Position numbers and translations under genes: made by a program. Positions 1 to 64,000 of a stretch of 64,000 nucleotides of DNA are shown here, piece by piece. Source of the stretch: Setoptus koraiensis (Eukaryota; Animalia; Arthropoda); contig CM106586.1 of the NCBI GenBank assembly GCA_048013815.1, forward strand, positions 22,072,001-22,136,000. The letters run 5' to 3'. How positions within the stretch are numbered: the stretch's first letter is position 1; each line of letters opens with the position of its first letter. The notes beneath the pieces are model-generated. The model had not been told where the DNA came from. It saw only the letters and a list, made by a program, of their open reading frames with translations, and did no database searches.

Positions 1-2
1 AA

Positions 3-272
3 TTTGCCAAGCTGGCGGGCTTCAAGAGGCCCATATTGCATGGACTGTGCACGATGGGTTTCGCCACCCGACACATCATCGAAGCTTATGCGCCCGAGGC
101 ACCGGAAAGATGTGTTCGTATCAAGGTGCGCTTCTCTGGTATAATATTCCCCGGCGAGACCATACAAACTGAGATGTGGAAGGAGGGCAACAGGATTCAT
201 TTTGAGTGTAAAGTGCAAGAGACGAATAAACACATCATAACGGGAGCCTATTTAGACTTGAAGGACAATTGA
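3..272 (+). CDS. HSD17B4: 3' end of peroxisomal multifunctional enzyme type 2 (MaoC-like enoyl-CoA hydratase 2 domain); 5'-partial
   Basis: Frame from base 3 reads FAKLAGFKRPILHGLCTMGFATRHII...VRFSGIIFPGETIQTEMWKEGNRIHF, the hydratase-2 PILHGLCT motif; stop TGA 270-272. Confidence 0.9.
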   Translation, partial: FAKLAGFKRPILHGLCTMGFATRHIIEAYAPEAPERCVRIKVRFSGIIFPGETIQTEMWKEGNRIHFECKVQETNKHIITGAYLDLKDN

Positions 273-705
273 AATTGGCGCCAATTTTCTAGTTGGTTGT
301 CTTGCGAAGCCTCTTCCATTGCTGCGTACATAAACACAAACAAACAAACAAGTGAGTGGTCACGTTAAAATCAACTGTAACTAATATTTGTTGTTTGTAT
401 TTCACAAAAACTAACAGGTGAATGTTGAACTTGTTCACTTGTAATAAACTTGATACTATTGTTGTTACAATCATCGTCATTGCTATTATTTAATTGCCCA
501 ATAATGCATGCAGTGGAGCACCATACAATCATTTGAGTCTTTCAGTTGTGTTTTTGTCCGAAAACAACATGTGCACAGGGCGTAGTTGTGAAAAAGGTCG
601 CCAGCATCAATATTATTGACACAAGCAGATAATTTAACCAGATTTCATACACTTTTATGTATTTTTAGCACTGGGCAAGCAAACGACATCTATTCCCAAT
701 ATACA

Positions 706-1590
706 ATGGCCAGCATATCAGTACGGGTGGACGAGGCCAACAAATTTATGCAAAATGGACGCAAGTTCCTCAAGACGAATCTATTCAAATGGACAGCTGA
801 TTACGACAATGCGGCCAATCAATTCAATCAGGCCGCAATGGCGTTTAAGGGGGCCGGAATGCACAAGCAGGCTGTAGAGGCCAACGAATTAGCCATTGAC
901 GCTTACTTGAAGAATGAGAGCTCTGCTTTCCAGGCGGCAAAATGCATGGAGCAGGCGGCATTGTCATTTAAGGAGCTCGAGGACTTCAAATCAGTATCTA
1001 TTTATTATAATAGAGCCATTGATATTTATAGACAAACAGGTAACACAGATACGGCCATATCAACCTTAGATAGAGCGGCAAAATCAATGGTGGAAGCCAT
1101 GCCTTTTATGGCGGCCGATCTTTACATTCAAGCCTCAGAGGCCTGCGTTTTAGAGGATAGATTCAGGCAAGCGGCCGAATATTGTTCCAAGGCGGCGGTG
1201 TTATTTATCAAAATGAAAGACTATCATAAAGCTGTCATTATAGGCAGAGAAGAAATCAATTGTTGTATACAAGCGGGCGACACTAGAACTTGTAGCAGAG
1301 TGGCCATGTGTTTGATATTAGTGCATCTAGCTAACAAAAATCCCGTTGGAGCCCGTGAGTTAATTAGGTCATGTCAATTAGATGATGACACATTGCAACT
1401 CGCCGAGCAGCTAGTGTCGAGCTTTGAGAAAAGCGACTATCAAACTATGGGAAAAATTCTTAATAATTCGTATTTTATGAACTTAGACACGGAATATGCC
1501 AAGTTATCGCGTCAACTATTCAATGATTACTGCTCCCCGGAAGCCTTGTCAAAACTGGAAGACCCCAACTATGAGGAAGACATGACATGA
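706..1590 (+). CDS. NAPG: Gamma-soluble NSF attachment protein (gamma-SNAP), single exon
   Basis: KFLKTNLFKWTADYDNAANQFNQAAMAFK and FQAAKCMEQAA TPR-like SNAP motifs; first in-frame ATG at 706 (the ORF track starts upstream at a non-ATG codon). Confidence 0.9.
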   Translation: MASISVRVDEANKFMQNGRKFLKTNLFKWTADYDNAANQFNQAAMAFKGAGMHKQAVEANELAIDAYLKNESSAFQAAKCMEQAALSFKELEDFKSVSIYYNRAIDIYRQTGNTDTAISTLDRAAKSMVEAMPFMAADLYIQASEACVLEDRFRQAAEYCSKAAVLFIKMKDYHKAVIIGREEINCCIQAGDTRTCSRVAMCLILVHLANKNPVGARELIRSCQLDDDTLQLAEQLVSSFEKSDYQTMGKILNNSYFMNLDTEYAKLSRQLFNDYCSPEALSKLEDPNYEEDMT

Positions 1591-2050
1591 GTTGACACTC
1601 ACACGATACATAATCTAATTTTTTGTTTGTTGTTCTTTCCAACTATGTACATGTCAAGTGAAAATAAGGGTGAAATCTATCAATCAATTTGGGTTTCGTC
1701 AGCACAAGCATTATAAACAATAACCACAGACAAGTAGAAAGCACCATCTTCTTTGTGACCATTTGTTCTGAGCGGGCAACCTAGATAGTTGAACCCTGTA
1801 GACGGCTCATCTCAGAAAATCCACGAGAATCCTAACAATGTATCATGGAAATAGATAGAAGTATCGATTCTTTCTATCAGATCATCCACCTAGATAAGAT
1901 TTCTTGAAATCAGTCTACCCGGGTTGTACAAAGTAGAGCACTATATTCTTTTTGCATTAGAGCACCAATTCTTCAAGAATAGATTGAGCATCACCTAGCA
2001 TCCCCTAGTTGAAATTTGAAATCTCAACAGTTTTGTGGCTATACTCTTTT

Positions 2051-2190
2051 TTAATTGAAATAAAGAAATGGACTAGAAAGTTCATAAATCGTCTATCACA
2101 ATCCTGTTCTGAAACTTCCCATTGAAAAAACTACAAACGACATCTATGTTGGAACTCTTCTTTCTTCACGGATGAGTCCATATCTTCTAA
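2051..2190 (-). pseudogene. Degenerate relic of the MTG1 3' end and 3' UTR
   Basis: ttaattgaaataaagaaatggactagaaagttcataaatcgtctatca...ggaactc aligns with 3846-4000 (MTG1 stop region), with a deletion and substitutions. Confidence 0.8.
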
Positions 2191-2661
2191 CTAGTGGCTA
2201 TATACCTTCCGATGGGTGGTGGTGCGAATTTGGGCGGTAGGAGATCAGGAGGGTGAGCAGTTGTGGAACAGCACAGAACACTACAGAATTAAAATTTCAA
2301 GCGAGTTTCCACCGAAACACTAGTGGTCGCTAGCTGTTGGTTGCATCCGACAGAGCGCAACAATTGTGCGTTTTATGCTTTCGCCTTCGGTTGTCCTAGG
2401 TAAGAAATTGAACAGGTATGAAATCCGCCCCTTGGAAAATGCACTGTGTATGCTAGCGAGGTTCGATCCATCACGTGGTCGAGTGAGACATCGATTCTTG
2501 TGTACTTAGACAGATTCAGAATCATCATCCTAGAGACACATTCAAACCGCTCACGCACATAATCGTCGGCTTGGTATTATTACCTCGAAGGAAAGAACAT
2601 TCCCAAAGATATTAACTCAACAACAACCCTAGCAACAGCAGAAACCATTGTAATACACAAC

Positions 2662-3805
2662 ATGGCTCGCACCATTTTCTCAACCACTCTCCAAGATTGC
2701 CATGATCTTAATGAAAGGGAAAAATTGTTCAAAAGTAAGGTTAAACAATGCTATAACGGCGGTCCTATAGAAGACGTCAGAATAAAGGCCTTAATGGAGC
2801 TGGTGGACGTAGTTTCATCTCGACCGGAGTTGATATTCTGTTACGAGTGCGTTTACGAGGAAATGCGTAAAATTGTAAGTCAAAATGAACAAGTTATACC
2901 GCTCAAACATGAGTGAAATCCGCTAACGATCAATCTCTCTCTTCAAACTAATATTTCAGTTCGAAGTCAATGTATCCAGAAAATTGCCACCGTCATCCAA
3001 CCAGAATGGGCCAAAATTCGACCCTGAAGAGGACAAGCCATCAAAATTTCGTTCTCTTACATGTACTATGCACCTCATCTATGATCTAATGTATAAGTTT
3101 TTAAACTCTCCTGAGCTCAAGCCAAACTTAGCAAAAGCATGTATCGACGCCAGATTTGTATTGCAATTGTTTAGACTTCTCAATAGCGAAGATTCGGAAG
3201 AGAGGGATCACGTCAAATCAGCATTAATTACAATATATGAACAATTCGGTGGTTTGAGATCTTATATTAGGCGCCAAATAAATAACATATTTTACAGATT
3301 CATCTACGAAACTGAAAACCATAATGGAATAGCGGAACTTCTTGAACTTCTAGAAAGGTAAGTGTCAAAAAAAAAACTACATCTTCTTTGTTTTTTGTAG
3401 TCATTATAACTTTCATCAACATATCCACTTTTCCTCAACTAGTATAATCGATGGGTTTGCTTCGCCACTTGAGGCGGAACACAAAGTATTTCTCCTCAAA
3501 GTCTTGATGCCCCTCCATAAAACTCGATCCTTAAATGTTTATCACTCCGAGTTGACTGCATGCGTTGAGGAATTTTTGGAAAAAGATGAAAGTCTGACAA
3601 AACCGGTAAGTCATTTATTCTACAATAGTGATCATGTGTGCTGTCCAACTAACAAAACTTGAAATTATTAAAGCTAATCCAATGTTTTGCAACAAATTTG
3701 TATTCTTAGGTCATCAGGAGTATGCTAAAATATTGGCCGAAAGTGCACAAAAAGAACGAGGAAGTGTTTCTCGAGTCATTAAAGACTTTTATGAACCGTT
3801 TATGA
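2662..3805 (+). CDS. Truncated, diverged PP2A B56 (B') regulatory subunit paralogue, about 289 aa; join(2662..2874,2960..3357,3443..3605,3710..3805)
   Basis: Three GT-AG introns at the same positions and phases as the full B56 gene; the spliced frame is open to TGA 3803-3805; 5' UTR about 2535-2668 is homologous to about 5319-5452. Could be a recent pseudogene. Confidence 0.7.
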
Positions 3806-3876
3806 ATCTTCTATTGATTTTCAAAGTTTTAAATTTTGAAATAATTTAATTGAAATAAAAAAATGGACTAGAGAGT

Positions 3877-4827
3877 TCACAAATCGTCTATCATAACTTT
3901 GCCGAACAATCCTCTTCTGAAACATCTCATAATAAGACTACAAACGGCATCTATATCTGGAACTCTTTTTTCTTCTCCAGTGAACCTATCTCTGACCAAC
4001 TGAATTTTTTTCAACGAGATAGCTGTATTAATTATCAGATCGTCGAAATTTGTCATGGGCGATTCTAGTTCGAGAACCTGCACATAATTGTACATCCTTC
4101 GATTGTTAAGCCAGTCGATGGTATATTTGGCGATGTCAAAAATTTCGACTGCTTTATCGGATATTGTAGAGCACATGGCTAGTTTCATCGCTTTGTCATA
4201 TGATTTGGTTACACCGGGTTCTAAAACGCCCGGTGTGTCGAAAACATATATAGGAGGTCTGGAGCAGATTTTTATCTTTTGCATAACATGTTTTGTCACT
4301 CCAGCATTTGGACCAACCTGAGCAGGTTCTCCACTTCTCCCCAGATGAAGCTGTCTGAGCCTATTGATGAGAGAAGATTTTCCTACATTTGGTATGCCCA
4401 CTATCATGGTGTTAAATTCCATCCTGTCCTCCCGATTATGTCTGTCAGACTTTCTGATTGTGTCTACTATAAGCTGACCTAACTTGTCATAGCCTCTCTG
4501 AGCGTGATCGAAAGATTTCCCCGTCAGAGTAGTCCTCAGAATATGTGCATCACCGTTATCCGCCAATTTCGCTTCTATTTGGTCCCACTTGGATAAATCA
4601 GCTAAGTCGCACTTGTTTAGTATGAGAATATGAGGTTTGATAGTGCCAAGGTATGTCTTGAGTTGAGTGTTTCGACCAGTCAGAGGAAGGCGTGCATCAT
4701 GAATTTCAATAACACAATCGACATGACTTAGTTTGCCCATCATGGCCTTCATGCCGCTGAACATGTGTCCCGGGTACCAATTAATGGCTTTGCCGATCTT
4801 GGCAGCATTATTGCTCACAGTGGACAT
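3877..4827 (-). CDS. MTG1: Mitochondrial ribosome-associated GTPase 1 (RbgA/YlqF family), single exon
   Basis: NWYPGHM, EIHDARLPLTGRN, NKCDL, GIPNVGKSS (G1), DTPG (G3) in circularly permuted GTPase order; first ATG at 4827. Confidence 0.95.
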   Translation of the reverse strand: MSTVSNNAAKIGKAINWYPGHMFSGMKAMMGKLSHVDCVIEIHDARLPLTGRNTQLKTYLGTIKPHILILNKCDLADLSKWDQIEAKLADNGDAHILRTTLTGKSFDHAQRGYDKLGQLIVDTIRKSDRHNREDRMEFNTMIVGIPNVGKSSLINRLRQLHLGRSGEPAQVGPNAGVTKHVMQKIKICSRPPIYVFDTPGVLEPGVTKSYDKAMKLAMCSTISDKAVEIFDIAKYTIDWLNNRRMYNYVQVLELESPMTNFDDLIINTAISLKKIQLVRDRFTGEEKRVPDIDAVCSLIMRCFRRGLFGKVMIDDL

Positions 4828-5445
4828 GCCTGATAAATTGGTCCTATCTGGTGTTAGATGATGAGACAATTAAGATTTGCAAACTTTTGCTTGATGGTAT
4901 CGCTGACATAACTATCAAATGTTATTTGTAACTAAAGACGTGGACTGGCTAAATAAAAACACGGTTTTATTGCATTGTTTACTATTTCGATCGTATCCAC
5001 TGGCGCCACCTGTTTAACATCTGATGTATTATTGGTCGATAATGTTGGAAAACGCCGTTAGACGCATACCATTACATTAATGTTGCTCTGATGGCACAAA
5101 ATACACGAAAATAAATAAATAAAAAAAGAATTAGAACGTATTTGTGAAAAGTGACTAAATCTTATCCTAGTTGTGCATTAAAACTAAATGCCTACACAAA
5201 TTCTTAGCGTTTTTGCTGCCAAGCTAGAATCTATTATTATGATAATTATTATTACTATTATGAGATCATTATCAGAATCTTTATTATTATTATCAGCAGC
5301 ATCACCATCGTCGTAAAGACGTATTCAAACCGCACACGCATATAATCTTTATCTTGGTATTATTTCCTCGAAGGAAAGAACATTCTCAAAGGTATTAACT
5401 CAACAACAACCATAATAACAACAGAAACCATTAACAACACACAAC

Positions 5446-8277
5446 ATGGCTCAAAACAATTCTGATACCGAGCCATTGACTGTGGGACGCGCCACGACGG
5501 AACAAGTGTCCAGAATTAACACTGGCCTGACAATTAGTGACAGTAGTAATATTATGAATGATCATTCATCAAATCCATCGCCATCTACAAATTTCAGTAA
5601 CATAAACACTGCGAATCTCAACAATACTAACAAGCAAAACAGTAAAATGAATAACACTGGTAGTATTAGTAACAATAATCATATCAATAGTAACAATAAT
5701 AACAATAATGATATTGGTAATGTTGATAGCAGCCCCAATAGCAATAGTGGTAGCAATGATAGTGATAAAGAACAATCATCATTTGACTCGGATCTAAGCA
5801 AAATTATCGCAGGTGTCGATCTTTGTGAGGGATCCGGGGGAGCAGGGAGCTCCATTATTAGTAGTAGTAGTACCATGAATGACCAAAAGGCCACTGCTAC
5901 CAATAACTACAACAACAATATTACTAACACCTCAATTAATAGCAGCATCGTACCTAAAAACAACAATAGTGATATCAATGAAACCATTAGCACCAACAGT
6001 AGCAATAATAATAACAGTAATAAAAAAAATGATGATGTAGATGACGGAAACATCGACTCGGAGATGTTATCATCGTCAATGTTAATTAATGATGATTTTA
6101 ATTTTGATATTCTAACTAGCCACTCTACAATAACTAACGCGGACCATAATCTAGATTTCGTCAAACGGAGTGACACCATACAAAGCAATAACGAGGACGT
6201 TGATTCTAACAATGACACCAGCTCTACAAACACCTCATCGCTTTACCATTACGATTTGGCTGCACACATTCGCTCCGAAGGTGGCTTCGTCAGCTTCGAA
6301 CACCAAGATGGACAACCTACATCGAGGCTGGCCTCGACTTCCTTAGATGACAACAAATTTGAGGCCGATTCAGACAGACTGAAACAGGATGATTTCAACA
6401 ATTCTAAGACATCTTATCACACTGAAATGACCAATCAATCTGATGAAGACATCTTATCAGCTTTTAACAATGTGGATGCTATTGAAAAGTCTACGAGAAT
6501 ATCACGTAAACTTAATGAAACATTTTCCATAAGCCAAGAAGAGGCCACTAGCGACTATTCCCTTGGTCCAGGTTCCAGTGTTGGATCTACTACCGAGGAG
6601 GCAAAATTGTTTGCCACATTACCAACCCTCAAAGATTGTTATGATCTTGATGAAAGGGAAAAATTGTTCAAAAGTAAGGTAGAACAATGCTGTTGCATGT
6701 TCGATTTCGCCGTAAATCCTCTGAGTGAGTTAGATCATAAAGAAACCAAGGCCAACGCTTTAGCGGAGTTATCTGAGGTGATAACGTATCAACCGGAGTT
6801 GATATTCTGCTACGAGTGCGTTTACGAGGAAATGCGTAAAATTGTAAGTCAAAATGAACAAGTTATACCGCTCAAACATGAGTGAAATTCGCTAATAATC
6901 AATCTCTCTCTTCAAACTAATATTTCAGTTCGAAATCAATGTATTCAGGACATTGCCACCGTCATCCAACCAGAATGTGCCCGAATTCGACCCTGAAGAG
7001 GACGAGCCGCCTCTAGAACCATCTTGGCCGCATCTGCAACTTGTCTATGATCTAATGCTTCACTTTTTAGACTCACCCGAGTTCAAGCCAAACCTAGCAA
7101 AAACATATATCGACTCCAGATTTGTATTGCAACTGTTGGAACTTTTCGATAGCGAAGATCCGAGAGAGAGGGACTGCCTCAAAACCATATTACATAGAAT
7201 ATATGGACAATTCTTGGGTTTGAGATCTTATATTAGGCGCCAAATAAATAACATATTTTACAGATTTATTTACGAAACTGAATACCATAATGGAATAGCG
7301 GAATTTCTTGAACTTCTAGGAAGGTAAGTGCCAAAAAAAAAACTACATCTTCTTTGTTTTTTGTAGTCATAATAACTTTCATCAACATATCTACTTTTCC
7401 TCAATTAGTATAATCAATGGATTTGCTTTGCCACTCAAGGAGGAACACAAAGTATTTCTCCTCAAAGTCTTGATGCCTCTCCATAAAACTCGATCTTTAA
7501 GTGTTTATCACCCCCAGTTAGCTTATTGCGTTGTGCAATTTTTGGAAAAAGATCAAAGTCTGACAAAACCGGTAAGTCATTCATTCTGCAATAACGATCA
7601 TTTGTGCTATCTAACTCACAAAACTTGAAATCACGAAAGCTAATCTAATGTTTTGTAACAAATTTGTATTCTTAGGTCATCATGAGTATGCTCAAATATT
7701 GGCCGAAAGTGCATAGCACAAAAGAAGTTATGTTCCTCAATGAATTGGAGGAAATTCTCGATGTGATAGAGCCAAGTGAATTCCAGAGAGTTATGGTCGT
7801 GTTATTCAGGCAACTCTCTAAATGTATCTTGTCCCAACAATTTCAAGTCGCAGAAAGAGTTCTTTATTATTGGAATAATGAATATATACTCAGTCTTATT
7901 AGTGACAATGTGTCAACTATCCTACCAATTACATTTCCGGCCCTTCACGTAAATCCAACATCTCATTGGAATAAAACCATCCACGGTCTCACTTATAATG
8001 CTTTAAAGTTATTCACTGGTATGAATCAAAAACTTTTCCATGAGGTTGTGCAAAAATACAAAGAGGACAAACAAAGGTACTGTTGTGTCATCATATTCTA
8101 TTTATTTATTTTAAACAATGACCGTCATATTAACCATGCTCTTTTATTTTTTCTTTCGTCAACATACATAATTAATTGAGTAGAGAAATCGAGGCTCAAA
8201 AAGAAAAAGAGGACAGATGGAAAAAGATAGAAAAATTAGCCATCAGCAATTCTTCCAATATCCAATTCAACCAGTGA
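5446..8277 (+). CDS. PPP2R5: PP2A 56 kDa regulatory subunit (B56/B') with long Asn/Ser-rich N-terminus; join(5446..6843,6929..7323,7409..7571,7676..8076,8184..8277)
   Basis: [78 protein letters not shown]; four GT-AG introns keep the frame. Confidence 0.95.
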
Positions 8278-9914
8278 TGTATGCAGTAGTCAATTTAGAG
8301 CTAAATGCAGCTCACAGCCGTTAATGATATCTCTGCTCTATTTCCCCACCTTTTCAGTTGTATATGATATAAAAATCTAGCAAGTTGTAAAAGTATGTTA
8401 TGTTTATTTTTAAAAATTTTTAACTTCGCCAATAATGAACTCAGCATTACACCAAGAGTATTTGTAAAATTTTATGCTGACAATTATGTGATCCGACTAA
8501 AAGTTGTCAAACGACCACTGTCTATCTAAATTTGTCGCTCTTCACCCTCTATTGAACATCAATCATTGTAAATCAAGGCCACTATAATGATAAATTTACT
8601 TGGTATAATGGACTTCCTCTACGAGATGAACTTTTATATAGATAAACTTTGATTTTTACGGTGAATACTGATTGAGAAAAGAGCATCCATCAATGTCATA
8701 GCCAATCTCTTTCATGGGCTATTTTAGAAGGATCAATAACAGAGGCGCTCCCTCTCTTTCGTGTTGTTCCATCCGGGAGTCGAACATACATTGGCCCAAT
8801 CGATCTTATCTGTCCTTTATCGGTTAGGTGCAACAATGACCATGCTCGGAAGCAAGAGTGAAATCTAGTGCCACGAGAACCTAACTTTCGGTTAGCCGTG
8901 TTAGTGGTATCGAAGAAAAGTTTTCTATAATAGATAGCAAGTTCGATAAATTTTCAATTAATTTCGCAAGACAATTTCGTGTGCTGACTCGAGTTGAGAT
9001 ACAAACACACAAAAGGAATGGTGCGCTAGACTGCTTGAGATCAAAGCTTGAAGTTCTTTTTATATTATCTTGAGATCAATTACTGGATTCTCATTCATTT
9101 CAAAAAAAAAAAAACGTGCATGATAAACGATCGAACACCCATGACATCAGCGCACATTTATTGCAATTTTCTCGCTCCTATATTTTCCATAAATTGGTGC
9201 ACTCAACATGATTGCTTCCGAACATCAGAGGACGCACTAATTTCATGACCATTCCGGATGATATATCAGAAAGACGGGAAAGACCGGAAAATGGTTACCC
9301 TTCTAAGATTCATCTCGCCGATACCTACAAGGATAGCCCTGTTAGAAAAAAAAACATGCGAGAGTTTAAGTCACCTGGGCTACTTTGTCAGTAGTTATTC
9401 AGACAGGTGAAATAATTTTTTTTTATTTTCGTTGATAGTTGATTTTTTAGCTGTGAGCAGAGTGCCGCAGCGCATCCGCATATGTAAAAATGTAGCCAGC
9501 AGCCAGCCTAGCCTTATTTGCTCGAAATATCATGTATTGGCTGCCGCCTTCATGTCTCTACCGGTGTGTGTGTTAATTAGAAGAAAAACGAGAGACAACT
9601 TCACGTACTTGAGCACTAATGAGTCAGCTATAGTAGTGCGTTATTTAGCTAACTAAAGCACCTGTGTGAATGATAAAGTGGTTTTTGTTTAAAGTCATCA
9701 TGTGCATGTTTTTTTATTTGATATTGTCTGCTACGGTTCAAAGAAGAAAACAACTCCTAACTAGTCGGTAACGCTATTCTATTGATAGAGCGCAGCAGCA
9801 CTAATACTGTATTAGTGAGCTTACCAGATGTTAAAGTGTCTAGGTAGTGTATTTGTTGTTGCATTTCTCTTTAGCAGGAACAAAAGAAACTGAATCATCA
9901 CCACCGACAGCACT

Positions 9915-10012
9915 CCAACCACAACAACAGCCACGACTACAACAACGACAACAACAACGACAGCGACAACAGCGATAACAACAACAGCGACAAAAACAAC
10001 AACAACAACGGC
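9915..10012. repeat. Imperfect (CAA/CGA/CAG)n trinucleotide microsatellite
   Basis: acaacaacagccacgactacaacaacgacaacaacaacgacagcgac... Confidence 0.85.
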
Positions 10013-12156
10013 AGCGTATAGAATATTTGCAATGGAGATGCTGACGATATTAAATTATGAGATGTTTATTGCCAGCAAGCTAGTTAACGTCAAGGCGAAA
10101 TGTGGGCCGTCTGCTTAAATAAATTATTTACTTATACATGTGCGATTGCACAGGCTTACTGAGCTAACATTGTTCGCATGCATAAGTGTTAGCATTTCAG
10201 CAGTTGGATAGACCTCACTATGGCGGTGCACGCAATAAACGAGCTAACCGCGCTTTATAACACTTTTTATTCCATGCGATTTCATGATAAAAGTTTTGTC
10301 AGACAGGCCGAGAGATTTGTTGAGTCGTTGTGCGACCTGTTAGATTTGAGCCGTATTGTCCCGTGTGTTATTTGTGTGACAAATTTGTGCGGTCTTGACA
10401 GTGCGACCAAACCAGTATTTGTGCGATACCGTTGGTTGCTTCTGTTAATTTTATTCTCAATGCGACAGCTCCATTAGGTGTGTTGTTGAAAGAGGATTCT
10501 GCAGAGGGCGCTCGCGTCGACCATAACAGGTTGTTTGCGTGGGGTCGCCAATGGTGTGTTGATTCCTATGAACCGACAATTCTCAATTGTTTGCGAAGAG
10601 CACCGTGTTTCATTGGCTTCCATTTGCAACTGTGTTTTGTTTCTTATTGTTTGTTGCATCATTATAATGAGGTGCGCATCACCGACAGTTGTCATGAATG
10701 GCAGAGTTATAACCTTTCCTACATTGTATAGGCAGTGATTAATCTTTTGATCTTTGACCACGCTAGTCTCCTGTTTGTGGCGCCGTCCCGACACAAAGTC
10801 CCAACAACAAGTCCCAACAACAAGTCTCAACACAAAATCTCGGCATGGTTCGGCCGGCGATCCGATGATTCGCCCACATGGTCTTGCCAGCAGGACCATG
10901 TGGGTGCCTTGCTGACACAGGCACAAGCGTGTGCATGTATGTGTTTTATTGTCGTAATGTGTTCGAGGTGTGACAAATCCTTTAGCCACCAGCAGCAATA
11001 GTATGAGTAGTTTGTTGTGCCATCAAACAGTCTGAACCAGTAGAAGCGAGCTTGTTGGCTTAAGCTAGGACGATTAGATCGGCAGGCTTGACAAACATGT
11101 ACACTCTTATTAACACAAAGCCGTATGGATTTGTGCGTAAGCGGCAATATTTCAAGGCAAGTTCGACAGTGATGACGGATAAATGAATGGTGTATCCATT
11201 TAGCCGCCAGCAGCGACACCAGCGCAAGCTGTGTATTAGTGTGCTGTTGAGCAAAGATGTTGCTAGCAAATCAGCCATCAGCATAACAACAAACTAATTA
11301 TGATGAGTAGCGCCTCACCATGTTGTTGTTGTCGTCGTTGTCGTTGTTGCTGCTGCTGCTGCTGTGGTGCCACCACAGCAACATGGTGAGTCGATCGATG
11401 GCTGGCCCAGGCGCGTTGCTCGTCGTCATCGTCGCAAATCACACCTTATCTTTCCTTTGTGATTACTATTTATTTTTTATCATCGCTGCACAACAATGTT
11501 TGCCAGCCACGGCAAGTTAATGCAACAAGACAATGCACACACACACACACGCACGCACACACGCAGGATTGCGACTAGGAGAGCTACACGAGGTCTCGCC
11601 AAGCAGATCAGGAACGGCAGATAGCTGCTGGCGCTGCAGACGGCGCTGTTGCTGGCTTGCTGAAATCGAACGCGTCGCGCCAATCGACAGACCCCACCCA
11701 ATCTTGTGCGATGGCGCTGTAGGCAACAACATTTCGTTGTCGCTGTTGTTGTTGCCGCTGTTGTTGTTGCCGCTGTCGTTGCTGGCGCTGTCGTTGCTGG
11801 CGCTGTTGTTGCGACAGGCACAACAGCGACAGCAACAAGGCAAATCGGTGGTTGGCATTGCTAGCGGCATGAGAAACGATGGCTCGAGCACTTGACTTCA
11901 CTTGGCGCTGGTGGCTTCTCTCGCAACTTGTGTGTCAGACGCACTCTCGCACGATAGACAGAGTAGCAAATTGCGAGTGTGTTTGCACAGTTTCGAGCAA
12001 AACATTTACAATTGGCAAACTTCAGCAGCAAAGATACAATAGAAAAGTCATCTAGAGAAACAACACAAAAATGGCTCGGACGGAGCACGTACCATTGTGT
12101 GGCGCACTCGGCGTCCTTCGATGCGGCCTACTGCGCTCTTGTGCGCTCTGCTCAAC

Positions 12157-12250
12157 ACAGTCTGTTCGGCAGAGTCTGTTCGGCAGAGTCTGTTCGGCAG
12201 AGTCTGTTCGACCGAGTCTGTTCGACCGAGTCTGTTCGACAGAGTCTGCT
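12157..12250. repeat. 14-bp minisatellite, about 6.7 copies, (A/C)GAGTCTGTTCG(G/A)C
   Basis: Direct tandem units starting at 12157, 12171, 12185, 12199, 12213, 12227 and 12241 (partial). Confidence 0.95.
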
Positions 12251-12554
12251 GTGCGCCGCAACACAGTCTAGATATTCACGTCGCTGGCTGGCCGACCAGC
12301 CAGCGGGCCGACTATTCACGCTCCCCTACTCCCGACGCCCTGTCAGTGTAAGGCTTACACCTAGTGCGAGAGTCCGACAGGGCGGCGCTACCCGGCTTTC
12401 CGCATTTGCTTGTTGGTCGCTGACGATAGGCAGCGGCTTTGTCGAGCGGTGCGTTGGCTTCGGGGGCCGGAGCGAGCGAGCGGAAAGCGAAAATGTTCAA
12501 CCGCTCGGTCTGGCCTCGGCCGCACACTCACCGGGCGACGCCAGCGCCCATGCC

Positions 12555-12613
12555 GGGCGGCGGATCGGGCGGCGGATCGGACGGCGAGTCCGGCGGCGAG
12601 TCCGGCGCGAGTC
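12555..12613. repeat. GC-rich 12-bp tandem repeat, about 5 degenerate copies
   Basis: gggcggcggatc x2, ggacggcgagtc, cggcggcgagtc, cggcgcgagtc. Confidence 0.8.
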
Positions 12614-14739
12614 ACGGCCTCCATTCGCGCCGCATCCGTATGCACTGTTGCTTTCAAGGCGGAGGCCAGCGCAATATCCGACTGGCCTGTCCGGTATTCA
12701 TGTGAGCGCGGTGCAAAGGTGCGTTGGTGCACACGGTGAGGCGCCACCGCCAGTGTGTGTGGTGCTGCTGCCACCAACAGCCTGCTACTCGCAGGCTGCT
12801 TCTACGGGCAGGCTGCTAGTCACTGGAGGCTAGTGTTCGTTGCGGTGGCGCTGGTGGCGGTGCGAGCGGGTTTGGGCGAGGCACATGCACCATAGACAAT
12901 TGCGCAACTCCTGACAACGCAGCCCCCACCCTACTACGTTGCTCGTCGTGGTGAGCAGCCAGCGACATGGCTGCGCAGCACACACACACACACACACGAT
13001 TCAACGTGCCTATAACAGTGGTGCCAGTTGTTGTTGGCAGTGTATGTGGCATAGTAGGTTAGTGTACATGTAAACACACACACTCACTCTTTCCGTCACT
13101 CACTCGCTTAGACACTGGCAACACTCTCACTACGCACACACACAACGTGAGCACTAGTGAGCACAAAACTCCACATCACAGCGCACTGGCCTACTGCGCA
13201 GCCATTGCAGACAGCGAGACTCGACAGCGAACATAATGGATCGAGCGAGCGCCAGCACAAGTGCGTGCATGCCGCAGCCCGTCGGGCGTTTATGACTGCT
13301 CGTGTGTGTGTGTGCCTACCTTTGTGTATGAGCGTGTGTGTGTGTGTTGCTCTGCGCTTGTTTTGTGGTGTGTCCGCCCGTCATTGACTACACACACACA
13401 CACACACGATTTGTTGCTAGACTGCGAGACTGTGCCGCCGTCATCCTCCTCTATTCGTCATAACAGCAATAATCTTCTTCATCATCATCCCTGAACCATT
13501 ATCATTTGAACGTTATCGTCATCATCGTTTCTGTTTCTCTTGTTGTGTTAATCATCCTGAACGCACTATAAACTGCACTATAAAACACTGTACTGCACAG
13601 CCAGCCAGCCAGCCTGTGCCACACTAACAGACATCGAAAGTAACGAAAGCCGCCGCCGCTGTCGGCCCGCTTGAGCCGTTGCAAAAACAAAAAACAAAAA
13701 CAAACCCGCTAAATAACCTTCCACCTTGTGCGCCTTCTATTTATCACTGTATCGTCACCGCTGCTGCTGCTGCCGTCGTCGCACAGCGCCCACTAACGCG
13801 CTCGCCCAACTGTAAATCTACATTCTATTTGTGTGTCTATCAGTAATTATCGATCAATTAATAAAAAAAGTAACTATCTAATTATTGGCACTGATAGCCT
13901 GTGAAACCTATCCTGTCAACATCTAGCCGCTGATGCACATCGCAGCAGACATCTAGCCACGGTGAGACCAGCGAAACAGACAGGACAGAACAGAACAGAA
14001 GGAGAGCGCCCTGTTCAGCGTATTTATGCATCTGCATTAGCGAACCAAAGAACGAACGATCCAACAGCGAGCCAGCGAATTGCATCGAGAGCCATTGTTG
14101 AACTAGCGAACTGTCTGAGCGAACTATTTCAGCGAACTATCTGAACGAACTGTGAGAGAGTGTGTCCGTCTGTCTCACTGTGTTAATGTAGGCAAGCGTG
14201 CGTGTGTCTGTGTACCACTGTCCGCCTTCAACTGTGTGTGTGAGTGAGTGTGAGTGAGTGAGTGAGTGTGTGTGTTGCGTGTAGTGGTGCTAGCGTAGCT
14301 GCCTGCTAACGTTGATGCTGATAGCAAACTGTGTAGTGGTAATGGTGGTGCCTATGGTGCTGCTCCTTCTTGTAAGAGGGCAACTTTGATTCCTCAGTGA
14401 AATATTGTTATTATTATTATCATCATCAAATAATTACCATTATATCATTATTGATATTACATAATAAAATCAAGCAAAATTTGAACACAATATCAGCAAA
14501 ATCTATTTACGGATCAACTAAATATCCGCAGCAACAACACACAGTTCGTGCGTCGAAAATAGTGTTCGGAAATAGAATCTACAATATACAGAAGCGAAAA
14601 ACAACAGAATCGAATTATAAAATCCAGCACCCATCGGAATAAATGTGTTTATCGGATGCATGCGCTCACTCGCTACCTCACAGCGACCTAATTATAACAA
14701 TATAACAACCGAGATATTGTTTCCTTTTTATTGATATTG

Positions 14740-14795
14740 TCGCTATTATTATTACTATTATTATTATTATTATTAATTATTATTATTATTATTAT
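14740..14795. repeat. (ATT)n microsatellite
   Basis: tattattattactatattattattattattaattattattattattattat. Confidence 0.85.
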
Positions 14796-15145
14796 ATGCA
14801 TTTACTACAATATACAAACAACAACAATATGCAATAGAAATTTGCGTGAATGTATTTTTAATCACACAACCATCAACCAGGAAAAACAATAACAATATTT
14901 ATACAACAATTTTTAATCAATTATTACATACAAATTTAAATGTATGCAATACGTCTCAATAACTCAACTTTTACCAACTTAAACACACACTCAATCGGGC
15001 AGGAAAACAACATAGAGACTGGGAACCGCTGCAATCGCAAATATACACTCATAGACACTGCATAAGTTATAACACACGCTATCGTCATAATTATCATCAC
15101 CTACTAGTACAACCACTACCATCACTACAACTACTACTATCAGAC

Positions 15146-17251
15146 ATGGCTCCTGCCGCCGTCACCACACAGCAAGACAATGAGGTGCACACTACTAATG
15201 ATAGTCTCAACAATAGTAAGCCCTCTGATATCGAACAAGACATCAAAGAAATGGAGAGACGAAAACGTGTTGAGATGATTATGAACAGTCAATTGTTCCG
15301 AGAGGAATTAGAACGTATCATAGAGGGCCAATTCACTGATGGAAGCCCATTGGCCGGTTTGTCGGCTTTGCATCAGGTCACCGAATTATTATCTGGAAGG
15401 GGGCCCTCATCGTCACTGCGAGTGGGTCCATCTATTATTCCCATTAATGACATCAGAGGCGTTGATTCGCTTAAATTTGACAAAGGAGAGAAATTGTTGA
15501 GATGTAAGGTAGCTGCTGTTTACAGATTAATCGATCTATATGGATGGTCGCAAAGCATTTATAATCATATTTCTACTAGAGTCAATCAAGAGCTTGAACA
15601 CTTTCTCATTAATCCATTTGGTTTGCAATATAATGAAGTAACAGCATCATCATTAGTTAAAATTGATATGCAGGGAAATCTAGTAGACCAAGGCTCAACT
15701 AATTTCCTATTTAATCGTGCCGGCTTTAATTTACATTCGGCGATACATTTGGCACGTCCCGATATTAAAGCTATCATACATATACATTATCCATCATGCG
15801 TAGCAATATCAGCCTTTAAACCAGGCCTACTTCCAATATGCCAAGAGGCAGCCATAATAGGCGATGTAAGCTATTATGATTATACAGGTATATTGGCAGA
15901 TTCAGAAGAGAGAGATGCCATTGGTAAAGCGCTAGGTATTCATAATAAGGTGTTAATATTGAGAAACCACGGAGTGGTTGCTTGCGGTGTCAATATTGAA
16001 GAGGCACTATTTTATTTACATAATGTTATTAAAGCATGCGAGACACAAGTCAAATTACTGCCAGTTGGATTAGAAAATTTAACGCTCATGTCTAAAGAGT
16101 CTATTGAAAAGACTCGCGATATTGTTAAAAATTCTGCCGTTCAGGGAAGAGATGGTAATGCCTCTGAAAATAATGCAGATGGCAATTCAAGACAGCACCA
16201 CAAGTGGAATATTAAAGAATTAGAATTCGAAGCACAAATGCGCATGCTAGACAATTGTGGATTTCGAACTGGTTATGTCTATAGGCAACCATTAGTTAGA
16301 AGAGAAGAGCGTTTCAGGCATGATGTCGAAGAGCCACCAACTGTTACGTCGGTGCAATCGAACTATTTTGACGAAGACAAATGGTTGAGCCCATTGAAAA
16401 AATTAGTAGATGGTAAAAAAACACATGACCGAATACGATGGGTCAACTCACCTAATGTCTATCTTAAGAAGGAAATACTCGAAACTGGTACTCATGACCC
16501 GAAGCCTATCACACGTTGGGTGCAAGATGGACAGTCGCCTGATGGTCAACACTATGATCATGTTAGGATAGACAATGCTCATCAGTTTGCACCACCATCT
16601 ATTGATCTTGAAGAGTTTAAACGTAAGCAAAAAGAGATGAAAGAATTACGTTTTAAAAATACCATATCGAGCGGACCACAGAGTCAGATACTTGATGGTG
16701 TCACTTGGGATGAATTAAAGAGATCAGGCACTGATACTGTTGATGGACAGAGGAATACCGAACAAACTATTATTGTTGGTGCTGCTTCTAAAGGAATTAT
16801 ACAAAGGGACCATCAGCATAATGCCAAAGTTTACAAAACGGCCTATGCTAAGAATCCTTTCGATGATATCACTGATGCCCAATTGGAGGAGTATAAACGA
16901 TTAGTAGCTAGGAAACAACGCGGTGAAGATGTGCCCTATGAAGAAATACCAGAAAATATGAGGCATCTCTTGAACGAGCCCATAAGCGAAAGATTAACTA
17001 GTCCTACATCACCAACATCTCCTCTCTCTGAGGATGAATCTGAAAACAAGAAGAGAGATAAGGATAAAAAAGAGAAGAAAAAGAGAATTCGAACGCCATC
17101 GTTTTTGAAAGGCGGCCGAAAAGAGAAGGAAGAAGAGCGCGATGAAAAAAAAGAAGAGAAGAAAGAGGAAAAGAAAGAAGACAAAAAGAAGAGAGATAAA
17201 GATAAGAAGAAAGACAGAAAAGAGGAGAAGAGAGAAAAAGAAAAGGCTTAA
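15146..17251 (+). CDS. hts: Adducin (hu-li tai shao / alpha-adducin orthologue), 701 aa, intronless CDS
   Basis: MERRKRVEMIMNSQLFREELERII, class II aldolase head (IYNHISTRV, FLINPFGL, LRNHG), RWVNSPNVY neck, MARCKS-like KKKRIRTPSFLK; an AG acceptor 2 nt before the ATG suggests a 5'-UTR intron. Confidence 0.95.
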   Translation: MAPAAVTTQQDNEVHTTNDSLNNSKPSDIEQDIKEMERRKRVEMIMNSQLFREELERIIEGQFTDGSPLAGLSALHQVTELLSGRGPSSSLRVGPSIIPINDIRGVDSLKFDKGEKLLRCKVAAVYRLIDLYGWSQSIYNHISTRVNQELEHFLINPFGLQYNEVTASSLVKIDMQGNLVDQGSTNFLFNRAGFNLHSAIHLARPDIKAIIHIHYPSCVAISAFKPGLLPICQEAAIIGDVSYYDYTGILADSEERDAIGKALGIHNKVLILRNHGVVACGVNIEEALFYLHNVIKACETQVKLLPVGLENLTLMSKESIEKTRDIVKNSAVQGRDGNASENNADGNSRQHHKWNIKELEFEAQMRMLDNCGFRTGYVYRQPLVRREERFRHDVEEPPTVTSVQSNYFDEDKWLSPLKKLVDGKKTHDRIRWVNSPNVYLKKEILETGTHDPKPITRWVQDGQSPDGQHYDHVRIDNAHQFAPPSIDLEEFKRKQKEMKELRFKNTISSGPQSQILDGVTWDELKRSGTDTVDGQRNTEQTIIVGAASKGIIQRDHQHNAKVYKTAYAKNPFDDITDAQLEEYKRLVARKQRGEDVPYEEIPENMRHLLNEPISERLTSPTSPTSPLSEDESENKKRDKDKKEKKKRIRTPSFLKGGRKEKEEERDEKKEEKKEEKKEDKKKRDKDKKKDRKEEKREKEKA

Positions 17252-17831
17252 AATATAGATTATTTAGAGCAGAAAAAAAGAGTGCATATTAGGATGATCT
17301 TGAAGTTTACATTGTTCAAAATTATTGAAAATTATACACAAACGATTCTACTATCTAATAAATAGAAATAATCTACACTGAATATACGATATTCAAATGA
17401 CAATACTATTCGTCGGGGAGTCATGATATAACTTTCTCTTTGACGTTCGATAAAGACCACGCTTAGTAAATAGGGCATTCGGCATGCGCTCTCACTCAAA
17501 GTGTGCTGCCCAATCTACTGGTTTATCTTTTGATCCTCTCACTGATTGTTTGCTCCGATTTTATCTCGTGCATCTTCTGTACCGATTGCGTTTTAATTTT
17601 CTTTGATCACATAAACTTACGCCGCTTCCCTGAGAGGGTTTCAATCATTGTGGTTTGAATTTCTCGCCAAATGTGACAAAATCATTATCGCTATGCCTGG
17701 CCAATCTATTCTTTAATGTAGTATCTAAAATAGTTACTTTATTGTGCTCGTATAATAAAACAAAACAAAAAAAAACTGGTGGATAAACGATACATAATGC
17801 CCCATGAAACTCGTGTTCTAAATAATCCGTA

Positions 17832-19349
17832 ATGTGGCCATCTATAGAAAAAGTTTGTGATGAGAGATCTCTAATGCGAGATGCAAGAGATTACGCGTTG
17901 AATCATGGTCTAGTCATAAGGCAGAACAGCATTATTAATGACAATACTGTGGTACACTATCCGATAACACTATTTCCTTGTCCGTTTCCGCGTCGGCTTT
18001 ACGAATTAGCCGAATCGATACAAAAAGATGTAAATCAACTCATGTACAAGGTTGCCACAAACATTGAGTTTATGAGTCAATCTCTTCAGACAGTCATTGA
18101 TGTAGACGACTTCACAAAAAACATCCATGATATCAGTATCAAAATTGAGAAAGAGGGCCGATCACAACCCTACATTTCATGCATTAGTAGATCAGATTAC
18201 ATGTTAAATGCTGGACATTTTTCGGCCGGGGCCACAGAAAACAAACTCAACTTGAGACAGGTTGAGGTCAATGCGATCGCGTCCAGCCTATCTGGTCCAA
18301 GTAAACATGTGTCAGAATTGCATAAATACATCATCAGCAAGCATAAAGTGCTAGCCACGGACCCTTTTGAAACTGAGGACATTCTAGAATCAAGGACACC
18401 TAAGAATGGAGGGTATCAACTGGTTTGTGATGGTCTCATCAGAGCCTTCGACGCCTATAATAAGAGCAACACCTACATACTTGTGGTATGCGACGATCGA
18501 ACTTTGAATTTTAGCGACCACCGTCTCACTGAAGAAGGGATCTTTCGTATCAGGCCTGACATCATATCGATCAGACGAAGATTCGTTGATCTACCCAGTT
18601 GTGCGAGGCTAGGACCAAATAGAGAATTACTCGTAGACGAAAGAGAAATCGCCGTTGTTTACTTTAGATACTGTTACGACCCTTCCCATTACAATTTCGA
18701 AGGTGCATGGGATATGCGACTACTACTAGAGCAATCGAGAGCGATTAAGTGTCCATCGAGTAACTTCCACTTATCTGGTGTGAAAAAATTTCAACAAGTT
18801 ATAAACGACGAAAAAAGCTTGGAACAATTTATAGCACCAGAAGCCGCTAAACGATTAAGCCAGGTTTTTTCCTCTTTCTGGCCATTAGGTTTTGATGAGA
18901 AAGGTAATCAGGCGCTTAATATGGCTTTAGTCAGCCCTAAAAATCTTGTATTGAAACCTCAACGAGAGGGTGGAGGACATAATATTTACAAGGAAGCAAT
19001 AGTTCCGTTCTTAAAAGATATAAAAGACTCCTCTGCCAGAAATCAATATATACTTATGGAATATATAGATAGTCCGACTACAGCCAACTGGATTTTACTC
19101 CATGATCAAATTGATGAGACTCTCAGTTTGAATAGACCAGATCACTTGGTCAGCGAGTTGGGTATTTATGGTTCCGTGCTCGCTGGGACCAGTGGTATAG
19201 ATGCAAACAATAGCGCAGGCTACTTGGTAAGAAGTAAGAAGCTAGGTGTCAACGAAGGGGGAGTTTTGTCGGGTTATGCAGCATTAAGTAGTTTATATCT
19301 CCTAAATGAATCGGATGAGGCTGATCTGAGTTATTACTTTAAATTGTAG
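17832..19349 (+). CDS. GSS: Glutathione synthetase (eukaryotic type), single exon
   Basis: RSDYM, QVEVNAIASS, VVYFR, SRAIKCPS, VLKPQREGGGHN, SELGIYG, GYLVRSK, NEGGV. Confidence 0.95.
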   Translation: MWPSIEKVCDERSLMRDARDYALNHGLVIRQNSIINDNTVVHYPITLFPCPFPRRLYELAESIQKDVNQLMYKVATNIEFMSQSLQTVIDVDDFTKNIHDISIKIEKEGRSQPYISCISRSDYMLNAGHFSAGATENKLNLRQVEVNAIASSLSGPSKHVSELHKYIISKHKVLATDPFETEDILESRTPKNGGYQLVCDGLIRAFDAYNKSNTYILVVCDDRTLNFSDHRLTEEGIFRIRPDIISIRRRFVDLPSCARLGPNRELLVDEREIAVVYFRYCYDPSHYNFEGAWDMRLLLEQSRAIKCPSSNFHLSGVKKFQQVINDEKSLEQFIAPEAAKRLSQVFSSFWPLGFDEKGNQALNMALVSPKNLVLKPQREGGGHNIYKEAIVPFLKDIKDSSARNQYILMEYIDSPTTANWILLHDQIDETLSLNRPDHLVSELGIYGSVLAGTSGIDANNSAGYLVRSKKLGVNEGGVLSGYAALSSLYLLNESDEADLSYYFKL

Positions 19350-19375
19350 TACAAACAAAAACTATGATGAAACTT

Positions 19376-19957
19376 TCACTGTGTGTTCAAGAGTCCGCCG
19401 TTTGCATCAGTCCCTAATTTAGGCATAAACAATCCACCATCCTTTGATTGAAAGAACGTATAAGATAAAATAATCTCGTCTGTGGTCTCCAAACGGGGAT
19501 CATTGACAAATTTGGGATCAATATAAAATAGTACAGGCATAAAGACGTCCTCGTTTGCGTTGAGCATTTGTTCTTCGAAACAAAAGCACTGAATCTTGTT
19601 GAAGTAAAGACCAGCTTCATAAGGCATTACCGAATAAGTGGCCACACCGATCACAGGCTTGTCGAGGGGATTTTTGGCTCTGTAGAAAGCAAGGGTAGTC
19701 TCTCCTGGATGAATTTTAACTTGTGCTTGAACAGGTTCAAATTGCCAAGCCATTCTAGATGATGTGTCAGCGTTAAATCTAACTGTTATGAGCCTGTCAT
19801 CGTTCCTTTTTAAAGACAGCACTTTCTCTTCGTTTTCTTTGACTGCTTTGCCTCCTTTTCCTGTGACGTTACAATAGATCCTGTAGAGGGGAACGGCACC
19901 ATAACTAGCCGCAAACATCGCAAAAGCCATAGTGGCTAGTTTTGAATAGGGAGCCAT
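19376..19957 (-). CDS. COX11: Cytochrome c oxidase assembly protein COX11 (N-terminus uncertain)
   Basis: ASYGAVPLYRIYC, PGETTLAFYRAKNP, YFNKIQCFCFEEQ copper-binding CFC motif, LSYTFF. Confidence 0.93.
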   Translation of the reverse strand: MAPYSKLATMAFAMFAASYGAVPLYRIYCNVTGKGGKAVKENEEKVLSLKRNDDRLITVRFNADTSSRMAWQFEPVQAQVKIHPGETTLAFYRAKNPLDKPVIGVATYSVMPYEAGLYFNKIQCFCFEEQMLNANEDVFMPVLFYIDPKFVNDPRLETTDEIILSYTFFQSKDGGLFMPKLGTDANGGLLNTQ

Positions 19958-20948
19958 CTGAGGTCATTCGTTTATTGATATCTAACAGTAAGTTAAATAC
20001 ATTCGATCGAGATTTTTCCATTAGAGTTGCATGAAGTGCATCACGACAATGTCTATTCGACCACATTATTATCATATGTTCGTTGTGTTATGTCGTGCAA
20101 AGCGAGTCGACTCAATGACCTACGCGCGAGTCGTGTATCTAAACATGTCATCGGTTTGGTATTTCGACAACAACGTGATATTGAACGTTAAATAATCAGA
20201 TACAACGAATGCCTTGTTTGTTGACCTTCTCTCCAGTTATCCATAGAACACCAATCGCAATTGATGACATTAGCCGTAAAACTCAACGAGCTGAAGCTTC
20301 GAAGTAGCTATAGATTGGCTGAGACAACCACTAACCACGACAACGAGTTCATACCTTACATGATCACCTTAATGGGGCGAATTATGCCTAGTGTGTAACT
20401 CACACACAGATTTCAGATCATTTCTCTCTAGAATAAGGCAGAAATTTCTTTGTCCCGATGCAAACAAAAATCTTTTGATAGGGTTGGTGCAGACAGATTT
20501 GATTTTAGCCAGAACTCGCAAAACCAAGCGAAAGAAATTGATATCAGACCGGTTGTATTGATCGCACCTTTTATGGCAATCAAGTCGCAACCGACTGATG
20601 TAGACTGCCAAACAGAGATCAAGTGTAATAAGCAGGCGACAAGACGAAGAATTCGAGGGATAAATTGATTTTTGTCAGCGGTACAGGCAGAAAAAAAACC
20701 AAAACAATGGTTCGAATTTCGCGCGATCTGCCGAAATCAAGTTTTCGCAGATGGATTAGCCAGTATTGCTGTGTGCTGTAGTGGTTTTTTCCTATACTGT
20801 GGATGTCGCATTTTTGGTGGTTCAGTGGTATGTCCATGCAAACTAGATACGCATATGAATAGTCCAAGACAGAGATATAGACGAAACGATGAATTGGAAT
20901 TGAACAAATTTAAGCCAACATTATCCTAATTGATACCGCACCACAATC

Positions 20949-21270
20949 ATGAAAGAGGTGCTTCTGGTTTTCCTATCTGTAAGCCTGTCGCTATTTGTAG
21001 TGATAGGATTGGTGTGCCTAGGTTTGTATAGCTAACTTTCATTTGTAAACATCCCCTAGCCCCCTTGAGGAAACGCAAATTAATATAACGATTACACGCT
21101 GTTTTGTTATTTTTTGACCACTATCAGGTTGGTTCATTGTGTGGAAATTCTTCCTTGCCAGATTCAAATTAATCAAAGAGCTCCTTAGTATATCGAACAA
21201 TCAATCAGCGCCAAAAAGGGACTCGGAGGACATTCTCGCATTCAATGGTGGACCGGCAGCAAGAAAAATA
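20949..21270 (+). CDS. SMIM13: Small integral membrane protein 13-like, 71 aa; join(20949..21021,21128..21270)
   Basis: Spliced product MKEVLLVFLSVSLSLFVVIGLVCLGWFIVWKFFLARFKLIKELL... matches the SMIM13 pattern GW..VW..FL..FK...EL; GT-AG 106-nt phase-1 intron; absent from the ORF track. Confidence 0.8.
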
Positions 21271-21707
21271 AAATGAATACAAATATACTTTACCATGATC
21301 ATTCGACCATCCATAATAACGACACATGTGACACACCTAGGGATACCTTATTGATCTAGATTGATAATAGATTATTATACAATACCAAGATGCAAACATT
21401 TACCACTTGATGGGGATATTTTGCGCGAACATTTCGCATAAATATACATAGTTACATATGTATATAAATATATATATATATATATACACACACATTACAT
21501 TAGTATGTGCATATGATAATTTAACAGTCAGATAGAGGTTCTGTGATGTCCAGAGAGATTTAAAATGATCAATTCAAATCATTCACTGGTTGTGAACACG
21601 ACAAATAGTTAACCTGCCGCTCAAGAAATTTACATAACGTTGTTAGTCAAAGGTTAAGTTGTTGTTTATATTAAATTTCATCATAGCACATCATCACTGT
21701 TGTTTGT

Positions 21708-23739
21708 CTAACGCAAGTTTCTACTTAATGAGAATATCAAACTAGCTAACTTATCGGGTTCTGTGTAATATTGAGATTTTACAGGATCATACATTATATC
21801 GCCATATTTGGTACGTTCTGCTAACCAGTTGCTAAACTTTTCTGGTTCAGTTACTATCTCGAATTCTAATATCTCGCCATCGTCTGTTTCATTGTCAACA
21901 TATACACGACTTTTTCTCTTCTTTTTATGCTCATGCTTTTTCTTGCTTTTTCTAGTTGGTTTTCTAGGTGCTCTTGATGTTTCCCTTCTGTATCTTCCCC
22001 GTTTGTTTGTTCCTTTTTTTTCATTCAATGACTGTGTATTGGTTGCCACTCCTTTGGTTGGCAATCGAGCTATGCTTCTTTTAACTAAATCATGGACACC
22101 AATGTTGGCGGTGGGCATTCCAAAGCCTGACTTGCTTCGCAAACCATCATCAACAATTGATTCTCGAACCATCGGAATATTGTTATTTTCTAGCGATGAT
22201 CCTATGCTAGACGGACCGGCTTATTTGTTTGAACCAATTTCGTTTCGTACCATCATTATTATTGAAAAATGGCATTCGCCACATATTGTCGGGAAGTTGC
22301 GCGTAAGAGGACCATCGGTTGGTTGGTGGTGGTGGTGTAGAGGACGAGTGAGAAACGAATAAAGACGGATGAGAAGTTGTTAATTTAATGGGGCTATCAA
22401 CTAATTGTTGAGTGTTGCGGTCGTAGTTGTTATTTTGTCTGGAATAACTTTGTGATGGAAATAGCCTATTATTCTGCTGATGACCGCTTCTTCTGCCATT
22501 CAATTCTTGGACAGTGCCCATTTGAAATCCCGGCAATATGTTTGAGGGGGTAGTTGACCTATGGTTTTGATCCATGAACGCGATATTGTTGACCTCATCA
22601 TAACTGGTTGTCATGGACAAAGGTTTGCTATCAATATCTATTGATGGTGGCGATGGACTGCCATTAACATTCTCTTTTTTATCTACTTGCTGGTCACCAT
22701 TTATTTGATTGCTAACAATTGTTATCTTGCTATTGTCACTTTGATTAGGTCTTGCAATCAATGGCATGGCTTGTATGTTAGGAATGATTAGAGATGGATT
22801 AGGTGTCTGTTTATATGGTTGTTGAATATTTACCTTGGTGCCCTGATTGACTGACTGTATCTGAAGCTGCTGCTGCTGTTGCGGATTGGATGCTTGCTGT
22901 TGGTTGTGATCTGACTGGGTGATCGATGGCTGAACTCGCTGATCTTGTTGTATCGAATTCTGAGACTGGTTCGACTTCTGCTCTTGTCGTTGCATATTGT
23001 CATCATTGTTTATTGGAGAATGTAATAATTGATTATAAGGTTTAGTCGTTGGATTGTAACTATCATCGTTGCGATAATTTTGTACTAATGGTTTGTTCGT
23101 TGATTCTATACCTTTTGCCTGCGACGATGATTGTTCATCATTCACCTGTTGCTGCATATTTGTTGCTGTTATTCGGTTCATAGCACCACTACCCGCGATT
23201 ACCTTTGATAGAATCTTACTGAGATCAACACCTCTATAACGGCGAAGATTCTCGTATTCGCCAGGTAACATCATCGACGGATAGGTCTTCCTGTCTATGG
23301 AATACGGGGTGCTTGCACTAAATGATGCTCCGTTATTGCCCGCCCTATAATAGCCTTTACTGAAATCGTGATCACCCTTAACACTTATATTAATACCGGG
23401 AACATAGGGAAAGTTGTAGGCATAATTATGCTGCAAACCAATTGGTTGAGCGGCAGTTCCGGCGCCTCCACTAGCAAGATATGATCGGTCATAACCAAAC
23501 ATTTCCAGCAATCGTGATACGGCTGCCATATTGACACCAACGAGACCGGCTGTCGTCAATATAGAGGTGACAGGAACAACGGATAGAACTGCTGAAACTG
23601 CATCTAGTTGACAATCTGCACGTCTCACAACTGGTAAGTAAGATTGATCATCGGATAACAAAAGCAATAGCGTTAAGGTAAGAACTATGTAACCAAAATA
23701 GCATCTTGATTTGATTGTTTTTCGTTCAAGAAGATGCAT
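21708..23739 (-). CDS. Orphan protein with N-terminal hydrophobic signal/TM segment, Q/N-rich middle and basic C-terminal region; probably the 510-aa and 154-aa ORFs joined by a short intron (22190 or 22202..22250)
   Basis: ATG at 23739; hydrophobic YIVLTLTLLLLL; GTACGA donor and in-phase TAG acceptors link the two frames; no family recognised. Confidence 0.6.
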
Positions 23740-24783
23740 GTTTAATATTCTATTAACTTCTTTGTTGGTGCCCTTTTAATGATCACAATTTTGAATATAT
23801 GTTGCAGTCTCTGCTTGATGAAAACTGAAACGATGATCTGGAATAATGTATGGTTTACTATTCTTAGAATTTGTTAATCTACGCTAGTTCCGCTTGGCTA
23901 TAGTTCTAGCATGGATATACCTGACAAAGATTACTCGATATCCAGACACAGACAGAAAGAAATCATAGAATTGACATTTTATGATTGTTATTGATTTAGA
24001 AGCTGTTGATATGCTGCGTCACTTTTGTGTTGCCGTTCATTTTTGTTTATTATTGGGCTTGTTATCATAACTATCCATAAATCCGATTGATTTTTATTCA
24101 TGGAGCAGTCAGTTGGTTTATCAATCAGGGCACCGATTCCATAAGAAACAAGAGCGTCGCTTGATAATATTTCGCCAAATGATGTATCTTCTAGCTACTT
24201 GATAATTATGTATTGTGTCTAGTCTGTGTTTAGAAATTATTTGAAACAAAATGCTAAGCCCTACGTGACAAATTAGTTATGAAGGTATTGAATTCCTACC
24301 ACCACCATTGCATCAGTCAATTAAAACTTTTTTTTTTTAACTTTGCAACTATTCTGCATCTGTGGAATAGTTTAGTGGGAATCAAGTAAGTTACAACCGT
24401 CGCACAATGTTAAAAACAGGTGAACAGTTTCGCGAGCAAGAATCAAATCTTCTATAAAAATTTTAGTCGGCTCGAATCATCGAGAAACTGCTTAGAAAAA
24501 AAAACAACAGCACAACGTGTACAAAAGTTTATTGATACACCTCTGTTTGTTATAATTAGGAAAATATAAAACGAATATCCTATTCTTCCTAGGGGGAATA
24601 GGGCATTCATCACAGTCAGCCAATCGAAGTGCAAATTGATTTCTATTCCAAATCGATGATCGATTAGTATCGCTTCAAAATAAATTCATTGCTCCTAATA
24701 GATCACATCAATCGTATTCCAATCAAAAGAATCAATCAAAGATAAAGAAAAAAATCGGACGCAGTTAGTAACAACTTTAAACT

Positions 24784-25103
24784 ATGAGGATCCTTGTAAT
24801 TTTTGGCTTGATCATTGTATCGACAACCATTGTGGATGTAGGAGCACAAATGTTTCCCGGTCCCCCCTTCTTTAGAGGTAAGCTAATGAATCTTATCGAT
24901 CGAGTGACACAAGCAATATACAGACTGTAACCAACGTCAATCACCGATGCAAATAATCAGGGCCTGTTTTCATGGACTATGATGGATTCTTCGAGCCCGT
25001 GCCTAATCATCCTAGATTTGGACGATTCTTCGAAAGCTTTTCCAAGTTTCGAAGTTTAGATTCTGGTAAACCAGTGACTGTGCGGAAAAACGAGTCTAAT
25101 TAA
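24784..25103 (+). CDS. Small secreted peptide precursor, 78 aa; join(24784..24877,24961..25103)
   Basis: MRILVIFGLIIVSTTIVDVGA signal peptide followed by QMFPGPPFFRGPVFMDYDGFFEPVPNHPRFGRFFESF...; AG|GTAAGC donor, TAATCAG acceptor, 83-nt intron like the others in the window. Confidence 0.75.
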
Positions 25104-25185
25104 TGAAATGTGATGTTAGAGTAAATTGTCAAGTGGTGAAGAATTTTTTGCTAAAAAAAATAATGATAATAAAATCTACAAGTCT

Positions 25186-28113
25186 TTAATCGTCATCATC
25201 GTCACTGTTTGCGAACAAGTCTAAGAACATGTCATTAGCTTCAGTGTTGGGTTCATCAAAACATTTCGAAACTTGGTCGGGTTCTGAACTTGGACTTGAA
25301 TTGCGTTCGGAACTTCCAATTGCCTTTATTGGTTGATCAAGATCGTGTTCGAGTTCGGAACCTTCAAGAGGTTCTGATTGTGGACTTGAATTGCGTTCGG
25401 AACTTCCAATTGCCTTTTTTGGTTGATTAAGATCGTGTTCGAGTTCGGAAGCTTCAAGGGGCTCTGATTGTGGACTTGAGCCATTTTCAGGTTCGGGACT
25501 TCGATCAGGTTCAAATTCTGGAATTAGATCTGGTTCGATATCTGGACTTCGATCACGGTCGAAATCTGGACTTCGATCGCGTTCAACTTCTGGTTTATGA
25601 GTCAACCAGTGCTCGATTTCGGCAGTGTCGCTAGGTGTTTTCCAAAATAAAATTTCCAAGAAAAGAAATCTCCTCCTATTTGCCATAGCTGCCATCTTTT
25701 CGATCACAGTTCGCCCGAGGTCAATAATTTCTTGAATAACTAAGGATTTAGTGGCAGTCATTTTCTGATAATCCAAAATATCCAAGAAACACTTAAGCAT
25801 GGAGGCTTGCATAAGCTGTATGGTTAGTCCACAATCATAGACAATACGCTTTAACATTTTTAGGACAGCCTCATTAGTCTTCTCGTGATTAGATTTAAAG
25901 TTTTTCAAAATGATCAGATGAGCATTAATAACATGAGGACTACAGTAACGTCCTACAAAATTAGCAAAATCGAATTCTGTCTCTCTCACTGGTTCTTCAT
26001 CTTCCTCATCTTCAACTTCTTCAAGGTTGCCCCCCTCATCTTGAATCTCGATCTCTAAATCCGCCATTAAGATATCTTGCAACGAGCTTGCTTCTTCACT
26101 GACTGTTATATCTGTGTCACCGAACGGTTTGTCTTCATCATCAATCCAAACATCACGGGCATTTCTGAACAGCGCGACAGAGACTAGAGCTTCCCGACTA
26201 CGCAACAATTCGTGAATTCTTTTCACGACGTGAACTTTCTGCTCTTCGAGAGTTAGATCGGATCCTGCATCATAAGGCTTGACTCTCTTATCATCCTCGG
26301 GTCTCGGAAGTGATGATGGATTTACCAGTGAATCGGTTATGGATTCCTGTATCTCTGACCAGATCAGCGATTTTTCTTCATTAGTTAACAGTGGAAGAAA
26401 TTTTTTCTTCTTCGCTCGAGTCCTCCTTTTCTTCTCTTTCTCTTTGACCAACATGTTCGCATTAGCATTACTATAGCCTTGGAGTAAATCCAAGAAGATG
26501 TTGTTTGTTTCTATCAAATCGATAAGATAATTGGGCGTGTGCTTGAATACATTAAAACTTTGGAATAAATTCAATGCCAGCATACGATAATCCATCTCGT
26601 AAAATATGGTTTTTTTGATCGAATGACTTAATTGCTCGTAGTCAGGGTCTCGTTCGATTGCGATCATCGAGCATAATAATTCCTTGTAGGCTTTCAATGC
26701 AAAATGAAGTCTTTTAGATAAATCGAGGTATTTCTTCTTCTCACTGGTGATTTTTTCTTGATACTGATCCATTAAGGTTTGTAAATAGTGCAAGGAAGAA
26801 ACCGATAATGTCTCAGATATATTTTTAATGTCGAGATTCAAATGACGATTGAGAGCTGTGAAAAAATAAAATGACCATAAGTAGTATGTCTCGTCATTCT
26901 CCTGAGATTGGTGCCTCACAAGATTGTGTTTGATTATTTGCATGAAGTCATTGTATATATTCTCCAGAAATTTGATGCAGAATAATTTCAAACTCCAGCG
27001 GGTCTCAAAGGAAGATGTTTTTTGTGTCACTGCAGCGGCCAACATGTTGTCCTGTGATACAAGTGACTCTGAATTGGTTAATGGACGCCTATTCCTAGGT
27101 CTGACATAAGAATCTTTATGGTCGTCAAAATTTATTATACCTTTCTTGTCCATTGGCTTTCTGACAACTAGAGGTAAATGACTCGAAGTTCTGATATTTG
27201 TAACTTGGAAAGAGCCATGTCTGAATCTTTGCGGCATAAATTTTTGTTTGGCCAAATGTTTTTCGCATTTATCTAAGGCAGCCAATTCGGTTAGTCTTCT
27301 TTTATCGCGTTCTCTGTCGTCATCAGATCTTTTGCGCTTATTCGAACTGTTATCTGTTGCACGAGAAAGAGCTTCCGGTTCGAACTCTCTGAGCATTAAG
27401 AATACAGTTTCCATGATATGTAGGCAAAATTTTGGTCCATGTTCAGTAGACTCTGATATCTTATATATCGTTTCAAAATAACCACTCTTATCCATTCTGT
27501 ACAGGCACATATCGTGAGCGTTCAATTCAGTATTTATACCCATAGAGAGGGATGTATCAACAGGTATGTGCAATATGTTTCGGATGACGATGATGATGCG
27601 CTCAAAAAGTATCCAGTCTTCTTCGGTACGTTGGTAAAAGTCTAAATCTAAAATGTAATTAATGTACTTGTTGAGAACAGTCCAAATGGTAACATTGTCC
27701 GCAAAAGCCGTCTTGTAGTTGTGCAAGTAGGATATAAACTTCATGTAAAGTTGCTTCTTTTCCGGTTCATCAGGCACCTCTTGTTTTTCGAAAAACATCA
27801 AAGCTGGAGAAGTTAAATTGACACAAATTTTGACAACCAAGTCGAACAATTCTTTTTGATCTTCCTTTGAGGGATCATTGCAATGCTGTACAATGATAGG
27901 TATCATATCCGTCCTGATAATATTCAAACAACCCATAGTGTGTCGTACTGTATGTTGTTTGCCATCCGTCCGTAGGTACCTTATCAATTCTTTAAGGCAA
28001 GCAATACAATCTTTGTCTTTCGTGTAGATACCGTCGGCTTCATTCAATTTACCTAACCCCAAACATGTTGCGGTGAGATCATCAATCAAGGCTTGATTAT
28101 TGGCATAGTCCAT
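25186..28113 (-). CDS. TIMELESS: TIMELESS / timeout (TIM2-type) homologue, 975 aa, intronless
   Basis: LTATCLGLG...CLKELIRYLR, ERIIIVIRNILH, DETYYLW, LHFALKAYKELL, FLEILFWK. Confidence 0.92.
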   Translation of the reverse strand: MDYANNQALIDDLTATCLGLGKLNEADGIYTKDKDCIACLKELIRYLRTDGKQHTVRHTMGCLNIIRTDMIPIIVQHCNDPSKEDQKELFDLVVKICVNLTSPALMFFEKQEVPDEPEKKQLYMKFISYLHNYKTAFADNVTIWTVLNKYINYILDLDFYQRTEEDWILFERIIIVIRNILHIPVDTSLSMGINTELNAHDMCLYRMDKSGYFETIYKISESTEHGPKFCLHIMETVFLMLREFEPEALSRATDNSSNKRKRSDDDRERDKRRLTELAALDKCEKHLAKQKFMPQRFRHGSFQVTNIRTSSHLPLVVRKPMDKKGIINFDDHKDSYVRPRNRRPLTNSESLVSQDNMLAAAVTQKTSSFETRWSLKLFCIKFLENIYNDFMQIIKHNLVRHQSQENDETYYLWSFYFFTALNRHLNLDIKNISETLSVSSLHYLQTLMDQYQEKITSEKKKYLDLSKRLHFALKAYKELLCSMIAIERDPDYEQLSHSIKKTIFYEMDYRMLALNLFQSFNVFKHTPNYLIDLIETNNIFLDLLQGYSNANANMLVKEKEKKRRTRAKKKKFLPLLTNEEKSLIWSEIQESITDSLVNPSSLPRPEDDKRVKPYDAGSDLTLEEQKVHVVKRIHELLRSREALVSVALFRNARDVWIDDEDKPFGDTDITVSEEASSLQDILMADLEIEIQDEGGNLEEVEDEEDEEPVRETEFDFANFVGRYCSPHVINAHLIILKNFKSNHEKTNEAVLKMLKRIVYDCGLTIQLMQASMLKCFLDILDYQKMTATKSLVIQEIIDLGRTVIEKMAAMANRRRFLFLEILFWKTPSDTAEIEHWLTHKPEVERDRSPDFDRDRSPDIEPDLIPEFEPDRSPEPENGSSPQSEPLEASELEHDLNQPKKAIGSSERNSSPQSEPLEGSELEHDLDQPIKAIGSSERNSSPSSEPDQVSKCFDEPNTEANDMFLDLFANSDDDDD
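25285..25482. repeat. 90-bp (30-aa) coding tandem repeat, about 2.2 copies, in the TIMELESS C-terminal tail
   Basis: tggacttga recurs at 25291, 25381 and 25471; the unit encodes SSPQSEPLE(A/G)SELEHDL(N/D)QP(K/I)KAIGSSERN. Confidence 0.9.
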
Positions 28114-29123
28114 GCTTGTGTCCTAATGTGTCCCCAGAAGTAAATAAAATAAAATTAACGGTAGTTAAGATAAAATCTAGTCTAATAATAATAATAAAAA
28201 ATGATTGTCGCCAGCTTAATATATACGCCGATGCCGGGTGCATACTGTGACTGAATTGGCATGCACCTAATCATAAACAAAAGATTCGCAATTGCTGAAC
28301 GCATAGTTCGATCGCGCCAAATTGCTTTCTTCGCGTCATCATCAGATGATGGGCTACAGTCGAATCAACACATGGCTCGGGAGAAAGAGTCCACGAGTGA
28401 ATATGTAGTGGTATTATTTATGTATGAATATCCGTAGCTTGGGGACGCGATGAGGGGTGTGTAAGGTATCTCGAGACTGTGCGACTGAAAATATTCACTT
28501 ATAAATTCGTGTTTCTGAATGTAAAGTGAATACTCTTTACCACTGTTCACGGATGATTCTTTAGTGATCGGAATCCAACCATTGGGTTGAGCGTAGGAAA
28601 ATTCATCACACATTTGTGTTCGAGGTCCTGGTCCTTCTGGTGCACTGTTCCTCCCCTATCGTCTCCCACGGCGTTCTCTCAGGAAAAACAACTCTCCCCC
28701 GTTAACTACTTCCCGCTAGTAAGAATGGAAAATTTCCGATCTTGGCAACGTTTTTTATCACGCTGATTCTAGAACAGTTTCCATACGAATCTGCCTGTTC
28801 CTAACTAAAGTTCATCTTCACCTAAGGTACTCTCTAACGGAGATTTTCTCCTCTGCCGTAAGTTCTCCCGTCTCTCCGAAACGCTAAGACGGTTTGAATG
28901 TAGCGCCAATATCAGCGGCTTGTGGGCACCAGCTGTAAATAGTGACACATAGAAATGTGTGTGCATGGAAACTTTCTTCCTCGTCAGGATTTTATTCTCA
29001 ATCAACCATAACAACATTGCCATAGATTGCATTCTATACTTTTACAATAGATATTATGACATTTGAAAACAGACGATTTATTGGTTTCTTTGAAACAAGC
29101 AATATTCTCTCGTAGTCCTTGAC

Positions 29124-30379
29124 ATGGGATCCAATGCTTCTCAGCTAGAGCGTGAGATTGGATCGGAACATTTTCCACAGAATGAGCACTATTTCGGATT
29201 GGTCAATTTTGGTAATACTTGCTATTGCAACTCTGTTTTGCAAGCGCTTTATTTTTGTCAACCATTCAGAGAAAAGGTATTAGAATCAAAGATAAAAAAT
29301 AAACGGAATAACAAAGAAACTCTGCTCAGTTGCTTGGCTGACCTGTTCCACACAATAGCCAACCAGAAGAAGAAAACTGGTTCTTATGCCCCAAAGAAAT
29401 TTATTAATCGTCTTAGGAAGGAAAATGAGGTTTTCGACAATTACATGCAACAAGACGCCCACGAGTTCCTTAATTATCTTTTGAATACGATAGCAGATCT
29501 TTTACGTGTTGAAAAGGGTGATAAAACAGCTATAACATGGGTCCATGAGATATTCCAAGGAACTCTCACAAATGAAACTAGATGCCTAACTTGTGAGTCG
29601 ATGTCATCAAAAGATGAAGACTTCATTGATTTGAGTGTTGATGTTGAACAAAATACCTCTCTAACACACTGTTTGAGAGTATTTAGTAAAACAGAGACAT
29701 TAGGTTCAGAACATAAGTACTACTGCGAAAAATGTTGCTCCAAACAAGAAGCTCAAAAGCGTATGCGTATCAAAAAGCCACCTATTATATTGGCCCTCCA
29801 TCTTAAAAGATTTAAATACATGGAATCGCAGAACAGGCACACCAAGCTCACCTCTAGAGTTGTTTTTCCTTTAGAGCTCCGTCTCTTTAATAAAACTTCC
29901 AGTGGAGAAGGCGACGATAGACTATATGATTTATTTGCAGTTGTGATACACTGCGGTTTCGGTAAGTATTGGATGCGATTCTCGTGAAAATTTGGTATAC
30001 AGTCTTATACAATTAAATCAATATCTGACTTTACTAACATACCTATCACATCTGTAAACAAATTTTCGAATGTTCTAACCATTTCGAAGGTCCCAACCGT
30101 GGTCACTACATAAGTATTGTCAAGTCATTTGGATTTTGGTTACTCTTTGATGACGATTACGCCGAAAAAATGGATACCTCGAGGTGAGTTTTGATAGACA
30201 TCAGTCATTGTTTTATGATCATTAGACTTCAGAATCTAATCCTGGCTAACTGTACTTTTTTTTAACTGCATCTAACTAGCCCATTGGAGGATTTTTTCGG
30301 ACTAGGAAATGATACACAAAAAACATCAGAATCCGCCTATATTCTATTTTATCAAAGTAGGGACAGCACTGTAGGTTAA
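29124..30379 (+). CDS. USP46: Ubiquitin carboxyl-terminal hydrolase 12/46; join(29124..29961,30090..30183,30280..30379)
   Basis: [31 protein letters not shown] (Cys box), [25 protein letters not shown] (His box), [18 protein letters not shown]; GT-AG introns keep the frame. Confidence 0.95.
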
Positions 30380-30695
30380 ATTGCACCTACAAGTCACCTG
30401 AATTAGATTTCCTACTATGTGTAAGTGCCTGTCTTACACAATTAATATGTATACTTTATGTTGCTCAGTGAGGCACGAGATAAACTGCAACACTAGAGGT
30501 GATGCTAACAGCTTACTTCTAACTCACCTGTACATATTTTGAAGAAGAAATACATAGTCAAAGGGGAAATAACAGATGAAGTAGGAGAACTGTCTGGTCT
30601 CTTAGTCATTCGCTGCTTTGAAGCGCACCCTGTCACAGATATATAATTGCAATCACTATTATTTTCAATAGATTTACTACACAAGTATCATTGCA

Positions 30696-31337
30696 ATGTC
30701 AGCCATAAGTTCGGCTGGAAGACCATGCGCTTATGCCACACCATGCCTGAGAAAGAACAAGATATACTTGGTGCTATGCATGGCAATAGGAATCGTTACA
30801 TCACTGTATGCCATTTACAACCACTCTAAGTTCGGGGCCTCGCACTCCCCCTCCGCTGCGATCCAAGGTATATTGAATACCAACCACTATACATCAAAGT
30901 ATGCAACTAAGTTGGGAAATTTGGGCCGAGGTACTTGCGATGTCAAGGATACTCTTTTTGGAAGTCCGATGACGCGCACTGTAGCTATCACTACTGCATC
31001 AGTACACGTGATCCAGCTAGTCATTATGGGAGTCTACAGTAGGTCATCCCCTGCCACAAAGTCTATCATGGGAATATCTGCAGCTAGCTTGGCTATGTCC
31101 ATGATGTGCTTGCTGATAGGACTATTTTCTTGTAGAAGCTATTGTATGTCCTGTCTAGGTCTTCAGCATTTAGCAATCTTGTACTTTGGTTACAAGCGAT
31201 TATATTTGCTAGATAACTCAACATGTCCATCGCCAGCACCTCGAAGACCCACCTCTGCGCCGATGACTGTCAGTACTAGTGAACGCAGGGACAAAAGTTC
31301 GTCAGAGATGCGAAGACGACCAGTGTCAAGCAAGTAA
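30696..31337 (+). CDS. VKORC1: Vitamin K epoxide reductase (VKORC1)-like protein, divergent
   Basis: LVLCMAIGIVTSLYAIY resembles VKORC1 LALCLTGLVLSLYAL; CDV loop motif; SYCMSC CxxC motif in the last hydrophobic helix. Confidence 0.7.
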   Translation: MSAISSAGRPCAYATPCLRKNKIYLVLCMAIGIVTSLYAIYNHSKFGASHSPSAAIQGILNTNHYTSKYATKLGNLGRGTCDVKDTLFGSPMTRTVAITTASVHVIQLVIMGVYSRSSPATKSIMGISAASLAMSMMCLLIGLFSCRSYCMSCLGLQHLAILYFGYKRLYLLDNSTCPSPAPRRPTSAPMTVSTSERRDKSSSEMRRRPVSSK

Positions 31338-31718
31338 ATTATTTTGGACAATTATTGACCTCGACCGCGCTACTACAATCTCCTCTATATATCCTATGTC
31401 AAAATGTGTTTAAACGACCTGTCTGAGACAAGAACACGCCAATTCGTTGTGATAGAATGCCCGTATACAAACGAAAAATTCGAAAGATGCAAAGCTGCTA
31501 TTGTATTAAAATTGAAAATGAATCTATGAACATGTTGTTGATTTATTCAGAAGAGAGGAAAAAAAATATTTATAACCTAATCTTTCGATCCAAATTCTCA
31601 AATTGCAATCCTTCTAAACATTTTGCTTTAGGTGAGTGATACCCTGATCAGCTTCGCTCTGGATTCTAGATGCTCTAAAATGGATTGGACTGGTAACGCC
31701 TTCACTAGTTTAATATCG

Positions 31719-32480
31719 CTATGTATGATTGGTAGTTGGTACTGGTTGTGATGTGACCATACGTTGCTCGAACATTTGACAGATCTTTTTCAAGCTCTCA
31801 GTGTGCTCTTTTAATGCATCACATTCATGCTTGTGAGCCAATTTAGTGTTTTCTAGTGTCAGTTTCAGATGATTCAAACTAGATTCCTTCAGGCAGAGTT
31901 GCTCCTCAAAGTGTTTGATTTTAGCTTGGGCAAACTCCAGATTGACAACCTTCTGATCTAATGCTTGTTTCAGTGATTTGATTTCGTTCAATTCGGCCTC
32001 ATTAAGAGTCTTACATTCGTAATCGTGAGCACCAGATCTAGTGGTCATAACCTCTGTTAGGTTCTGTTTGTACATTTCATTTAGTTCACCAAGTACCAGG
32101 AAGTTTTTCATAAGTCTGTCGTTTTCTTGCTCCAATCTCTTTGATTTAGTCACTTCTTGTTTGGCTTTCCTCCATTTTTCGTTTGTTTCGAATAGAGCAG
32201 CTTTGGAATCATTTAATTCAAGAACTAGTTGTTTATTAATATCAATTTGTTTGTTGATTTCTATTTTCATTAATTCACATGTAGTACGAGAATCCTCCAG
32301 ATCCTTCTTTACGGTGGCTATTGTCGATAGATGTTTGTTTTCTGCCTGGCGTGCTAGATCGCTGTCCTCACGACATTTTGTTTGGCAATCCTTTAAGGCT
32401 GACCTGAGTCGCTCTATCTCCTCTTGTTGCATTTTTAATTGATCACAAATGGCATTGTTCTTCTCCTCCGATGTACTCAT
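31719..32480 (-). CDS. TSC1: Hamartin (TSC1)-like C-terminal coiled coil only; ends uncertain
   Basis: EEKNNAICDQLKMQQEEI resembles hamartin EEHNAAMKDQLKLQEKDI; FLVLGELNEMYKQ resembles LLVLGEVNELYLEQ; LKKICQMFE resembles QKRITQVFE. Confidence 0.75.
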   Translation of the reverse strand: MSTSEEKNNAICDQLKMQQEEIERLRSALKDCQTKCREDSDLARQAENKHLSTIATVKKDLEDSRTTCELMKIEINKQIDINKQLVLELNDSKAALFETNEKWRKAKQEVTKSKRLEQENDRLMKNFLVLGELNEMYKQNLTEVMTTRSGAHDYECKTLNEAELNEIKSLKQALDQKVVNLEFAQAKIKHFEEQLCLKESSLNHLKLTLENTKLAHKHECDALKEHTESLKKICQMFEQRMVTSQPVPTTNHT

Positions 32481-33016
32481 CTCGTATGTGACCAAAATGA
32501 CGTTCCAATGATGAATATAAATTATTATTATTTTCCTTCTAGATTAATAATACAACGGTAACAATACGATGGCCAGTGACATCGTGTCGACGAAATCTTT
32601 CTGACAAAGAAAACGCTTTATCTGTTACAACCAGCTACAGAACGAACAAAGAGTGGGCCGAGCAAGCTCGCTTTTTATTTTTATTCTCCTGTTCCGATTT
32701 CCCCTGTTCAGTCTCCCATCATCTCTCCGATCTCCCATCAACCACGCAGTCTCTTATCAGCACCAGCGGTGCACCGTGCACTAACCTCCTTCATCATCTC
32801 ACGAACACCATATCAGTTCGAACAAACTGCCAGAGAGACAGCGTAAATGCCACCAATGCATACTAAAAACGCCAAAACAGGCATAACTATTATATAAACC
32901 TGATATATTAGCATCGAAAACTATTGTATCAACTTTTTGGTTGTTGTTGTTGTTACTTTATTCAGAATAGAAGAGGTAAAAAATATCTATATAATCTATT
33001 CGTGGCTTATAAATCC

Positions 33017-33562
33017 TTAATGCGACAAGGAGATATCCATGAATTTTCTCCGGGCGAAACAGGTCCACCATTTCGATGGTCTAGACGAGCTTGGGTCACT
33101 AAAGACACGCTCAATTAGTCGAAAGCTACACTCCTGCCGCAATTGTGTCAAATATGCCTTAAGAAGATCTGTCTGATCCTGATTCGACGGTCGTGAATAC
33201 ATGGAATTCAAAGGAAAATTGGGATCGCCAGGCAAATCGAACCTCGATATAGAAAGACTATACATTTCTTGAATAGCTTGATCTTTGGATGTACATTTTT
33301 GCAATTTTTTCAAACATTCTGTGATATACAGCGTCAGATAAATGATGACACGATCGGCATCGCTTTGAATCTCATATGTTCTAAAAAAGACGTTGGGCTT
33401 GAAATATAACAATGCCTCATCAATGATGTCCAATTCGTTATCTATTATATGCTTAGGGTCACATATTTGCACTGGGCCTCTGAATTTAGTCTTGAAAGTT
33501 AGGAAGGCCATGTTGCCAATGGTCTTGCCTACATTGGCTAGTTTTGAGTGATAGGCAGGCAT
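33017..33562 (-). CDS. ARPC3: Actin-related protein 2/3 complex subunit 3 (p21-Arc), single exon
   Basis: MPAYHS, DIIDEALLYFKPNVFFRTYEIQSDADRVIIYLTLYITECLKKL, PSKWWTCFARRKFM. Confidence 0.97.
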   Translation of the reverse strand: MPAYHSKLANVGKTIGNMAFLTFKTKFRGPVQICDPKHIIDNELDIIDEALLYFKPNVFFRTYEIQSDADRVIIYLTLYITECLKKLQKCTSKDQAIQEMYSLSISRFDLPGDPNFPLNSMYSRPSNQDQTDLLKAYLTQLRQECSFRLIERVFSDPSSSRPSKWWTCFARRKFMDISLSH

Positions 33563-33952
33563 TTGAGCTGATTTGATTGCTTTATTTATATCTAACTATA
33601 AAAAATAATAATAGATAATAACACAGTATAACTGATTTACAATATATAGTAGAAAGAAACAATACAGTAGAAATGGGTCAGTTTAAAAAATGCACGACGA
33701 TCATCAATGGCAACCATGTCTTTTCAGCTACAGTTATATCATATGATCGGCATTATGTTATTGTGCCAAGTGAGTCGACTCACTGACTCACTTTTTGCTT
33801 GATGCAAGCATACCAAAAGTTGAATCCAACCGGCCATAGAAAAGTGACTATCTAACGCCTTACCCGAGGTTTTGTCTTATTGTTTTACCATCATGAACGG
33901 ATTATTTGTGTTTTAATTCAATCAAAGATCTGTAAGAACCCAAAGAACGATT

Positions 33953-35044
33953 ATGGGTGCCGATGAGACAGCTGAACCAATCGGCGATAATCCGGACACG
34001 AATGGAGAGCTCAAGTTTGAGCCGATATTAGATGAATCAGTAACAACAGGACACATTCCATTGATGGATGTGGTAATTGCTAGAATAAAGTCAAAATTTC
34101 ATATTCCATCGGCATTGAAAGTATTGAATAAATTACCAGGGGGCGATAAATTGAAGCATTTGAAACGAATCAAGCCAATGGAACAGATTGGTCAAGCATC
34201 TAGTGATAATGATCAATCGTTTGATGTGGTCATAGCTAAATGTTTAAATGAGAAATCCGAGCTTTCAATATTAGACACCAAATCTATGGTTGAGAAAATA
34301 AGCCAAGAGGAGATTTTCTTTAACTATCGTATACAACAAGTGCCGTTGGCACCACCTAAAACTGAACTTCAGCTCAGTATAAGTTCCAGAGTATGGCCAT
34401 GCAAATACGCCAAAAGCACCTATTTGTTGCGGTGCTTAGACGGATCCATTCTGAGCGAATGTGAAAGAGAGCAAATTAAATTAATAGTGAATTGTTTATT
34501 GAAGAATCTCGTGAAGCACGGTCTCACCGATAAAGAATCTGTGAGTGCGGGAGTGGTATTTCACAACTATAATATTATTTCCACCTCATTAGTGAGCGCT
34601 AAGACTATTGACGAAAATCCCTTAAAACATGCTGCCATGGTTGCTGTAGATAATGTTGCCAAAAGTTATGGTTCTGGATATTGGAAAAAAGACCCGGCCA
34701 GTATTTGCGATGAAGAGCAATTGAAAGAAACTTTGGATAGCTTTAGATTGACCAACAAGGCCATTGATAACTCTGGCAATTTTATACCTTATCTATGCAC
34801 TAATTACAGTATCATTTTGACAGAGGAACCATGTTTGATGTGCTGTATGGCTTTGGTGCATTCTAGAATAAGGCGAATATTTTTTCTAGATCTTGACACC
34901 AACAAGGAGCTTTCCGCAAATTTGGTCCAAGCGAATTCTAATCTAGCCAGAATTTGTTATGACGATGAAGCCCTGACAAAAATAAGGCTCCATTGTGATA
35001 GAAATATTAATCATCGTTATGAGGTGTGGCGTGTCCACTGGTAA
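33953..35044 (+). CDS. ADAT3: tRNA-specific adenosine deaminase subunit ADAT3/Tad3, single exon
   Basis: SRVWPC, NPLKHAAMVAVD (pseudo-active HAxM, no Glu), PYLCTNY...EEPCLMCCMALVHSRIRRIFF, NHRYEVW. Confidence 0.92.
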   Translation: MGADETAEPIGDNPDTNGELKFEPILDESVTTGHIPLMDVVIARIKSKFHIPSALKVLNKLPGGDKLKHLKRIKPMEQIGQASSDNDQSFDVVIAKCLNEKSELSILDTKSMVEKISQEEIFFNYRIQQVPLAPPKTELQLSISSRVWPCKYAKSTYLLRCLDGSILSECEREQIKLIVNCLLKNLVKHGLTDKESVSAGVVFHNYNIISTSLVSAKTIDENPLKHAAMVAVDNVAKSYGSGYWKKDPASICDEEQLKETLDSFRLTNKAIDNSGNFIPYLCTNYSIILTEEPCLMCCMALVHSRIRRIFFLDLDTNKELSANLVQANSNLARICYDDEALTKIRLHCDRNINHRYEVWRVHW

Positions 35045-35311
35045 TAGGCTGAACTCTCACTAGGATTGAAACAAACACAATACATGTTATATCTTGTATA
35101 TTTTTTTATTGTTAAATAGAGACTTTACATCAAGTCTGTAACCTATTATTGACACAACAATTGTTTCTTAGAGACAGGCTTTTGGGGCTGTTCTCTAGAG
35201 CGTCTACTATACAAAATATTTATAGTTTTCCATCTATGTATATCCTGTAGGATGTATGTGTGTCTATCTAATCTAATGGCGAGTTAGATGACAAACAGAT
35301 CCTAACTTCGT

Positions 35312-36444
35312 TTAGTAAGCACGGACTGGTCCATAAGCTGCTGGAGCGATGGGCACTGGCAGAGCTGGTCCTGCCAAATGGTTGGCGACAACGGAGTAGC
35401 TGTTGGAGTGGATATAGGATATCAAGTGTTATTATTGGTGGACAGAAAAAACAAGACAGTAATGCTTGTGTCCATCTGTGTAACTATATCTACCTGAAAG
35501 CTCTTGGGATGATGGCAGCTGGAGCGGCCAAGACTGGTCCCGGTCCGTAAGCAACTGGTGCTGGTCCGTAGGCGACTGGTGCTGGTCCGTAGGCGACTGG
35601 TGCTGGTCCGTAAACTGGTGCTGGTGCAGCCAATGGAAGAGGTGCTGGTGCAGCAAGTGGTAGAGGTGCTGGTCCGTAGGCGACAGGTGCTGGTCCGTAA
35701 ACTGGTGCGGGAGCGGCAACTGGAACTGGTAGAGGAGCTGGGGCAGCGACGGCGACTGGGGCTGGGGCTGCTCATCGAAAGACAGTTGAGGTGAGATTAG
35801 ATTGAGAAGCTCGACTAAAATAGTCTGATATTGTTGTGGAATACTATTATTACATGTTGATATGGTTAACGGAACTTACCGACGGCAACAGCCTTGTTAA
35901 CCAGAGCAGCGGCTGAGTCCTTTGGCTCAACGCCTGGCTCGTTTGTTTGGATGTTAGCTCTGAAACCGGCGGCATCAGCAACGTAGTTTACAATTCTGGT
36001 GCGACCATCAACATCACGTAGACCGTATGAACCGACACGACCGCCTAAAGCGTCACCTTGTTCACGTCTGAAAGTACCGCCAGTGGCGTGGTCCTCATTG
36101 TAACCGAAGTTGAAGTTACCAATGTTGTCTTGGCTTCTGAATTGGGTGCTAGTACCGGTAGGCACTGCGGCTGGCACAGCCAAATGGCTGGCGTAGGAAA
36201 CGGACACCAAGGCAGCTAAACAGATGATGATCTGATGATGACAAACAAAAAGCAAACAATTGAAATTGATAATTAATATGAATCCTTGTGTGTATGTGTG
36301 TGTGTGTTTTGTACATTGCGCAAGCAATCAGTAGTTAGTTGATATAAACAACTAGTGACTTCCGCTAACGGCTTCAATCGGATTTGTTTTTTCAGTTTTG
36401 TGAACCACGGGGCACATTTCGAGTTGCGCTAGACATACCTTCAT
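35312..36444 (-). CDS. Cuticular protein with R&R chitin-binding domain and AAPAP/YGPAPVA repeats; complement(join(35312..35399,35494..35770,35880..36231,36439..36444))
   Basis: MK|IIICLAALVSVSYA signal; QFRSQDNIGNFNFGY...GSYGLRDVDGRTRIVNYVADAAGFRA; three GT-AG introns keep the frame. Confidence 0.9.
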
Positions 36445-39400
36445 TTTTGCAGTGTTGTTTTCTTCCTTTTTACTAAACTAGATGAAATAATTTATTTGTT
36501 ACTTGTGTTCTTTTTTATCTTTTGATGCTTTGCTAGTGTTAACAACTTTTGGTTTGTCTGTTCTGGCCGACAAACAACCCCTTTTATACTGGCGATTGTT
36601 TGTTGGTCAGTCGGTTTGCTCGTACAGGTACGGCGTTGGTTGGCGTCCACAAAAATTCATGGTCACGAGCGCATTTGCACGTATTAGACCATAAGAGCAC
36701 ACCCACCCCTCCTAAGGCCTCTCATGTAGTTTACCTGTTGTTCGGTTGTCCAGGTGTATATTACATAACATGATCAATGATTGATCATACGTGCACTATA
36801 AACAGCAGGCATAATGCCTGGCAAGCGAGCGAGCGAAAGTGAGAGACAAAAGGACAGCACCACACCTATTAGTGACGGTAGTAAAAGCCAACAACTGGCC
36901 ACAGGTAACAACGGGCCACTGGCCTTTTGGATATGGTAACAAGAGCTTAAAAATATACATACACTAGGCACTCAAAGTGCAGCAAGCAGCGGACAACAAC
37001 AACAACAACAACAGCAACGCCAACAACTACAACAAGTGCATACGTGCCGTAACGTATGAAAAGAGCACTGCCCTCAAATCAATTCAATTTATCAAGACTA
37101 GCTGCGTGTGTGTATTATAACGTGTTATGCAACCACCGTAACTCGCACAGAGCAACAGATTGTGCAACAGTAAAAACAGTTATGCTAATACACACTATGA
37201 TGCCTATTGATGGCTCGCTCACTCATTATTTACCTGATTTCACCTGTTGCCCGTTATTCGCTGCTTGATACTAGCTTGAATACTCTAATACCTGTCAGCT
37301 GTATTATTTGTTGCCGCTACCAGGATTATTCTAACTTTAACTCTTCGTTCACCATAGCCAGCCAGCCAGCCAGCTAGACGGCCAGCCAGACTTCAGCCAT
37401 TTACTTCAGACCATTCAGGCCCACCGCTGAACTGCCAGCCAGAACAACAACAATACCATTGGCCATTCGATATTAATTCATGTTAATTAAGAGCAAACAC
37501 ACAACAACAATTGCAAATGTTCGCATGCGGTGTGTCGATTTCAGGGCTAAACAGCCAGCAAAATGGCCAGTCTTGAACTCTAAGCCTCGATCATTGCCGA
37601 ACGAGCCGTCACTGCTTGCGATGATGCCTCTCGAGTCTCGACTGATGATGCCTTGCCGGCCGAATTTGTCTTCACACCCAAATGGCCACCGCTCACACAC
37701 AATGTGATTAACTGTATTTTCGTCCTTCGCATACGGAACACACTGCACTCTATTCAACTCGATTCCATTCACTTAATCCCGGCTTCACTGCCGGCAACTT
37801 GTTGGCGTCGTCGTCGTCATGGTTACTGTCGTTGCTGTCGAGTATGTATCAGTGTGAACAATGTGTATTGCCCACCACCATCATCTATGCAAATGTGAAC
37901 ACGTTTTGGGCTTCTTTGCGCGCTTCTTCTGACCCCGACGTGCGCGAAATAGGCCAACTCTGGCTAGACCGCACCACTGGCTTTTGTCTATGCAAATGCG
38001 AGCCTTTTTGGGTGCCCACTGCCAATTGATTATACTACCAATCTAATAAAGCAGTCATATACCCACTTCAGGTGGGTATTTCAATCAAGCTCAATCAGAT
38101 GGCTGCCCAATGGGCAGCACCATTGTTGCCCCTCGTGGTTCCAGCGCAATAGGTCCACTGTTCAATTCTGACATAATCTGTTGTAATCAATCATTTGGTG
38201 CACATACCAATAATCAATCTCTATCAGCCAGTTACAGTTGGACAAGTCTTGCGCAATAGATGAATACCGTGTGCTTCTTTTATTTTAATCAACTGTCCGA
38301 ACGTCTCTTGTTATCGTTATTATTATTATTATTGATTGTGCCAAGCGCCGAGCATCACGTCCATTGGTCGTTTATATACATGCATAATGGTGTCAAACAT
38401 GATTTGAACGGACAAATAAAATCAAAACAAAACAATAACTTTCAAATTTGCGCAAACACGATTACACAAATACGTAGGCACGAACGATATTTCAAAAATC
38501 AATAGATGGACAGGCAGTTCGTTTAGATAATTAAATTTTAAGCTTGCGAATGAATGTTCTCATTGGCCACTAATCTGACATGGGCACAACAACATCAGCA
38601 GCGGCAACAGTGTTCGACAGTGCCAGCTCGAACTCGATTTAAGCCCTCTCCTGGCTTGTCTAGGCAACTTGTCGGACAACGCCGACAACGACAGTAACCG
38701 CCACACAAAACAATTACATAACAGGTCGTGAGTCCAAATTTGTAGCTCTAATTGTAACTGACCTTTACCTCTCCCTCGCACTTTGCTGCCGTTTTCAACC
38801 ACGTCCTATCACTCCAGATAATCACTCTACTACTGCCACGACTAACAACTTGCACGCTTGTTACAATAACGTGAGGGCAGCATCAGTTTATGTTAACAGG
38901 CCATTTTGCTCTTATAATATGACTACTATCTATCTTGATCGTAGTACAATTCACATGAAAACAATGGCCGATCGATAACCTTGGTTTAGTATCATGTTGG
39001 TTAGAATTCTGGCCATATTCATATATATTCAGTTCAGTTGTTGTCTGTTCAGTGGCAATGATTGTTAACCAGCCGACAACAATCTCAATGGTATCAACAT
39101 TTATCAGTTCTAAAGCTGATAAATATGGATTTAATTTGAATTTGATACTGTATAAGATGTATACGATTTACATTAAGTTCCTTCAAATGTTGTTTGCCAA
39201 CCAAATAAACCAATTAAAATTTGAATTCGTTTCAACACTGACAACAAATCGAACAGATCGCGTATCGTATTGAAAAAAGACAGTCTTTTATCCTCGTACA
39301 AGTTGCAATCTAATCACCAAGTTACAGCGTCTTGCCTCTCACAATTATTGTCGATTTTCCCGTGGGTCGCATGTGGATCACTAGCTTTCTCTTCCAACGT

Positions 39401-40343
39401 TATTGGTAAACTGGTTGCACAACAACATCGTCTCGTCTCAAGTCTCTTCGAGTACAAAAATCCTTACGCTGTGCCTGATTGGTCAATTTATAATTTCTTC
39501 AAATGCCTTAGATTAGTTGTAATTTAAACTATATTAGATTATATTTAGTTCTATCAACAGCGGATAGTATCATAGTTCGATGACGATAACATTGACATTT
39601 TTCTAAAGGCCCAGGGGCTCGTTTAACTAATAGCAGCCAATACAAACAAATAAATGCACCATACAACAGTGATATGTAGATTGGCAAATTAGTGCAAATT
39701 ACGCTCACACTAGACTATCTATAATTGGCTAAATGGCAGTCAATCGAACTTGTATCCCGCTAATAATAATGTGATATGATTAGAATTGCATAAGATGGAC
39801 GGTAAACTCGCTTGTTAGTTGTTAGCGAATGCAACAATTCGCTAACAAGGTGACAGGTTAACAGACTAGCAACTGTTGAGATTAGAGATTCGGCCATTCA
39901 ATATAAAGATCATGCACGAGACAGTTCAAGGCGTCTAGTAATTCATAGGCTAATAATTCAAAGTCTAGTAATTTAAAGTTTGCTGCTCAAAGAAACCAAA
40001 AACTATTTGAACAATACATCTTTTATCTTTTGTTGTCGTTGTTGCTTAGCTTGATTAATTGGCTTATTAGTTTGTAATGAGCATGATGTAATGTTCGACA
40101 CATTATAATTCCAGCGTTATATTCATTTAGATCGTATCGCACAACTCGCACGAATCGAGAGAAAGAGAGCATGCAATAAGTGAAAGTACAGGTGCTTGTT
40201 GATTGTATCAGACCAAGCAAGCAAATTGTTAGCAGGATTAATGTGCGACCGACTAATTTGGTCGGTTGTTTCGCCTGATTTATTGTCTACATATTTAGCT
40301 CGCCAAATCTATCAAGACTTGCGTATGGCTTACAAGCGAATCT

Positions 40344-43300
40344 CTAATCTTCCATGGGAGCAGTTGGTAGCCCAGTGGGGCTGAGGCGAACCAGTGCACC
40401 TACTTGATGAGATTGTGAATTGTCTGGGGGGCCGCTATTGTTGCTAATTAAAGTTGTTGTGCTACTAACAGCAGTGTTGTCTGCCTTGTTACCACTTCCC
40501 AACGACATAACAATCATGCCACCGTCGGATAGATTTGACAATGATGCAAATGAAGTATTGGCCCGCATTTCTGCATTCAATTTGTTCTGGTCGACGATTG
40601 ACAGGCGTGTCATTCCACTGGCTTGAGTTGACGGATTCTGTTGTTGGCCGACGACCACCACATCAGAGCCAACTATTCTGAGCATGTTCTTTTTTGTCGC
40701 TTTGTCTTCGGCACAAACTATGTCACTAGTTGTTGTGTCATTGTTTTCGTTAGCTACACTGATATTTTCGTAAAGTTTTCTCTTATGATAACTCACGCGA
40801 CGTGCAATATGTCCCCAGGCCACAATAGGACCCTCAAAAATTGCATAAGTGAATACGGCTAGAATCAAAGTCATAAAAGCCAACTCTAGGTATTTTTCAA
40901 CTATAAAATAGTGTGATGGATGCCACTGATGAGGCGATGACAATAAATCAAACCAAACTATGATCCAGCCACTGAAATAGATAGAGCCACTCATGCGACC
41001 TAATGGTACCAAAAATCTTGTCAAGATCCAAGGATTTTTTGAATTCTTTCTTGTGGCTACGTGACGATAAAACAACCAAGTGAATGGCAATAGATACATC
41101 AATTTGCCCAATAAGACAAAAATAAATGTTTGCGTATCGTTCATCTCATTTCCCAATCCAGCCCAGTAGAATGTGGACATGAGAACAGCAGCTATGGCGA
41201 CAAAACTCAATACGCTAGCCAAAAGAGCAGCCAATTGGAGCCACTTTCCCCTCGTATTTTCTATTTGGCCTTGATCATCGATGTAATCCAATTGATCTGC
41301 ATCGTTTGTGTTTGTCACCTCATCAGTGGACCAAATCCAGAGTCTATTTGTGCATGTAAATTTGTTGATTTGTTTGCTATTTGTTGTGGCGATATCGCTT
41401 GAAAAATATCGCTTGAACACCACAAACAGAGCCAATAGTAGACCCATAAAGTAGCCGATCAAATGATTATAGGTGGGCATGTACATTGATTCAATAACTC
41501 GCTGATAGTTGTTGTAGTCTGGATAATCTATGATGAAGGGCACTATCAATTGTTGGTCGCTTGCAACAGTGGCTGGATAGATCATGCCAATAACAATAAG
41601 AATCAAACACAACGTAACTGCTGTAATTATTGTTGACAAGTGTTTTGTCTTGAATTCGGAACTGTCAATCATGAAACCCGATTTACTTGTTGTTGATTGC
41701 TCTAAATGGCCATTGAACTTATCCTTATATTTACCGCTACTATCACTGTTACTATCTGGACTTGATCTAAATTGAGACTGCTGATTGAATTGTTGCTTCA
41801 AACGATAGGCCATAAGTGACGTGAGACCGGTTGCCATTAGGTAAATTATTGGGTAGGCGATCAGATGCAATTGAAATTGAACAGCGCTAACATGAGTGGG
41901 CCATAGGCACGTCTCATTGAGACGATCATTGTTATGAAACAGTAGCATGTTTGTCCAGCCATATTTATCACAAGGTTGTTGAATTTTGTTTGCCTGATCG
42001 TTCATCACAAATCCATTTGACAAATGGGGCCAGACGTAATTGATACAGATCATCGCTAGCACTGGTGGCGCCAAACGGATGTATCTTTTGCAGGCGTAGC
42101 TGCCAAACGATGGCATTAAATAGCCACTAAAGTGTTGATCGGGATTTACATAGGCGCGCCTTCGGTGACGTGACAAACATTTATCTAATAATCTGTACGA
42201 TATTACATAGCCACTTATGAAATAAAATGATTCCATCCAAATGGGAGCGTTCAAGAATATCTGTGTGATGGGCGACCTGAAGAAGGGCACCATGGCATCG
42301 GTCCATCTGGACCACAAAAATGGCACTGGCAAGCAGCCTAAGCTCACCAGTTGAGAATAAACAAACATCATTATGAGAAATCCTTTCAAGGCATCAATAG
42401 TGGTCGATCTGTGATTATTCTCTAGCTTGTTCTCATCCACAATGCTTGATGCAACCTTCGTTTTGATAAACAAATAGCCAGAACATTTGTCTATGGCCAG
42501 TATGTTAAGCATGTCGCTTATCGAGTCCTCGTCACCAGAAGCAAGATTTTGATTATTGTTTGGAGTTTTGGCATCTCGTTGTCGTGCCTTGCTATTATTT
42601 TTGTTGTTTGGAACAAACACGTATATTTTCAAGAATGTTGCCACTACGCTGACCGTGACCATGGTGGTCAATATAAAAAATGCCACCGCTCTTGATGTAT
42701 TAAGCCAATCGATCATGCTGTATGGCTCTTGTTCGCATTCGTAGTCAGACGCAACAATTTGATGATAGTCATTGAATGTCTTCTGCAGGCTGTGCCTTAT
42801 GTCATCTCGGCTACATGATGATGGAAAACAAACACCCATCAGACGAGTGTAAGTGTAGAGAATGGAGTTTTGTTCAATCATATACTGGTACAAAGGACTT
42901 TGGAATGGTGGCACATAATCAGCGCTTAAATTTGATATTAGACTGTATTCATCTTGTCCATTTGGCGGCGGGGCCTCAGATTGAAGCTTTCGCAAATCTA
43001 GCTCTGCCTTTGTATGGCCCATGAAAGTAAGGTTAGACAGTAGAGATAAATCTAGCACAGATTTATAACGAGATATTAGCTTTGGTCTGGGTGGCATCAC
43101 CGGACTAACATTGACTAGACAGTATTTTCCGCGAAATCTTTCCCCTAGAGCTTCTGTTTGCTGCTCAAAATCTCGCCCATCAAATGAATCGTTTGAAATT
43201 TTTGCTGGCGCTCTCACTCTAACACATTGTAGAACGTGGCCCAAATTTGGTACGTTGCCGGATATCAAACCAGGCTCTAATTTACCAAACGAATCAAACA

Positions 43301-44321
43301 TACGCGCGATCCAGCGTGTATTGGTTGATGTCTTTGTATAGTCTTGGACATATCTAAGATCGGCGGCACATTGTGGGGAGACGTTGACGTCGGCATATTG
43401 TTCCAAGTCCTTGTAGAATAATCGCGTGAATTTCCTCATCATGACACGCTTAGCTTCAAAGAAACGCCTAAATAGATCGTCCCATTTTTGTTCCACACTT
43501 AGATACTTACCAAATGGCTTCTTTACCAATAAATTCTCTAATACTCTATCCTCTTCAGCCCGCTGTTGATCCCTATTGGCTCTTTCTATTTTAGCCATCA
43601 CCGAATCATCTTCTTCATTGTATGGAATATCATTAACGTCACTGTTTGTCTCTGTGTATCCATTTGCGTTGCTGCCATTTTGATCCAAGAAATTTGTTGA
43701 TGATGTTGATGACACCTGACGGACCTCAATCATGCTAACAGACTCGGACGAATTGTAACTAGTAATGTCCTCATATGAAGCCGAGTTATTGCCAACATTG
43801 TCTAGTGATAATGAACTTGGTGTTGATTCGATATCCAATGAGATATCTTTCAACTCGATTCCAATTGTAGTTGATGATTTCGGCAAATCAGACATAGATT
43901 CGGTAGGAGAATTTGAGCTAGCATTTTTTGCAGAGTCTGGATCCTTTGCATGGATATCCAATCTGCTCATACCGATATTGGTAGCACGTGAAGAAGAAGA
44001 CACTTCGCTCGATGGGCTGTTACCACCATAACTCGTTTCGTCATACTCAATTAATTTAGTCACTGTATCTACTTGAGGCAATTCTGTTAATACAATATCT
44101 TTAGACAAATCCGGTGTTTCACGTTCAGCTGACACTGAAGTATTTATTGAGTGATTCGATTCTGAGCTTGGTTTTGCGATTGTGCCCCCATTTGGATGGA
44201 TTGCGGGCGTAGAATGACTTTCGGTCACTGTTACGTCAATCGGTAAACAATTAGTTAAAATTGATTGAGACAGAACCAATATGATTAAAATACCGGACTT
44301 ATTCATCGAATTCACAGCCAT
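40344..44321 (-). CDS. NRF-6-like (nose resistant to fluoxetine 6) membrane acyltransferase-3 protein with long Ser/Thr-rich N-terminal extension, single exon
   Basis: Signal peptide after ATG 44321; NRF domain (VSPQCAADL, WIARMFDSFGK, GHVLQC, GVCFPSSCS); KRYIRLAP, LGRMSGSIY, FEGP; multiple TM helices. Confidence 0.88.
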   Translation of the reverse strand: MAVNSMNKSGILIILVLSQSILTNCLPIDVTVTESHSTPAIHPNGGTIAKPSSESNHSINTSVSAERETPDLSKDIVLTELPQVDTVTKLIEYDETSYGGNSPSSEVSSSSRATNIGMSRLDIHAKDPDSAKNASSNSPTESMSDLPKSSTTIGIELKDISLDIESTPSSLSLDNVGNNSASYEDITSYNSSESVSMIEVRQVSSTSSTNFLDQNGSNANGYTETNSDVNDIPYNEEDDSVMAKIERANRDQQRAEEDRVLENLLVKKPFGKYLSVEQKWDDLFRRFFEAKRVMMRKFTRLFYKDLEQYADVNVSPQCAADLRYVQDYTKTSTNTRWIARMFDSFGKLEPGLISGNVPNLGHVLQCVRVRAPAKISNDSFDGRDFEQQTEALGERFRGKYCLVNVSPVMPPRPKLISRYKSVLDLSLLSNLTFMGHTKAELDLRKLQSEAPPPNGQDEYSLISNLSADYVPPFQSPLYQYMIEQNSILYTYTRLMGVCFPSSCSRDDIRHSLQKTFNDYHQIVASDYECEQEPYSMIDWLNTSRAVAFFILTTMVTVSVVATFLKIYVFVPNNKNNSKARQRDAKTPNNNQNLASGDEDSISDMLNILAIDKCSGYLFIKTKVASSIVDENKLENNHRSTTIDALKGFLIMMFVYSQLVSLGCLPVPFLWSRWTDAMVPFFRSPITQIFLNAPIWMESFYFISGYVISYRLLDKCLSRHRRRAYVNPDQHFSGYLMPSFGSYACKRYIRLAPPVLAMICINYVWPHLSNGFVMNDQANKIQQPCDKYGWTNMLLFHNNDRLNETCLWPTHVSAVQFQLHLIAYPIIYLMATGLTSLMAYRLKQQFNQQSQFRSSPDSNSDSSGKYKDKFNGHLEQSTTSKSGFMIDSSEFKTKHLSTIITAVTLCLILIVIGMIYPATVASDQQLIVPFIIDYPDYNNYQRVIESMYMPTYNHLIGYFMGLLLALFVVFKRYFSSDIATTNSKQINKFTCTNRLWIWSTDEVTNTNDADQLDYIDDQGQIENTRGKWLQLAALLASVLSFVAIAAVLMSTFYWAGLGNEMNDTQTFIFVLLGKLMYLLPFTWLFYRHVATRKNSKNPWILTRFLVPLGRMSGSIYFSGWIIVWFDLLSSPHQWHPSHYFIVEKYLELAFMTLILAVFTYAIFEGPIVAWGHIARRVSYHKRKLYENISVANENNDTTTSDIVCAEDKATKKNMLRIVGSDVVVVGQQQNPSTQASGMTRLSIVDQNKLNAEMRANTSFASLSNLSDGGMIVMSLGSGNKADNTAVSSTTTLISNNSGPPDNSQSHQVGALVRLSPTGLPTAPMED

Positions 44322-45540
44322 GATGGAAATTAACTTGATCTCTTCAGGTTGCTGGTTGCAATCTGGCAAGATTGTGGTGACTTTCTGTGGTATTAGAGTG
44401 TTTGTAACCTATAGTGTTTTAAGGTGTCGCGAATTTAAACTTTGGTAAACTTTGCTACACATATTAAATGAAGAGATCACACATTAATCACACTAATAAT
44501 GAAAATATCTATAGTTCAACTTTCAATCGGGCTATATATGATCGCAATCTCTGGAGATGCAATTATGAACCCTCCGTTGGCCAGTCAAAGGATTTCAAGC
44601 TCGTTCATGGTTAGCTGTAAATTTAACTGTTTATTGAGAGAAGATCAAAGTGAAGGATCATCTTTATAACAATCTTAGTAACAGAGAACAATATGTCGTG
44701 GCGACAATGTGGCTGCAATGTAAGTGTATGGAAGCCAGGTATGGAAACACGCGGAAGTATTAGCCGGTTATTTACTTTCAGCGTCATTGAGAAAAGACAG
44801 CTCACTGTATGGAATAGAGTAACCCTTTACATCTAACGTATTCTTAGTATCCAAAAACAGGATTCACAGAAAGTGTCAAGATCATTTTCACTTCATCACA
44901 TGAATTGTCTCACAAGTTCTGGCAGCTGAAGCGAAATCACGAAGAATAATAAGAGAGGAAGACGCGATAAGTAAATATTTAGAGATGGTACTAGGAAACA
45001 ATGGATGGATACTATAAGTTTTTTTATAAGTATTTATAGCATCAAAGGTTTCCTCAATCATGCACTTAAAATCAAGGTAGATGATGATTACATCTATTCC
45101 TTGTTGTTTAGATACAATAGGTGGTAGTCTTTTTGGAAACAGACACAAATATTCTCAAGTAAGTTATTCTATTGTTGCTGTTGTTCATGAATTACTACTG
45201 TACATATTTTACAAATTCTTGTTTACTTTCTTTTTAGTTTAGTTGAGTCTGATGTCATTGTTATCTGAAGATGTTTGTTTCGTCATATAACCGGCTTGAA
45301 TGTCGCCAAATTTGTCGATCCTGTGACTTACACATGAATTGAAGCCGATGTTAGTAGCTGCTCATGGTATAAATATATGTAGAAAAGCCTAACTATATTT
45401 ATATAATTCATTGCAGGGACCAGTTGGAAAGTATATCCCCGAGGGTTGATAGACTTAGGGGTTTTTTGATGATAATGACGGCGATAATACTAATCAGGTG
45501 GGCTTTCTTAGCTTGCTGTTGTAAGCTAGCTACAACTCGG

Positions 45541-47172
<1,632 letters not shown>

Positions 47173-47437
47173 TTAAATGTCGCTAACAAATAATGTGTGT
47201 GCTCCAATTATGTGTACTATGTGTAATGACGATGATGGTGGCGATAATAATGACGATAGTGACGATGTGTTGTGCGATGTTTTCTCTGCGTGTATTAATT
47301 AATTGATTGATTGGGCGCTAATGGTTGCGCGGATAAAATTGTTCGCTGTCAATGGTGCCAATTATCGATGAACTCGTGTGTGTGTGTGTCGCGGCAATAT
47401 ATTAATAATAATATTATAATAAAATATTGGCAATAGC

Positions 47438-47504
47438 TAGTAATAGTTATCTCGATAGTAATAGTTATCTCGATAGTAATAGTTGTCTCGATAGTAATAG
47501 TTGT
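47438..47504. repeat. 18-bp tandem repeat, about 3.7 copies (TAGTAATAGTT(A/G)TCTCGA)
   Basis: Units at 47438, 47456, 47474 and 47492 (partial). Confidence 0.9.
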
Positions 47505-47753
47505 AGTTGTAGCAGTGGTTGCAATAATGGCGGCGATGATAGAATGCAACTGTGAAGGTTTCCCTAAATGAATTCGCCTATGATCATCATAGTGTGATGT
47601 TCGCTTGTCGTTGCAGCTCGGCCAGGCTCGCAGTGTGTGCTCAGCTTACATCCTTGCGCTCAACGTAACATAATATAATACAACTCTCTCCACAACATAC
47701 ACAGCATACAGCCTACAGCGTACAGTTGTGCACTGTAGAGCCCACTGTTCACT

Positions 47754-47798
47754 GCAGAATATACGGCAGAATATACGGCAGAATATACTGCAGAATAT
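47754..47798. repeat. 12-bp tandem repeat, about 3.7 copies (GCAGAATATAC(G/T))
   Basis: Units at 47754, 47766, 47778 and 47790 (partial). Confidence 0.9.
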
Positions 47799-48169
47799 GT
47801 GTGCTATAGCACCACCAGCTAATGTGTATTGCCAGCCGAGTAGCACAGTATCAGTTGTAGCCAGTGCCAGTAGTTTGGGCAGTAGTTGTAGTGGAAGTAG
47901 TAGAACAGTACAGTATAATGTAAATGTAAATGTTCTCTTTGCTCTGACTTGATATTGATTGTTGTGGACTGTTCGTCTGTGTGTTTGTTTGTCTGATTCT
48001 TTGCGTTTGTCTGTCCGTTCGTCAGTGCGTCTGTGCCTATGTGTCTATCGCGAAACTTACAAACTCAACAGCATTTCAAACGTGCCTTCGTCTCTTCCAC
48101 TGGCAGCCAGCACACACACAGCAGACCAGCAGCAGCAGCAGCGTAGCACACGCTAACGCTCTCTCTACG

Positions 48170-48260
48170 CTGCTATGCTGCTGCTGCTGCTGCCGCCGTT
48201 GCCGCCGTTGCCGCTGTTGTTGCTGCTGTTGTTGTTGCTGTTGCTGTTGTTGCTGTTGTT
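48170..48260. repeat. Compound (GCT/GCC/GTT)n microsatellite
   Basis: gctgctgctgctgctgccgccgttgccgccgttgccgctgttgttgctg... Confidence 0.85.
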
Positions 48261-48923
48261 CTTACCGATTCTATGCGCTTTACTAATAGTACTAATAGTA
48301 ATACCAATAGTAGTAGCACCGCCGCCGCCGTCTGTAATGCAATCAACAACAGCTCAACAGCACAAGAGCGCGCACACACACACACACACACAACACACTC
48401 ACACACACACACACACACACACTGTAGCAGCAGCTACAATTATGATGATACTCCTCACTTGGCACTCTTCGTGTGCGCGCCATCATGTAGCAGGTCAGCA
48501 TCGTCACTGTTGTCATTATGTTAGTCATTGTTCGTACGACGTTCACTAAACGAATGTGAACCCATACAATTCGATCGTCAATGCGCTAGTCACCAATCGT
48601 TGCTCTCATCATCATCATCCTCATCCTCATCACCGTCATAATGCACTACATAGTTGTCAGCGTCATAATAAGCGTCATGGCCGTCATGAGCGTCATGAGC
48701 ATCAAGAGCGTCGTCGTTTGTGAGTGCATGCTCGTCGCGTCATAATGTTACTCACCATCGTCATCATCATCTCTATATCATGTGTGTTTATCACAATGTT
48801 CGTCACTTAACGTCATGTCTAATATTAGCGCAATGAGAGAAAGAAAAAAGAATAAAGATTCTCAGTAGTAAGTTTGCGCCTGCCTGCCTGCCCGCCAGCC
48901 TGTCTGAATGCGTGAGACTGTAT

Positions 48924-48924
<1 letters not shown>

Positions 48925-48968
<44 letters not shown>

Positions 48969-48987
48969 GTGTGTGTGTGTGTGTGCG
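48925..48987. repeat. (GT)n microsatellite, about 31 units with one interruption
   Basis: Direct reading of the sequence. Confidence 0.95.
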
Positions 48988-50255
48988 TTGCTGTACCAAC
49001 ACATACTGCGCGCTTGTTCGCCTGTATCCCGATCAGACAATCATCATGACAAAAAGCGACTAACATGACGTTGCGAATGATGATAGTGAGCGACAAAGAG
49101 AGAGAGTTATAGTGACTAACAACTACACACATTGTGACGCGCACAATCATGACTAGCTTCATGACGATCCTGTAGAATGTGAGCATGACTATGACAGGCT
49201 TTATGACCAACACAACACAACACACAGCCAACCACCACCACCACCACCACCACCATCACCATCGCCACTGCTATCACAATTGTATGCTCAATATTTAATG
49301 GCTGTACGACGAACATGACCAACTTCATGACGATGACAATCACCAAGAACAAAATGACGGCTCTGATTAGAAACATGACAGAGCCATTCAACGTCTCTCG
49401 CTGACTCTCCTCTTTCCACATATACACACCATACCATGGCCACTAAACTATGCAGTACAGTAGAAATAGTGGAATAAGCACAGCTCTCGTTATTAGTTTG
49501 AATGCTGCTGACTATTGCTGTTGTCCAAGTGGCACGACCCTGGAACGCACGAAGCAACAAGAAGCAATGAAGATAGTCTCGACACTGCTTACTGGCCTGT
49601 ATGTATTTGTGTGCAACAAACATCGATAGCCTCCTGTATCCGTACGCAAACATAGGTGAACTTTCTGAATGCGACCTCTATCGGTCTATAATGTAAACTT
49701 GGCAATTCGTTCCAACGATAACCTAGTTGAGTCAGCTATGTTGACTCATTGCACACTGCTGTAACATCCGTTACATGGTATTAATTATCTCATCAATGAC
49801 AACCTATGCATTATCATTTTAAATTTCTAAGTAAAAATTGCCACTTAAACGAGCAATGTTCTACAATTATGTAGGCAAACACAAGAGAGTAAACGGTGTG
49901 GTAACCATTAAAGGTCACTAGACATATTTCGTGGAAACTCTCATAACTGTGTATTGAATCATAACAGAAAAATTATCGTTTCCACCATTTCGTGTCAGAC
50001 TATACTCTAGAAAAACTTAAATGAGGAGCCTCAAAAAAGCTACCTAACATTAGCAGTCAAAAAAGTTAATTTTATAACAGTAGATCGGGTGATGATTATT
50101 TTTATTTCCTGTTTCATATGCTTCTAGATACAGTTGGTGGTAGTCTTTCTGGAAAGCGAAATTGAGAATGGTGGTTGTCATGATAATAATGATAATAACA
50201 TAAGTCAGGTGGGCTTTCTTAGCTTGCTTATTGTTGTAAGCTAGCTACAACTCGG

Positions 50256-51887
<1,632 letters not shown>

Positions 51888-54800
51888 TCACGTAGGTTTT
51901 TTGTTGTTTTCAATATCAGTACAATATTTGTTGTTCTTTTAATTAGTTGTTGAAGTGATGTCGGATATTAGATGATTTCATGTAACGTAATATGTTCGAG
52001 TATGTGTGTGTATCATGTAACTATTATATTTTGTGAGATGTGGAAAATATTTTTCTAATTATTATTTTTTAACCAATTATTATTATTATTATTGTATTGT
52101 TTTTTGCTGTTGCTTATTATCCCCAGCAATGTCTGCTAATGATTAAGTTGTTGTTTTGCTCAATGTATCTCGCTCGCTGTCTATACTGTATTTAATAGAT
52201 GTTAGGTTGATGCTGTTGTTGTTGCTACTATTGCTGTTATTAGATAATAATAATTAACAACAATGGCAATAATCAATAATCTAAAATTAATCATCAATAA
52301 TAGAAATAATAGTAATAATAATAGGGAATAATAGTGGTTATAATATTATTACTATTATTATTAATAACGCTAGCGCTCTCTGCTGTGTTGATGATTCAAT
52401 ATTGAGACAGACAGGCAAACAGTCAAACAGACGGACCGGCACAGACAGTCTCTCACTACTGGCGCACACACACACTAACACAAGTATAGATAAACGCAAG
52501 AGTGGTTGGCTGTTTTTGATCAGATGTATAAATTCATGAGTTAATTCTTCTCCTTGTTGTCGTATTGATATTTTTTGTTTTTTGTTCTATATTGATGATG
52601 GCTGAGATATGGTTGAGTAATATAATATAGTACAGTAATATTTATAATAGTGATAATTATTAGTGTATAATATAATCAATTTGATATCAATTGTGTTATT
52701 TTGTATTAGAATTATTGGTTGTGCATTGCAAGACGACGACTCTTTTGGCTTGTTGTCGATACAGTGTCAGTAGGGGTCGCTTTGAACGGCGACAATTGCA
52801 TTGTCAAGGCTCGAGTGTGTCTCGTTAATAATATTTAAACTGGTCGCCGTCGTCGCGTTGAATTCTGCTGCACACACACACGCACACAATTTCTTCACTC
52901 CTCAACTTCTCTGCTCTTTTCTCTTTTTTGGCTCCTTCTGCCTGTGCTCACCATTAATTCTATTGGCTCAACTATGGTTGCAGTTTGCACTGCTGCTGCT
53001 GCTGCATGATCGTTGATTTGGCCGAATGTCGCTGCTACTCCCAGTGTGTGTGTGTGTCTAGCATAAAGTCCATGGCTTACACAGTGTGTGTGTGTGTGTG
53101 CCAATGAGACGGCTCCATCAGCGTTGGCATTGCCAACGCTGGCGTTGCCAGTGCTGCTGCAGCGCACAGCGAACATATGATACCTGTTCGTTCGATTTAC
53201 AAACACAGACATACAGACACTTTTAGTGGCGCTCTCTCTCTCTCTTGTTGTATGCTTACTGTTGCTCCTTATCGTTCTCTTCCTCATCACCATCTTCATT
53301 GTCATGGGGCGCGTCATGATCGTCATGACCGTCGCATTGTGAACGAGAGACCAAGAGGCAAGCGAAGGGAATCTCATTCTTCCAGCACACACACACTAGC
53401 TGCTAGCGACTAGCTGCTAGCGACTAGCAGACAGAGCAGAGGCAGCAGCAGCAGCAGCATCAGCACATGGACAACAGTGCTACACTACTAAATACTCGGT
53501 GCTTGCACGCTTGTTACACTAGCGCCGATGACGCTTGCTGCTGCTATTGCTGTTGTTGTTATTGTTGTTGCTACATTAGTGGCACACACAGATTAACTAG
53601 CGATGCACCGTCGAACTATTCGTCAATGCATTTTTTCTCTCTCGCTCGCACATTGTCCGACGCACACACACACTGAGTGAGTCAGCCACTGAGACGCACA
53701 CACATGATTCACAGGACACGATGATGAGGTGCACAAACATACTTACATATAGTGCAATGGTGGCGCTGGTTGCAGCGTCAGTAGTGGCGGCAGTGCTGGC
53801 GGTGCTAGTGGTGCTGGTGGTGCTAGTGGCACGGTGGTGCAGAAGGGACTACAATTGCAACTGCTGCAACGAGAAGCGCAACCCAAGACAACATGCGGCA
53901 CAAAGTAGTGTAGTAATGGTTGCGCGCCAACTGTTGTACATTCATCGACACACACACAACAGAGTGACCGCTTAAATGTTGTTTAGAACGTGCGACACGG
54001 CGCGCTCACACTCGAACACGCTAACTCACCAACACTCCTACTCTCTATCGCATACTTTATCCTGCATGGTGTATTCCATATCATGTGTGTGCTCTTGTTC
54101 CCCCCGCGTGTGTGTGTGTGTGTGTGTTTCCCCCAAACTCGGGCTCTAACAGAACAAAATTGACGACGGCAGCGCTGTTTGGTTATATGTTATGTTTGAC
54201 TCACTGACTGAGTGATCTCGTCGTTGGCGCTCTTACAATCTGCACCATACCCACACTGACACTTTACCATGCACTGCCAATGCTGTGCGCCGCAAGCACC
54301 AACGCGAAGAATATTTTACAGGGGGCACACCATCGCTGGGAGACGCATAGGGTGTGAGGAGCAAATGACCAACTTTCTGCAGATAACGCCGCGCGCCTCT
54401 CGCAATGCATTCTATCAGATGCACAGCAGAAGCCACGCAGGCACAGAGTGACAATCTGAGAGTGTGCACTGGCACACGGTGCGCCTGCAGCCTGCAGCAG
54501 CACTCACAGCATACAGTAGTATAAAGCGCGCACAAAGCACCCGAAATGCGAGTTCTGTGCTGCCACGCTGCACAGGTGGTAGCAGAGCAATGTGTGCATA
54601 AGGAGCAGCACTAAAAAGCACACACGCAGCCGGTGCATCTCTCCGCGTTGAAATATACGCCCATTTGCCCGTGCGCACTTGCAAGGGTCCCTCTCGAATC
54701 GAGAGTCTCGATTCCTAGTGAAGTGAATGCATGGATTGCACATAACTCTTCTCGCCAACCAAGGGACTTTCCCTCGTTTTTTTCTGAATTTTTTCCCAAA

Positions 54801-57196
54801 ATTCATTTTGCACCAACGCCATGCGAGCGTGCCTACGGCAAATGCATTCGAACAGGTTCGTGCTCTCGCATTGTTGTTCACCATATGCCAGCATATTGGA
54901 ATTTCTCCGAAAAATTCGAACTCAACTCCCGGTTCCTCTTCCTGGGCGAGAGAAAGCGAGAGAGAGAGAGCCCTTTGTCATACAAGAGAGTGATCAAAAA
55001 CCCCGTCCACTGTGCCGCTGTAGATCTGTTACCGGACACTGTGAAGTTCTCACAAGGAAACCTCCCCAGCTGATAGACAGTGTGAACACTGTTCGTTGGA
55101 CGGCAGTGTGTCGCGGCCACGGGCCGATGTTAAGCCTTTATTGGTAGTTTGATCGGGGTATTTTGAACTTGGCAACGGGCGCATGCCAACGAAGAGGCGC
55201 CGTCGGACCGGCGGCGGAAAAGCCCATTTGGCCAGTGTGGTCGCTGTGAGTCAGCTCTGATCGTGGCCACAGAATACAGGTGCCAGCTCTGTGAAGGCTG
55301 CATGCAGCATAATCAGCTTACAAGTTGGTTGGGGCAAAAACGAAACCATTTGGCTTTGGGCTTCTCTCTTTTCCCCATTGTGTATCAACGTTCAGCAGCA
55401 ACGGCCTAGTGAGCAGCCATGATCTTGCACTGTAATACGCTATGAATACTCATGAATACTCATACGGCGATATACACAGGTCCTACTTGGATCGAGCTAG
55501 GTCTGAGATCGGACTAGCCCATTGTAAGCTCCGATGAGTTGCTGTGGCATACAATTTGTAGTGCCCTAGAATGAGTTGCACCAGCCTAACAATTGCAGCC
55601 TGCAGCCTGTGTTTACATGTGTGTGTATCGGCGCCTAACAAGTTGTAAATTAGACCTAAATGTGTACGGCGGTGATAGTTTGTATATAGTGTACAGTGAG
55701 TTGCAGACAAAAGTAGTATGGCGGCGTTCGAACTTGGAACAAGTTTTGCGTCAACCAGTGCCGGCGTCACGTGAAGCGTCACTGCCGTCACGTCCATGGT
55801 AGAGGGTGAAGCGTTGCACAAACAAGAACATTGGACAACTGCACCATCGAACTAAAGATTGGTTAGTTCGATAATGGTGCAGCAGCAACAGCAGCACATG
55901 CAAGTGTGCAACTCGCACAGATGGAACTGCAACCAGATGCAATGGTCGACACGAATGGGGATAGCAATTGTGTGGGGGATGATACATCCATCAGCGGCTT
56001 ATGATCAGCCAAATGCTAACGCTTTTGGCGAGCGCGAGGGGCAACGCACTGACGCCAGCCCCAACTCTCTGACGAACTTTTGTCTGTCTGTCTGGTCTGG
56101 CACGGAAGTTCCGTTTTGCGAGTTGCGCCCCCTTGCGACAGTGCAAACACAAAGGCATGAATATATATTCTATTTTACAAACATAATTTAGGGAGGGGAA
56201 CAAGTTGAAATATTAAAAATTAAACGCTTACAATATAAAATAAAATAATACACACGAAATAGTTGTTAGTTAGTCGGAGTGATAATATCAACGTGAAGAT
56301 CATCGCCTGTTACAAGTTGATGTAGATACGATAAACAACAAACAACAACAACAACAACAACAAGTAGCTAACAATGGCTGGAGCGATGTAATCGTTGTGA
56401 GCACAAACACATTATTATATTAATAAACTACGTAAACAACAACAACAACAGCACAACATTGATGATGATGTTGGTTGTTATAATAATTCATGGCACTAAT
56501 TCCACTTGTTCCAAGCAACAAATAGCGAGCGTAGTAGACTCCTAGCCGCAGAGTATTTCCACTTATAATTTTATCAGATAGCAATGAGTTCACATATAGC
56601 AGCAGCAGCAGATGAGCATTCACAACAAAAATAATCATCAGTTTTAATTCAATTCATCTTCTCTCACTACTACTACAACACACACTGCTAACTGTATACA
56701 TATACAGTGCGAATGCCAGTTTATTGCCAGTTGCCAGTTGCAACTTTGGATAGCTTTAGCTCTATTAACGAATTTAACTTCAACTCTAACAATTATTATC
56801 AATATTAAGTAGTCGTAGTGATCATAGAGCTGTATGGCTGATTTACAAGCGCCATGCCGTTGTGCCCGACACTATTGACTATTATGATAGTCAACAACAA
56901 CAACAGTCTCTGCCATGTTTGTCTCATGCTGATTATAGATCATTGATCACAACAGTGCCAAGCTATCTAGGATATTGATGTTGTCCTTTAAACAAAAACA
57001 ACAACAACAACAACGTTGAGTGAACGTATAGTTGTTGTTGCAAGACCAAAACAAGTCGACTATTGACTAGTCACTATTGATTAGCGCTAGCTTTGCATGT
57101 CTCCTCTTGCTGCCAGTGGTTGCTTGTTGGTTATTATGTCACCATGATACTGATGTAATTAATAATAATATTATATTTTTATTTCTATTTTGGCTT

Positions 57197-57203
57197 ACAA
57201 CAA

Positions 57204-57247
<44 letters not shown>

Positions 57248-57260
57248 GCAACAACAACAA
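57197..57260. repeat. (CAA)n microsatellite
   Basis: acaacaacaacaacaacaacaacaacatcaacaacaac... Confidence 0.9.
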
Positions 57261-57928
57261 TAATATACCCATGATATCAGTTAGAGCTGCAATCGTTACT
57301 AAATACTGCTACAGTATGCTCGCCTATACAGTACTAATAATAATACAGTATACTACACTATAATATACTGTGTAATATGTGTGCTATATGGTAGATGTAG
57401 TGTGTTATTAAATAGTCTACTTGTTATAATCGCTATTGAAATATGCGCTTTTTTAACATCAAGTGCATACAGTGGGCACAAGGCATGAATATCGTCATCA
57501 CCAACTCATAAGCCAGCTAGATGTGACTATTCTATTGAGCGACGACTGTCACGTCACGTTTGTTCGCCACTCATGCGACTTTTCTATCTTTTCTAGCACT
57601 AGCTCGACGGCTGCTAGCTAGACCAACGGTCTTGGCTAACTCTTGCAGCCCGCACCGTTCATGCTAGCTGCCTATCACAATAGTGCATTATAGTGACAGC
57701 GGCAGGTGAACGGGGATGGAAGGGGAAGGATGGGGGCAGGGAAGCTTCCTGAAACAGAGTATAGGTTACTCACTTTACGTAATCAAGGACGGACATGAAG
57801 AGTGGTGAACATTTGCGCCAGTTTGCGTCGAATCGAGTCGAGTCGCATTGGCAGTGTGTCTTTATTTAGTAGAGGCTTGTGGATTTATTTAGTAGTTGCA
57901 TTCGCAAGCCGTATTCAATGGAGATGGA

Positions 57929-57933
57929 GCGAG

Positions 57934-57965
<32 letters not shown>

Positions 57966-57985
57966 TGTGTGTGCGTGTGTGTGTG
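57929..57985. repeat. Compound (GA)n(GT)n microsatellite
   Basis: gcgagagatagatagagagagagagagagagagagtgtgtgtgcgtgtgtgtgtg. Confidence 0.9.
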
Positions 57986-59020
57986 TAAGTGTATGCGTTG
58001 TGAGCAAGTGCAGCACCACTTATGACTTGGTTGGTGAGTGATATCAGCACTACGGGCTACACTGTTGGCGAATGTTCCAACTTTCCAATGGCCGCATCCT
58101 AATTTTAAGCCGCCGTTGTAGCTGTTGTGTGATGCTGTTGGCTCAAGTGGATGATGAGAGAGGGAGAGGGAAGCAAAGAATTTTGTTTGTGTCCGCCTGG
58201 CGGACCAAATGCGTGGTTCTACCATCTTTTATTGACCATCTACATCCAGTGCAAAGCCAATGCAACATCAACAACGAGAGCAACTGCAACAGCACACTGT
58301 AATATGTTTGCTCTGCCCCCAGTGGCTGTCAGTTGCTACTTCGAAGCTGCCACCAATCTTGGCTGCTGCAATGTCGCTCTTCTCGCTGTTGATGCTGGCT
58401 GGTCGTTGCTGTCGGTAGTTGTGTTGGCAGTAGGCAGTTGTTGTGTGTAGTTGTGTTGGTGGTAGGCAGTTGGCGCAGTTGGCACAAACAAGAAAGGGGA
58501 AAGGCTCACAAAGTCATGATGCCATCAATGATACTAGTGCTGTACTTGCCCCTGTCCACTGTCCACAGCAAGTATATGCAATCTGCCTGTATTTAGCGGT
58601 TCAGCATCGCAGCACCACACTGGCGACTTTTGATCGTATCAACGTCATCTAGTGAGAGTCACGGTCATTCAGCTGACCATAAAGACTATATAATCACTGC
58701 GTTGCAGTCACTAGTGACTAGAGACTGGTGACTTGTGACGGGCAACCTCCCTATTGGGCCACATCTATCTGTCTTTTGATCTGGCAAGCTTGCCAACGAA
58801 TAATAACTAGCCACTCATGCCACTAGAACTGGTATTCGCTCGCTTCTGGTTTACGTGACGGCAAGCGTATTGTTGCAGCAGGCAAGCAAGGAAACAAATG
58901 GTGTCAAATAGCTTTGCCCCAGAGGGCAGCACCAAATTGCCATATTGTGGTCGCTTCCGCCTTGCAACGGCATGCGAGCCGGCCAAGCACAACTTGCCCC
59001 AGTGACACTTGTTATCCACG

Positions 59021-59050
59021 GTTGTTGTTGTTGTTGTTGTTGTTGTTGTT
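59021..59050. repeat. (GTT)n microsatellite, about 10 units
   Basis: Direct reading of the sequence. Confidence 0.9.
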
Positions 59051-60409
59051 GCTGTTCCTGTTTGATGGTTGTAGGTTGTAGGATGGAAATCAAACGTTAT
59101 TTTGTCAAACGTTGCTCGTCGGACATGTTAACGGGTGTCCAACGAACCACCAGATTCCAGCGCCAACATTGTAACAAGCAACAACAATCAATTAGATCAG
59201 ATGGAGATACATTGGTACACAAATTCATACACAAACACTTTGGAATGTGAGCCATAGATTTCGTAAACGATAAACGACAAGACTAACGCTGATAAATTCT
59301 CGTAATTCTAGCATTAGTCGGAGGTGTTGCTACAACTGTCTGTAGTGTTTGCTGAATGAAGCCGTGATTTTAGTCACACAGTGGCGCCATCTTCAGTCGC
59401 ATATCACAATTGCTGCATTTGAAAGTTCGGTTTGTTCAGAGAGTTTTAGAAAGTTTAGAATCTTGAACTGTCACGACAATTTGGTTTGATTAAGGGAGGG
59501 GGTGCTCTATTTACCTAAAGTGAAGCTAATTGATTTGAACGCTCAGATTTTCTTCTTATCGATGTATTCTGGTAGACCGGGATGAGCTGGGTCGATACAC
59601 ATCACCGAGCCTGTTGTTGATTTCGATTTTTTCTAGAGCGACAAACACCACTGCATGTTCAGATAGCTGCAAATGAGCTCAAATGGTGGCCGTTGAAGCC
59701 ACTAATAAGCCAACAGATAAAATGTGGCTCGCCATAGTAATGGGATAATTCTCAACTCGTGAACAACAATCGACGCACACTGTTGATCCTTAGAAACTTT
59801 CTACCCGTGAAATGCTCGCCTTCAAGATACTTTTAGATATATATCCTTTCATATACTCTGACAAGTTTGTCGCATCCAAATTCTCGGCGAAACCCTCACT
59901 ATTCATGCAGATCGTTCTCGCATTCTACTGGATCGAAAAGTTTAACCGCCAGAGGCGATCAATAGTGTTTGACGGATTATCTAGATAATGATACAGTATA
60001 GGGGCATAGAAATTGTGCATTTCTCTCAGATCGATAGTTAATTTTTGAAAGTCATATTCCGATGAGTGCATCTGACTTTGATTATTGCTGGAGAGCGTCG
60101 AGAAAAAGTTATGTTAGTTTCGGTATTGCACTGCTGAACACTGATCGCATTCACATTGAACTTTGCTGTGGCATCAAGAAAGCCATATTTCTTACCAGAC
60201 AATCGCTTCGATAGATTAATTGATGATCATAAATGATGGCAAGATCTTGTCGCGTCGCAGTTTATTCATGAATGCTATTGTTTTAGCGGGGAACAGGTTT
60301 ATCGAGGCGCATCAGTCAACTTTACTTGTAGACTGATGCGACAGCAGTGTTGGCTGATTCTCTGGCTAAATTACGTCAAGATGTTGATGGTACTTTATTC
60401 ATAAGTTGT

Positions 60410-63249
60410 TTATTTGGTTTTCTTTAATCGGTTATTTGAGTTTAAATGAGTATTATCAGAATATAATGCTTTGTGGTTCAGATCAGATTGGGAGCTTTTG
60501 TTTGGATGCAACACTAAACGAACCAATCTGTCTATGGGGTACTCGACGCTGACGTAAGTGATTACGGCCAATAATAAGCTATAAATGTAAATAATACACG
60601 AAGATTCAAATAGTCCAGGAGGTGATAGAAATTGCTCGGTCAAAGAAGCTTTGAGCATAATAACCAAACAATGACTCATTAGGATTGAATAATTCAATTT
60701 AGATAACACTCTCCAAATTGGTAGTGCTAAAAATTTACCAAATGTGCTGTTCTGTTTGTCCGTGATTAGTCTAATCACCACAATGGCCTGTAGTGAGGAC
60801 CAAACAAATCGCTGCCAGCTGTAATTGAGAAAGAATAAGTCCTTTGTCATCACAGTTATTCCAAATTTCGTTAGTAGCGGATTCCAATAATGGTAGGAGG
60901 AAGTAAAAAATATCACAAACACAAGTGCAATATTAGAGCAAATGTACAAATTATTGCTAGCCAACCAAACTGGCCAGTAGCTTGCCCTATTTTGCACTTG
61001 CTTGATTGGCTGTCTAGAGTGAACGTCATAGAGATATAGTTGATGACCAAGTATGGCACTCATCAAGAATATAAACACTCTAGATAGGATTGAGGTGTAA
61101 GGCAAACTGGTGAATTTGAACATCTTTATCGCAACACTGACACTCATTGATGACACCTCTTCTTCCGTAAATAAGTGTTCGTAGCATCTGATGGCATAGT
61201 AACCCATCTGTAGACTCAATAGGCAGAGGATGCCACACAACAGGTAGGCGAGTCGATGTTTCCTGGTATTATCAGTTGGAATTTCAGACAGAGATTAAAT
61301 ATAAATTAATTTAAATTGATCAAGCTATAAACAGTCTGCTGATTTATTCCCTATACTCACCGCATTGTCAACAGTATCAGTGGACCCAGAATAACGGTTG
61401 ACTGTATGTCAATAGAAACGGACCAACCTTGAGGTAACGCTGTCTTAGGTAATGGTACCGTATTAGACAAGGTTAGCAAGACCTTAGGCCAAGAATCAAA
61501 TTTACTGTATGCCAAATGATAGCCTTTGTTTGAAGTGGCATAATCCCATACTGGTCCATGAGAAATGTATTTCAATACAAATCTGATAAATAACTGATAC
61601 AACAAATACAACGGCATCAATCTTAAGTACCTCGAAATGGTGAATTTGATGCAAAATTTGATCGATCCGACAAATGATAGTGGCTCAAAGTGTCCACTTG
61701 GATCCTGATGCTGTGCCACTGTTGTTGTCCTCTTCTCTGACCTTTTCAGTGTCAGAAATACCATTAGTATTCCGGATATAACGAACAATGTGTCAATAAA
61801 CAAATTGAAAGACATGCACATCAACACCTTGCTGCTTCCCTCCAACTCGTCTCTGTAAAATTCCAATCTATCACCTGTCGCAAAGGCGATATACATGAAA
61901 GAGTGTCCTATTACCACACAAATCATTACTATCACCTTGATTCCGGCAAGAGGATCAAAGTTCACTCGATTTGTCTCTATTCCAACATCCTCACCTACGT
62001 TGATATCGGCTGAATTTTGCGCATCAGCTGTGGTTTCCTTCGAACTAGCTCGATAATTTGTTGTGGACCTCGAGTTCACTAGCAATAAGTCCGCAAACGC
62101 TTTCCTCAAGCTCAGCGCTTCGTAAATGGGATCATATTTTGACGTAGCTTGCTTTGTGTTCATCGTGTCCGAGTTCAAGCGATGTTCGTATTTGTAGCTG
62201 CCAATCAAAAGCAACAGTGACCAAAATATTGCGAGTGCAATCACACTATTTGCTTTCCCATCCAACTGACGCAACGGACTTCTCTCATCGGGCAAACAAT
62301 AAGTGTTGTCTAAATTTAATTGTTTTTTGAAGTATCTCTCTGGCAAGTTGACAAGCATAAGTTGTTGGACGAAGTCTTTCAACGTTTTGTCTTCATTCAG
62401 TGATCTGGTGTCACAAGACTCGGGCAAACAAAGACCAAAATGAAGATACGGTTCGTAATAGGGATCGGATTCTGGGGACAATTTCAATTGAGACCAGGCA
62501 TTCAGACGTGCACTGCCCACACAATATCTCATGCTTATGGGGCCCGACTGTTGATCTCTGAGATGTGTCAAGCGAGTTCTCAGACACTGACCATAGCTAC
62601 CTAAAAAAACACTTGCACTCGTTAGAACCTGCCCATTGGTGGGACTGCCAAAGGTATTCAAATAATCATTAAACTCCACACTTGTTTGATAACTATTCCG
62701 TCTCTCAACTTCCTCTGGCCCTTGATATTTGAAAATATTTCTCACTGGTTCGACATTATCGTAATTCAATTGTTGAACGATCAATTTGAGATGGTCGTAG
62801 CATTGTCGTTTGTTAGCCACTGGCAAGGCGCTGACATCTAGTTGATTCTTGTCATCATCTGAGTCATATGCAAAGGTCATGTAATTGTTTGGTGTCAACA
62901 AGTTCTTAGTGTAAATCAGATCATAATATCGTCTCTCAATTGATGCATACTCTATAAATGATTCTTTTGTCTCATTGAGAAACGCCAAATTTAACCCGTT
63001 CACCACCAGGTTGGTTGCTCGTTGAGCTGCTAGATTATCTGTTGCAGTGGCACACTGATGATTGTCATTGTCCGTCTCGTTTGTGACGCAATAATTTCCG
63101 TTGTTGAGACTCGCTTCTTCATCTGAGGTCACCTGTCTGACGCCAAAGCTAGAGAGTTGTTGTGGCGATACATTTTGAGCTTGATGGCCCAAAATGATGG
63201 TGGCTATCGCGAACAATATTAGGCCAAAGGAACTATTATATCTCGCCAT
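60410..63249 (-). CDS. Second NRF-6-like acyltransferase-3 protein, about 913 aa; complement(join(60410..61262,61361..63249))
   Basis: Signal peptide; NRF domain (FLGSYGQC, RYCVG, GLCLPESC); AGIKVIVMICVVIGH, DTLFVISG, RYLRLMP, WSVSIDIQ, LSKLNYSILMSH, SVEYPI; CG|GTGAGT...CCAG|G 98-nt intron joins the two ORFs in frame. Confidence 0.9.
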
Positions 63250-64000
63250 GCTGATATAGTGTTTGTAATAACTTATTAACTATAGTGGATTGTCATTTTC
63301 GTTGTACGGCATTTTTCCTTTTATTAATTGCTGCGTTCTGCAATAACACTAGAACGCTAGTGTGTGTCCTTGAATAGTTAGTTATCGATTAAACACACAT
63401 CAACACATTACTGACTGATGACTTTCCCCGTTCAGTAATGCCGATTAGTATTATTATTATCCACAATCACCAATTCGTCGTGATGGATAATCGACAAGAT
63501 AAACTAGAGATAAAGAGTGCGCGCGTATTTCCCTCTTGCTGCACTCATTATTTGAATGCTGCTTTGGTGTATCATCTTAGTGACACCTGACACCAAATAG
63601 ACCTTAGCCGGGATATTATCAGATAGAGACATGCGGGCTAGATAGATTGTAGATTAGATTGGGGTGCATCAATGCATTTTTGCCGGGTCATACAGCAGAG
63701 CAACAAGCATAATGATAATTAGCCATTAATTAATACCGCCAAGTGCACCTTTGGTACTCTATGGGAGGTGCTAGTAGTTTAGCTTTCAAACTATTGACTC
63801 CCAGACAGTTGTTCATTGGGCAGTGAGGTAAAATCGGTCACTGTTGTCCATTTGAGTAGATGGCGACAATAGACAATGTAACAATCAGAGTGCTGCTGAT
63901 ATTTTTGTGCGGAGACACAAAAATATCAGCAGATTAGAGTGTTGATTATCAGAATTAGTATTGATTGGAGTTACTGGATGAACTGACTCAGTTTCTGGTG

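Follow-up and report, generated by a model that had tools for sequence, protein, structure and literature searches.

The 64,000-nt stretch of DNA analyzed here (the window) comes from an eriophyoid-type mite and carries a lineage-specific partial tandem duplicate of a PP2A B56 (PPP2R5-type) gene. This copy has been released from B56-type constraint: its omega has risen from about 0.02 to about 1.2 to 2.1, values that are not distinguishable from 1. It is not a demonstrated case of a positively selected switch in specificity. The reading that we favor, tentatively and with somewhat less than half of our confidence, is that the frame of the copy is or was selectively kept open, in a young, fast-evolving paralog with no canonical B56 activity.

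The copy consists of the following parts, with residues numbered as in human B56-gamma.

2662..3805, + strand: B56 copy, from the ATG at 2662 through four exons to 3805; spliced ORF of 289 codons plus stop
2662..2874, + strand: exon 1, 71 codons, with the parental ATG kept
2960..3357, + strand: exon 2, covering Pfam B56 profile positions 73-204 and carrying H187I, R188T, and L194G
3443..3605, + strand: exon 3, covering Pfam B56 positions 207-259 and carrying L237S and K240E
3606..3709, + strand: intron 3, differing from the parent at 13/104 sites (12.5%), a background-level divergence
3710..3805, + strand: truncated exon 4, in which parental homology stops at about 3775-3785; stop codon at 3803-3805
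3854..3859, + strand: AATAAA, a match by sequence only, 49 nt past the stop codon of the copy and within the MTG1 3′ repeat

These exons give the open spliced frame of 289 codons that the original prediction described, and the three introns that it saw retained are all present, each bounded by GT..AG and located as in the parent. The three lesions it listed were also recovered. The in-frame loss of about 1.15 kb of Asn-rich N terminus is a net loss of 1155 nt, composed of a 1160-nt deletion and a 5-nt insertion; an in-frame deletion further on in exon 1 removes a net 30 nt; and exon 4 is truncated early, where homology stops. Exon 1 is 1185 nt shorter than that of the parent, and 385 Asn-rich codons of the parental N terminus are missing from it.

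Membership in the Pfam B56 family (PF01603; profile length, 413) is clear for exon 2 (132.5 bits, E = 2.6e-38), and exon 3 also matches the profile (62.4 bits, E = 5.1e-17). Copy and parent proteins are 71% identical across residues 8-272. Homology ends 22 codons into exon 4 and the product ends inside repeat 6, near human B56-gamma residue 306, while the parent runs on for 155 further conserved residues past the point where the homology of the copy stops; instead of the full set of about eight pseudo-HEAT repeats, the copy has approximately HEAT repeats 1 to 6 only (the human B56-gamma core spans residues 30-380; repeat boundaries are from PMC4705670). Set beside canonical PP2A B56/B′ proteins (PPP2R5A-E), the copy is clearly homologous in exons 2 and 3 but differs in its reduced repeat number, in the replacement of five pocket residues, and in an omega of about 1 to 2. 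It differs from its own parent in lacking the Asn-rich N terminus and in that the omega of the parent is 0.02.

The parent lies 2.8 kb downstream of the copy, with one gene between them.

5446..8277, + strand: parent B56 gene, five exons, 816 amino acids, omega about 0.02, with a core near human B56-gamma
5306..5445, + strand: parent 5′ flank, 16% diverged between species versus 34 to 40% for introns 1-3
3877..4869, − strand: MTG1 (mitochondrial ribosome-associated GTPase 1), between copy and parent, with a Pfam MMR_HSR1 match

Parent exon 2 aligns to human B56-gamma without gaps (E = 2e-67), and this fixes the numbering, residue i of exon 2 being human residue i+98. Aligned in this way, the H187 and K240 positions that had been given for human B56-gamma are correct (PMC4930772). 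Named homologs of the MTG1 protein include those of the eriophyoid mites Fragariocoptes setiger (55% identity) and Aceria tosichella (52%). The region holding copy and parent was found in several independent DNA data sets and is therefore not an assembly artifact.

As outgroup we used two Logan contigs, L001 and L002, from one related species (sample SRR33593474). L001 carries the ortholog of the parent B56 gene, with 81% nucleotide identity across 3.3 kb. L002 carries MTG1 and gamma-SNAP in convergent orientation, separated by an empty 475-nt spacer. Compared with L002, the window contains 1658 extra nucleotides (2187-3844), with the terminal 148 nt of the MTG1 region present on either side.

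2040..2186, − strand: direct repeat A1 (left), 148 nt, a dead MTG1 3′ remnant matching 3845-3993 and L002
3845..3993, − strand: direct repeat A2 (right), 148 nt, the 3′ end of the intact MTG1
2187..2522, no strand: filler of 336 nt, in the place expected for the MTG1 body and intergenic DNA of the upstream unit
2523..2661, + strand: duplicated B56 5′ flank and 5′ UTR, 15.1% diverged from 5306-5445

A1 is colinear with the ancestral gamma-SNAP/MTG1 spacer and has accumulated 18 lineage-specific changes plus indels of 13, 1, and 1 nt. BLAST shows colinear homology of 2523-3785 with 5306-7750 and of 2040-2186 with 3845-3993, and the pieces follow one another in the same order upstream and downstream (MTG1 3′ end, B56 5′ flank, B56 exons 1-4). 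The filler matched nothing in the window, L001, or L002. Introns, colinear flanking DNA, and a junction repeat, the marks of a tandem segmental duplicate made at the DNA level, are all present; a processed pseudogene or retrocopy is ruled out by the retention of all three introns.

The simplest history would be a head-to-tail tandem duplication of about 3.9 kb, reaching from just beyond the MTG1 stop through MTG1 and the intergenic DNA into B56 exon 4, followed by internal deletions. The upstream unit would have lost its MTG1 body and intergenic DNA, with the 336-nt filler in their place, and also the Asn-rich B56 N terminus. A 1.3-kb gene remains, which has kept the parental 5′ flank and start codon along with three introns and encodes HEAT repeats 1 to about 6.

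With hyperdiverged patches (described below) left out, the copy and parent branches each have a dS of about 0.07, compared with 0.42 to 0.47 to the outgroup. The related species has no ortholog of the copy, and its gamma-SNAP-MTG1 spacer holds nothing. A protein search with exon 2 of the copy gave no match above 58% identity, only the parent ortholog of the related species was recovered when the query was the lineage-specific end of parent exon 1, and exact-pattern scans of metagenome contigs for orthologs or alleles of the copy gave no matches.

The original prediction started from exons that are more diverged than introns and took the introns as the neutral baseline. Its counts hold: the introns differ at 20/274 sites (7.3%, as against an estimate of about 7%), and exon 2 differs at 70/395 (17.7%) with 40 amino acid changes, as estimated. 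However, the outliers are introns 1 and 2 rather than the exons. Intron 1 differs from the parent at 3/85 sites (3.5%) and intron 2 at 4/85 (4.7%), and exon 3 differs at 19/163 (11.7%), while neutral DNA in the duplicated unit stands at about 15% (5′ flank, 15.1%; dead MTG1 remnant, 14.8%; intron 3, 12.5%), so that intron divergence fails as a baseline. In a sliding-window comparison of copy and parent, divergence falls into three strata: troughs of about 4%, a background of about 12 to 20%, and patches of 40 to 48%.

2822..2965, + strand: low-divergence tract T1, comprising intron 1 in full, with the end of exon 1 before it and the opening bases of exon 2 after it
3250..3449, + strand: low-divergence tract T2, comprising intron 2 in full, with the last 108 nt of exon 2 before it and the opening bases of exon 3 after it; 1 to 4 differences per 50 nt
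2747..2821, + strand: hyperdiverged patch P1, 22 to 24 differences per 50 nt; copy-branch pS 0.43, pN 0.41
3030..3085, + strand: hyperdiverged patch P2, 20 differences per 50 nt and a net 3-nt insertion; pS 0.27, pN 0.44

The longest identical run, 78 nt at 2842-2919 in T1, spans the border of exon 1 and intron 1 (permutation p = 0.0006; p = 0.0056 without the patches), and introns 1 and 2 combined differ at 7/170 sites, compared with 54/378 for the noncoding DNA outside them (Fisher p = 0.0003). When the parent and L001 are compared, introns 1, 2, and 3 are 36%, 40%, and 34% diverged and the core exons 4 to 11%; at 36 to 40%, introns 1 and 2 are therefore unconstrained. Because the two tracts cross exon-intron borders and the introns within them are free of constraint, T1 and T2 are gene-conversion tracts from the parent. 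Constrained introns, or an RNA gene inside them, were considered and rejected, since the introns are 34 to 40% diverged between species and the window has no Rfam or tRNA matches. The original prediction had named intron-limited conversion as an explanation that would count against it; conversion does lie behind the intron similarity, in tracts that cross exon-intron borders. A CtBP tandem pair in the same window places zero-difference blocks beside blocks with 10 to 17 differences per 50 nt, a conversion mosaic from which it follows that conversion between tandem paralogs is active in this genome.

In the patches, divergence is raised on the copy branch alone and the parent branch is not elevated. 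No template for them, local or from another B56 paralog, was matched in the window, and the patch peptides are unlike any B56. Since pS and pN are both high there on the copy branch, the patches point to complex mutation and not to selection at the protein level. On this reading the contrast between introns and exons is mutational in origin: conversion from the parent brought introns 1 and 2, together with the exon ends before them, down to about 4% divergence in two short tracts, and two hyperdiverged patches inflate exon divergence, synonymous and nonsynonymous alike.

What the locus mainly teaches concerns method. Introns of tandem paralogs cannot safely serve as the neutral baseline, since conversion over short tracts can lower their divergence and give a false appearance of accelerated exon evolution; here the intron-based picture was corrected by comparison with dead DNA in the flanks and with a locus from an outgroup. 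Primate red/green opsins and MHC class I genes are pairs whose introns are homogenized by conversion while their exons stay different. The mite copy resembles them in having introns 1 and 2 closer to the parent than the exons are, with contiguous tracts over exon borders, but it has only two short tracts and its intron 3 is not homogenized. Snake-venom PLA2 genes are the accelerated-exon family, with conserved introns and hypervariable exons. The copy is like them on the surface only, in that intron divergence lies below exon divergence; its synonymous sites and dead flanks are as diverged as its nonsynonymous sites, and its outliers are therefore introns, not exons.

The original prediction counted about 8 synonymous changes in exon 2, an undercount: there are 11 codons with synonymous changes only, in addition to synonymous changes in codons hit more than once. 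Differences in exon 2 divide by codon position as 32/19/19, and dS is 0.14 to 0.23. With synonymous changes undercounted, dS at this level, and pairwise omega at 0.58 to 1.11, the pattern is not the reverse of neutral decay that had been claimed. Pairwise omega between copy and parent is 0.58 to 0.84 by NG86, 0.95 to 1.69 by YN00, and 0.79 to 1.11 by GY94 F3x4 maximum likelihood (ML). The ML value is indistinguishable from 1 but exceeds 0.5, the value expected when the copy is neutral and its partner, the parent, is under full constraint (p = 0.006-0.035).

When changes were polarized with L001, the copy branch received 23 synonymous and 97 nonsynonymous changes and the parent branch 12 and 2; protein columns conserved in B56 hold 27 copy-derived changes versus 2 parent-derived. 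A three-taxon branch model gave a copy omega of 1.17 to 1.92 (likelihood ratio test [LRT] against 1, p = 0.10-0.57) against a background omega of 0.02. In the troughs, pS and pN are both low. The 170 codons that remain without troughs and patches carry 10 synonymous and 60 nonsynonymous changes on the copy branch (binomial p = 0.016), and in these background exons copy omega is 2.14 (LRT p = 0.062), in a subset picked after seeing the data. Their nonsynonymous rate, 60/379, resembles the 33/280 of dead flanking DNA on the same branch (p = 0.17). The strong purifying selection seen in the parent and its ortholog (omega 0.02) is thus absent from the copy (omega 1.17-2.14). Of the positive selection originally proposed, the point estimates of 1.17 to 2.14 and the near confinement of amino acid change to the copy stand, but no likelihood ratio test is significant; a dN/dS ratio not above 1 on formal test was an outcome named as refuting the proposal, and the ratio is not significantly above 1 (p = 0.06-0.57). 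Point estimates above 1 leave room for real positive selection.

The open frame is the sole evidence that the copy might have a function, yet it is substantial. Among simulated neutral copies, only 0.4 to 1.1% lack a stop at 112 to 139 substitutions. The coding indel events in the copy, three or four in number, all preserve the frame, while none of the flank indels (1, 13, 1, and 1 nt) does so. Six of 13 noncoding indels between species are also multiples of 3, which weakens the argument from frame; with that pattern allowed for, the joint probability of an open frame under neutrality is about 5e-4 to 2e-3. The copy also has an intact start codon and no damaged splice site. Four poly(A)/oligo-dT RNA runs placed no reads anywhere on 2450-8400, on the parent gene as little as on the copy; they do not contain this mite and probably come from its host. 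Because an open, spliceable frame is improbable under drift, we infer that the ORF is or was recently kept open by selection.

The protein itself shows no sign of purifying selection. Against an HMM of 37 other B56 sequences, exon 2 of the copy scores 165 bits, compared with 158 +/- 12 (p = 0.30) for neutral simulations that start from the parent and carry equally many substitutions; masking the patch gives 198 and 194 +/- 10, respectively. Replacements in the copy are slightly more conservative than random (BLOSUM, p = 0.04-0.17) and not clearly clustered (p = 0.12 and 0.05). Residual fold constraint was considered on these grounds and set aside, as the HMM, BLOSUM, and clustering tests yield at most weak signals. 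In the 5′ flank, the copy has changed 15 times and the parent 6, a rate 2.5 times faster.

All of this would also be expected of a plain decaying pseudogene, functionless since birth, whose frame is open by chance and of which conversion overwrote about 340 nt, and we regard this explanation as possible but doubtful. It accounts for a copy-branch omega no different from 1, a nonsynonymous rate like that of the dead flank, an exon 2 profile decaying exactly as in neutral simulations, pocket residues lost at the background rate (see below), and a 5′ flank evolving at the rate of dead DNA; in addition, one third of the B56 domain is absent from the copy, and the upstream duplication unit is already 2.5 kb smaller. 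Partial-duplicate pseudogenes that exchange sequence with their parents are well represented by CYP21A1P/CYP21A2 and GBAP1/GBA, and the copy shares with CYP21A1P and GBAP1 a tandem, partial location near the parent, conversion tracts, and relaxed constraint; it differs from them in that its frame and all splice sites are intact. A pseudogene that is open by luck fits everything but the open frame, and there it has to accept a chance of only about 1% of escaping a stop codon, coding indels that are all in frame (including a 1160-nt deletion offset by a 5-nt insertion), a joint probability of roughly 5e-4 to 2e-3, and a start codon and every splice site left intact. These points are why we place a frame kept open by selection ahead of chance survival.

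What the product of the copy could do is limited by the state of its pocket for LxxIxE motifs. The changes that the original prediction quoted from the groove motifs are real in the translation of the copy. The pocket is no longer intact: H187, R188, L194, R197, R201, L237, P238, K240, and H243 read I, T, G, R, R, S, P, E, and H, respectively, so that R197, R201, P238, and H243 are retained. BubR1 binding is abolished by H187A or R197A and weakened by K240A and H243A (PMC4930772), and binding of integrase needs L194, R197, L237, and P238 (PMC4705670). Five changes among nine residues are not above the 30% background (p = 0.10), and the proposed rewiring of the substrate pocket gives way to loss; since H187A alone abolishes BubR1 binding, loss of docking is a simpler reading than new specificity. 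Read directly from its translation, the product would have lost canonical LxxIxE docking, and new specificity is not indicated.

Outside the pocket, K202 of B56 pairs with scaffold residue D177 (PMC9974998), and the equivalent contact is kept in the copy, but within conversion tract T2. With H187, R188, L194, L237, K240, and the C-terminal repeats missing, the predicted product cannot be a canonical B56 subunit. In holoenzyme structures, the last HEAT repeats contact the catalytic subunit. If it competes for the PP2A scaffold, the product would do so only weakly.

The proposal of a positively selected mini-B56, its groove rewired to a new specificity or to a dominant-negative or decoy role, is in our view unlikely. 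Omega point estimates of 1.2 to 2.1, the 60 nonsynonymous and 10 synonymous changes of the background exons (binomial p = 0.016, LRT p = 0.06), a pairwise omega above the neutral-copy expectation of 0.5 (p = 0.006-0.035), the frame that is still open, and the retained K202-equivalent scaffold contact (PMC9974998) all agree with it. However, omega = 1 is never rejected unless regions are picked after seeing the data, dN is inflated by multinucleotide patches, and in the segments that changed most, synonymous sites are as diverged as nonsynonymous ones. Replacements fall on conserved positions at random, the groove is not enriched for them (p = 0.10), and alanine mutants of residues lost here, H187A and K240A, abolish or weaken binding (PMC4930772), the direction of loss. 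Comparably improbable is a putative translated young gene under diversifying selection, whose HEAT repeats 1 to 6 would form a scaffold-docking modulator or dominant negative with no hold on LxxIxE motifs or the catalytic subunit. Were it true, selection would resist conversion in the diverged parts of the exons, and an extremely streamlined mite genome would have a lineage-specific PP2A-B56 modulator.

A truncated B56-gamma isoform has reportedly been found to promote cell motility (Ito et al. 2000, EMBO J 19:562); it is said to be an N-terminally truncated transcript variant of the normal gene. The copy resembles that isoform, which was proposed to interfere with normal PP2A-B56 function, in being a shortened B56, but the copy is a separate, diverged gene with a C-terminal truncation.

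Very improbable is an old duplicate under concerted evolution, in which the patches would reveal how old the copy really is, dating it to the species split or earlier, homogenization in layers would account for everything else, and the copy of the related species would have been lost by recombination between the 148-nt repeats: the three divergence strata (about 4%, about 15%, and 40 to 48%), the 8 changes of its own in the functional MTG1 repeat versus 5 on the outgroup branch, and the activity of conversion in this genome are in its favor, but the flanks outside the gene body, to which conversion need not have extended, stand at about 15% as well, change in the patches is not raised on the parent branch, and a later origin explains the missing copy of the relative more simply.

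Biologically, the copy is a further young partial duplicate, and the mite genome that carries it is very compact. It would matter only if the open frame is both expressed and selected, in which case it would be a natural truncated B56 without an LxxIxE pocket and a probe for assembly of the PP2A holoenzyme. Genome size in eriophyoids is about 32 Mb, and most introns have been lost from these genomes (PMC7738191). The other genes in the window encode adducin, an NRF-domain protein, Timeless, gamma-SNAP, and CtBP, and are mostly single long ORFs.

The genes around the truncated B56 duplicate were compared with two contigs from one related species, L001, which holds the orthologue of the parent B56 gene, and L002, which holds MTG1 and gamma-SNAP. 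The features concerned are as follows.

706-1587: gamma-SNAP, without introns in the window
2187-2522: 336-nt segment bordered by the remnant of the MTG1 3' end on one side and by the B56 5' flank of the duplicate on the other
3803-3805, plus strand: stop codon of the duplicate
3877-3879, minus strand: stop codon of MTG1
45541-47169 and 50256-51869, both minus strand: CtBP tandem paralogues

Gamma-SNAP and MTG1 are convergent in both species, indicating that gene order is conserved except for the insertion that carries the duplicate. Within this insertion, the 336-nt segment had no similarity to any other sequence in the window or the related-species loci compared. The stop codons of the duplicate and MTG1 face each other across a gap of only 71 nt; if the duplicate is transcribed, the 3' ends of the two genes must therefore overlap in antisense. 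Close to the duplication junction, positions 3819-3841 form an AT-rich palindrome.

We compared the functional MTG1 3' end (3845-3993) with its remnant (2040-2186) and with L002. Over 143 nt, the functional copy has accumulated 8 lineage-specific changes and the outgroup branch 5, the former number being greater than expected from B56 synonymous rates. Constraint on the C terminus and 3' untranslated region of MTG1 may have been relaxed or altered after the adjacent insertion, which would account for this excess; alternatively, the excess could be noise.

Four RNA runs (X16, X19, X20, and X21) contained zero reads matching the 6 kb searched, which includes a housekeeping gene. These runs share the species label "organism C" with three DNA runs that contain the duplicate/parent locus; the label probably denotes the host, a plant, rather than the mite.

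The parent B56 gene encodes an Asn-rich N-terminal extension of 385 codons. Between parent exon 1 (5446-6600) and L001 (198-1369), this extension is 17% diverged and has changed through numerous indels that keep the reading frame, with gap lengths divisible by 3 in 10 of 12 cases. Judged from this alignment, the extension is coding sequence retained between species.

The two CtBP paralogues are 91% identical overall. When differences are counted per 50 nt, long stretches with 0 differences alternate with stretches of 10 to 17, a pattern that is clearly a gene-conversion mosaic.
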